Source: an uncultured Clostridia bacterium (lineage in GTDB: Bacteria; Bacillota; Clostridia; TANB77; UBA1234). From it: a DNA stretch of 64,000 bases. A program made the position numbers and the translations under genes. This document shows, in pieces, positions 1-64,000 of the stretch; the first letter of the stretch is position 1; every line of letters starts with the position of its first letter. The stretch covers positions 36,748 through 100,747 of the forward strand of contig CAKPEF010000001.1 of assembly GCA_934149305.1 (NCBI GenBank), in the 5' to 3' direction. Below the pieces are notes generated by a model, which had not been told where the DNA came from, ran no database searches, and worked only from the letters and a program-made list of their open reading frames with translations.

Positions 1-145
1 CTTCAAGAAAGTGCACAGTCAAACCATAAGCAATTCTATAAATAACATAAGAGATTACTCCATATAAAACTATTCCCAATAGTAATTCCCCTGTCATTTG
101 ATTAGCTGTCAATATTTTTTTACCGTTTAATTCCTCCTCGTTCAT
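1..145 (-). CDS. 5' end of a minus-strand gene that runs off the window; N-terminus MNEEELNGKKILTANQMTGELLLGIVLYGVISYV is hydrophobic (small membrane protein?)
   Basis: Reverse ATG at 143-145 preceded by a GGGGAGG-type RBS (plus-strand cctcccc) at about 152-160; not in the ORF track because it is truncated. Confidence 0.3.
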   Translation of the reverse strand, partial: MNEEELNGKKILTANQMTGELLLGIVLYGVISYVIYRIAYGLTVHFLE

Positions 146-368
146 TTTTTCCTCCCCTCTTACATTTATTCTTTTCATTATACTACTAACAAAAAATTTT
201 TCCCATACTTTTTTCATTATTCAGTCTTTTTTTGTTCTTTATTGTAAAATTTTATTCCATTTTAATTGTTATTTTTTGGCTGTTATGATACGATTATTGT
301 AGAAGGGGTTTATTTCCAAAATGTAGTATATATTTTATTAAAAGAGTAAATATAAAAGGAGTGTAATT

Positions 369-1664
369 ATGTCAGAAAAAATACAAGAAACTAAATCAAG
401 ATTAAAGGAATTAGGGTATTTTGCATCAGAAGATTTAGCAAAAATAGTACTATTATTTGAAGCAGCAGGAAAAAGAGATAAAAAAAGTATTCCAACACTA
501 TTATTACAAGGAAAATCTGGAGCTGGAAAAACATTCTTAGCTGAGACTTTTTCTCAAATGATTGGTGCTGATGAAAAATTCGTACAATGTTTTCCTAGAA
601 TGGGAACAGAGAACTTTCAATATGATGTTAATATCGAAGGTGTAATGAAACAAGATGCAGACAGCTCAATTAAAGCTGGTATATTATTACAAGCTTTACA
701 ACAATCTCAAGAAAGTCCTGTAGTCCTTGTTATAGATGAATTAGACAAAGCAAGACCTGAAGTTGATTCATTTTTATTAGATTTTTTAGAAAATGGAAGA
801 CTAACAACTGGTACAGATACATATGAAAAAGGAAAATTCCCAATTTATACTTTTATTACATCGAATGACAAAAGAGAAATAGATGAAGCATTAATAAATA
901 GAAGTAAAAGAGTTGAAGTTCCTAGACCTAGCAAAGATTTATTTTTAGAAATATTAGGATTACCTGAAAATCACTATTTAGGTTATATTTATGATAAGTG
1001 TCCTAATTTTTCTATAAGACAAGCCAGACAATACATTGAAGATTTAGAAGTTTTAGGAACAGAAATAGATGAAGAAGCATTATCTCAATATATCAATTTA
1101 GATGAATTAGATGTAATGTCATTAGCTGATTTACAGCGAATTTCTGAAATGGAAAATGGAGATTTAGAATTTGAATTACCTGATTTAGAAAGATGTTATA
1201 TTACTATTACTTCTAATAATCAAGAGGGTTGGGTTAAGCTTTTTCAAGATGGAAATAAAGGAAATTTTAGATTATATTCAGATGATAATGAACAAGATAG
1301 AATGTATGTGGATATAGATACAATAGAACAATTACAAATGGCTAGTCAATATATGGATTTTGATGATTATTGCAATAGATATAAAGGCTGGTTTGAATAT
1401 TCATTATCAGATGAAGAAATACAAGCAGATAGTATTATATGGGCAGGAAATAAGAGTAAAAAAGATGGTACAAGATTTGGAATAAAAGTCGAGGAAGATA
1501 AAATGTTTAGAATTGCTATGAATAAAGGAAATACATTCGTTTATTTAGATTCTGCTTCTCCTAATACTTTAGAATCATTCTTAGGTCAACAAAAAGATGA
1601 AATCGAACAAGAATATGATACAGATACAAAATATGGTGATGATGGTAGAGATTATGATGATTAG
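369..1664 (+). CDS. MoxR-like AAA+ ATPase with a ~230-aa C-terminal extension ending in the acidic tail DDGRDYDD
   Basis: Walker A LLLQGKSGAGKTFLAE, Walker B VVLVIDELDKA, sensor-1 FITSND, Arg-finger-like INRSKRV. RBS AAAGGAG upstream of the ATG at 369. Confidence 0.8.
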   Translation: MSEKIQETKSRLKELGYFASEDLAKIVLLFEAAGKRDKKSIPTLLLQGKSGAGKTFLAETFSQMIGADEKFVQCFPRMGTENFQYDVNIEGVMKQDADSSIKAGILLQALQQSQESPVVLVIDELDKARPEVDSFLLDFLENGRLTTGTDTYEKGKFPIYTFITSNDKREIDEALINRSKRVEVPRPSKDLFLEILGLPENHYLGYIYDKCPNFSIRQARQYIEDLEVLGTEIDEEALSQYINLDELDVMSLADLQRISEMENGDLEFELPDLERCYITITSNNQEGWVKLFQDGNKGNFRLYSDDNEQDRMYVDIDTIEQLQMASQYMDFDDYCNRYKGWFEYSLSDEEIQADSIIWAGNKSKKDGTRFGIKVEEDKMFRIAMNKGNTFVYLDSASPNTLESFLGQQKDEIEQEYDTDTKYGDDGRDYDD

Positions 1665-1675
1665 GAGGAATAATA

Positions 1676-2875
1676 ATGGCTCTTCAATATGATATAAATA
1701 AAATATTTGCAGAACTTGAACAACAAGCCAGAAAAAAAAGCAAAAAACATGAAAAAGTTGATCCAACTAAAGAGAATGATCCTATTGAATCACCAGAAGA
1801 TGCTCCACAAACGCAAGAAGTTGCACCTGCTACATCAAAGACTACAGAAGATACACATGGCGGAGATGAAGCATCTAAAGAAATTAAAGATTCTCCAAAC
1901 TCTGTAGATGGTGGTGAAAATCCAGATAAAGAAAACAAAAGTAAGAAAACAAAAAATACTGGTGAAAACGGCAAAGGTGATGGACAAGGTGAAGATTATT
2001 TTATAACAACAGATGGCAAAAATCCTAGTAAAAGCAAACCCAAAACTACTCCAGAAGATTTACAACAAGCTGTTGAAAAATTATTTGAAGAAAAAAAGAA
2101 AAAACAAGATGATTTTAAGAGTCAAAACAGGCAAGAATATTTGAAAAAATACATATTTGAAATTATAAAGAAAATTGCAGCAAAACATGCTGGAATAGAT
2201 AAACAAGATGGTTCAGAAACCTATGATAAAAAACAGATGCTTGGGCATATATTAAAACATCAAAATTATAGATTATTAAGTGATAAATACGATTTAAGAG
2301 ATGCGAGATATGTTCAATTTTTTATTGATACATCTGGAGTTTATGGCTGCGGTTCTAACAAAATATTGCATGAACTTATGCCAGAGGTTATTAGTATGCT
2401 AGAAAGACAAGGTTATGAATGTTATATTGCAGCTTGTGGAAACGGATTTTATCAAAGAGATATGGTTGAAGATGAATATTATGGAACTAGAAAAACACTA
2501 GAAGGTTACAAAACTGGAAAAGTAAGCAAAATAGCTTGCCCTACCCCACAAACTGCAGCTAAAATGGCTAATGAAGCTGAGTTTTCTGTAATACTTGCTG
2601 ATTTTGATGGTTTATCTTCTATTTGCGAAATGGCTAATTTATGTAAAAAAGATAAAATACCATATTTCCTATGTACTGAGGATAGATACCCATGGGAAGA
2701 TCCAACATTACATGATTGGGTTGATCCCGAATTATGTGATTATAATCCTGAACTTGTATATGATGTATCAATGGATGGAAATCCAACTTTAGAACAATAT
2801 GAAGATAGACAATGCTATGATGACTATGAACAAGATGATTATGACCAAGATGATGGTAGGAATTATGATGATTAA
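1676..2875 (+). CDS. VWA-like (degenerate MIDAS) protein with a ~170-aa disordered K/E/T/P-rich N-terminal region; C-terminal tail DDGRNYDD
   Basis: FFIDTSGV (DxSxS-like beta1 motif) and ILADFDG (the TDG-like strand of VWA folds). Start is 12 nt after the ATPase stop with an AGGAGG RBS, so it is translationally coupled. Confidence 0.55.
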   Translation: MALQYDINKIFAELEQQARKKSKKHEKVDPTKENDPIESPEDAPQTQEVAPATSKTTEDTHGGDEASKEIKDSPNSVDGGENPDKENKSKKTKNTGENGKGDGQGEDYFITTDGKNPSKSKPKTTPEDLQQAVEKLFEEKKKKQDDFKSQNRQEYLKKYIFEIIKKIAAKHAGIDKQDGSETYDKKQMLGHILKHQNYRLLSDKYDLRDARYVQFFIDTSGVYGCGSNKILHELMPEVISMLERQGYECYIAACGNGFYQRDMVEDEYYGTRKTLEGYKTGKVSKIACPTPQTAAKMANEAEFSVILADFDGLSSICEMANLCKKDKIPYFLCTEDRYPWEDPTLHDWVDPELCDYNPELVYDVSMDGNPTLEQYEDRQCYDDYEQDDYDQDDGRNYDD

Positions 2876-2889
2876 CAGGAGTTAAAAGT

Positions 2890-3855
2890 ATGATAGATAA
2901 AATTTTAATAACAAAGAAATTAGAAAACTTTTTTATTAAGACTAATCCAGAAAGTTTTCTAAAAGTATTTGTAATCAGTTTTTTATTTGATAAAACTAAT
3001 TATATAGAACCTATTGTAGGTTATGAAAATGCTTTAAATATGTTAGATAAATACATATATAATTTAGAAAATAATATTAAAGCCTTTAAAAAACTAGATA
3101 AATATCATTCTATTTATGCTAAATATGATTTTAAGGCAAAAAGTCTAAAATATTATATGACTAATGATTATAAAAAATTTAAAAATACTTCTTTAAATTC
3201 TGAACAAAAGAAAGTATTTATTATTAAAGAATTTAAAATAATGATGTATAAAGAGTTTGAAACAATTACAAATATTTATACCTTTAATGGAAAAATTGTT
3301 TCTAACAGTTTTTATATTGAGGATATAAATTGTCGTTACCCTGATTATGATGGTGATTTTTCTAATATAATTGATATTTTCTCTGATGTAGAAGTATGCA
3401 ATATTCTTAAACTTAATGATAGAATAAAAACTTATATAGATGAAAACAAAAACTATTTTGTATATTCTACACATATTAGTCAAAGAAATTCAGAAGTAAT
3501 AAACTATGTTTTGTTATGGAGAAATTTTTTAAATAATAAATTATATTATTTTGCAGTAAATAATCCTAAGAAATATTCAGAGAAGTTTATTAATGAGTTT
3601 AATAAAGAATATGAATATATAATATCGAGTGGAAAATATAATTTTATATTAAAAAATAAAGATGTTTTTTCACTTATTGAAAATTATTTACTTCATATAA
3701 GAAATAGAATTGACATTGAAAATAATATACAATATCATCAAGATTTAAGTGTAATATTTAAAATGATGAATCACAAAAAACATCTAACTAAACTGTCAGA
3801 ATATTTATTACATAGTTCAGATTCTAATAATAAATTAAACTATGACAAAATTTAG
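2890..3855 (+). CDS. Hypothetical protein, 321 aa, extremely N/K/Y/I-rich; third gene of the MoxR-VWA operon (candidate effector or sensor)
   Basis: RBS ACAGGAG 8 nt upstream and a 15-nt gap from the VWA gene. No domain I can recognise. Composition is visibly more AT-rich than its neighbours. Confidence 0.5.
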   Translation: MIDKILITKKLENFFIKTNPESFLKVFVISFLFDKTNYIEPIVGYENALNMLDKYIYNLENNIKAFKKLDKYHSIYAKYDFKAKSLKYYMTNDYKKFKNTSLNSEQKKVFIIKEFKIMMYKEFETITNIYTFNGKIVSNSFYIEDINCRYPDYDGDFSNIIDIFSDVEVCNILKLNDRIKTYIDENKNYFVYSTHISQRNSEVINYVLLWRNFLNNKLYYFAVNNPKKYSEKFINEFNKEYEYIISSGKYNFILKNKDVFSLIENYLLHIRNRIDIENNIQYHQDLSVIFKMMNHKKHLTKLSEYLLHSSDSNNKLNYDKI

Positions 3856-3865
3856 GAGGTTCAAT

Positions 3866-3949
3866 ATGGAAAAAAATTTTTTGTTGAAACAGAACAATTT
3901 GATACAAATGTTGCTAATAATCTTAATACAACCAATCCTCTACAAATAA
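3866..3949 (+). CDS. 27-aa hydrophobic micro-ORF MEKNFLLKQNNLIQMLLIILIQPILYK, coupled to the preceding gene
   Basis: AGGAGG at 3854-3859 overlaps the TAG stop of the upstream gene. ATG at 3866, TAA at 3947-3949. Below the ORF-track size cutoff. Confidence 0.3.
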   Translation: MEKNFLLKQNNLIQMLLIILIQPILYK

Positions 3950-4091
3950 CAAATGATACATTGGTTAACGATTTTTTAAATAAAACCGTTTCTTTAGAAT
4001 CTTTGATTGAAAAAGAAATATATAATAACAAATTATAAAATATAATATCAACATATAGTTTAAATATTTGCAAAAATTATATAATATTTTT

Positions 4092-4120
4092 GGGTGAGTA
4101 GAATTTACTCACCCTTTTAC
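4092..4120 (+). terminator. Intrinsic terminator closing the MoxR-VWA operon
   Basis: GGGTGAGTA-GAATT-TACTCACCC perfect 9-bp stem followed by TTTTAC. Confidence 0.6.
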
Positions 4121-4123
4121 TGA

Positions 4124-4384
4124 CTAACAGTTAATCAATTCAGAATATATAATTTCTTCGACACAATGTTTATAATTATTCATAAGCCCAATCCATTTTA
4201 ACGGGTCAGTATCTTTCAAATTTTCATCAATAGGAGTATAATCAGCCTTTTTATGTTTTTTCAAATGTTCTAGTCTTAAATAACCGCATTTTCCAATATT
4301 GTAATTTTTTTCGTATTCATCCTCAGCTAAATATAAAGCAGGAATAAAATAATCTCCTTCCCTATGATAAGTTATTTCTCTCAT
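4124..4384 (-). CDS. TnpV-like (transposon-associated family) protein, apparently internally truncated to 86 aa
   Basis: N-terminal REGDYFIPALYLAEDE...IGKCGYLRLEHLKKH and C-terminal WIGLMNNYKHCVEEIIYSELI match the TnpV-family pattern (GDYLIP...IGKYGRLR..YLKEH ... W.GxMNN....EEI.LxELIY) recalled from memory. The middle ~40 aa are missing. Confidence 0.45.
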   Translation of the reverse strand: MREITYHREGDYFIPALYLAEDEYEKNYNIGKCGYLRLEHLKKHKKADYTPIDENLKDTDPLKWIGLMNNYKHCVEEIIYSELINC

Positions 4385-4386
4385 AA

Positions 4387-5172
4387 TTATAAAGATTTAT
4401 TCTCAAGAGGAATTTGTCTTCCTTCATGATTCATTTCATAATTTTGGTTATATATTATCTCTGATACTGGAACTATTTCGTATCCTAATTCTTTTATTGT
4501 TTTTATTATTTGATTTAGACCTTTTGCTGTATGTTTTGTATCATTATGCATCAAAATTATGCTTCCATTTCTTATTTTATCTTTTATTCTTTTACACATT
4601 TCATCTGGTGTTTTTCCTGTGTAATCTAATGTATCAATATCCCATTGTATTACTTTCATGTTTAAACTTTCTGCTGCTTCTATCACAGTATTATTATACT
4701 CTCCATATGGTCCTCTATATAATTTTGTGTCTTCATTTGTTATTTCTTTTATTTTTTCATTACATTTTTTCATATCTTCTATATTTGCATCATATGACAT
4801 ATTGTTAACATGTGCATGTGAATCGGAATGATTACCTATATCCATTCCGTTCTCGTGCAATAGCTTTACCTCATTTGGATATTTTTTTACGAAATCTCCT
4901 ACCATGAAAAAAGTGGCTTTTGCATCATTTTCATTTAATGTATTTACGATGTCTTGTATATCGTCTGCCCCCCAAGCACAATCAAATGTTAACGCAACCA
5001 TTTTATCCGTTCTTTCTACACTATATATAGGCAGTCTTCTTTTAGAATTTGCAGTTTCTAATACATTTTCTACTATAAAATTTCCACTTGCACACAGTAA
5101 TATTAACAAAATCATTGTTATTGCAGAAAGAATTATTCGTTTTAAATTTATAACCATTATTCTATTTTTCAA
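4387..5172 (-). CDS. Polysaccharide deacetylase (NodB/CE4 domain), membrane-anchored
   Basis: TFDCAWG, NHSDSH and ILMHND motifs with an N-terminal TM segment. TTG start at 5172 with a GGAGGTG RBS (ATG alternative at 5157). Confidence 0.75.
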   Translation of the reverse strand: MKNRIMVINLKRIILSAITMILLILLCASGNFIVENVLETANSKRRLPIYSVERTDKMVALTFDCAWGADDIQDIVNTLNENDAKATFFMVGDFVKKYPNEVKLLHENGMDIGNHSDSHAHVNNMSYDANIEDMKKCNEKIKEITNEDTKLYRGPYGEYNNTVIEAAESLNMKVIQWDIDTLDYTGKTPDEMCKRIKDKIRNGSIILMHNDTKHTAKGLNQIIKTIKELGYEIVPVSEIIYNQNYEMNHEGRQIPLENKSL

Positions 5173-5301
5173 TTATAACACCTCCATATTCTACTAATAT
5201 GAGATATTTTCTAAAAATATTTGTGTTATATTTCAATGTTTACAAAATTCACACTTTTGTATTTTGTTTCATATTCTATAATTAGAAAAGGAGGAAATTT
5301 T

Positions 5302-5673
5302 ATGTTTGATAATGAAAAATGCGAACGCCCTGATTTTGGCAATGATTGCAGATCAATCATTGAAAAATTCTTAACTATTTGCTTACCTGTAACGACTACA
5401 CCTTGTGTTAAGATTGGTAAAATTAAAACTGAATGTTGTGGTAACCCTATTGTTTCATCAAGAAAACACGATATGTGTTGTGATGAGATGAAGAATGGCT
5501 CTTGTAAATTCACAATAATTCAAAAAATGAAAATCGAAATTCCTGTAGACTTTAACGCTGATACTAAAGTAGATGACTTATTTGTTGATTGTGAATTTAA
5601 ACATGATGGTGGTCCTCACGATGATAAACCATGGGGAATACCAGATAAGTCATGTGACAAAGGTTGCTGCTAG
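5302..5673 (+). CDS. Cysteine-rich (15 Cys in 123 aa) cytoplasmic small protein of unknown function
   Basis: AAAGGAGG RBS at 5289-5296 and ATG at 5302, in frame with track ORF 5221-5673. CC and CxC pairs (ECCGNP, MCCDE, CDKGCC). No signal peptide. Confidence 0.5.
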   Translation: MFDNEKCERPDFGNDCRSIIEKFLTICLPVTTTPCVKIGKIKTECCGNPIVSSRKHDMCCDEMKNGSCKFTIIQKMKIEIPVDFNADTKVDDLFVDCEFKHDGGPHDDKPWGIPDKSCDKGCC

Positions 5674-5691
5674 TTTTTTGCACAATGCAAA

Positions 5692-5720
5692 GGCGAAGCT
5701 TACACGCTTCGCCTTTTTAT
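5692..5720. terminator. Bidirectional intrinsic terminator between convergent genes
   Basis: GGCGAAGC-TTACAC-GCTTCGCC followed by TTTTTAT; the minus-strand gene stops at 5720. Confidence 0.65.
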
Positions 5721-6265
5721 TACTCTACTATTTCTTTATTATTCATATAATTATCTAATGTATTATATCCATTCATAACACTTTCTTTTGTCATGTCTTT
5801 AAAATATTCTTCTTTTGTTGTTACCACTACATATTTTCCCTCTAGTTTCATATCTTTTACGCTTTCATATTCTTTTTCACCATTGTCATATCCTTTTTTC
5901 ATCTCTGTGTATGTTGCACCAGCTGAGCTTTCATCATCATGTGCATAATAATATATTATATCCGATACATTTTCCCCATCAAAATCATATTCTACATAGC
6001 ACAAGTTTTCAAAGTTAAATATTGCTTTATCATCTGTAGAATAAAATCCCATCTCAAAAGAACTTTCGCCTGATTCTCCAGAATCACTTTCATATTCAGG
6101 TATTGTTGCAAGTGATACTAGCTCATCTATTGATTGACTATTGTTTTGGTATTTTATTTCTCTTTCTAAATTCTCACTATTTTCTTTTTTAGCACAACCA
6201 ATTAAGCAACTAACACAAGCTACGATAACTGCCAACACAATTATTTTTCTGTTTGTTTTTTTCAT
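5720..6265 (-). CDS. Lipoprotein, hypothetical
   Basis: Signal peptide with lipobox LIGC (MKKTNRKIIVLAVIVACVSCLIGCAKK). Confidence 0.6.
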   Translation of the reverse strand: MKKTNRKIIVLAVIVACVSCLIGCAKKENSENLEREIKYQNNSQSIDELVSLATIPEYESDSGESGESSFEMGFYSTDDKAIFNFENLCYVEYDFDGENVSDIIYYYAHDDESSAGATYTEMKKGYDNGEKEYESVKDMKLEGKYVVVTTKEEYFKDMTKESVMNGYNTLDNYMNNKEIVE

Positions 6266-6385
6266 ATTTTAAGTCCTCCCATTTTATGAGCACACATAAG
6301 CTCCTTTATTTTTTTAACAAATTTTATAAATAATTTATACTATCTATATATTACTATATACTTTAAGTAAATTTAATGCAAATCT

Positions 6386-6610
6386 TTATTCAAATAAATC
6401 ATTTGCTATTTTTTCGATTTCTTCTTGTCTTTGTCTTGTTTCTTCTTTGCATATGCGTATTTCAATTATGTCTCCCTCTTCTGCTTCGCTTACTAATATT
6501 CTTGGAATATTCACGATTTCTTTGTTTTCTAATTCTACTAAAGCAAAGTCTTCTTCGAATCTATCTAGTATAACTTTCAAATTCACCTCTCCCTTTCTTG
6601 GTAGCCTCAT
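6386..6610 (-). CDS. DUF3006-like small protein
   Basis: ILDRFEEDFALVELENKEIVNIPRILVSEAEEGDIIEI pattern, typical of the ~70-aa Firmicutes DUF3006 family (from memory). Confidence 0.4.
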   Translation of the reverse strand: MRLPRKGEVNLKVILDRFEEDFALVELENKEIVNIPRILVSEAEEGDIIEIRICKEETRQRQEEIEKIANDLFE

Positions 6611-6626
6611 TGTATCATAAACATTT

Positions 6627-6665
6627 ATTTACTGTAAATAAAAATAGCAAACAAAATCCACAAAG
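6627..6665 (-). terminator. Intrinsic terminator after the sigma/anti-sigma operon
   Basis: Minus strand AAATCCGCAAGGC-loop-GCTTTGTGGATTT (with G-U pairs) followed by TGTTTGCTATTTTTATTT. Confidence 0.5.
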
Positions 6666-6692
6666 CCATCATTTGCCTTGCGGATTTCATGT

Positions 6693-8744
6693 TTAAAATT
6701 CTATTTTATCTAGTTCTTTAACTGTTTTTATGTCTAATACTTTTATTATTCCATCAGATAGTGTATATAATTTATCACCTATATATAATATTCTTTCTAC
6801 ATCGATACCATATTTTGCGCCCTCATTATTTGAAACTTTTCCTCTTAATGTTATTCCATTTTTCACGTCAATATCAAAGAAAATCGCACCAGCAAATTCT
6901 AGTTTTCCGTACTTAGGTACGCCATTTTCATATGTTCCTGCATCTTCTGTGTATAGTGAAACTGGAAATGCAAATAATCCTTCATCTTCTTTAAATAATA
7001 ATGCTTTATGGTTATATAGTAGTGATGAATAACTTCCTCTTCCACCTATTTTTACAGAGTCAAGTTCTTTTGGATTGTTATAATCCGTAACATCAAATAT
7101 TGCTAATTTTAAACCTGTTGAATATGCTGTTACTCTATCTGTTCCGTCATAATTCTTAATTATTTTCTCTACAGAATCTTCTCCAAAACCTATTAAATAG
7201 TTTTCTCCAAGTGGATGTAAATAGCTACTATAACCTGGTATTTTTAATTCTCCTAGTACTTTAGGATTTGTAGGCATACTTAAATCTAAAACAAATAGTG
7301 GATCAACTGTTTTATATGTTACCATATAACATTTGTCACCCATAAATCTTGTGCTGTATATTCTTTCACCTTTTGCTAGTCCCTCTAGTTTACCAATTAC
7401 ATTTAAGTTTTCATTTAGCACATATAAATTGTTATAAGATGTTTCATCCCATGTATTACCTTTTGTTGTTGCAATTCTAAAGTTTCCTTTATATTCATCC
7501 ATAGAAAATTGATTTAACAAACTTCCATCTACTTTGCCTTCTGCAACATATTTTACTTTTCCATCATGTATTGCAAATTTTCTTATTTTTGTCTCTTCTT
7601 TACTAGTGTTTTCAGAGTCCCACCAGTAATTATAATTTTGTTTTGTTACATATAAGTTTTCTTTTGAACAATATATTTCATTTCCTGTTCCTATATATGT
7701 TTCAATATTTGCCTTTTCATTTAATTTATCTAAGCTAAATGAAGTTATAATCATGTATGAGCATTCCTCTTCGTTTTCGATTTCTGGAAAACACTTTATG
7801 CTAGATATTGGTACTTCTTGTAATTTACCATTTGCCACGCATGTATCTTTATACAAAGGTACTATTTCATCATTTTTTATTTCGTTGTAAAGATATATAT
7901 ATTTGTTGCTTATTAAATATATATCATCATCTACTTTTCTAGAAGATTCATAACTTCCCTCTGTTTCTATTTCTCTTACTAAATCATAATTTTCTATATC
8001 ATATACTAAAATTTTTGTTGAGTTTCTACCACCTCTATAACCAATAAAACCATAATCTACCGCAAGCTTTGCAGCAGGGCTATTATATGCTATTACTTCG
8101 TCTATGTTACTTGTAGCGATTACAACTATGTATTTATCGCTTAGATATAACTCTCTTGCATAAACATAGCCATCTTCATCTTTACTAAATTCTATTTCTT
8201 TTTCTAATTTTAAATCTTCTTTATTGTTAAATACATTTAATTTATTTTTTGATAAGTAATATATATAATCTCCATTTGTCTTAACTATGTCAGACTCATC
8301 AACGCCTTGAACTTGTGTGTTTGTTTCTGAATATTTTTTAGCAGAAGCTTCAACTTCTGGTTCTTGAAAAATAGCTGTGCTACTATCTGCAACTGTTGCA
8401 GCATTCATCATATTATAATCTAGAGAAAATATTCCACCTCTATATCTTTCTTTGTATGCTTTACTACTCTTTAATTTTTTTACAAGTTCTGCTTTTGAAT
8501 CGAAAGTTATAAGTTCTTTTTCTTTTAGACTATTAAACTTCAAATCCTCTTGTACTACCTTTAATACTGTTAAATCTACATTTTCTTTATCTGGCACAAC
8601 AGTGATTGCATCAAGCCCAACAACAACTGCTACTAACACAGCACATATACATGTAACTAGTGCATAGCCTTCTCTTCTTTTCTTCATTTTGTAATCACTC
8701 GCTTTCTTTAAGATGCTTTTTACTCTCTCTTCATTACTCTTCAT
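6693..8744 (-). CDS. Membrane-anchored anti-sigma-like protein with a large extracytoplasmic beta-propeller-type domain
   Basis: N-terminal cytoplasmic segment plus a single TM helix (VTCICAVLVAVVVGL), then a ~620-aa secreted domain. Overlaps the upstream ECF sigma gene by 11 nt. The domain assignment is tentative. Confidence 0.5.
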   Translation of the reverse strand: MKSNEERVKSILKKASDYKMKKRREGYALVTCICAVLVAVVVGLDAITVVPDKENVDLTVLKVVQEDLKFNSLKEKELITFDSKAELVKKLKSSKAYKERYRGGIFSLDYNMMNAATVADSSTAIFQEPEVEASAKKYSETNTQVQGVDESDIVKTNGDYIYYLSKNKLNVFNNKEDLKLEKEIEFSKDEDGYVYARELYLSDKYIVVIATSNIDEVIAYNSPAAKLAVDYGFIGYRGGRNSTKILVYDIENYDLVREIETEGSYESSRKVDDDIYLISNKYIYLYNEIKNDEIVPLYKDTCVANGKLQEVPISSIKCFPEIENEEECSYMIITSFSLDKLNEKANIETYIGTGNEIYCSKENLYVTKQNYNYWWDSENTSKEETKIRKFAIHDGKVKYVAEGKVDGSLLNQFSMDEYKGNFRIATTKGNTWDETSYNNLYVLNENLNVIGKLEGLAKGERIYSTRFMGDKCYMVTYKTVDPLFVLDLSMPTNPKVLGELKIPGYSSYLHPLGENYLIGFGEDSVEKIIKNYDGTDRVTAYSTGLKLAIFDVTDYNNPKELDSVKIGGRGSYSSLLYNHKALLFKEDEGLFAFPVSLYTEDAGTYENGVPKYGKLEFAGAIFFDIDVKNGITLRGKVSNNEGAKYGIDVERILYIGDKLYTLSDGIIKVLDIKTVKELDKIEF

Positions 8745-18776: not shown

Positions 18777-19697
18777 CTATTTGGAAATTTTCATTAAAAC
18801 TCTCATTATTAAATCTTTAAATTTGGTTTCTACACCTGCTGCATTTTCTAAAACCTCTTCGTGACTCGGCGCCATACTAGTTCCAGCAACGTTTGTTATA
18901 CAAGATATTCCAAGCACTTCTATTCCAGAATGAGCTGCAACAATAACTTCTGGTACTGTTGACATCCCAACTGCATCTGCTCCAAGCGTATCTAACATTT
19001 TTATTTCCGCCTTTGTTTCATATTGAGGTCCTGGCATAAATGCATATACTCCCTCAACCACATCTATCGTTAAATCTTCTGCATCTTTAGCAAGTCTCAT
19101 TGTTTTTTTGTCAAATACATCATCAAAAGCTTTTAATGATGCTACATCTTTTGTAAGCTCTATAAGTCTTTTTGAGTATGCATTTGTCATGCTTGGAAAA
19201 CGAGTTCCAAAAGCTTCTTCATTTTCGCCTCTTAATGGTGAAACTCCACATATATTTATGTGGTCATTTATTATCATTAAATCTTGTGGCTTGAATTTTT
19301 TGTTTATTCCTCCAGCTGCATTTGAAACTATTAGTGTTTCTACTCCTAGTAACGCAAATACTCTTATAGGAAAAGTCACTTCGTCCATATCATAACCCTC
19401 ATAGTAGTGAAATCTTCCTTGCATTATTATTACATCATTTTCATAAATCTTGCCAACTATTAGTTTGTTGCCATGACCTTCTACCTTAGAAGCTGGAAAA
19501 TTAGGTATCTCATAATAAGGTATTTCTACTCTGTTTTCATGAACTTCATCTGCAAGCGAGCCAAGTCCAGAACCAAGTATTATTGCTATTTTAGGTTTGC
19601 AATCTATTCTTGTATTTATATAAGACACTGCCTCAGATGCTTTTGAAAGTATATCTTTCATCATATTTTTTCCTCCCATAAAAATATTTTTATACAT
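18777..19697 (-). CDS. Purine nucleoside phosphorylase (PNP-I/PunA family)
   Basis: IAIILGSGLGSLAD, MQGRFHYYEGY and VGMSTVPEVIVAAHSGIEVLGISCITN are highly similar to PupG/DeoD-family PNPs. The true start is probably the internal MMKDIL. Confidence 0.8.
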   Translation of the reverse strand: MYKNIFMGGKNMMKDILSKASEAVSYINTRIDCKPKIAIILGSGLGSLADEVHENRVEIPYYEIPNFPASKVEGHGNKLIVGKIYENDVIIMQGRFHYYEGYDMDEVTFPIRVFALLGVETLIVSNAAGGINKKFKPQDLMIINDHINICGVSPLRGENEEAFGTRFPSMTNAYSKRLIELTKDVASLKAFDDVFDKKTMRLAKDAEDLTIDVVEGVYAFMPGPQYETKAEIKMLDTLGADAVGMSTVPEVIVAAHSGIEVLGISCITNVAGTSMAPSHEEVLENAAGVETKFKDLIMRVLMKISK

Positions 19698-20136
19698 TCA
19701 TATTATCTTCTAAATCACCTAAATTGTCAATCGCTTTAGATATACTACTATATGTAAATCCTTTGTTTAACAAATATCTTTTTACTTTGTCTAACTCCAT
19801 TGTTTTTAGTTTTTTTCTAGCAAGGTTTTTAGCTGAGTTTTCTTCGAACTCTTCGACTTCTTCTGTTATATATTTTTCTATTAAGTCCTCATCAATGCCT
19901 CTTTTTATAAGGTCAATTTTTATTTCTTTTATAGAACATTCTTTTAATCTTAAAACATTTTTTATATATCTATCTACATAGTTTTCATCGTTTATGTATC
20001 CATTTTCTTTTAAATATTCAATTATTTCATCTGTTTGTTCATCATTATACTTTAGCATTTTACATTTATTTTTCACTTCATTTTCGGTTCTTTTTTTAAA
20101 CACTACATATTTCATAAGTTTATCTTCTACTATCAT
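19690..20136 (-). CDS. recX: RecX regulatory protein
   Basis: Position directly downstream of recA, 148 aa, helical repeats (YINDENYVDRYIKNVLRLK...). Confidence 0.6.
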   Translation of the reverse strand: MIVEDKLMKYVVFKKRTENEVKNKCKMLKYNDEQTDEIIEYLKENGYINDENYVDRYIKNVLRLKECSIKEIKIDLIKRGIDEDLIEKYITEEVEEFEENSAKNLARKKLKTMELDKVKRYLLNKGFTYSSISKAIDNLGDLEDNMNV

Positions 20137-20230
20137 TTTTTCACCTTCTTTAATTAGTTTAAACCACCATGGGGCTTAAGGTAAGCTCTGCAATTTATTT
20201 TACAAGTTAATCTGCACTACTATACAAGAT

Positions 20231-20256
20231 AAGGCGGGATTAAAAACCCGCCCTAT
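20231..20256 (-). terminator. Hairpin (attenuator or terminator) between recA and recX
   Basis: Minus strand GGGCGGG-TTTTTAAT-CCCGCCT followed by TATCTTGTAT, a weak U-tract. Confidence 0.35.
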
Positions 20257-20282
20257 ACTACATTTTTGTTATACAAAAAGTT

Positions 20283-21329
20283 TTATTCTTCATCTTCATT
20301 TATTTTTTCTATACTTTCACTTAAACTTTTATCAAAGGCTGCATTATAATTTTCTCTAATTTTTGCTTCGATTTCAGCACATGTTGCAGGATTATCTTTT
20401 AAATATTGTTTTGCATTTTCTCTACCTTGTCCAATTCTAGTTCCGTTGTAGCTAAACCATGCACCTGCTTTTTCAACGATGTTTAGGTTAACACCTATAT
20501 CTAACACATTTCCCTCTTTTGAAATACCTTCTCCATATACTATATCAAATTCGGCTTCTCTAAATGGTGGTGCCACTTTATTTTTTACTACTTTTACTCT
20601 TGTTCTATTACCAACGATTTCATTGTTTTGCTTTAATGATTCTACTCTTCTAACATCTAATCTAACTGACGAATAAAACTTAAGTGCTCTACCACCAGGT
20701 GTTACCTCTGGATTACCAAACATTACTCCAACTTTTTCACGAAGTTGGTTTATAAATATTGCTACTGTGTTTGATTTATTTAAAACACCTGCAAGTTTTC
20801 TAAGAGCTTGTGACATAAGTCTTGCTTGAAGTCCAACATGAGAATCGCCCATATCTCCATCGATTTCTGCTTTTGGAACTAATGCTGCAACTGAGTCTAC
20901 TACTATAATATCAATTGCACCACTTCTAACTAATGCTTCTGCTATTTCTAATGCTTGCTCTCCTGTGTCTGGTTGAGATACGATTAAGTTATCTATATCT
21001 ACTCCTAATTTTTTAGCATATACGGGATCAAGTGCGTGCTCTGCATCTATAAAAGCTGCCTCGCCACCCATTTTTTGTGCTTCTGCGATCATATGAAGCG
21101 CTACTGTTGTTTTGCCTGAAGATTCTGGTCCAAATACTTCTACTATTCTACCTCTTGGAACGCCACCGATGCCTAATGCTATATCTAAGCTTAACGCACC
21201 CGTTGGAATAACATCTATATTTAGTTGTGCATTTTCTCCTAATTTCATAACTGCACCTTTTCCGAATTGTTTTTCTATTTGTCCAAGTGCCGCATCTAAA
21301 GCTTTTTTCTTTTCATTGTTATCAGCCAT
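20283..21329 (-). CDS. recA: Recombinase RecA
   Basis: [16 protein letters not shown] Walker A, full-length RecA similarity, acidic C-terminus. Confidence 0.95.
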
Positions 21330-21375
21330 GATAAACCTCCTTTATTTCTTCTCTATTAGCTACAAATAAATAATA

Positions 21376-21387
21376 GAACAACCGTTC
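21376..21387. promoter_or_regulatory. LexA (Cheo/SOS) box upstream of recA
   Basis: GAAC-AACC-GTTC palindrome 47 nt upstream of the recA ATG; matches the Firmicutes GAAC-N4-GTTC consensus. Confidence 0.6.
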
Positions 21388-21412
21388 TAAAAAGTCAAGA
21401 AGAATTTTTTAT

Positions 21413-22999
21413 TTACTTACAAAACGAAATTATATTTCTAAAATAATTTGACCATGTCGGCTCAAAATTTCCTTTTACACTTTTATTTGTAAGTATTGTA
21501 TTGTTTTTGAAATAAAGACCTATATATGGCGCTTCACTTTTATATAAAATTCCAAAGGCAGGCATATTTTCTTTGTAATTTTCTTCATCTATTTTTAATT
21601 TCTCTATTATTTTTTGCATTGTATCTGATGAATAATTTGCATAATTTATTTTACTATCTTTTGAAACAGTTTCTATCGGAATTGTTTCATTTTTTATGTC
21701 TAAAGATGTTAATATAAGTTCAAATTTATCCTGTTCAATACTATTTTTTAAATTCTCCAATGTTGTTTTTGCTATTGTTATATTTATACCAATCTCAGCT
21801 AAATCTTCTTTCACTTTTTCTGCAACAAGAACCTTTTTCTCACTATCTTTATTTACCATCAATGTGAAGTTTAATTTATAATCTTTACCATTTATTTCTT
21901 TATGCCAAAAAGTTTCAGTCTGCTCCCAACCAGCATTTATTAAAATTTGTTTTGCCTTTTCTATGTTATATTCTGCATTTGTTATACTATTTTTAGAATT
22001 AGTATGTATTGGAATATCGCTAATAGTAGCGTTTTCATTATATACACTGTTTATTATGTTTTCTCTATTTATGGCTTGTAGAATTGCTCTTCTTACTGAG
22101 CCTTCTGATAAGACAACATTTTGACAGTTTGGCACTATTGCTTCATACTCGGTGTTTTCAAAGCTGTACGAGTTCATGCCTATAGTTCCAAACTTTTCTT
22201 TCCACGAAGTCATATTTGTAACTATCATATCTACTTCTGCAGATTTAAACGCCTTTACAGCTTCGCCATATGTTGAGTATTTATATACAGTTATTTTATT
22301 TAGTTTTGCCTCTTCACCATTCCACCATGATTTATTAAATAAAAGTTCTATACTTCCATCGGAGTTTGTTTGTGAATATTTATATGGACCTGTTCCAACC
22401 ATTTTTTCTGCTTTTGTTTCATTATTAAAATTATCACCTTTAAAATAATACTCTGGCAATATCGGAAAATTAAGTTTAGTTATAAAAAAATCATCCGGAT
22501 TATTTAATGTAACTTTTATTGCTCCATCATCTATTTTTTCTACAGTGCTTATATTTTCCACATTTGAACTGTATGTAAGATTATTGTTTTTCAACAAATT
22601 AAATGTAAAGATAACATCATTTGATTTTAGCGTTTCTCCTGCAGTGTGCCATTTAACGCCATCCTTTAATTTTAAAATCCAAGTTGATGCATCTGTTTTT
22701 GCATAACTTTGAAGTAAGACACATTCTATCTCTTCATCACTTTTATAGCTAATCAACGGTTCATATACCAAACTCAATATTGTGGCAACACCATTATTTT
22801 GAGTTTTTAATGGGTTCAATGTATCGACTTCTGCAATTGATAAATTTAATTCATCTCTATATATTTCTGTTACTATTTCTTTGTTTTCTGTTTCTTTTTT
22901 ATCTATATTTTTAGTATTTTCTTTTATTTTTTTAAACTCTTTTATAAAGCCACATGTAAATGCTATTATTATTAAAAATAAAATGATTCTTTTTCTCAA
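21413..22999 (-). CDS. ABC transporter substrate-binding protein, family 5 (peptide/nickel type), orphan (no adjacent permeases)
   Basis: Signal peptide plus length and sequence character of the SBP_bac_5 family. Confidence 0.55.
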   Translation of the reverse strand: MRKRIILFLIIIAFTCGFIKEFKKIKENTKNIDKKETENKEIVTEIYRDELNLSIAEVDTLNPLKTQNNGVATILSLVYEPLISYKSDEEIECVLLQSYAKTDASTWILKLKDGVKWHTAGETLKSNDVIFTFNLLKNNNLTYSSNVENISTVEKIDDGAIKVTLNNPDDFFITKLNFPILPEYYFKGDNFNNETKAEKMVGTGPYKYSQTNSDGSIELLFNKSWWNGEEAKLNKITVYKYSTYGEAVKAFKSAEVDMIVTNMTSWKEKFGTIGMNSYSFENTEYEAIVPNCQNVVLSEGSVRRAILQAINRENIINSVYNENATISDIPIHTNSKNSITNAEYNIEKAKQILINAGWEQTETFWHKEINGKDYKLNFTLMVNKDSEKKVLVAEKVKEDLAEIGINITIAKTTLENLKNSIEQDKFELILTSLDIKNETIPIETVSKDSKINYANYSSDTMQKIIEKLKIDEENYKENMPAFGILYKSEAPYIGLYFKNNTILTNKSVKGNFEPTWSNYFRNIISFCK

Positions 23000-23159
23000 A
23001 CTATCACCTCTTTTTCAAAAATTATTCTATAACACTATTTTGTTTTTATCAAGAATGAGTTATCAAAGAGTTTTATGTTTTTGCGATTCCTTGAAATTGC
23101 TGTAATTTTGTAAAAAAAATTATTGCAAACTTTATAAATAGCACAATCAATGTAGCTTA

Positions 23160-23376
23160 AGCTTAAGTGTGCTCCATGAAAAATAATTGATTGTAATGCA
23201 CAAAAATAAAAAACATAAAAATCGCGATTACTAATTGAATACATCAAACTTCACATGTGACACAATCGATGTAGCGGAGCACAGTGTGCTCCATAAAAAC
23301 CTATCGATAGTAACATACTAAAATAAAATTGGATATATATTGTAGTTAGTAATGGAGCACGCTGTGCTCCGCTACA
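23160..23376. repeat. Cluster of three copies (two minus, one plus orientation) of the palindromic repeat family
   Basis: ATGTAGCTTAAGCTTAAGTGTGCTCCATG (23160-23188), ATGTAGCGGAGCACAGTGTGCTCCAT (23269-23294), ATGGAGCACGCTGTGCTCCGCTACA (23352-23376), with unit-like flanks. Confidence 0.6.
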
Positions 23377-23511
23377 ACCTCAAGTTGGTGGTAGTACATT
23401 AAAACAAATTTTGATATATGTTGTAATTACGCTTTGGTAAAAACTTTTATTTTTTCGCTTGAAGTAACATTCTATATATCATATAATCATTTCTATAGAG
23501 GAGGGATTTTT

Positions 23512-24825
23512 TTGAATAGTAAAGTTTTAGTTACAATAATTATAATTGTTTCTGCCACATTAGGTTTGTACCTTGGTGCTAACCAAGTTACATCGAAAAA
23601 AGAAAATATTAAAGATACGCATTCTGATGGCCTATATGCTCCTTCTGGTGATGTTTCTAATGATAATAATATTTCTGATGTGGATTTTTCGGGAGATGGT
23701 GATAATATAGTGCCTAGTGGTGAGCAACAGCCTACAGTTACTCCTACACCAATTCCAACAGATACTGTTAGTAGTAATAGACTTACAATGCCAGAAAATT
23801 TTAAAGCTACATATATGACTGGTTGGGGTGCCGGAACAAAAAATATAAGAGAATCTGTTATAAAAACAATGAAAGAATATGGTTTTAATGCAATTGTTCT
23901 AGATATTAAAGATGAAGGTGGCCAATTATCTTACAATTCAAAAGTACAAACAGCAGTCGATGTTGGTGCGTCAAAAAATATGATTAGAGATATTGATGCT
24001 GTTTTAAAAGAGTTTCACGATAATGGAATTTATGTTGTCGGCAGAATAGTGACATTTAAAGATCCAATTTATGCTGGTAGTGTTAAAACAACTGTTGCAT
24101 ATAAAAAGGCTGACGGAACAACATGGAAAGATTATTCTGGCAAGGCTTGGCCTAACCCATACAATGAAAACTCTTGGGAATATCCAATTGCACTTGCAAA
24201 AGAAGCTGCAGAGCTTGGATTTGATGAGATTCAATTTGATTATATTAGATTTCCATCTTCTGAGGGAAAAATAAGAGAAATTGCATATGGTTTTAATTCA
24301 GCCACTGCTTCTAAAGCAGATACAATTTGTGCTTATTTAACTAAAGTTATGCAAGAGTTAGCTCCATACAATATACCAATTTCTGCTGATGTTTTTGGAA
24401 TAACAACAAAACGCGATGGAGACTTTGAAAATATAGGACAAGACTTTGCAAGAATTTCTGGTATTGTTGATGTAGTTTGTCCAATGGTTTACCCATCACA
24501 CTATGCAAATAACGAATACAAGATTGCAAAACCTGATTTGGCTCCTTATGATACAATATATAGAGCACTTCAAGATGCGCAAAAGAGATTATTAGTTTAT
24601 AGTGGAGATTCAAATGCAAAGGTTGCTTCTATTAGACCTTATCTTCAAGACTTTACAGCCTCTTGGCTAGGAAAAGGAAATTATCAAACATATGGAACAA
24701 ACCAAGTTGCAAAACAAATTCAAGCAACATATGATTTAGGATTAAAAGATTTCACTCTTTGGGATCCAAGCAATAAATACTGCTATGATGCAATAACAAA
24801 AGTTACAATGAAAACCGAAGAATAA
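23512..24825 (+). CDS. Putative glycoside-hydrolase-like (GHL/DUF4015-type TIM barrel) secreted protein
   Basis: TTG start at 23512 after AGGAGGGA; single TM/signal; motifs NAIVLDIKDEGG, IYVVGRIVTFKDP, WPNPYNE, DEIQFDYIRFP. Confidence 0.5.
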   Translation: MNSKVLVTIIIIVSATLGLYLGANQVTSKKENIKDTHSDGLYAPSGDVSNDNNISDVDFSGDGDNIVPSGEQQPTVTPTPIPTDTVSSNRLTMPENFKATYMTGWGAGTKNIRESVIKTMKEYGFNAIVLDIKDEGGQLSYNSKVQTAVDVGASKNMIRDIDAVLKEFHDNGIYVVGRIVTFKDPIYAGSVKTTVAYKKADGTTWKDYSGKAWPNPYNENSWEYPIALAKEAAELGFDEIQFDYIRFPSSEGKIREIAYGFNSATASKADTICAYLTKVMQELAPYNIPISADVFGITTKRDGDFENIGQDFARISGIVDVVCPMVYPSHYANNEYKIAKPDLAPYDTIYRALQDAQKRLLVYSGDSNAKVASIRPYLQDFTASWLGKGNYQTYGTNQVAKQIQATYDLGLKDFTLWDPSNKYCYDAITKVTMKTEE

Positions 24826-24831
24826 TTTTTA

Positions 24832-24875
24832 AAAGCTTATCTTCTATCAAACTGATAAAAGATAAGCTTTTTATT
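24832..24875 (+). terminator. Intrinsic terminator of the GHL gene
   Basis: AAAGCTTATCTT-loop-AAGATAAGCTTT followed by TTTATT. Confidence 0.7.
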
Positions 24876-24880
24876 AAACC

Positions 24881-25080
24881 AAAAAAACCCCACGTGAAGC
24901 CGTTTAATTTGAGCGGATTTAAGAGCCTGCGTACACAGGTGGGTGTTCTCCTAGGTACTTACGGGCTTCTCACTTACACATATAAATGTGTGAGCTTGCA
25001 CACCATACCCAGAGTTCCAAACTCCCTTAAAATTTAGTGTTGGTTCTAAATATAACTCAAGTAATCGTACTTTGTAGGGT
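24881..25080 (-). ncRNA. Candidate ~200-nt small RNA (6S-like?) with its own promoter
   Basis: A sigma-A promoter lies just upstream. The 5' end (AACCCUAC) can pair with the 3' end (GUGGGGUU), and the RNA ends in U7 at plus 24881-24887. No ORF. Sits between convergent genes. Confidence 0.4.
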
Positions 25081-25087
25081 TAATATT

Positions 25088-25115
25088 ATTATAGCATATT
25101 TTTATAATTTTGCAA
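25088..25115 (-). promoter_or_regulatory. Sigma-A promoter for the candidate sRNA
   Basis: Minus strand TTGCAA - 16 nt - TGcTATAAT (extended -10). Confidence 0.55.
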
Positions 25116-25300
25116 AGGTTTTTGATGGTAAAATTCTTACATTTTTGTGCAAATTTTGCTTGACAATTTTAGCATAATTATTTATTAAAATGTCGCCCTT
25201 TGCAATAATCAATTTCCACTATTGTTCATGCCAAAATTATTCAATTACCATTCTATATTTTCACCTACAAATATGCTTTGCAAGTGCTTTTTGTGTTTTC

Positions 25301-28300
25301 TTATGCAAGTCTTACTAATTTTATCTTTACTTTTTCGCCATTTATATCTAACTCTGTTTCTCCCTCGCCTTTTTCTATCTTGTCTGCTAATGTTTCATCT
25401 GCTATTTGTTCTTTGTTTCTTTCTATTATTTCTGCCATTTTTTCGTTATCTGAATAGTAGATTTCTATATGATTTTGTACTTCAAATCCAGAGTCTTTTC
25501 TTAGGTTTTGTATTTTTGAAATTAGCTCTCTTACAAATCCCTCTTCAATTAGTTCATCATTTAATTCTATATCTAAGACTACTACTATATCTCCCTCTTG
25601 TGCAGATATATATTTTTCTGATTTTGTTGTTTCTATTAGTAAATCTTCTTCTTTTAATTCTATTTTTGCATCTCCGATTTCTAATATCAATACGCCTTTT
25701 TCACGTAGCTCATGTACAAATTCTGTTCCATCTCCACCCTTTAACATTTGGCTAATTGTTGGCAATATTGCTCCATATTTTGGTCCAACTGTTTTTAAGT
25801 TTGGCTTTACATTATATGATACAAATCTACCTGCATCTTCTGTAAATTCTATCTCTTTTACATTTAGCTCTTCTTTTATTATGTCTTGATAATCTTTTGC
25901 CAATTCTTTTGTTGTTCCAACATAAGCTTTAGCAAGCACTTGTCTGTTTTTCATGTTTGATATATTTCTACATGATCTTCCAAGTGTAACTATCTCTAAT
26001 ACTAGTTCCATGTTTTCTTCTAGTTTCTTATCGATGTATTCTTCATTCGCTACTGGATAATCACACAAATGAATACTTTCTGGAGCTGTTTTATCTAAGT
26101 TTCTTACTAAGTTTTGATATATTTCTTCTGTCATAAATGGTACAAATGGTGCTGTTACTTTAGCTAGAGTAACTAAGCATGTATACAACGTCATGTATGC
26201 ATTTATCTTATCTTGTTCCATTCCATTTGCCCAGAATCTTTCTCTACATCTTCTTACATACCAGTTAGAAAGTTCATCTGTAAAGTCTTGTATCAATCTT
26301 GCACTTTCTGTTATCTTGTATTCTTGCATTAAGCTATCTACATCTTTTACAAGTGTATTTAATTTTGATAATGCCCATTTATCCATTTGAGATAATTTAT
26401 CATATTCTAATTTATATTCTAAAGGATTGAAGTTATCTATGTCTGCATATAAAACATAGAAAGCATATGTATTCCAGAATGTTCCGATAAATTTTCTTTG
26501 ATATTCACTTATTCCTTCTGGATAAAATCTTGTTGGAAGCCATGGTGATGAACTTGCACAGAAATACCATCTTACAGCATCCGCACCTTGTTTATCTAGT
26601 ACTGACCATGGGTCTACTACATTTCCTTTGTGCTTACTCATTTTTAATCCATCTTTATCTTGAACATGTCCTAATACTAAGCAGTTTTCAAATGGTGCTC
26701 TATCAAATAATAATGTTGAGATTGCCATAAGTGTATAGAACCATCCTCTTGTTTGGTCTATTGCTTCACTTATAAATTGTGCTGGGAATCTCTTTTCAAA
26801 TAGTTCCTTATTTTCAAATGGATAATGGTATTGTGCAAATGGCATTGAACCAGAATCAAACCAGCAGTCTATAACATCTGGAACTCTATGCATTTCTTTT
26901 CCGCATTTTTCACATTTTATAGTTATTCCATCTATATATGGTTTGTGTAATTCTATATCATCAGGAACATCTTTACCTAGTTTCTTTAATTCTTCTATGC
27001 TTCCAATTACATGATAATGTCCACATTCGCATTCCCATACTGGAAGTGGTGTTCCCCAATATCTAGAACGAGATAAGCCCCAGTCTATAACATTCTCTAA
27101 GAAGTTACCAAATCTTCCTTCTTTTATGTTCTCTGGCATCCAATTTACTGTGTTGTTATTTGCAACAAGTCTGTCTCTTAATGCAGACATTTTTATAAAC
27201 CATGTATCTACTGCATAATATAGAAGTGGTGTGTCGCATCTCCAACAGAATGGATATGAATGCTCGTATGGAAGTGCAGCAAATAATAAGCCTCTTTCTT
27301 TTAAATCGCTTAAAACAAGCTTATCTGCATCTTTAACCCATGTTCCAGCCCAATTGCCTGTTTCTTTTGTAAATTTTCCTTCTCCATTTACAAGTTGTAC
27401 GAAAGGTAAATCATTATCTCTTCCAACTCTACTATCATCTTCACCAAATGCAGGAGCTATATGTACAACACCTGTACCATCTGTAAGTGTAACATATGAA
27501 TCTGCTACAACATAGTATGCCTTCTTAGTAGGCTTTGCAAAGTCATATAATGGCTCATATTCTGTACCATATAAATCATTTCCTGTGTTAGAACGAACTA
27601 CTTTGTATTCTTCTTTTATTACACTTGGAACCAAAGCTTCTGCTAATATGTACCTTGTTCCATCTTCAACTTCAACCATTACATAAGTATCTTTTGGGCT
27701 AACGCACAATGCAACATTTGATGGAAGTGTCCATGGTGTTGTTGTCCAAGCTAGAATGTATGTGTTTTCTTCATTTTTAACTTTAAATTTTGCTATACAA
27801 GATGTTTCTTTAACATCTTTATATCCTTGTGCAACTTCGTGTGATGAAAGTGATGTTCCACATCTTGGGCAATAAGGTACTATTTTATGACCTTTGTACA
27901 ATAAACCTTTTTCATTTATTGTTTTTAATGCCCACCATTCAGATTCGATATAATCGTTGTGATATGTAACATAAGGATTTTCCATATCTGCCCAGAAACC
28001 AACTCTATCACTCATTAGCTCCCATTCATGTTTATATTTCCAAACACTTTCTTTACATTTCTTTATAAATGGTTCAACGCCATATTCTTCTATTTGTGGC
28101 TTACCATTTATTCCAAGCATTTTTTCTACTTCAAGCTCTACTGGAAGACCATGTGTATCCCAACCTGCTTTTCTTGGAACTTCGTAACCTTTCATTGTCC
28201 AAAATCTTGGAAATACATCTTTAAATACACGTGTTTCAATGTGTCCTATATGTGGCTTTCCATTTGCTGTTGGTGGTCCATCATAAAACATAAATGTTGG

Positions 28301-28414
28301 ATGTCCTTCTCTTTCTTTTATACTTTTTTCAAAAATCTTATTTTTCTTCCAGAAATCTATGATTTCTTTTTCTCTTTCGACTGCGTCTAAATTTGTAGAA
28401 ACTTTTTTGTACAT
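25301..28414 (-). CDS. ileS: Isoleucine--tRNA ligase
   Basis: HIGH (PTANGKPHIGH) and KMSKS (KMSKHKGN) motifs, 1037 aa, Zn-finger Cys pairs. Confidence 0.95.
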   Translation of the reverse strand: MYKKVSTNLDAVEREKEIIDFWKKNKIFEKSIKEREGHPTFMFYDGPPTANGKPHIGHIETRVFKDVFPRFWTMKGYEVPRKAGWDTHGLPVELEVEKMLGINGKPQIEEYGVEPFIKKCKESVWKYKHEWELMSDRVGFWADMENPYVTYHNDYIESEWWALKTINEKGLLYKGHKIVPYCPRCGTSLSSHEVAQGYKDVKETSCIAKFKVKNEENTYILAWTTTPWTLPSNVALCVSPKDTYVMVEVEDGTRYILAEALVPSVIKEEYKVVRSNTGNDLYGTEYEPLYDFAKPTKKAYYVVADSYVTLTDGTGVVHIAPAFGEDDSRVGRDNDLPFVQLVNGEGKFTKETGNWAGTWVKDADKLVLSDLKERGLLFAALPYEHSYPFCWRCDTPLLYYAVDTWFIKMSALRDRLVANNNTVNWMPENIKEGRFGNFLENVIDWGLSRSRYWGTPLPVWECECGHYHVIGSIEELKKLGKDVPDDIELHKPYIDGITIKCEKCGKEMHRVPDVIDCWFDSGSMPFAQYHYPFENKELFEKRFPAQFISEAIDQTRGWFYTLMAISTLLFDRAPFENCLVLGHVQDKDGLKMSKHKGNVVDPWSVLDKQGADAVRWYFCASSSPWLPTRFYPEGISEYQRKFIGTFWNTYAFYVLYADIDNFNPLEYKLEYDKLSQMDKWALSKLNTLVKDVDSLMQEYKITESARLIQDFTDELSNWYVRRCRERFWANGMEQDKINAYMTLYTCLVTLAKVTAPFVPFMTEEIYQNLVRNLDKTAPESIHLCDYPVANEEYIDKKLEENMELVLEIVTLGRSCRNISNMKNRQVLAKAYVGTTKELAKDYQDIIKEELNVKEIEFTEDAGRFVSYNVKPNLKTVGPKYGAILPTISQMLKGGDGTEFVHELREKGVLILEIGDAKIELKEEDLLIETTKSEKYISAQEGDIVVVLDIELNDELIEEGFVRELISKIQNLRKDSGFEVQNHIEIYYSDNEKMAEIIERNKEQIADETLADKIEKGEGETELDINGEKVKIKLVRLA

Positions 28415-28416
28415 TT

Positions 28417-28779
28417 TTATTCCTCCCTCTTATTTAATTCTAAAGCAATTATTTTTCTTATATCATCTTCTAATGTGCTTAAATCGTTGTTTATAACATA
28501 CCAAATACTTTTTAAGTTTATTCCCTCATAATCATGAACAATTCTATTTCTAAGTCCTTTTATCATATTCCATTCTATAAAATCATATTTATTCATTAGC
28601 TCTTTTGATATATTTTTTATAAGCTCTCCAATTTGGCTAATTGCAAAAACTGTAGCATCTCTTGTTTTCTCATCTTCTGTAAACATTTCAAATGTATATC
28701 CTTTTGTATATCTTTTTGCTCTTTCAATATATTCAATTATTTTTTCGAGTGATATGTACTCTTTATCTTTCATATACAA
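28417..28779 (-). CDS. hepT: HepT-like (DUF86) toxin of a HepT/MntA nucleotidyltransferase toxin-antitoxin pair
   Basis: ~120 aa with the RNRIVHDYEGINL (Rx4HxY) motif; overlaps the upstream nucleotidyltransferase gene; its stop lies 2 nt before the ileS ATG. Confidence 0.6.
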   Translation of the reverse strand: MYMKDKEYISLEKIIEYIERAKRYTKGYTFEMFTEDEKTRDATVFAISQIGELIKNISKELMNKYDFIEWNMIKGLRNRIVHDYEGINLKSIWYVINNDLSTLEDDIRKIIALELNKREE

Positions 28780-29071
28780 TCACCCCCGTTTTCTTAATCT
28801 CTTCTGCTATTTTTGAATTATCTATAATCTCTGCTTTTTCAAATGCATCAACTCGTTTTTGAAATGCCTCTTCTATCTTAGTAATTAAACTATATAATTT
28901 AAAACCTATTAAAGTCTCTTTCGTATCTATTACAAAATCTAGGTCGCTATTTTCATTTGCCAAGTTTTTAGCATAAGAACCAAATAGCACAACACTCTCA
29001 ACCGGAAAATTTATCATAATTTTCTTCAGTATTTCTTTTATTTCCTCTAAGGTATATACTTTACCGCTCAT
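28763..29071 (-). CDS. mntA: MntA-like minimal nucleotidyltransferase (antitoxin)
   Basis: VVLFGSYAKNLANENSDLDFVID (GS...DxD NTase motif). Start ATG 29071 with a GGGGGCG RBS. The longer track ORF would run into the terminator, so I reject that start. Confidence 0.6.
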   Translation of the reverse strand: MSGKVYTLEEIKEILKKIMINFPVESVVLFGSYAKNLANENSDLDFVIDTKETLIGFKLYSLITKIEEAFQKRVDAFEKAEIIDNSKIAEEIKKTGVIVYER

Positions 29072-29108
29072 AACTACGCCCCCTTTTCTTAAAATTTTAA
29101 TTTTTTTC

Positions 29109-29370
29109 CAAAACAAAAAGCACCTTGCCCTAAAGTTACCTTCGGACAAAGTGCTTAAGCTCTTTGCTATACCACCTACATACTAACATATGCGTTCTTC
29201 TATAACGTGAAGACCAACCCGGCAAAACTTACTCTTGTTTCTGTTTTGCAACATAAAAGGTGATTTTCGGCTTATCTATTAGCTATGAAACTTTCAGCAA
29301 ATGTTTCACTCTCTAAAGCTTTTAATAAACTTACTCTCCTTTATAATAGTTTTTATTACTCTTAAAACTA
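29109..29370 (-). promoter_or_regulatory. T-box-like riboswitch leader (Ile, AUC specifier candidate) with a terminator, upstream of mntA-hepT-ileS
   Basis: Stem-I-like AGAGAGUGAAAC; candidate specifier GAAAAUCACC (AUC + A); T-box-like GUAGGUGGUAUAGC; terminator AAGCACUUUGUCC-loop-GGGCAAGGUGCUU followed by UUUUUGUUUU at 29109-29156. Confidence 0.4.
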
Positions 29371-29375
29371 GTTAT

Positions 29376-39898: not shown

Positions 39899-41434
39899 AT
39901 GTCAAAATTATTGAAATTATTATTAAATCGTGTATCAATTGTTGCGTTTTTGCTACTTGTACAAATCTTTTTTATTATTATAATTTTAAAAGAAGCTAGC
40001 GAATTTTATGGTTATATAAGACTTATATTTATTTTGGTAAGTATTGTTTATTCCATAAAAATACTTTTAAAAGATATTCCGATTACTTTTAAAGTCCCGG
40101 TACTAGTTTTAATTTTTGAGTTTCCTATACTTGGAATATTTTTATATTATTTTTCTTTTGAAAATAAACTTAGAAAAAAATTTGTTAAAAATATTAAAAA
40201 TCAGACATTTACCTTAGAAAGTATGTATATTGAAGATATTTCTATTAAAGAACAACTGAAAAGTGAAGGAAAAGATATTTATAACCAGTCTCAATATATT
40301 GCAAATAATTCTTTTATGCCGGTTTATCAGAATAACTATACTAAATATTTTGATGATGGCGAACCATTTTTTAAAGATCTAATTGAAGATTTAAAAACTG
40401 CTAAAAGCTTTATTTTTATCGAATTTTTTATAATTGGAAAAGGAATACTTTGGAATTCAATTTTAGAAATATTAAAGCAAAAAGCTAGAGATGGAGTTGA
40501 AATAAGAGTTATATTTGATGACATCGGCTCTTTAAAAACGCTTCCTTATAAGTATAATGAAGTTTTAGAAAAACTAGGAATAAAATGTGTGGTTTTTAAT
40601 CCAATCACACCTATACTTTCACTTGTTCATAATAATAGAGATCATAAAAAAATAGTTGTGATTGATGGAAAAATTGCATACACAGGTGGGCTTAATATTG
40701 CCGATGAGTATGTAAACTTAAAGAAAAGATTTGGTCATTGGAAAGATACCGGTATAAAAATAGTTGGCGATGCAACTAAGAGTTTTACTTTAATGTTTTT
40801 AGAATCTTGGCATTATTTGAAAGATTCATCTGAAGACTGTTCTATATTTTTAAATGTTCCAACTTATATAGGTGATTTCTCAAAAGGATATGTTGAACCG
40901 TATTTAGGTGATCCTATGCTTGAAAACAATGTTCCGCGTGGTGTGTATCTAAATATAATAAATTCTGCTAAAGACTATGTTTACATTACTACTCCATATC
41001 TTGCAATAGATACAGAATTACAAGTAGCGCTATCTACTGCTTGCAGAAGAGGCGTTGATGTTAGAATTATAGTTCCACATATTCCAGATAAAAAATATGT
41101 ATTTAGAGTTACCCAATCTTATTACAAGTCTCTTTTAAAATACGGTATTAAATTTTATGAATACACTCCAGGTTTTATACATTCAAAAATGATTTTGAGT
41201 GATGATAAGCTTGCAACGGTTGGTACTATAAATTTTGATTATAGAAGTTTTTATCATAACTATGAGTGTGGTGTTTGGCTTTACAATACTGATTCGATAC
41301 TAGATATAAAAGAAGATTTCTTAAATACTATTGATGAAAGCTTAGAAATCACTTTGCAATATGTTGAAGAAAAAATAGGCTTTTTTAAGCTTTTTATTGG
41401 TGAAATCATAAAAGTTTTTGCACCTTTATTTTAA
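39899..41434 (+). CDS. cls: Cardiolipin synthase
   Basis: Two TM helices and two PLD HKD motifs (HKKIVVIDGKIAYTGGLN and HSKMILSDDKLATVGTINFD). Confidence 0.9.
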   Translation: MSKLLKLLLNRVSIVAFLLLVQIFFIIIILKEASEFYGYIRLIFILVSIVYSIKILLKDIPITFKVPVLVLIFEFPILGIFLYYFSFENKLRKKFVKNIKNQTFTLESMYIEDISIKEQLKSEGKDIYNQSQYIANNSFMPVYQNNYTKYFDDGEPFFKDLIEDLKTAKSFIFIEFFIIGKGILWNSILEILKQKARDGVEIRVIFDDIGSLKTLPYKYNEVLEKLGIKCVVFNPITPILSLVHNNRDHKKIVVIDGKIAYTGGLNIADEYVNLKKRFGHWKDTGIKIVGDATKSFTLMFLESWHYLKDSSEDCSIFLNVPTYIGDFSKGYVEPYLGDPMLENNVPRGVYLNIINSAKDYVYITTPYLAIDTELQVALSTACRRGVDVRIIVPHIPDKKYVFRVTQSYYKSLLKYGIKFYEYTPGFIHSKMILSDDKLATVGTINFDYRSFYHNYECGVWLYNTDSILDIKEDFLNTIDESLEITLQYVEEKIGFFKLFIGEIIKVFAPLF

Positions 41435-41483
41435 AATCAAAAAGTCTCCAAGTGTGTTGTACACCTGGAGATTTTTTGTGATG

Positions 41484-42257
41484 TTATTTACCCACATTTG
41501 GTAGATAATTTTTGGCAACCTTCACAATATCTGACGAAACATTAGAATCATCTAGTAGAGTTTCGATGTATGTGTAGTAGTCTTGCCTATTCTTTAAACC
41601 GATTGCGATTGCGACGATGTTGGCAATTGTTTTATCTCTATATGTATAGAGACAACTACCTGAATTTACCGTTTTTTCTACTATTTGCCCTTTTGATCTA
41701 ATGATCACGATTGAAACACTTTCTATGCACTCATTGTCTGGTATATAAACGTTTATAGGAAGTGACTCTCTTATTTTACTAGAAAGCACATTCATTATTG
41801 TTTCGTTTATATTCTTTATTGTCTTTTTATATTCTAAGTTTCTGTATTTGCAAATAACTTTAATCATCTCTGGTGTGCATATTACATTTTCGATAAATGG
41901 AAGTTTAGTACAATATACTTTGTTTTCTTCTCTTAAGTTTTTAATTCTTTTCTTTGTGCTTGCATCTCTATCTATTAGTCCAAAGACTTTAACACCTTCG
42001 TTTCTTTTTTCAATACTATGAACCAGTTTTAGAACATCAGACCAACCACCAACTGGAATTACGAAAAGTTGTGGATAGACTTTAGAATACAACTTCACAT
42101 CTATGCTATTTTCATCGCCTTCGCATAACAAAACGCCAGTGTATAATGTTTTGTCATACTTTTCTTCTAAAAGTTTGCAGATTTGCTTTATTTCTAGCTT
42201 CCGAACTTCAGATGAACCCATCATGAAAATACCCTCCTTATTATTAGTTAAGGCCAC
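41484..42257 (-). CDS. DUF4435/TOPRIM-like (OLD-family or PARIS AriB-like) protein, stand-alone
   Basis: LLCEGDEN (conserved Glu) ... VIPVGGWSDV ... GLIDRDAS (DxD) in TOPRIM-like spacing. No partner ATPase gene nearby. Confidence 0.45.
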   Translation of the reverse strand: MALTNNKEGIFMMGSSEVRKLEIKQICKLLEEKYDKTLYTGVLLCEGDENSIDVKLYSKVYPQLFVIPVGGWSDVLKLVHSIEKRNEGVKVFGLIDRDASTKKRIKNLREENKVYCTKLPFIENVICTPEMIKVICKYRNLEYKKTIKNINETIMNVLSSKIRESLPINVYIPDNECIESVSIVIIRSKGQIVEKTVNSGSCLYTYRDKTIANIVAIAIGLKNRQDYYTYIETLLDDSNVSSDIVKVAKNYLPNVGK

Positions 42258-42417
42258 TTGTAATATTTTTTTCTTTTACTTTATCATACATATTTAATTA
42301 AATCAAACTTTATTGTTTTTAAATTTTATATTTTATATTGTAACACATTTTTTGTATATGAATATTATATACCATAGCTATTAAAAAACATATTTAAAAA
42401 AGGAGGTCTACTAAACA

Positions 42418-42588
42418 ATGGGAAACTTTCTAAGAAATTTTGGAAGTAATGATAACGATGAGATTCTATGGTTTTTAATCTTATTCTTACTGCTTTTCTG
42501 GAATGGAAGCGGCTGTAGAAATAATAACAATTCTGACTGTGGTTGTAACAATAATAACAATAGTTGTATCAATAGCTGCGGTTGTTAA
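42418..42588 (+). CDS. 56-aa Cys/Asn-rich hydrophobic micro-protein (YjcZ-like sporulation peptide?)
   Basis: AAGGAGG RBS; MGNFLRNFGSNDNDEILWFLILFLLLFWNGSGCRNNNNSDCGCNNNNNSCINSCGC. Confidence 0.4.
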   Translation: MGNFLRNFGSNDNDEILWFLILFLLLFWNGSGCRNNNNSDCGCNNNNNSCINSCGC

Positions 42589-42619
42589 TATTTAAATTTA
42601 TTTGAAAGGGGGTTTTTTT

Positions 42620-42748
42620 ATGTCAGACAGAGGAGGTTGCTGCTTTGGAGGATGTGATGATTTACTTTGGATTATAATCTTAATATTCATCATATGCTGT
42701 TGTTGCGGTGGCAATGATGGACGCAGAAACATAGGTCCTTGTTGCTAA
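42620..42748 (+). CDS. 42-aa Cys-rich hydrophobic micro-protein, paralog-like to the preceding one
   Basis: GAAAGGGGG RBS; MSDRGGCCFGGCDDLLWIIILIFIICCCCGGNDGRRNIGPCC. Confidence 0.4.
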   Translation: MSDRGGCCFGGCDDLLWIIILIFIICCCCGGNDGRRNIGPCC

Positions 42749-42756
42749 GCTAAAAG

Positions 42757-42792
42757 AAGCACTAACCTTAAAACAGTTAGTGCTTTTATTTT
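42757..42792. terminator. Bidirectional terminator
   Basis: AAGCACTAAC-loop-GTTAGTGCTT followed by TTATTTTAATTTTTTTT; cdaA stops at 42791. Confidence 0.65.
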
Positions 42793-43684
42793 AATTTTTT
42801 TTACCTATACGAGCCATTATTTGTGGCTTTATTTGTTTTATTGATTTTATTTGTTTATCATCTCGTTCTAATCTTCTTTTTAATTCTTTTCTTAATGTTT
42901 CTTCAGATACTTTACTTATTATTTTTCCATTTATAACTAGTGAAACTGTACCTGTTTCTTCAGATGCTACCACAATTACAGCATCAGACTGTTCTGACAT
43001 ACCGATTGCAGCTCTATGTCTTGTACCGTATTGTCTATCTAGATTCTCTTTATCTGTTATTGGAAGTATACAAGATGCAGCTACGATACGGTTATTTTTT
43101 ATTATTACCGCACCATCATGAAGTGGTGTATCTGGCACAAATATATTTCTAAGTAATTCACATGACACTTGAGAATCTATTGCCACACCAGTGTGAGCAA
43201 TTTCAGCTAGGCTCATGTCTTTTTCAAAGACAATCAATGCTCCAACTTTTTCGCTAGCCATTTTATAAATAGCTTTTACAACTTCATCTACACATGTTGT
43301 TTGGTCTACTTGATTTTCTATATCAAATATATCTCTGATTCCTTTACTACCAATTTGCTCTAGCGTTTTTCTAAGCTCTGGTTGGAATATCACAATCATA
43401 ACCATAACACCATATGTCATAACAGAACTTAATATATAATGTAATATGTCTAAGCCTAAAAAGCCACTTAATTCTGTTGCTATTATTAAAATTACTATGC
43501 CTTTAAATAATTGCATTGCTCTTGTATTTTTTACTGCTTTTACTAGTTTGAAAATTAAAAATGCAACTATTGATAGGTCTATTACAAGCATCAATATTTT
43601 AATTGGATACGCTCTTAGTATTTCGAAATAACTAAGTATCTTTTCGTTAAAAAATACTTCGAATGATTCTTGGATTGTTCTCAT
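42791..43684 (-). CDS. cdaA: Diadenylate cyclase CdaA (c-di-AMP synthase)
   Basis: Three N-terminal TM helices plus a DAC domain with the DGA (LHDGAVII) and RHR (GTRHRAA) motifs. Confidence 0.85.
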   Translation of the reverse strand: MRTIQESFEVFFNEKILSYFEILRAYPIKILMLVIDLSIVAFLIFKLVKAVKNTRAMQLFKGIVILIIATELSGFLGLDILHYILSSVMTYGVMVMIVIFQPELRKTLEQIGSKGIRDIFDIENQVDQTTCVDEVVKAIYKMASEKVGALIVFEKDMSLAEIAHTGVAIDSQVSCELLRNIFVPDTPLHDGAVIIKNNRIVAASCILPITDKENLDRQYGTRHRAAIGMSEQSDAVIVVASEETGTVSLVINGKIISKVSEETLRKELKRRLERDDKQIKSIKQIKPQIMARIGKKN

Positions 43685-43705
43685 ATATTCACCTGCATTC
43701 CTAAT

Positions 43706-43804
43706 TTAGTTGTAAAAAAACAATGAAATCAATGTTGGAATTATAAACAACGCAGCTAATATTAAACACATAACTCTGTAAAAACTTTTAGTTTTTGGTT
43801 TCAT
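43706..43804 (-). CDS. 32-aa membrane micro-protein upstream of cdaA
   Basis: GGAGGGG RBS; MKPKTKSFYRVMCLILAALFIIPTLISLFFYN. Confidence 0.3.
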   Translation of the reverse strand: MKPKTKSFYRVMCLILAALFIIPTLISLFFYN

Positions 43805-43936
43805 AGCTTTTAACCCCTCCTTCTCTCTTCACATAATTATATCTTAAATAATTTTTTATATAAAGTCAATACGCAATTTTAACCTTTTTAACAAACAAAA
43901 TACCAAGACAATGATAACTCAAAGCCTTGGTATTTT

Positions 43937-44024
43937 TGGTGCACGAGACCGGAATCGAACCGGTACGCCTTATTAGGGCGCAGGATTTTAAGTCCTGTGC
44001 GTCTGCCTGTTCCGCCACTCGTGC
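43937..44024 (-). tRNA. tRNA-Leu (anticodon UAA), type II with a long variable arm
   Basis: Acceptor GCACGAG/CTCGTGC; anticodon loop CUUAAAA; T-arm GGTTCGATTCC; 3' ACCA encoded. Confidence 0.85.
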
Positions 44025-44182
44025 ATCGCTAACTTGCAATAACTATATTAACATCATAGTTTTTCTTTGTCAATATATTTTTTTGTATTTTTTAGAGTTT
44101 TTTGCTCGCAAAAACTAAAAAATTCAATTTTATTTGAAATTTCACTGTTTTTATAAAAAGCTTTTGGCTAAGTAATATTATT

Positions 44183-44206
44183 ATGGAGCCACAAAGGTGG
44201 CTCCAT
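44183..44206 (-). terminator. Perfect 10-bp hairpin just downstream of the deacetylase gene (related to the repeat-family palindrome)
   Basis: ATGGAGCCAC-AAAG-GTGGCTCCAT; weak U-tract. Confidence 0.4.
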
Positions 44207-44215
44207 AGTTAAATT

Positions 44216-45163
44216 TTAATATACAAATTCATCTAGTGAACATAGTTCATATCCATCTTCTCTTATCTTATCAATCACTTCTGGCAACAATTTTGTATTG
44301 TCTTTTGATACAGCATGTAGAAGCATTACTGAACCATTATGTAAGTTATTATATATCATACTTCTTGCATAATCTAATCTATCTTGCTTCTTTACATCCC
44401 AATCATCATAAGCTGCGCTCCATAATACTGTTGTATATCCTAAATCTCTACAAATTTTTACTGTACGCTCACTGTATTCTCCTTTTGGTGGGCGTATAAA
44501 TGTCATTTCATAATTGAAGTTTTCTTTCACATAATCATGTAAATCCATGACTTCTTTTCTTACTTTTTCATCATCTAAAACTTCTGGCATGCTCGGGTGG
44601 TTCACTGTGTGATTTCCAACAATATGTCCCTCATCAATCATTCTTTGCACTAGTTCTTTGTTTTGTTTTACATATGGCATTGTAACAAAAAATATTGCTG
44701 GCACTTCTTTTTCTTTTAGCGTATCTAGTATTTCTGCCGTATATCCATTTTCATACCCCTCATCGAATGTTAAATATATTACTTTTTCATCTTTGTTTCC
44801 TACATATATTCCGTTATATTCATCTAATGGTTTTGTAAAAACACTTGAAAATTCAGGCTGTTTGTTCTCTTTCATTCTTCTAAATCCCCAAGCACATTTT
44901 TGATTTGATAATGTACTTGTTGATGTTTGTATGATTTCTGTTTTTATTTCTTCTTCTTTTTGAATTTCTCCACTCGCCTTTATGTCTTCTTTGTTTTCTC
45001 CGCTTTCTTTTACTGTTTCTTTGTTTTCATTCTTTGGTATGTCTTTTATTTCTCCACTTGTCCTACTTTGTATTTCTTCGGTATTTATATTTTTTTCAAC
45101 ATCTTGCGAACAACCTGTTAATATAAAGCTCATAATAACTAAAATTGCTAAAAGTTTTTTCAT
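44216..45163 (-). CDS. Polysaccharide deacetylase lipoprotein (NodB domain, PdaA-like)
   Basis: Lipobox LTGCSQ; TFDEGYENGYT, NHTVNHPSM and LLHAVSKDN motifs; E/K-rich linker. Confidence 0.75.
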   Translation of the reverse strand: MKKLLAILVIMSFILTGCSQDVEKNINTEEIQSRTSGEIKDIPKNENKETVKESGENKEDIKASGEIQKEEEIKTEIIQTSTSTLSNQKCAWGFRRMKENKQPEFSSVFTKPLDEYNGIYVGNKDEKVIYLTFDEGYENGYTAEILDTLKEKEVPAIFFVTMPYVKQNKELVQRMIDEGHIVGNHTVNHPSMPEVLDDEKVRKEVMDLHDYVKENFNYEMTFIRPPKGEYSERTVKICRDLGYTTVLWSAAYDDWDVKKQDRLDYARSMIYNNLHNGSVMLLHAVSKDNTKLLPEVIDKIREDGYELCSLDEFVY

Positions 45164-45344
45164 TTTATCAACTCCTATAAAATATTGGGTTAGGCTTACT
45201 AATTGCGATATTTTTTTGCAATTGTTTTAAATCTTTTCATAAATTAGTTTACTCCACCTATATTTCTTGCACTTATTTTATACTCCCTTATAAGTTTATC
45301 AAACTTTCTCAAAAAATCAAATACAAATTTTTCCTATTTTGTCA

Positions 45345-45373
45345 TTGACATATTTTTTCTTTCGTTATATTAT
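45345..45373 (+). promoter_or_regulatory. Sigma-A promoter of the AgrC-like kinase gene
   Basis: TTGACA - 17 nt - TATTAT. Confidence 0.5.
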
Positions 45374-45425
45374 GTTTGTACTGTGCTTCTACACATATAC
45401 GACAATTTATGTATAGGAGGCTCAC

Positions 45426-46697
45426 ATGCTTACATTTACAAAACAGCTTACAGACCTTTCTTTTTCTTTTTTGGTTTGTATTGCTTTTACGTTGCTTATT
45501 TTTGCAATTGATTTCACAAAAATACGAAAGAAAAAATTATTTTTATTCGCGATAACTTTATCATTTATATTATGGGGATGTAAAATTGCTTTTCATACCT
45601 CTCTTTTTTGGAGCACAAAACTTTTAGATAGTCTTTTATTCTTTTCTGTGTGCAAGCTCATTTTAAAAACAAATGATATAGAATCTTTAATTTATACTAT
45701 AGTATGCTCTAGCGTAATTTATATTACAGATATTTTAAACATGTTTATTCGTTTTGATAATATGTTTTTTGGTTACGCCTTGCAATTTACTATAGTAGCA
45801 GCAGTCTTTTTTAAACTTTTATATAAAACTCCAGCTATAACTTTTTTAAGTAGCATAAAAAATTATTTATTAAACGATGATGCTATCTATTTTTTCTTAA
45901 TTGTCGCTATACTTTCTTTTAATATTTCTGCTTTTACCAATGTATGCGCATTAAATATTATTTTATGTATTCAAGCTTTGTTAATTGGCTCTATAATCCA
46001 TTTTTTAGAGAACAAAATTAAAATAAGAAAACTTAAATCAAGTATTAAGGTTTTAAATATTGAAAATGATACATTAAAGGGATTATTAGATAATATTAGA
46101 ATCTTTAAGCATGATTACAGTAACACATTGTGTTCGATTGGAGGATACATTTCATTAAACGATATGACTGGATTAAAAAATTTTTATTCGAAATTATCAG
46201 TTGATTTAAGCAATGTAAATAACATTCAAAAGATAAATATAACATCTATAAATGAGCCTTCTATTTATAATCTTTTTACAATCAAAAATAAAGCAATTAT
46301 TAAAAATCATTTAAAACTCGATTTTTATTCTGATATAAATTATAAAAATTTAGCTATTTCACCTTATGACCTTTCTAAGATACTAGGTATTTTTATTGAT
46401 AATGCAATTGATGCAGCAACAATTTCTCCAGAGAAAGAAATATCTATAATCTGCAAAAATGTTAAAAATAAATTTTCACAAATCACAATTAAAAACACAT
46501 ATCAAAACAAAGATGTAAGCATTAAAGATATGTTTTCTAAAGGTTATTCTAGTAAAGATGTAAAATCTGGCCTTGGTTTATGGGAAGTTTCTAAAATTAT
46601 AAATTCTACTTCTAATGCTTCATTAGAAACTGACAAAGATGAAAATTATTTTATGCAAAGACTAACACTTAATTATAAAGAATTAAATAATATATAA
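45426..46697 (+). CDS. AgrC/LytS-like (HPK10, GHKL HATPase_c_5) sensor histidine kinase, orphan
   Basis: Six or seven N-terminal TM helices; H-box FKHDYSN; N, G1 and G2 boxes (FIDNAIDA, SKGYSSKDVKSGLGLWEV). No agrB/agrD or response-regulator gene adjacent. Confidence 0.6.
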   Translation: MLTFTKQLTDLSFSFLVCIAFTLLIFAIDFTKIRKKKLFLFAITLSFILWGCKIAFHTSLFWSTKLLDSLLFFSVCKLILKTNDIESLIYTIVCSSVIYITDILNMFIRFDNMFFGYALQFTIVAAVFFKLLYKTPAITFLSSIKNYLLNDDAIYFFLIVAILSFNISAFTNVCALNIILCIQALLIGSIIHFLENKIKIRKLKSSIKVLNIENDTLKGLLDNIRIFKHDYSNTLCSIGGYISLNDMTGLKNFYSKLSVDLSNVNNIQKINITSINEPSIYNLFTIKNKAIIKNHLKLDFYSDINYKNLAISPYDLSKILGIFIDNAIDAATISPEKEISIICKNVKNKFSQITIKNTYQNKDVSIKDMFSKGYSSKDVKSGLGLWEVSKIINSTSNASLETDKDENYFMQRLTLNYKELNNI

Positions 46698-46735
46698 TAT
46701 AACCAAAAAGCACTTCAAAACGAAGTGCTTTTTAA

Positions 46736-47593
46736 CTATTTAATTAACTCAAGCGGATTTATACATTCACCGTTTTTTAATATTTCTAAATGAATGTGTG
46801 GTTTTTCTTTGCTTTCAAATCCAAATCCCTTTCCTATTCCTGCTATTATTTCACCCTTTTCAACTTTCTTGCCAACATATGCAAGTTCTGTTGTACTTAA
46901 ATTTGAATATACACTTTTATATTCATCGTTATGTTTTATTATTATAGTGTTTCCATATCTAGGATCCATTTTTACACTTTCGATTACTCCACTTTCTATT
47001 GCTTTTACAGGCATTGCCTCTTCACCTAAAATATCTACACCATTATGTGTTATCCATTCCTCTAATGTATTGGAATATACTAATTTTTCTGTTGCATAAT
47101 TCATTCCAATTTCGCCCTCAACTGGTTTTATAAAGTCTAGTTTGCTTTTTTCAATATTTGCAATAGTTGGTATAACTTCATCACCATTTATTTCAGCATT
47201 AGTCTCGATTTTTTTATCATTATTTTCCAACTCGCCTACCAAGATTGTATCATCACCAACAACATCTTTTAGAAATGCTAAGTATTCGTCTTCTGATATT
47301 TCCATAACCTCTATATCTTCGCCTAAATATTCATCTGTTGTAGTTGCGGCTTCATCGCTAATTACTTCAATCTCTTCATTTTTAATTTCAACATCGCTCT
47401 GATTATCTTTTACTAATAAGTTTTCTTTTTCTTCAAAATTGTTTTGTGCAAATTCGCTCCTCTTATTATCATTTTTTACTTCTTTTTCATAATTGGTATC
47501 ATAAACCTTTACTGTAACAGCAAATGAAATTATTCCCATTACTAGTGCCGTACCACATACTATTAACATTGCTTTATATTTTCCTCTTTGCAT
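46736..47593 (-). CDS. M23 family metallopeptidase (LytM domain)
   Basis: HNGVDI ... HIHLEI zinc motifs. Start ATG 47593 with GGAGGTG, then a TM helix. Confidence 0.75.
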   Translation of the reverse strand: MQRGKYKAMLIVCGTALVMGIISFAVTVKVYDTNYEKEVKNDNKRSEFAQNNFEEKENLLVKDNQSDVEIKNEEIEVISDEAATTTDEYLGEDIEVMEISEDEYLAFLKDVVGDDTILVGELENNDKKIETNAEINGDEVIPTIANIEKSKLDFIKPVEGEIGMNYATEKLVYSNTLEEWITHNGVDILGEEAMPVKAIESGVIESVKMDPRYGNTIIIKHNDEYKSVYSNLSTTELAYVGKKVEKGEIIAGIGKGFGFESKEKPHIHLEILKNGECINPLELIK

Positions 47594-47704
47594 AAAAATA
47601 ACACCTCCAGAAAATTTTTCTTTTACTTTATTTCTAAAGGTATTATTGCCATAATTTTCATTACTATTCAAACTTATATATGTTCGAGTAAAAAGAGTTT
47701 CATT

Positions 47705-47815
47705 TTTTAAGGCGAGTTCTTCACTTAGCAATATGTGATGTTCTTAGCATAAAGTTTTGTCTTTTGTAGTCTTATGTCTTGCTCATGCTAAAGAACATCC
47801 ATAGTGCTTAGTGAA
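47705..47815 (-). other. Long interrupted inverted repeat (~30-bp arms) between spoIID and the M23 gene
   Basis: CTTCACTTAGCA..GATGTTCTTAGCAT / ATGCTAAAGAACATC..TGCTTAGTGAAG. Confidence 0.4.
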
Positions 47816-47892
47816 GCTGTTTGAGGTCTAAAAAATGAAAACTTTTTGCGAAGATAAAATATATAAGTTTGAATAGTAATTTTCTCTTATAA

Positions 47893-48882
47893 TTATTGTT
47901 TTAGAAGTTCAATTTTTGTTCCAACATAATAATGTTTTATAATCTCCTCTGCACTTTTGCCATCTAGTGCCATTTGATTTGCACCATCTTGGCTCATACC
48001 AACACCATGACCGTATCCAACTGTATAAAATATTATCTCATTTTCTTTTTCTTCTATTCTAAAATTTGTAGACCTAATTTTTAGCAAACTTCTAAGCTTT
48101 GTCGCTTTAATCTCTGTATCTGCAATTTTCAGATTATTCACTCTTCCGCTTCCTGTATAATCTATTATTTCTATTTTAGAATTTTTCTCATCATAATTTG
48201 GAACATCATTTTTTAATAACTCTTTAAATTCAGACTTTGTGAAAGTTTTTGTGTCCGTGTAGGCATATCCTTCATTGCTTTCTACACTTTGAAGATACGG
48301 AATTTCTACACCACTCCACACATATTTAACATTTTCTGTTTTGCCACCACTATGTGCATGAAAAAATGCCTCTATTATTTCACCATCATATGTTATAATC
48401 ATATTCTTAGTTTCTTCAACAGCGCTCTCTAATTTTTGCCACTTTTCTAACTCTTCGCTATCATCCCATGAAGCAAATGCATACTCCTTCGTTCTATATG
48501 CCTGACAACAATTTATATCATCGCACATATCTGCATTTTCATGAACTGATGGATTATTCTTAAGCTTATATAATGTATACGTTCTTGCCACAATCGCTTG
48601 TGCCTTTAGTGCCTCCTTTTCATATTTTATAGGAACTTCGCCCACTAAAACACCTTTTATATAATCATCAAAAGAAAGCTCTACAACTTGATTTGTAGCA
48701 GTTAACAAAAGTCTTATATTTTCAATTTTTTCTGTATTATTTTCTGCCATTTCATTTTCTCCACTCGAAGTTATTTCTTTTTTGTCCGCTATAGTGGAAA
48801 TATGTTTATAATCTATAAAAAAGGCTGGTAATAAAAAGCAGATAGCAACAAAAATGGCAAACATTAAAAAATTTTTAAGCAT
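47893..48882 (-). CDS. spoIID: Stage II sporulation protein D
   Basis: SpoIID/LytB-domain motifs (VARTYTLYK, FFHAHSGGKTEN, GYGHGVGMSQDGAN). Confidence 0.85.
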   Translation of the reverse strand: MLKNFLMFAIFVAICFLLPAFFIDYKHISTIADKKEITSSGENEMAENNTEKIENIRLLLTATNQVVELSFDDYIKGVLVGEVPIKYEKEALKAQAIVARTYTLYKLKNNPSVHENADMCDDINCCQAYRTKEYAFASWDDSEELEKWQKLESAVEETKNMIITYDGEIIEAFFHAHSGGKTENVKYVWSGVEIPYLQSVESNEGYAYTDTKTFTKSEFKELLKNDVPNYDEKNSKIEIIDYTGSGRVNNLKIADTEIKATKLRSLLKIRSTNFRIEEKENEIIFYTVGYGHGVGMSQDGANQMALDGKSAEEIIKHYYVGTKIELLKQ

Positions 48883-49003
48883 AAAAAAACACCTCTTATC
48901 TTCATAGTTAATTCTATGAGGACAAGAAGTATTTAGAACTAATTTATTTGCACAAACAAAAAGTCTAACCTAAAATACATTCGGCTAGACTCTTAATTTC
49001 AGC

Positions 49004-49351
49004 TTATTTAGTAGCAGCAGCAACTAAATCTGAAAATGCTTTTGGATCTGCAACTGCCATTTCTGCAAGCATTTTTCTGTTTATGTTGATATTTGCTTTC
49101 TTCATTCCGTTTATCAATGTGCTGTAGTTGATTCCGTTTGCTCTAGCAGCAGCGTTGATTCTTGAAATCCATAATTTTCTAAAATCTCTCTTCTTTAATC
49201 TTCTTCCTACATAAGCATAATTTAAAGATTTCATAACAGCTTGTTTAGCCATTCTGAATCTTGTGCTTTTAGCTCCATAGTAGCCTTTAGCCATTTTTAA
49301 AACTTTTTTATGTTTTTTTCTTGTTATTTTTGCAGTCTTTACTCTTGCCAT
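49004..49351 (-). CDS. rplT: 50S ribosomal protein L20
   Basis: [29 protein letters not shown]... Confidence 0.95.
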
Positions 49352-49377
49352 ACTAATCTATCTCCTTTCTCAATCTC

Positions 49378-49581
49378 TTATTTTGTTCCATATGGTAACA
49401 TTTTTCTAACTGTTGATTCCATTGTTTTATCAACTGTTGTTGCTTTTCTCAAATGTACCTTTCTCTTTGCTGATTTAGCGTTTAATAAGTGTCTTCTGTT
49501 CATTTTGTTTCTTTTGATTTTTCCTGTACCTGTAAAGCTAACTCTTTTTGCAGTAGCTCTATGTGTTTTCATTTTAGGCAT
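49378..49581 (-). CDS. rpmI: 50S ribosomal protein L35
   Basis: [24 protein letters not shown]... Confidence 0.95.
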
Positions 49582-49602
49582 ATTAAAAACTCCTTCCTAT
49601 TT

Positions 49603-64000: not shown

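What the first reader, a model, noticed from the sequence alone, without database searches (positions are those of the whole stretch)
146..4384. MoxR AAA+ ATPase / VWA-like / unknown / micro-ORF operon beside a TnpV remnant: candidate NTP-dependent conflict (defence) module
Four tightly coupled plus-strand genes: 369-1664 is a MoxR-like ATPase with intact Walker A/B; 1676-2875 has a disordered N-terminus and a degenerate VWA (FFIDTSGV, ILADFDG); 2890-3855 is unknown, 321 aa and very AT-rich; 3866-3949 is a 27-aa hydrophobic peptide whose RBS overlaps the upstream stop. The operon ends at a strong terminator (4092-4120) and is followed by a truncated TnpV-like gene, a hallmark of mobile-element cargo. 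MoxR-VWA pairs coupled to variable effectors were predicted as NTP-dependent conflict systems (Kaur/Aravind-type analyses), but this gene set, with its shared C-terminal tail and micro-ORF, does not match any named system I know. Nothing in the surrounding core genes explains its presence.
Basis: partly seen in the sequence, partly recalled or inferred. Interest (0 to 1): 0.8.

Follow-up and report, generated by a model that had tools for sequence, protein, structure and literature searches.

The report
Transposon cargo: AAA ATPase–VWA operon
A four-gene operon of unknown function, built around an ATP-driven motor protein and its adaptor, is the cargo of a jumping genetic element that recently moved it between distantly related gut Clostridia, which makes it a reasonable but unproven candidate for a new accessory, possibly defence, system.

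Summary
Two details need correcting.

- **Micro-ORF:** the "27-aa hydrophobic micro-ORF" is a frameshifted copy of a conserved 57-aa hydrophilic gene (g4). The A-run reads A7 here and A8 in relatives.
- **VWA call:** it holds only indirectly. There is no direct Pfam hit and the fold searches were non-specific. However, the family aligns by profile (99.8%) with distant homologues that pass Pfam VWA_CoxE.

g1 is an active-looking AAA_5 ATPase whose closest solved relative is midasin. It scores below the Pfam cut-off for MoxR proper. g1 and g2 form a rare pair that is adjacent in every locus examined, across Bacteria and Archaea. The pair is marked by a hyperconserved acidic motif (…SEDVHGGDEAT…) in g2's disordered linker. 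g3 is basic, has 18.5% GC and a tentative zincin-like fold without HExxH. g3 and g4 occur only in the Clostridia clade.

**Main new result:** the module (window ~242-4120, plus TnpV) is 98-99% identical in four unrelated genomic contexts. One of these has an intact Tn4451-like mobilisable transposon (TnpX-TnpW-Mob-[module]-TnpV). The module occupies the slot that holds an aminoglycoside-resistance gene on an enterobacterial plasmid.

No known defence system matches. A defence role is plausible but unproven.

The parts
242..368 (+). Left boundary of the conserved mobile module, with a putative extended -10 promoter (TTTAAT-17-TGtTATGAT, about 261-289) and the 5' UTR with the RBS of g1
   Evidence: Nucleotide homology to six other loci starts at window 242-248, and the flanks upstream of that point are unrelated. 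The promoter reading is my inference from the sequence; the consensus scan did not list it.
369..1664 (+). g1: 431-aa AAA+ ATPase. It has an AAA_5-type core (about 20-195), a C-terminal domain of about 200 aa of unknown fold, and an acidic Tyr-rich tail ending DDGRDYDD.
   Evidence: Pfam AAA_5 6.4e-14; AAA_3 24.2 bits, below the 27 cut-off. The family profile's best PDB match is midasin (3e-17), followed by ClpB D2 and Cdc48. The catalytic motifs are invariant. The C-terminal domain has no PDB sequence match.
1676..2875 (+). g2: 399-aa CoxE-type VWA-like adaptor. It has an N-terminal helix, a disordered acidic linker carrying the hyperconserved motif (about 48-80: EVAPATSKTTEDTHGGDEASKEIKDSPN), a helical region (126-205), a reduced alpha/beta domain with a MIDAS-like D218-x-S220…S227 and D309-x-D311-G312, and an acidic tail ending DDGRNYDD.
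   Evidence: AF2 model: pLDDT is above 85 for 212-365 and below 40 for 26-116. Alignment A1 gives the invariant residues. hhalign to distant homologues gives 99.8%. Two of those homologues pass Pfam VWA_CoxE. tblastn links the family to annotated 'VWA domain-containing protein' genes.
2890..3855 (+). g3: 321-aa basic protein (pI 9.0) rich in K, N and Y, 18.5% GC, found only in the Clostridia clade. Tentative zincin-like fold without HExxH. Candidate client or effector of g1-g2.
3866..4038 (+). g4 pseudogene: a conserved 57-aa acidic small protein, frameshifted here by loss of one A in the run 3870-3876. The reported 27-aa ORF 3866-3949 is the out-of-frame product.
   Evidence: The intact 57-58-aa gene is present in L011, L014, L018-L020 and L053. 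L053 is the same locus context as the window. The frameshifted A7 allele is seen in at least 5 independent samples.
4092..4120 (+). Intrinsic terminator closing the operon (10-bp stem, 5 G-C pairs, then a T-run). It is conserved with the module in L014.
4124..4384 (-). TnpV remnant (86 aa; in-frame deletion of residues 51-84 of the 120-aa protein). It is the last surviving backbone gene of a Tn4451-like mobilisable transposon.
   Evidence: Pfam TnpV 1.2e-16. Comparison with L019 TnpV. No TnpX, TnpW or TnpZ anywhere in the 64-kb window.
1638..1676 (+). 39-nt direct repeat, copy 1 (the 3' end of g1 plus the RBS of g2). Copy 2 lies at 2849-2887 (the 3' end of g2 plus the RBS of g3).
   Evidence: the repeat finder family D2, 82% identity.

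Best explanation
Window ~242-4384 is the decayed remnant of a Tn4451-like integrative mobilisable element. The element's sole cargo is a four-gene operon.

**Shown**
- g1 is an AAA_5-class (midasin/MoxR-like) ATPase with all catalytic motifs intact.
- g2 is a divergent, reduced CoxE-type VWA-like protein.
- The two genes lie next to each other wherever the family occurs, in Bacteria and Archaea.
- g3 and g4 are additions specific to one Clostridia clade.
- The module has recently moved between distantly related genomes on the transposon.

**Inferred mechanism**
- As in other AAA_5/MoxR-VWA pairs (CoxD/E, CbbQ/O, NorQ/D, RavA/ViaA, midasin), a g1 hexamer uses ATP to pull on or remodel a protein.
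- g2 holds that protein through a metal-dependent (MIDAS-like) site that binds an acidic side chain.
- The basic protein g3, and perhaps the small acidic g4, is the client or effector that is switched on or released.
- The acidic Tyr-rich tails of g1 and g2, and the hyperconserved acidic linker motif of g2, are the likely docking or pseudo-substrate elements.

**Why this points to an accessory trait**
The operon sits in the accessory-gene slot of a transposon, lands in a different place in almost every genome, and sometimes lies beside abortive-infection genes. The trait it confers is therefore most likely a conflict function (defence against phage or other mobile DNA). That last step is the weakest. 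In this particular window the module is partly decayed: g4 is frameshifted and TnpV is deleted internally.
For: **Mobility**
- The module is 98.4-99.0% identical to L018, L019 and L020, with unrelated flanks.
- The rplT-infC region of L019 is only 69% identical to the window's.
- The 30 loci catalogued have almost as many different sets of flanking genes.
- L019 has an intact backbone: TnpX (Resolvase + Recombinase + Zn_ribbon + DUF4368), TnpW, Mob_Pre and TnpV.
- L018, L020 and L023 are deletion derivatives.
- The same backbone carries aac(6')-aph(2'') in the same slot on pD610-HI2.
- In the Tn4451 family, TnpX alone suffices for transposition and target specificity is low (PMC5704250).

**Pair identity**
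- Pfam AAA_5; midasin is the best PDB relative; catalytic motifs are invariant.
- hhalign of A1 against A5 gives 99.8% over 277 columns, including DxSGS and the aligned xDxDG motif (ADFDG in A1, GDxDG in A5).
- L044 and L046 g2 pass the Pfam VWA_CoxE threshold.
- g1 lies immediately upstream of g2 in all 46 genome loci, and in every metagenome locus that has enough upstream sequence.

**Client idea**
- g3 strictly co-occurs with the pair in the clade.
- pI is 9.0 for g3, against 4.4 for g1 and 4.8 for g2.
- Among loci without g3, only L001's g1 has a short acidic end; the distant ones (L039-L046) have none.
- Other clades carry different third genes.

**Conflict context**
- AbiEi/AbiEii lie directly downstream in L044.
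- DUF4238 and Hypoth_Ymh lie nearby in L046.
- MzaA, PDC-S02, AbiE and methyltransferase hits occur among 116 flanking proteins.
- A YezG-like immunity gene is inserted inside the operon in L008.
Against: - No protein matches any PADLOC defence model beyond the generic P-loop.
- g2 has no direct Pfam VWA hit.
- Foldseek finds nothing at E<=1e-3.
- In the window's clade the DxSxS motif is interrupted by a 5-residue insertion (DTSG-VYGCG-S), so metal binding may be altered.
- Most flanking genes are ordinary housekeeping genes, and the defence-gene neighbours are few.
- The shared tail is also a DNA repeat that overlaps the next gene's RBS. It may therefore partly reflect translational coupling or gene conversion rather than protein function.
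- No complex prediction and no experiment was possible.
Confidence: 0.45

Rival explanations
1. Non-defence accessory trait. g1-g2 is a dedicated maturation or activation chaperone (CoxD/E-, NorQ/D- or CbbQ/O-style) for g3. On this view g3 is the real payload, an enzyme or binding protein that confers some selectable property such as tolerance to an antimicrobial, a metal or a stress. That would parallel the resistance genes carried in the same transposon slot.
For: - All experimentally characterised MoxR-VWA pairs are enzyme-maturation or activation chaperones (established knowledge; summarised in PMC7159879).
- The same slot holds catP in Tn4451 (PMC3158075, PMC5704250) and aac(6')-aph(2'') in pD610-HI2.
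- g3 is always encoded directly after the pair in this clade and has an enzyme-like (zincin-like) fold.
- g3's GC content of 18.5% suggests a separately acquired payload.
Against: - g3 lacks HExxH or any recognisable catalytic motif.
- The g1-g2 pair exists without g3 in C. argentinense and in other phyla.
- No resistance-type domain was detected.
Confidence: 0.25
2. Selfish addiction or exclusion module. The operon behaves like a toxin-antitoxin or post-segregational system that stabilises the transposon. g3 and/or g4 would be the toxic component, held in check by the ATPase-adaptor pair.
For: - The operon is carried on a mobile element with no other cargo.
- IMEs commonly carry TA modules (PMC5704250).
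- The g4 homopolymer frameshift is polymorphic within a single locus context, as expected if one component is dispensable or costly.
Against: - The module is very large for a TA system.
- It persists intact after the transposon backbone has been lost in most loci, which implies selection on the host.
- It shows no similarity to known toxins or antitoxins.
Confidence: 0.1
3. The module serves the mobile element itself. It would be a transposition, replication or transfer helper (an AAA+ regulator like IstB, TnsC or TniB, or a DnaC-like loader), or an assembly chaperone like the MoxR-vWA pair of Acidianus two-tailed virus.
For: - g1 has weak sub-threshold hits to TniB, IstB, DnaC-like and clamp-loader models.
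- MoxR-vWA pairs are reported to act in virion assembly (PMC7824862).
Against: - TnpX alone suffices for Tn4451-family transposition (PMC5704250).
- Relatives of the backbone function with unrelated cargo in this slot.
- The pair occurs far from any transposon in other phyla.
- There are no relatives in 2.9 million viral contigs or in 50,697 phage records.
Confidence: 0.05
4. Conserved housekeeping chaperone for a neighbouring core enzyme.
For: An ordinary CoxE-like AAA+VWA pair does sit among core genes in Acinetobacter.
Against: - The 30 loci catalogued have almost as many different sets of flanking genes.
- The module is 98-99% identical across genomes whose core genes are about 69% identical.
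- It sits inside a transposon in L019.
Confidence: 0.02

Closest known systems
MoxR/AAA_5-VWA chaperone pairs (CoxD/CoxE, RavA/ViaA, CbbQ/CbbO, NorQ/NorD, BchI/BchD, CobS/CobT)
   Same: - An AAA_5-class ATPase gene sits immediately upstream of a gene for a protein with a C-terminal CoxE-type VWA-like domain (DxSxS … D-G).
- An acidic linker precedes the VWA domain.
- A likely client is encoded alongside.
   Different: - g1 falls below the Pfam MoxR (AAA_3) threshold and has an extra C-terminal domain of about 200 aa that is unknown.
- g2's alpha/beta domain is reduced (about 150 aa), and its DxSxS is interrupted in this clade.
- g2 carries a hyperconserved linker motif (SEDVHGGDEAT…SPN). This region was not covered by the alignment to the ordinary CoxE-like relative examined.
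- No metalloenzyme client is present.
- The pair is mobile rather than tied to a pathway operon.
Midasin/Rea1 (eukaryotic AAA_5 ring + D/E-rich linker + MIDAS domain)
   Same: - It is the best solved-structure match to the g1 family profile (3e-17).
- The logic is the same: AAA_5 motor, long acidic disordered linker, then a MIDAS-type domain that grips a client.
   Different: - Here the architecture is split into two small proteins, with one AAA module per chain rather than six fused modules.
- The system is prokaryotic and has no link to ribosome assembly.
- The resemblance is functional analogy plus AAA_5 homology, not orthology.
vWA-MoxR ternary conflict systems (VMAP, iSTAND, FtsH and beta-propeller types; Kaur, Burroughs, Iyer & Aravind 2020, PMC7159879)
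   Same: [quoted passage not shown]
- Mobile, with variable genomic context.
- Predicted ATP-dependent regulation of an effector.
   Different: - No VMAP-C, iSTAND, FtsH or beta-propeller component was detected.
- No effector domains are fused to the VWA protein.
- The phyletic range differs: unicellular gut Clostridia, CPR bacteria and archaea, rather than multicellular Actinobacteria and Cyanobacteria.
Tn4451/Tn4453 family of integrative mobilisable elements (TnpX large serine recombinase)
   Same: - L019 has the full gene set: TnpX (with DUF4368), TnpW, Mob_Pre (TnpZ-like) and TnpV.
- A single accessory slot sits between Mob and TnpV.
- Insertion sites are many and unrelated.
- The window retains TnpV.
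   Different: - The cargo is a 3.9-kb four-gene operon instead of catP or another resistance gene.
- No TnpY was seen.
- In the linear map the element's ends fall between tnpX and tnpV rather than between tnpW and tnpX.
- In the window the backbone is almost wholly deleted.
Viral MoxR-vWA assembly chaperones (Acidianus two-tailed virus p618/p892; jumbo-phage MoxR + vWA fused to a metallopeptidase; PMC7824862)
   Same: - A MoxR-like/vWA pair carried on a mobile genome.
- In jumbo phages the pair is associated with a metallopeptidase-fold domain, as g3's tentative fold is here.
   Different: - No homologue was found in the viral collections.
- There are no virion genes nearby.
- g3 lacks the metallopeptidase motif.

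Membership tests
MoxR AAA+ ATPase (Pfam AAA_3, PF07726) | Score at or above the Pfam gathering threshold for AAA_3 | tested here: not met
   24.2 bits against a cut-off of 27. A distant homologue (L037) reaches 27.3.
AAA_5 (dynein/midasin/MoxR-related) ATPase | Pfam AAA_5 above threshold, with intact Walker A, Walker B, sensor 1 and arginine residues | tested here: met
   52.6 bits against a cut-off of 22. G48-T55, D123-E124, N166, R169, R178 and R217 are invariant or nearly so. Midasin is the best PDB match.
MoxR-VWA chaperone pair | The ATPase gene is adjacent to, and co-directional with, a VWA-domain gene across relatives | tested here: met
   g1 lies immediately upstream of g2 in 46 of 46 genome loci, and in every metagenome locus with enough upstream DNA.
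VWA_CoxE (PF05762) | Sequence membership in the Pfam family | tested here: inconclusive
   The window's g2 has no hit, and one A1 member hits at 0.016. However, the homologues L044 (28.5 bits) and L046 (34.7 bits) pass the 26.4 cut-off, and they align to the g2 family at hhalign 99.8%.
VWA domain | MIDAS motif DxSxS plus a downstream Thr/Asp (…DG) | tested here: inconclusive
   The family consensus is FIDTSGS … ADFDG, with D218, S220, S227, D309, D311 and G312 invariant. In the window's clade a 5-residue insertion splits the motif (DTSG-VYGCG-S). Metal binding cannot be tested with these tools.
VWA domain | VWA fold in the predicted structure | tested here: inconclusive
vWA-MoxR ternary conflict systems (Kaur et al. 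2020) | The third component carries VMAP-C, iSTAND, FtsH or a beta-propeller; effector domains are fused to the vWA protein | tested here: not met
   g3 and g4 hit no Pfam family, and g2 has no fused effector domain. The definition is taken from PMC7159879.
Known or candidate anti-phage systems (PADLOC-DB v2) | Proteins match the models of one system | tested here: not met
   Only P-loop-level hits for g1 (PDC-M37B 3.5e-09, TRIP13, DolB, IetA). g2, g3 and their distant homologues have none.
Tn4451/Tn4453-family mobilisable transposon | Large serine recombinase TnpX (Resolvase + Recombinase + DUF4368), Mob_Pre relaxase, TnpW and TnpV flanking an accessory slot | tested here: met
   All four genes are present in L019 around the module. 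The window itself has only TnpV, with an internal deletion. Excision activity cannot be tested with these tools.
Zincin/gluzincin metallopeptidase (for g3) | HExxH (or a variant) zinc-binding motif on the active-site helix | tested here: not met
   There is no HExxH or HxxEH in g3 or in its 19 aligned homologues.
Zincin/gluzincin metallopeptidase (for g3) | Thermolysin-like catalytic-domain fold | tested here: inconclusive

The most novel reading that the evidence does not exclude
The g1-g2 pair defines an undescribed two-gene system that spans Bacteria and Archaea.

- It combines an AAA_5 ATPase with a CoxE-type VWA protein carrying a hyperconserved acidic 'SEDVHGGDEAT…DSPN' linker motif. The motif is about 64% identical between Clostridia and Gammaproteobacteria, while the proteins overall are about 18% identical.
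- In gut Clostridia the pair has recruited a zincin-fold pseudo-peptidase (g3) and a 57-aa peptide (g4).
- It is currently spreading as the sole cargo of Tn4451-like transposons because it is a new kind of ATP-gated anti-invader system.
- The invariant motif would then be either the handle by which the motor grips its adaptor or a decoy for a conserved invader or host component.
Probability: 0.3. Interest if true: 0.8.

Novelty: new variant of a known kind. Interest (0 to 1): 0.6.

Why it matters
**Potential significance**
- If the module is a defence or conflict system, it would be the first MoxR/midasin-type ATPase-VWA system found on a transposon of the kind that usually carries antibiotic-resistance genes.
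- It would also give an experimentally tractable example of the NTP-dependent vWA-MoxR conflict systems. As far as I know, those are so far only predicted.

**Useful regardless of function**
- The natural series of an intact transposon, deletion derivatives and a bare module gives a clear picture of how cargo becomes fixed in gut Clostridia chromosomes.
- The hyperconserved linker motif is a concrete and unexplained handle on how these ATPases engage their VWA partners.

**Caveats**
- The family is rare: 37 clusters at 50% identity among 1.84 billion representative proteins.
- It comes mostly from uncultured organisms.
- The function is unknown.

Tried and rejected
**Direct family scans**
- Pfam, PHROGs, NCBIfam and PADLOC on g2, g3 and g4 gave nothing.
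- PDB sequence searches with single sequences and with profiles of g2, g3 and the g1 C-terminal domain gave only low-complexity noise or nothing.

**Phage origin**
- Rejected. There is no DNA or protein match in 50,697 phage records, and no relative in the IMG/VR viral contigs.

**Other ideas tested and dropped**
- TOPRIM or serine-recombinase reading of g2's D…DxD motifs, which would have made the module self-mobilising. Dropped after the VWA_CoxE link and the discovery of the TnpX backbone.
- g3-like identity of the L037 middle gene. hhalign gave 4% probability, not significant.
- The upstream 307-aa ORF in C. argentinense as a g3 homologue. BLASTP was not significant.
- An empty-site search using the exact neighbouring deacetylase. 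Every contig that extended past the deacetylase showed TnpV (partial in two short ones), and the module wherever the contig reached that far.
- An RNA element in the leader or the operon. Rfam gave only sub-threshold noise.

**Searches that failed or could not run**
- A search with the consensus motif peptide failed because no candidate shared enough exact words.
- Literature search for the motif found no paper.
- The afdb50 fold library was unavailable.
- The first genome scan with alignment A1 failed for lack of a conserved stretch.

Full report
**1. The observation**

The four plus-strand ORFs are where the finding says, with gaps of 11, 14 and 10 nt and strong ribosome-binding sites.
- A hairpin plus T-run terminator lies at 4092-4114.
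- A convergent 86-aa TnpV-family ORF lies at 4124-4384 (Pfam 1.2e-16).
- g1 (369-1664) hits Pfam AAA_5 (6.4e-14) and AAA_2. It stays below the cut-off for AAA_3, the MoxR family proper (24.2 against 27 bits).
- g2 (1676-2875) and g3 (2890-3855) hit nothing in Pfam, PHROGs, NCBIfam or PADLOC.
- All three are real, conserved genes. g2 has 313 homologues and g3 has 116, down to 42% identity. All are unnamed and come from Clostridia metagenome bins.

**2. The micro-ORF is a pseudogene**

Relatives encode a conserved 57-58-aa hydrophilic protein (g4) from the same start codon and RBS. An example is MEKKFFVETEQF…NDFLNKTVSLESLIEKEIYNNKL.
- The window has A7T6 at 3870-3882, where intact alleles have A8T6 or A7T7.
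- This throws the frame into the 27-aa 'hydrophobic peptide'. The rest of g4 is still readable in another frame up to 4038.
- The A7 allele recurs in at least five independent samples of the same locus. One sample (L053) has A8 and an intact gene. The lesion is therefore real and polymorphic, not an assembly error.

**3. What g1 and g2 are**

*g1*
- Walker A, Walker B, sensor 1 and the arginines are invariant across a 13-sequence alignment that includes archaeal and CPR members.
- The family profile's best solved relative is midasin (3.3e-17), ahead of ClpB D2 and Cdc48.
- Its C-terminal domain of about 200 aa matches nothing.

*g2 structure*
- The AF2 model shows an N-terminal helix, a disordered stretch (26-116), a helical region (126-205) and a confident alpha/beta domain (212-365).
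- Foldseek finds nothing at E<=1e-3, with CMG2 VWA domains among weak hits.

*g2 sequence*
- An exhaustive search of 1.84 billion representative proteins with the C-terminal half found only 37 clusters. Their alignment shows invariant D218, S220, S227, N256, G257, D309, D311 and G312. That corresponds to a DxSGS … CGNGF … ADFDG pattern.
- Distant homologues from Gammaproteobacteria, Bdellovibrionales, Saccharimonadales, WWE3 and an archaeon align to the family at hhalign 99.8% over 277 columns.
- Two of them pass Pfam's VWA_CoxE threshold.
- The L046 g2, one of them, matches annotated 'VWA domain-containing protein' genes that lie next to AAA ATPases.

I therefore accept g2 as a divergent, reduced CoxE-type VWA-like protein. 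I note that in the window's own clade the DxSxS is split by a 5-residue insertion.

**4. A tightly linked pair with an unexplained motif**

- g1 lies immediately upstream of g2 in all 46 genome loci, and in every metagenome locus with enough upstream DNA. In a few there is one intervening gene.
- The most conserved part of g2 is not a folded domain. It is a segment of about 40 residues in the disordered acidic linker: …EEVAEATSKTSEDVHGGDEATKDIEDSPNAADDG….
- Between the window and a gammaproteobacterial homologue this segment is about 64% identical, while the aligned proteins are about 18% identical overall.
- I found no paper containing the core motif string 'EDVHGG'. I have no tested explanation for it.

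**5. The clade-specific parts**

- g3 and g4 occur only in the Clostridia clade, and there g3 always follows g2.
- g3 is basic (pI 9.0, against 4.4 for g1 and 4.8 for g2) and far more AT-rich than the rest (18.5% GC against 29-32%).
- No HExxH or variant is present. The zincin-like fold is tentative, and if real it is non-canonical or catalytically dead.
- g1 and g2 both end in acidic, Tyr-rich tails (…DDGRDYDD). Among loci without g3, only L001's g1 has a short acidic end, and the distant homologues (L039-L046) have none.
- The last 39 nt of g1 and g2, including the next gene's RBS, form a direct DNA repeat. Part of the resemblance may therefore reflect coupling signals or gene conversion.
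- Other clades have different third genes: a conserved middle gene in L039-L041, a 337-aa ORF in L037, or none.

**6. Mobility (the main new result)**

*Boundaries and contexts*
- Nucleotide homology to relatives starts sharply at window 242-248. This is just upstream of a conserved extended -10-like promoter.
- It ends after the terminator or after TnpV.
- The module is 98.4-99.0% identical in the window, L018, L019 and L020, yet the flanks are unrelated.
- The rplT-infC region of L019 is only 69% identical to the window's. This indicates recent horizontal transfer between distant Clostridia.
- The 30 loci catalogued have almost as many different sets of flanking genes. Examples include insertion between rplT and leuS, beside aspS-gatCAB, and after a cation-efflux gene.

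*The transposon*
- In L019 the module sits inside a complete element of about 9 kb. Its gene order is TnpX (Resolvase + Recombinase + Zn_ribbon + DUF4368), TnpW, Mob_Pre relaxase, the module, then a 120-aa TnpV. It is inserted between agrB and a pseudouridine synthase gene.
- L020, L018 and L023 are deletion derivatives of the same element.
- The window keeps only TnpV, which carries an in-frame 34-aa deletion. There is no TnpX, TnpW or TnpZ anywhere in its 64 kb.
- An enterobacterial IncHI2 plasmid carries the same backbone (75-82% identity) with aac(6')-aph(2'') in exactly this slot.
- This matches the Tn4451/Tn4453 family. In that family TnpX alone drives excision and integration at many GA sites, TnpZ mobilises the element, and a single accessory gene (catP) is carried (PMC5704250, PMC3158075).

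**7. Function**

Nothing matches a known defence system. The module also lacks the defining third components of the published vWA-MoxR ternary systems.

Circumstantial support for a conflict role:
- the cargo position on a transposon and the variable insertion site;
- AbiEi/AbiEii directly downstream in L044;
- DUF4238 and Hypoth_Ymh near L046;
- a YezG-like immunity gene inserted in the operon in L008;
- a handful of defence-model hits (MzaA, PDC-S02, AbiE, methyltransferases) among 116 flanking proteins.

Most neighbours are housekeeping genes, and I could not run an enrichment control.

By analogy with characterised AAA_5/MoxR-VWA machines, the most likely mechanism is ATP-driven remodelling of a client held by the VWA adaptor. 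g3, with or without g4, would be that client or effector. Whether the outcome is defence, another selectable trait or element addiction remains open.

**8. Verdict**

- The anatomy is largely as described. The mobile-cargo inference is now proven in relatives. The housekeeping alternative is excluded.
- The micro-ORF is an artefact of a frameshift, the VWA call is indirect, and the defence function is unproven.
- This is a new variant of a known kind (an AAA_5/MoxR-VWA pair) with undescribed partners, an unexplained hyperconserved motif and an unusual vehicle.
- In this window the module is partly decayed: g4 is frameshifted and the transposon backbone is lost.

Noticed in passing
g2 residues about 48-80 (window 1817-1915); alignment A5 from loci L039-L046; metagenome loci L056-L135: A linker motif of about 40 residues (…EEVAEATSKTSEDVHGGDEATKDIEDSPNAADDG…) in a predicted disordered region is far better conserved across Bacteria, CPR and Archaea than the folded domains of the same protein. 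Its partner or role is unknown.
   Followed up: partly
window 3870-3882; L053 against L048-L051 and L054: The A-run at the start of g4 is A7 (frameshifted) in at least five samples and A8 (intact) in one sample of the same chromosomal locus. This could be phase variation by slippage, or a spreading loss-of-function allele.
   Followed up: partly
window 1984-1995; g2 lengths: The disordered linker of g2 varies from 399 to 533 aa among otherwise near-identical modules. The window lacks about 190 nt that are present in L018-L020, which points to repeat expansion and contraction in the acidic low-complexity region.
   Followed up: no
L008/L009 5493-6222: In one lineage two genes have been inserted between g1 and g2: a 62-aa ORF matching the g2 N-terminus, and a YezG-like (polymorphic-toxin immunity) gene.
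   Followed up: no
L037 1778-7053: A Clostridia MAG has a 1024-aa tandem double-AAA version of g1. A 337-aa K/N/Y-rich ORF lies between g1 and g2, and a two-component system follows. Its similarity to g3 is not significant.
   Followed up: partly
L039-L041 (middle genes at L039 6621-7178, L040 6462-7343, L041 3232-4386): MAGs from Bdellovibrionales, Pseudomonadales and an archaeon share a different conserved gene between g1 and g2 (54-56% identity, no Pfam hit). This suggests interchangeable third components.
   Followed up: partly
metagenome loci L104-L129: A large subfamily has a g1 of about 660 aa overlapping a g2 of 530-564 aa. The literature describes a MoxR-vWA pair (p618/p892) needed for tail development in Acidianus two-tailed virus. 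A relation between the two was not tested.
   Followed up: no
L047 (K. pneumoniae pD610-HI2 210574-222932); hits H3-H7: IncHI2 plasmids of Klebsiella, Citrobacter, Enterobacter and Salmonella carry a Firmicute-type TnpX-TnpW-Mob-TnpV element with aac(6')-aph(2'') cargo. Its backbone is 75-82% identical to the Clostridia element.
   Followed up: partly
L001 / L038 (C. argentinense pRSJ17_1, 119950-122089): The 140-kb C. argentinense plasmid pRSJ17_1 carries a g1-g2 pair (38-39% identity) without g3 or g4. It sits next to a tyrosine recombinase gene and a radical-SAM/SPASM peptide-maturation cluster.
   Followed up: partly
window 5221-5673 (+): A 150-aa cysteine-rich ORF (CC and CxxC-type clusters) with no Pfam hit lies just beyond the polysaccharide deacetylase gene.
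   Followed up: no
P0204 (g3 homologue): One g3 homologue has a different C-terminus carrying an Eco57I-type methylase signature (PF07669). This is probably a fusion or truncation caused by an adjacent restriction-modification gene.
   Followed up: no

What the first reader, a model, noticed from the sequence alone, without database searches (positions are those of the whole stretch)
1620..2875. Identical C-terminal tail DDGR(D/N)YDD on two consecutive proteins
The ATPase ends ...KYGDDGRDYDD* and the VWA-like protein ends ...DQDDGRNYDD*. Both are preceded by D/E/Y-rich stretches (EQEYDTDTKYGDDGRDYDD and YDDYEQDDYDQDDGRNYDD). A shared terminal peptide on two co-operonic proteins suggests a common docking or processing signal, comparable to C-terminal acidic tails that recruit partners (for example the SSB tail). 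The third protein ends in ...KLNYDKI. This is not a feature of canonical MoxR/VWA pairs.
Basis: seen in the sequence. Interest (0 to 1): 0.6.

Follow-up and report, generated by a model that had tools for sequence, protein, structure and literature searches.

The report
Twin acidic tyrosine tails, ATPase operon
Two neighbouring proteins of an uncharacterised ATPase operon from gut Clostridia really do end in almost the same floppy, acidic, tyrosine-containing tail, but only the acidic/tyrosine character is kept across the wider family, so it looks like a flexible docking tail rather than a precise signal.

Summary
A (369-1664, AAA_5-type ATPase) ends ...GDDGRDYDD. B (1676-2875) ends ...QDDGRNYDD. 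That is 7 of 8 end-anchored identities, with chance about 1e-4 even given the tail composition.

In the window's lineage (65-99% identity), Y-D-D-COOH closes 89/120 A and 96/120 B cluster representatives. B tails also vary in the number of YEQDD-like units.

Across roughly a dozen more distant lineages the exact peptide is lost. A D/E-rich tail, usually with Tyr, Trp or Phe, is still present on one or both proteins in most of them, including pairs that lack genes C and D.

AlphaFold2 gives B's last 12 residues pLDDT below 50 (predicted disordered). B's globular domain is a Rossmann-like fold with a MIDAS-like DxSGS...DG signature. VWA membership is inconclusive, and MoxR membership proper is not met.

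My best reading (confidence 0.4) is that these are end-anchored acidic/aromatic docking tails that compete for one basic site within the A-B machine. The analogy is NorD's C-terminus docking on NorQ, and the T7 gp4 and gp2.5 tails.

The main rival is a non-specific polyanionic low-complexity extension. I class this as a new variant of a known kind, of moderate interest.

The parts
369..1664 (+). Gene A: AAA+ ATPase of 431 aa. Residues about 1-245 form the conserved AAA+ module, residues 250-410 a lineage-variable C-terminal domain, followed by the acidic tail.
   Evidence: Pfam AAA_5 scores 52.6 bits (cut-off 22). AAA_3 scores 24.2, below its cut-off of 27. The nearest solved sequences are ClpC/ClpA/ClpB D2 modules and McrB. 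There are 529 homologues. Conservation map.
1605..1661 (+). A tail: EQEYDTDTKYGDDGRDYDD. It is built of three (E/D)Y-x-D-D-like units. The terminal octapeptide DDGRDYDD is at 1638-1661.
   Evidence: Net charge of the last 21 residues is -8, with 3 Tyr.
1676..2875 (+). Gene B: 399-aa protein with no family assignment. It has an N-terminal helix, a conserved linear motif, a variable low-complexity linker, a Rossmann-like domain and an acidic tail.
   Evidence: No hit in Pfam, PADLOC, NCBIfam or PHROGs. There are 313 close homologues. Only 38 clusters at 50% identity were found among 1.84 billion representatives.
1823..1903 (+). Conserved linear motif in B's disordered N-terminal region: APATSKTTEDTHGGDEASKEIKDSPNS (residues 50-76).
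   Evidence: H61, G62, G63, D64, E65, E69, S73, N75 and S76 are invariant in the close set. The consensus xTSEDxHGGxEATxxIExSP is still visible at 25-35% identity.
2066..2809 (+). B globular domain (residues 131-378): a Rossmann-like alpha/beta fold. DTSGV follows strand 1 (DxSGS in distant relatives). NGF and ADFDG (D309, D311, G312) are invariant.
2816..2872 (+). B tail: YDDYEQDDYDQDDGRNYDD, a tandem run of Y-x-x-D-D-like units. The terminal octapeptide DDGRNYDD is at 2849-2872.
   Evidence: Residues 388-399 have pLDDT below 50 in the confident model. Net charge of the last 21 residues is -9, with 4 Tyr.
2890..3855 (+). Gene C: 321-aa basic protein (pI 9.0) with no family assignment and no acidic tail. 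It belongs to the cassette in the window's lineage and nearby lineages, but is absent from the more distant A-B pairs.
   Evidence: Absent in L078 and L080.
3866..4038 (+). Gene D: small protein of about 57 aa (MEKKFFVETEQF...SLESLIEKEIYNNKL in relatives). In this window it is frameshifted at an A7 run (3870-3876; A8 in L002-L004).

Best explanation
A and B form the two-gene core of a small, uncharacterised family. A is an AAA_5-type AAA+ ATPase. B is its partner, with a Rossmann-like and probably degenerate VWA/MIDAS-type domain.

Both proteins end in an intrinsically disordered, D/E-rich, tyrosine-studded extension built from short Y-x-x-D-D-like units. In the window's lineage both are fixed as ...D-D-G-R-(D/N)-Y-D-D-COOH.

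I think the tails most likely act as flexible, end-anchored acidic/aromatic docking elements that bind the same positively charged site inside the A-B machine, most plausibly on the AAA+ ring. On that model the six tails of the ATPase ring and the multivalent tail of B compete for the site, giving autoinhibition or a hand-off that couples B binding to ATPase activity.

Shown: the tails exist; they are conserved in the window's lineage; B's tail is predicted disordered; the acidic, mostly aromatic character recurs in divergent lineages; the tails do not depend on genes C and D.

Inferred: that the tails dock at all, that they share a receptor, where that receptor is, and the competition model.
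For: - The terminal peptide is end-anchored and held in the lineage. Y at -3 is found in 99/120 A and 110/120 B representatives; D at -1 and -2 in more than 100/120 of each.
- Some conserved positions carry synonymous codon changes. A keeps AGA and B keeps AGG for Arg, so the two tails are maintained separately.
- In the window the 7/8 identity has a chance of about 1e-4 given the composition. The similarity extends over about 32 residues, from (P)NTLE to the end (16 of 5000 shuffles reach the score).
- D/E-rich tails, mostly with Tyr, Trp or Phe, recur in distant relatives. B examples: P0247, P0248, P0255, P0260, P0272 and P0279-P0283. A examples...LIEDEY (L078)...EEGEYYDD (L079)...EEGYDFEN (L080)...SDNYEED (L092).
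- Tails are present in A-B pairs with no C or D (L078, L080). This places any receptor within A-B or outside the operon.
- The B tail has pLDDT below 50 in a model with mean pLDDT 84.5.
- Precedents from the literature. The extreme C-terminus of NorD docks on the NorQ post-sensor-1 loop, and deleting the last two residues abolishes co-purification; CbbO's C-terminus is likewise required (PMC13036017). [quoted passage not shown]
- A keeps an invariant Arg (R169) in its post-sensor-1 loop, SN(D/G)xR, across all lineages compared. This is a lead only.
Against: - No binding data and no complex model were available, so the receptor is not identified.
- The exact peptide is lineage-specific, and in other lineages the A and B tails differ. 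A shared specific receptor therefore cannot be a family-wide rule.
- A few members lack one tail: A in L016, B on pRSJ17_1, and both in L083.
- B's last eight codons show 3 synonymous against 29 non-synonymous differences among distinct tails, partly from register shifts. Repeat number also varies freely. This is the behaviour of a composition-constrained low-complexity region.
- The NorD C-terminal contact is described as hydrophobic, not acidic.
- The partner-shuffle test for A-B tail similarity (2.90 against 2.39 identities; 11 of 10,000 shuffles reach it) does not control for phylogeny.
Confidence: 0.4

Rival explanations
1. The tails are non-specific polyanionic low-complexity extensions. 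They arise and are resized by slippage of GAT/TAT-rich codon repeats and are kept only for bulk charge, for example solubility, an entropic bristle, repulsion from nucleic acid or membrane, or diffuse electrostatic autoinhibition. There is no defined receptor. The identical ending in this lineage is a by-product of shared repeat units (Y-D-D, G-R-D-Y) and codon bias.
For: - Copy number of YEQDD-like units varies from 1 to about 7 among close B homologues. One A homologue (P0124) has a GRDY duplication.
- Composition, not sequence, is what survives between lineages. In the last 20 residues, D+E is 0.47 in A and 0.54 in B, against about 0.2 in the rest of each protein.
- Most differences in B's last eight codons are non-synonymous.
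- Some members lack one tail.
Against: - End-anchoring of Y-D-D-COOH and of G-R at -6/-5 is stable in A over 78-99% identity.
- The 7/8 identity is about 1e-4 under the tails' own composition.
- Tyr, Trp or Phe is kept within the acid run in most lineages, which pure charge does not require.
- The similarity extends beyond the repeats to the (P)NTLE start.
Confidence: 0.3
2. The tails are carboxylate ligands for a metal site. Either they act as pseudo-ligands of B's MIDAS-like site (DxSxS...D), as acidic residues of target proteins do for VWA domains, or they act as low-affinity cation-binding tails in a chelatase-like AAA_5/VWA chaperone of the CobS/CobT, BchI/BchD or NorQ/NorD type.
For: - B relatives carry DxSGS after strand 1 and an invariant D-x-D-G after a later strand.
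- Weak but recurrent VWA/CobT-class fold hits: CMG2, integrin alpha-X, factor B and phage CobT-like proteins, E 0.006-0.06.
- A hits phrog_249 'porphyrin biosynthesis' at 8.7e-6.
- VWA MIDAS sites take an acidic residue from the partner as the sixth ligand (PMC9976466).
- Rea1 has a flexible D/E-rich region directly before its MIDAS domain (PMC6286127).
Against: - VWA membership is not established. No fold match is significant, and only 1 of 25 members gives a weak VWA_CoxE hit.
- In the window's lineage, where the tail is best conserved, the motif is DTSGV, so the second Ser is lost.
- No metalloenzyme target lies in the cassette.
- In NorD, MIDAS mutations do not affect binding to the ATPase.
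Confidence: 0.12
3. Both tails dock on the third protein C (basic, pI 9.0) or on the small protein D, recruiting it to the A-B pair. This is the first reader's gene-3 idea, analogous to the shared EEVD tails of Hsp70 and Hsp90 binding one adaptor (analogy from general knowledge).
For: - C is the only basic protein in the cassette (pI 9.0, against 4.4 for A and 4.8 for B) and has no acidic tail.
- C and D co-occur with A-B in the window's lineage and in the L020 lineage.
Against: - Acidic/Tyr tails are present in A-B pairs that have no C or D: L078, L080, L092 (A only), and L079 and L090 in phage-like contexts.
- C is split or truncated in many loci of the L050 lineage, where the tails persist.
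- No structural information on C was obtained. Nothing in the PDB matches the C profile at E<=1.
Confidence: 0.1
4. The match is a nucleotide-level feature rather than a peptide: a duplicated DNA segment, ongoing gene conversion between the two 3' ends, or a translational-coupling element overlapping the stop codon and the Shine-Dalgarno sequence of the next gene.
For: - The last 27 nt including the stop codon are 24/27 identical (GATGATGGTAG[A/G][G/A]ATTATGATGATTA[G/A]).
- Each stop codon is followed directly by the next gene's Shine-Dalgarno sequence: TAG-GAGG and TAA-CAGGAG.
Against: - The DNA identity is what codon bias predicts for D, Y and G in an AT-rich genome.
- A keeps AGA and B keeps AGG in L001-L005 as well as in the window. 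L006 B uses CGA.
- Synonymous TAC, GAC and GGC variants occur while the peptide is kept.
- The two junction sequences after the stops differ.
- The tails persist in relatives whose A and B genes overlap instead of having a gap (L078, L080, L090).
Confidence: 0.03
5. The Tyr clusters in an acidic context are phosphorylation or other modification sites, like the C-terminal tyrosine clusters of bacterial BY-kinases (comparison from general knowledge).
For: There are 3 Tyr in the last 21 residues of A and 4 in the last 21 of B (up to 10 or more in relatives), on a P-loop ATPase and its partner.
Against: - A is an AAA+ protein (AAA_5, AAA_2), not a BY-kinase fold.
- No kinase or phosphatase is conserved in the cassette.
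- Tyr is replaced by Trp or Phe at the end of several relatives' tails.
Confidence: 0.03

Closest known systems
NorQ/NorD and CbbQ/CbbO (AAA_5-type MoxR-class ATPase plus VWA partner)
   Same: - An adjacent AAA_5-type ATPase gene and partner gene.
- The partner has a long disordered linker before an alpha/beta domain with a DxSxS-type motif.
[quoted passage not shown]
   Different: - B is much smaller (399 aa against about 640-770), and its VWA identity is unproven.
- No beta-hairpin 'finger' was identified here.
- The tail is acidic, tyrosine-rich, repetitive and disordered, and a near-copy sits on the ATPase itself. That is not described for NorQ or CbbQ.
- No target enzyme lies nearby.
T7 gp4 helicase-primase and gp2.5 SSB acidic C-terminal tails
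   Same: Two different proteins of one machine each carry a flexible acidic C-terminal tail. The tails bind and compete for the same basic patches on a third component, gp5/trx (bioRxiv 10.64898/2026.05.20.726333; PMC10359462).
   Different: The proteins are unrelated and belong to a replication system. There the receptor is known; here none is identified. From general knowledge, the T7 tails end in an aromatic residue, whereas the window's tails end in D-D with Tyr at -3.
Bacterial SSB tail, Hsp70/Hsp90 EEVD, p97 C-terminal tail, proteasomal HbYX (end-anchored C-terminal docking motifs; from general knowledge)
   Same: Each is a short, disordered, free-carboxyl-anchored peptide that recruits partners. 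EEVD is shared by two cooperating ATPases.
   Different: Sequence and residue register differ. HbYX needs a penultimate Tyr after a hydrophobic residue; here the ending is D-Y-D-D. No TPR, PUB or OB-fold receptor has been identified in the cassette.
Rea1/Midasin and BchD/CobT-type proteins: D/E-rich flexible segment next to a MIDAS/VWA domain in an AAA_5 machine
   Same: [quoted passage not shown] The best viral fold hit of B is a phage CobT-like protein.
   Different: In those proteins the acidic region is an internal linker before the MIDAS domain, not a C-terminal tail. It is not duplicated on the ATPase and is not tyrosine-rich.
MoxR-vWA ternary conflict systems (VMAP, iSTAND) with associated C-terminal peptide systems
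   Same: - A MoxR-like ATPase and vWA core with a third conserved protein.
- Mobile or accessory distribution.
- Some systems come with small proteins whose conserved C-terminal peptides include 'RxD' and 'acidic' types (PMC7159879).
- The pRSJ17_1 relative is followed by a small peptide gene, three radical SAM genes and an S8 peptidase.
   Different: - C shows no detectable relation to VMAP or iSTAND.
- No effector domains are fused to B.
- The phyla differ (gut Clostridia against mostly actinobacteria and cyanobacteria).
- Here the acidic peptides are the ends of A and B themselves, not of a processed precursor.

Membership tests
AAA+ ATPase, AAA_5 (dynein-related / NorQ-CbbQ-McrB-type) family | Pfam PF07728 match above the gathering score, covering the P-loop alpha/beta module | tested here: met
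   AAA_5 E 6.4e-14, 52.6 bits against a cut-off of 22, residues 44-178. Walker A is GKSGAGKT, Walker B is VLVIDELD, and there is an SN sensor-1.
MoxR family proper (AAA_3, RavA-like) | Pfam PF07726 match above the gathering score, or closest solved relatives being MoxR proteins | tested here: not met
   AAA_3 scores 24.2 bits, below its cut-off of 27. The PDB sequence search returns ClpC/ClpA/ClpB D2 modules and McrB, and no RavA, CbbQ or NorQ at E<=0.01. One source annotates a homologue as 'MoxR-like ATPase' (P0201).
von Willebrand factor A (VWA) domain | Sequence match to a VWA family profile | tested here: not met
   Window B has no Pfam, NCBIfam or PHROG hit. Only 1 of 25 family members gives a weak VWA_CoxE hit (E 0.016). 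The family profile against PDB sequences returns only low-complexity matches.
von Willebrand factor A (VWA) domain | VWA fold: significant structural match to solved or predicted VWA domains | tested here: inconclusive
von Willebrand factor A (VWA) domain | MIDAS motif DxSxS...T...D at the C-terminal ends of the strands | tested here: inconclusive
   The window has D218-T-S220-G-V222, so the second Ser is lost. Distant relatives have DTSGS or DLSGS. D309, D311 and G312 are invariant. The Thr position is not conserved. The spatial clustering of these residues was not examined.
NorD/CbbO-type C-terminal docking on the AAA+ ring | [quoted passage not shown] | not testable with these tools
   Known for NorQD (PMC13036017). 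Here there are only indirect indications: end-anchored conservation and an invariant R169 in A's post-sensor-1 loop. No multimer prediction was available.
SSB-type / T7 gp2.5-type acidic C-terminal tail | A disordered acidic tail ending in a hydrophobic or aromatic residue, binding partner proteins and/or the protein's own basic cleft | tested here: inconclusive
   Acidic and predicted disordered: met. A terminal aromatic residue is not met in the window, where Tyr is at -3 and the end is D-D. It is met in several relatives (...EDEY...YEDY...EEEW...DDEF...EREF). Binding was not tested.
HbYX proteasome-activator motif | Hydrophobic-Tyr-X at the extreme C-terminus of an ATPase | tested here: not met
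   A ends D-Y-D-D. Tyr is antepenultimate and is preceded by Asp.
BY-kinase C-terminal tyrosine cluster | A MinD/Mrp-type P-loop kinase domain followed by a Tyr cluster that is autophosphorylated | tested here: not met
   A's P-loop domain is AAA+ (AAA_5, AAA_2, AAA). Phosphorylation cannot be tested here.
Known anti-phage defence systems (PADLOC-DB) | Matches of the cassette proteins to models of one system | tested here: not met
   Only A's generic AAA core hits (PDC-M37B 3.5e-9, mad8, TRIP13). B and C have no hits.

The most novel reading that the evidence does not exclude
The A-B pair is the core of a previously undescribed mobile conflict or chaperone module of gut Clostridia and their phages and plasmids. 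The ATPase and its partner carry matching acidic/aromatic C-terminal tails that compete for one site on the AAA+ ring. This would be a tail-mimicry switch, with the ATPase's own tail acting as a pseudo-partner. Such a switch has not been described for AAA_5/VWA machines and would generalise the NorD C-terminus contact.
Probability: 0.15. Interest if true: 0.6.

Novelty: new variant of a known kind. Interest (0 to 1): 0.4.

Why it matters
If the twin tails dock at one site, they would give a simple, testable regulatory principle for AAA_5/VWA-type machines: competition between the ATPase's own tail and its partner's tail.

They would also give an experimental handle (a short peptide) on a cassette whose B, C and D proteins have no family assignment. 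The B family is very small, with 38 clusters at 50% identity among 1.84 billion representatives. It occurs in human- and animal-gut Clostridia, on a Clostridium argentinense plasmid and on phage-like contigs.

If instead the tails are only polyanionic low-complexity ends, the finding is an ordinary compositional feature.

Tried and rejected
- A first AF2 run on full-length B with a shallow alignment gave pLDDT 44.6 and was unusable. It was replaced by the domain construct with distant homologues.
- The afdb50 fold library was not available.
- The metagenome locus scan with the widest alignment failed for lack of a conserved stretch. It was redone with alignment A4.
- Searches for the cassette in viral collections found nothing. 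These were the IMG/VR pattern scans, the degenerate DNA pattern for DG[R]xYDD-stop, and tblastn against INPHARED phages.
- Profile searches of B and C against PDB sequences gave only low-complexity or no hits.
- NCBIfam, PHROGs and PADLOC gave nothing for B, C or D.
- The partner-shuffle test of A/B tail similarity is positive but confounded by phylogeny, so I do not use it as evidence of co-evolution.
- The synonymous/non-synonymous counts on the last eight codons are inflated by register shifts. I use them only qualitatively.
- The L005/P0236 A tail (EIEQDNGRDYDD) looked like a B-to-A conversion, but a 9-residue in-frame deletion explains it.
- The radical SAM gene after D in L012 looks like an unrelated neighbour.
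- Rejected readings: HbYX, BY-kinase Tyr cluster, C-terminal degron (from general knowledge, acidic ends disfavour ClpXP recognition), and a translational-coupling element.
Full report
**What is there.** The region holds a tightly packed, same-strand cassette. Gene A (369-1664) encodes 431 aa, B (1676-2875) 399 aa and C (2890-3855) 321 aa. Each stop codon is followed at once by the next gene's Shine-Dalgarno sequence.
- A ends EQEYDTDTKYGDDGRDYDD.
- B ends YDDYEQDDYDQDDGRNYDD.
- C ends KLNYDKI.

The last eight residues match at 7 of 8 positions, anchored at the C-terminus. With the tails' own skewed composition the chance of this is about 1e-4 (9 of 200,000 within-tail shuffles). A and B are the only two of 76 window ORFs of at least 100 aa with D/E-rich, Tyr-containing ends. 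The resemblance reaches further back, from (P)NTLE in A and NPTLE in B to the end, with alignment score 54 against 31 +/- 6 for shuffles.

**What the proteins are.**
- A has a genuine AAA+ module. AAA_5 scores above threshold, while AAA_3, the MoxR family proper, scores below. Its nearest solved relatives by sequence are Clp/Hsp104 D2 modules and McrB.
- B, C and a fourth small protein D have no hit in Pfam, NCBIfam, PHROGs or PADLOC.
- B's family is very small: 38 clusters at 50% identity in 1.84 billion representatives.
- With a deep alignment, AF2 models B residues 131-399 at pLDDT 84.5. The fold is a Rossmann-like beta-alpha-beta domain, and the last 12 residues fall below pLDDT 50.
- Foldseek gives nothing significant. 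VWA-class proteins do recur among the weak hits: CMG2, integrin alpha-X, factor B and phage CobT-like proteins.
- Distant relatives carry DxSGS after strand 1, where the window has DTSGV. D-x-D-G after a later strand is invariant.

So 'VWA-like' is a reasonable lead but is not established.

**Conservation of the tails in the window's lineage.** The 120 best A and 120 best B cluster representatives (65-99% identity, uncultured gut Clostridia) were compared.
- Y-D-D-COOH closes 89 A and 96 B representatives.
- G[RK][DN]YDD closes 83 A and 44 B representatives.
- Many B tails read GYEYDD or DYEYDD instead.
- B tails differ in the number of YEQDD-like units, from one to about seven.
- At the DNA level, synonymous variants (TAC, GAC, GGC, CGA) keep the peptide. 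A uses AGA and B uses AGG for the Arg in the window and L001-L005, so the two ends are not being homogenised by gene conversion.
- Non-synonymous differences are nevertheless frequent, especially in B.
- The stable positions are Tyr at -3, Asp at -1 and -2, and an acidic residue at -4.

**Conservation across the family.** Ninety-two loci were fetched; A/B tails were tabulated for the 78 sources, with further distant pairs read individually. Tail pairs by lineage:

| Lineage | A tail | B tail |
|---|---|---|
| window | ...GRDYDD | ...GRDYDD or GYEYDD |
| L020 | ...DEDYEKDEKERE | ...YYDRDYDD |
| L050 | ...DDDYDVLEEREF | ...DDYDDYE or ...DDIDY |
| L041 | ...ENEYDRY | ...NNDYEER |
| L078 | ...LIEDEY | ...DDYEDY |
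| L079 | ...EEGEYYDD | ...DDDDYYDEK |
| L080 | ...EEGYDFEN | ...LLDYED |
| L090 | ...GDEDDED | ...EYEDDWE |
| L016 | none | ...DDSYEHDD |
| pRSJ17_1 (L092) | ...SDNYEED | none |
| L091 | mixed charge | mixed charge |
| L083 | no acidic tail | mildly acidic, no Tyr |

The identical peptide is lineage-specific. The acidic, mostly aromatic tail is a recurrent family trait, though not a universal one. L078 and L080 have only A and B, so whatever the tails do does not require C or D.

**Context.** The cassette sits in different chromosomal places.
- It lies after infC-rpmI-rplT in L087-L089, before it in L081 and L082, and elsewhere in the window.
- It is often next to mobile or defence-type genes: a weak TnpV hit at window 4124-4384; rve, TnpV and a relaxase in L080; GmrSD_N in L078; a tyrosine recombinase on pRSJ17_1.
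- It also occurs on phage-like contigs (L079, L083, L090).

It behaves as an accessory, mobile module. No match was found in IMG/VR or INPHARED.

**Mechanism.** The best-supported reading is that these are flexible, end-anchored acidic/aromatic docking tails acting within the A-B machine. Two documented precedents shape this view.
[quoted passage not shown] Removing two residues abolishes co-purification, and CbbO behaves similarly (PMC13036017).

By analogy, A's six tails and B's multivalent tail would compete for one basic site, giving autoinhibition or a hand-off. A keeps an invariant Arg in its post-sensor-1 loop, but that is only a lead. Docking, the receptor and competition are all inferred, and none is shown.

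The principal rival is that the tails are composition-constrained polyanionic low-complexity ends with no specific receptor. This fits the repeat-number changes and the fast sequence turnover. It fits less well with the end-anchored Y-D-D, the retained aromatic residues and the improbable identity in this lineage.

A MIDAS pseudo-ligand or metal-binding role is possible but rests on an unproven VWA assignment, and the motif is degenerate exactly where the tail is best conserved. Docking on C is disfavoured by the C-less pairs. Nucleotide-level explanations and Tyr phosphorylation are unlikely.

**Verdict.** The feature is a new variant of a known kind, namely C-terminal docking tails in AAA+/partner machines, carried by an otherwise unannotated cassette. 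Interest is moderate.

Noticed in passing
window 3866-4038 (A-run 3870-3876): A fourth gene D follows C with the same TAG-GAGG junction. In about 40 related loci it encodes a conserved protein of about 57 aa (MEKKFFVETEQF...NDFLNKTVSLESLIEKEIYNNKL). In the window, and in the identical contig L084, an A7 run (A8 in L002-L004) shifts the frame. The ORF from the ATG stops after 27 codons and the rest of D continues in another frame.
   Followed up: partly
window 1823-1903 (B residues 50-76): A strongly conserved short linear motif, ...TSxT(S/T)ED(T/V/I)HGG(D/N)EA(S/T)K(E/D)Ixx SPN, sits inside B's otherwise low-complexity N-terminal region. It is recognisable even in relatives at 25-30% identity, so it is more conserved than the C-terminal tail. 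It may be the element that engages the ATPase.
   Followed up: no
window about 1996-2000 (B residue about 108) and homologues P0006-P0118: B has a hypervariable K/E/S/G-rich insertion site. Closely related B proteins carry 0 to about 90 extra residues here, giving lengths of 399-533 aa.
   Followed up: no
L020-L037, L081, L082 (between A and B): In one lineage an insert of about 0.8-1 kb lies between A and B. It encodes a YezG-like (PF04634) immunity-type protein, and part of B's N-terminus is duplicated.
   Followed up: partly
window 4124-4384 (-): The 86-aa ORF just downstream of the cassette gives a weak TnpV (PF14198) hit. A homologue follows the cassette in L003 and L004. TnpV, an rve integrase and a relaxase flank the distant pair in L080. 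Flanking genes otherwise differ between loci that share 98% identical cassettes.
   Followed up: partly
L092 (Clostridium argentinense plasmid pRSJ17_1, NZ_CP014175.1 113956-126522): This is the only hit in an isolate replicon. It has an A-B pair annotated 'AAA family ATPase' and 'hypothetical protein', preceded by a tyrosine recombinase. It is followed by a 52-aa peptide gene, two radical SAM genes, a radical SAM/SPASM gene and an S8 peptidase. This resembles the peptide-processing modules linked to MoxR-vWA systems in PMC7159879.
   Followed up: no
L087-L089 and L081/L082: The cassette lies immediately downstream of infC-rpmI-rplT in one lineage and immediately upstream of the same operon in another. 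This suggests a preferred insertion neighbourhood.
   Followed up: no
L050, L051, L053, L054, L059, L061, L064 (gene C): In many loci of one lineage gene C is split into two or three ORFs (217 + 87 aa), while sister loci (L066-L070) have it intact at 304 aa. Gene D was not detected in this lineage.
   Followed up: no

What the first reader, a model, noticed from the sequence alone, without database searches (positions are those of the whole stretch)
24881..25115. Candidate ~200-nt sRNA with a consensus promoter in a convergent intergenic gap (6S-like?)
On the minus strand, a near-consensus promoter (TTGCAA-16-TGcTATAAT) points into a 420-bp gene-free gap between the GHL gene and ileS. The downstream ~195 nt contain no ORF and end in U7. 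The 5' end (AACCCUAC) can pair with the 3' end (GUGGGGUU), and there are several internal hairpins (for example CUCACACAU..AUGUGUAAGUGAG), which resembles a 6S-like closed rod. The conserved SRP motif (GGAAGGAAGCAGC) is absent.
Basis: partly seen in the sequence, partly recalled or inferred. Interest (0 to 1): 0.55.

Follow-up and report, generated by a model that had tools for sequence, protein, structure and literature searches.

The report
Ordinary 6S RNA gene (ssrS)

Summary
The Rfam 6S/SsrS model (RF00013) matches window 24883..25083 (minus strand) end to end (model 1-187/187) at 85.9 bits. The gathering score is 46.4 and E is 1.5e-15. It is the only 6S hit in the window.

The RNA has the 6S rod shape: a closing stem, a P2 helix, a central bubble with a small hairpin on its 3' side, and an apical stem. 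Of the 51 consensus pairs, 44 are standard pairs. Five other distinct 6S sequences from metagenomes support the fold: 92% of cells are paired and 19 of 42 pairs change on both sides, against 3-7 in slid controls.

A TTGCAA-16-TGcTATAAT promoter lies 7 nt upstream of the 5' end. Its TTG and TGnTATAAT are kept in a homologue about 78% identical. The RNA ends in a U7 run. By alignment with E. coli U44 and B. subtilis C40, product-RNA (pRNA) synthesis should start opposite C25039 and give 5'-GUUGGUUCUAAAUA.

The host is an uncultured gut Clostridia bacterium. The position next to ileS is not conserved in related species.

Verdict: already known, low interest.

The parts
25110..25115 (-). -35-like hexamer TTGCAA
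   Evidence: Promoter scan. The TTG is invariant in the L084/L089 homologue at the same alignment columns.
25088..25096 (-). Extended -10 element TGcTATAAT
   Evidence: TG-n-TATAAT is invariant in the ~78% identical homologue and lies at the same distance from AACCC.
24881..25083 (-). 6S RNA (ssrS) gene. Rfam match 25083..24883. The inferred transcript runs from about A25081 to the U7 run at 24887..24881, about 195-201 nt.
   Evidence: RF00013 at 85.9 bits, model 1-187/187. The start site is inferred from the -10 position. The 3' end is inferred from the U run and from the point where similarity to L081 and L084 stops.
25066..25081 (-). Closing stem, 5' strand (AACCCUAC, AAGUACG)
   Evidence: Rfam consensus pairs mapped onto the sequence. 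Helices 1 and 2 show covariation.
24886..24902 (-). Closing stem, 3' strand (CGGCUU, GUGGGGUU)
25042..25051 (-). P2 ('downstream') helix, 5' strand AUUUAGAACC. It pairs with 24927..24917 (GGCUCUUAAAU) with one A-C mismatch.
   Evidence: Rfam alignment, pair mapping.
25039..25052 (-). Predicted template for the product RNA (pRNA). Initiation is opposite C25039. Predicted 14-mer: 5'-GUUGGUUCUAAAUA-3'.
   Evidence: C25039 aligns to Rfam model position 45. That position equals E. coli U44 by my own counting of the E. coli sequence. It also corresponds to the nt-40 start of B. subtilis 6S-1 (PMC8876501), whose pRNA is 5'-GUUCGGUCAAAACU (PMC12005410). Computed. This is an inference by homology.
25027..25041 (-). 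5' strand of the central bubble (AACACUAAAUUUUAA)
   Evidence: Unpaired in the Rfam consensus.
24926..24939 (-). Hairpin on the 3' side of the central bubble, CCUGU-GUAC-GCAGG. Its two basal C-G pairs use the same GG (24927, 24926) that closes the top of P2.
   Evidence: Predicted in the MFE fold and in the RNAalifold consensus, with 2 pairs changed on both sides (helix 7). Replacing the top 2 bp of P2 with this hairpin gives -36.7 against -32.8 kcal/mol.
24941..25026 (-). Upstream helix plus apical stem-loop (GGGAGUUU/GAACACCC, UGGGUAU/GUACCUA, GC/GC, CUCAC/GUGAG). The apical hairpin ACACAU/AUGUGU is an extension of about 9 nt inserted relative to the model.
   Evidence: Helices 3-6 show covariation.
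24881..24887 (-). U7 run directly after the closing stem, the presumed 3' end
   Evidence: Sequence. The 98.9% identity block shared with L081 starts exactly at 24881. A U run is also kept in L084.
24828..24876 (.). 19-bp AT-rich hairpin. It most likely terminates the convergent DUF4015 gene on the + strand, where it is followed by UUUUUAUU. It could also back-stop 6S read-through.
   Evidence: Fold. The stop codon of the DUF4015 ORF is at 24823..24825.
25120..25148 (-). A/T-rich stretch upstream of the -35 (AAAAATGTAAGAATTTTACCATCAAAAA), conserved in the L084-type homologue. It may be an UP element or a regulator site.
   Evidence: Alignment A2. Its function is not tested.

Best explanation
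This is the 6S RNA gene (ssrS) of an uncultured gut Clostridia bacterium.

Shown here:
- The sequence and secondary structure match the 6S family model end to end.
- The fold is supported by compensatory changes in homologues.

Inferred:
- A sigma-A type promoter with an extended -10 starts transcription at about A25081.
- The roughly 200-nt RNA ends at the U7 run after the closing stem.
- It folds into a rod whose central bubble mimics an open promoter.

Inferred from established 6S biology (E. coli and B. subtilis 6S-1):
- The RNA occupies the active site of the housekeeping RNA polymerase holoenzyme when nutrients run out.
- When NTPs return, the polymerase copies the 5' bubble strand, starting opposite C25039, into a short product RNA (predicted 5'-GUUGGUUCUAAAUA).
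- The product RNA unzips helix P2.
- The freed GG can then close the hairpin on the 3' side of the bubble, and the rearranged RNA is released.
For: - Family match: RF00013 at 85.9 bits against a gathering score of 46.4, E = 1.5e-15, model 1-187/187, not truncated. No other family matches these bases at E <= 1. It is the only 6S hit in the window.
- Structure: 44 of 51 consensus pairs are standard pairs.
- Homologues: a pattern built from two conserved motifs retrieved 10 metagenome loci, and 9 of them are full-length Rfam 6S hits at 82-110 bits.
- Covariation: on 6 distinct sequences, 92% of cells are paired. Nineteen of 42 pairs change on both sides, against 3-7 when partners are slid, and 0 of 500 shuffles reach the observed score.
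- Not coding: indels of 1, 1, 7 and 2 nt between the window and L084 rule out a conserved reading frame.
- Promoter: TTG and TGnTATAAT are invariant and at a fixed distance from the 5' end in a ~78% identical homologue that has different neighbouring genes.
- pRNA start: the aligned start nucleotide is a C, as in B. subtilis 6S-1, where GTP initiates at nt 40 (PMC8876501). The predicted pRNA shares 9 of 14 positions with 5'-GUUCGGUCAAAACU (PMC12005410).
- Bubble hairpin: a hairpin on the 3' side of the bubble is present, as in B. subtilis 6S-1 (PMC8876501).
Against: - There are no expression, end-mapping or RNA polymerase binding data.
- The promoter motif alone is within chance for this AT-rich DNA.
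- The single-sequence MFE fold does not form P2. It pairs part of the 5' bubble strand locally instead.
- No local terminator hairpin precedes the U7 run, so the exact 3' end is uncertain.
- Seven of 51 consensus pairs are not standard pairs.
- Only six distinct sequences, two of them nearly identical, underlie the covariation count.
Confidence: 0.95

Rival explanations
1. The RNA is not, or not only, made from its own promoter. It would be cut out of ileS read-through transcripts, so its level would follow the T-box (tRNA-Ile charging) control of ileS. The closing stem plus U7 would also serve as the ileS terminator.
For: No canonical intrinsic terminator lies between the ileS stop (25301) and the 6S 5' end. 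The scan finds none, and the only strong hairpin after the stop has no U tail. Both genes are on the same strand, 217 nt apart. 6S precursors with 5' leaders that are later trimmed are known in B. subtilis and E. coli (PMC10578484).
Against: A well-placed promoter with an extended -10 is conserved in a homologue that lies behind a cation-efflux gene, not ileS. The four closest ileS relatives have no 6S downstream of ileS, even at E <= 0.1. The linkage is therefore recent and not needed for 6S function.
Confidence: 0.2
2. A chance resemblance or a decayed, non-functional 6S relic.
For: No expression data exist. The z-score of the single-sequence fold is modest (-2.26).
Against: E = 1.5e-15 with a full-length match. 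The copy in L081 differs at 1 of 201 aligned positions, while the neighbouring DUF4015 gene has drifted to 88.8%. Compensatory changes preserve the helices. No second 6S in the window could replace it.
Confidence: 0.02
3. The locus encodes a small protein on the plus strand (24894..25037, 47 aa, or 25037..25177, 46 aa), and the RNA fold is incidental.
For: Two antisense ORFs with GTG starts exist.
Against: Indels of 1, 1, 7 and 2 nt relative to the L084-type homologue break any frame. Substitutions are of the compensatory RNA type. The ORFs are mechanical calls with GTG starts, and no sign that they are real genes was sought or seen.
Confidence: 0.01

Closest known systems
Bacillus subtilis 6S-1 RNA (bsrA), the Firmicutes 6S-1 type
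   Same: Length of about 190-200 nt. Rod with a central bubble. A small hairpin already present on the 3' side of the bubble. The predicted pRNA start is opposite a C, so GTP would initiate, within a GA(A/C)C(C/G)AAC context. The predicted pRNA GUUGGUUCUAAAUA compares with GUUCGGUCAAAACU (PMC8876501, PMC12005410).
   Different: The sequence is much more AT-rich. The apical hairpin is extended by an insertion of about 9 nt. The bubble hairpin competes with the top two pairs of P2. Whether a bubble-collapse helix forms was not computed. The genomic context is different (downstream of ileS). The B. subtilis sequence itself was not aligned here; only its published pRNA was compared.
Escherichia coli 6S RNA (ssrS)
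   Same: Same Rfam family and overall architecture. The pRNA start position aligns to U44. Disruption of P2 frees 3'-strand nucleotides that can pair within the 3' side of the bubble, a small-scale version of the E. coli release hairpin (PMC8876501).
   Different: In E. coli the 3' side of the bubble is unstructured in the free RNA, and a 9-bp hairpin forms only after pRNA synthesis. The initiating nucleotide there is A, opposite U44. E. coli ssrS is co-transcribed with ygfA and is processed by RNase E/G.
Ms1 RNA of actinobacteria
   Same: A rod-like RNA that binds RNA polymerase (PMC9130861).
   Different: Ms1 binds core polymerase, is about 300 nt long and occurs in Actinobacteria. There is no Rfam Ms1 match here.

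Membership tests
6S / SsrS RNA (Rfam RF00013) | Covariance-model score at or above the curated gathering score over the full model | tested here: met
   85.9 bits against 46.4, model 1-187/187, E = 1.5e-15.
6S / SsrS RNA (Rfam RF00013) | Rod-shaped fold of about 180-200 nt: closing stem, large central bubble, apical stem | tested here: met
   Length of 195-201 nt, depending on the exact ends. 44 of 51 consensus pairs are standard pairs. The helices were mapped. Covariation: 19 of 42 pairs change on both sides, against 3-7 in slid controls.
6S / SsrS RNA (Rfam RF00013) | Conserved sequence blocks around the bubble and apical stem (GGUGUGCAAGC, GAAGCC, ACACCCACCUG) | tested here: met
   Invariant in all six aligned 6S sequences. 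The two-block pattern retrieved 10 loci, 9 of which are Rfam 6S hits.
6S / SsrS RNA (Rfam RF00013) | Template position for product-RNA synthesis in the 5' strand of the bubble | tested here: inconclusive
   C25039 aligns to the E. coli U44 / B. subtilis nt-40 position, and the context GAACCAAC resembles GACCGAAC (PMC8876501, PMC12005410). Actual synthesis cannot be tested with these tools.
6S / SsrS RNA (Rfam RF00013) | Binds housekeeping sigma RNA polymerase holoenzyme and inhibits transcription | not testable with these tools
   Needs co-purification or gel-shift experiments.
6S / SsrS RNA (Rfam RF00013) | Abundant stable transcript, usually accumulating in stationary phase | not testable with these tools
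   No transcriptome data. Only a conserved promoter-like site points to expression.
Firmicutes 6S-1 subtype (as opposed to 6S-2) | Pre-formed hairpin on the 3' side of the bubble and a G-initiated pRNA | tested here: inconclusive
   The hairpin is predicted and covaries. The G start is inferred by alignment. No 6S-2 reference was compared, and the rest of the genome is not available to look for a paralogue.

The most novel reading that the evidence does not exclude
In this lineage 6S has recently become the 3' neighbour of a T-box-controlled type-2 ileS with no terminator between them. Part of the 6S pool could therefore be made by ileS read-through, which would couple uncharged tRNA-Ile sensing to global RNA polymerase sequestration. 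The T-box, ileS and 6S stretches are 98-99% identical between two metagenome sources whose flanks differ, so they might move by recombination as a unit.
Probability: 0.1. Interest if true: 0.35.

Novelty: already known. Interest (0 to 1): 0.08.

Why it matters
It adds little beyond correct annotation. 6S RNA is among the best-studied bacterial regulatory RNAs, and the standard Rfam model finds this copy at nearly twice its threshold, so any Rfam-based pipeline should label it ssrS. Its use is practical. It gives a predicted promoter, predicted ends and a predicted pRNA sequence for an uncultured gut Clostridia bacterium.

Tried and rejected
- Synteny: I fetched 80 ileS loci from genome contigs expecting 6S downstream of ileS. 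None was found by Rfam in L001-L012, by blastn in all 80, or at E <= 0.1 in the four closest. The ileS linkage is therefore lineage-specific and gave no homologues.
- Exact-protein look-up of the DUF4015 neighbour: not on record. The longest-ORF TTG start probably differs from the called gene.
- Downstream AT hairpin (24828..24876) as the 6S terminator: its U tail is on the + strand, so I assign it mainly to the DUF4015 gene.
- Intrinsic-terminator scan: the only hit is the 6S apical region itself, which is spurious.
- The microRNA model hits are AT-hairpin noise.
- Single-sequence MFE folding did not recover P2 and did not show a bubble-collapse helix after blocking the pRNA template. I make no claim about that helix.
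- Three Python scripts crashed. In one search the cause was an unbalanced bracket string, because the bubble hairpin overlaps P2. This was fixed.
- I ran no further search on naming the organism more precisely.

Full report
**Observation**

On the minus strand the window reads TTGCAA (25115..25110), a 16-nt spacer, TGcTATAAT (25096..25088), 6 nt, then AACCCUAC... and, at the far end...GUGGGGUUUUUUU (ending at 24881). The promoter scan lists the site at 10 of 12 with a TG extension.

The gap between the convergent DUF4015/GHL-type glycosyl-hydrolase-like gene (23434..24825 +; Pfam PF13200, E = 1e-108) and ileS (25301..28414 -; TIGR00392 966 bits) is 475 bp, not 420. No minus-strand ORF of 20 aa or more overlaps the RNA. 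Two plus-strand ORFs of 47 and 46 aa are antisense to it.

The promoter motif alone is not exceptional in this ~30% G+C DNA. TGNTATAAT occurs 10 times against 9.8 expected. With TTG at -35 it occurs once against 0.18 expected, and 16 of 100 shuffles reach that.

**Identity**

Rfam 15 at gathering thresholds gives two hits in the 64 kb: a tRNA, and RF00013 (6S/SsrS) at 24883..25083 (-). The 6S hit scores 85.9 bits against a gathering score of 46.4, with E = 1.5e-15, model positions 1-187 of 187, and no truncation. A permissive scan of the gap finds no other family on these bases; its only other hit is a microRNA-model hit on the AT hairpin just downstream. A permissive scan of the whole window finds no second 6S.

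**Anatomy**

I mapped the Rfam consensus pairs onto the sequence. Of 51 pairs, 44 are standard pairs.

| Element | 5' strand | 3' strand | Sequence |
|---|---|---|---|
| Closing stem, outer | 25081..25074 | 24893..24886 | AACCCUAC / GUGGGGUU |
| Closing stem, inner | 25072..25066 | 24902..24897 | AAGUACG / CGGCUU |
| P2 | 25051..25042 | 24927..24917 | AUUUAGAACC / GGCUCUUAAAU |
| Upstream helix | 25026..25019 | 24948..24941 | GGGAGUUU / GAACACCC |
| Apical arm | 25011..24990 | 24973..24952 | UGGGUAU, GC, CUCAC / GUGAG, GC, GUACCUA |

- The 5' strand of the central bubble is 25041..25027 (AACACUAAAUUUUAA).
- The apical arm ends in an ACACAU/AUGUGU extension, an insertion of about 9 nt relative to the model.
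- The 3' side of the bubble carries a small hairpin, CCUGU-GUAC-GCAGG (24939..24926). It appears in the MFE fold and in the RNAalifold consensus.
- The two basal C-G pairs of that hairpin use the same GG that closes the top of P2, so the two structures exclude each other. The version with the hairpin evaluates to -36.7 kcal/mol, against -32.8 for the plain consensus.
- The unconstrained MFE is -54.2 kcal/mol with z = -2.26. It keeps the closing and apical arms but pairs part of the 5' bubble strand locally instead of forming P2.

**Comparative support**

A pattern built from two conserved blocks (GGTGTGCAAGC, a 35-60 nt gap, ACACCCACCTG) retrieved 10 metagenome loci. Nine of them are full-length Rfam 6S hits at 82-110 bits.

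- L081 carries a copy that differs at 1 of 201 aligned positions and has the same neighbours (DUF4015 +, 6S -, ileS -).
- The group L084, L086, L089 and L090 is about 78% identical. There the 6S lies behind a cation-efflux gene and near serS, not ileS.

On six distinct sequences the consensus fold has 42 pairs:
- 92% of cells are paired, against 37.5-46% when partners are slid.
- 19 pairs change on both sides, against 3-7 when slid.
- 0 of 500 shuffles reach the observed covariation score.

The set is small and two rows are nearly identical, so this supports the Rfam score rather than standing as independent proof. Indels of 1, 1, 7 and 2 nt between the window and L084 exclude a conserved reading frame.

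**Transcript ends**

In the L084-type homologue the TTG of the -35 and the TG-n-TATAAT are invariant and keep the same distance to AACCC, while the remaining -35 bases and most of the spacer differ. This conservation supports the promoter, which motif statistics alone do not. A start at about A25081, 7 nt after the -10, is inferred.

At the 3' end, similarity to both L081 and L084 stops at the U run. The 98.9% identity block shared with L081 starts exactly at 24881. No local hairpin precedes the U7 run; only the long-range closing stem does.

The strong 19-bp AT hairpin at 24876..24828 has its U tail on the plus strand. It is best read as the DUF4015 terminator, though it could also stop any 6S read-through.

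No canonical terminator separates ileS from 6S. Read-through from ileS followed by processing is therefore a possible second source of the RNA, as with known 6S precursors (PMC10578484).

**Mechanism (inferred from the family)**

6S RNAs mimic an open promoter and bind housekeeping RNA polymerase holoenzyme. They are released when the enzyme copies the 5' bubble strand into a short product RNA, or pRNA (PMC10578484, PMC8876501).

In the Rfam alignment, window C25039 occupies model position 45. By my counting of the E. coli sequence (from memory) that is U44. It also corresponds to the nt-40 start of B. subtilis 6S-1 (PMC8876501), judging from the shared context GAACCAAC versus GACCGAAC.

The predicted 14-mer is 5'-GUUGGUUCUAAAUA. 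It matches 9 of 14 positions of the B. subtilis pRNA 5'-GUUCGGUCAAAACU (PMC12005410) and starts with G, as that one does. Synthesis would unzip the 5' strand of P2 and free GG 24927/24926 to stabilise the bubble hairpin. That step is plausible for release but is untested.

**Context and organism**

The closest ileS relatives are uncultured gut Clostridia/Eubacteriales MAGs from human, sheep and other gut samples, at 83-86% protein identity. None of the four closest has a 6S downstream of ileS. The ileS-6S adjacency is therefore confined to this species-level lineage.

**Verdict**

This is a standard member of a well-known RNA family, detected by the curated model at nearly twice its threshold. 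Novelty: already known. Interest: low.

Noticed in passing
window 28417..29356 (-): A T-box leader at 29139..29356 scores below the gathering score (65.8 bits against 93; E = 9.6e-14 in the 1.3-kb scan), and its terminator U run ends near 29108. It is separated from the ileS ribosome-binding site by a 661-bp MntA/HepT type VII toxin-antitoxin cassette (MntA ATG 29071; HepT ATG 28773, stop 28417). The cassette is absent from L081, which is otherwise 98-99% identical over the stretches it shares here and has only 12 nt at that point. The toxin-antitoxin genes therefore appear to sit under T-box control together with ileS.
   Followed up: partly
L002 2629..4001: In a related species (ileS 86% identical) the T-box leader is about 1.1 kb upstream of ileS, and a 369-aa ORF (longest-ORF call) lies between them. 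The T-box/ileS junction seems to accept inserted genes in more than one lineage.
   Followed up: no
window 23438..29404 vs L081: Identity to L081 is 98.9% over 6S plus ileS (24881..28434) and 98.4% over the T-box (29096..29404), but only 88.8% over the DUF4015 gene. The break falls exactly at the 6S U run, and L081 has about 157 extra nt there. Upstream of the T-box there is no similarity at all: L081 has a PMT_2 glycosyltransferase-like gene, the window a BofC-like gene. Possible causes are recombination or transfer of the T-box-ileS-6S block, or a chimeric assembly.
   Followed up: partly
window 25120..25148 (-): The A/T-rich stretch AAAAATGTAAGAATTTTACCATCAAAAA just upstream of the 6S -35 is largely conserved in the ~78% identical L084-type locus, although the surrounding DNA is not. 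It contains an imperfect palindrome, GTAAGAATTTTAC. It could be an UP element or an operator.
   Followed up: no
window 25301..28414 (-): The IleRS is the type-2 form (1037 aa). Its best NCBIfam scores are to MupA and MupB (1036 and 1014 bits), well below their 1900-bit cut-offs, so it is a housekeeping type-2 enzyme and not a mupirocin-resistance gene call.
   Followed up: no
window 50130..50271 (-): A ribosomal protein L20 leader (RF00558) matches below threshold: 48.7 bits against a gathering score of 58.7, E = 1.4e-6.
   Followed up: no
window 23000..23433: A 434-bp divergent gap lies between the peptide-binding ABC transporter gene (21413..22999 -) and the DUF4015 gene. G+C is slightly raised and AT skew is positive around 23100..23400. 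A spurious microRNA-model hit at 23271..23375 suggests a long hairpin. It was not examined.
   Followed up: no
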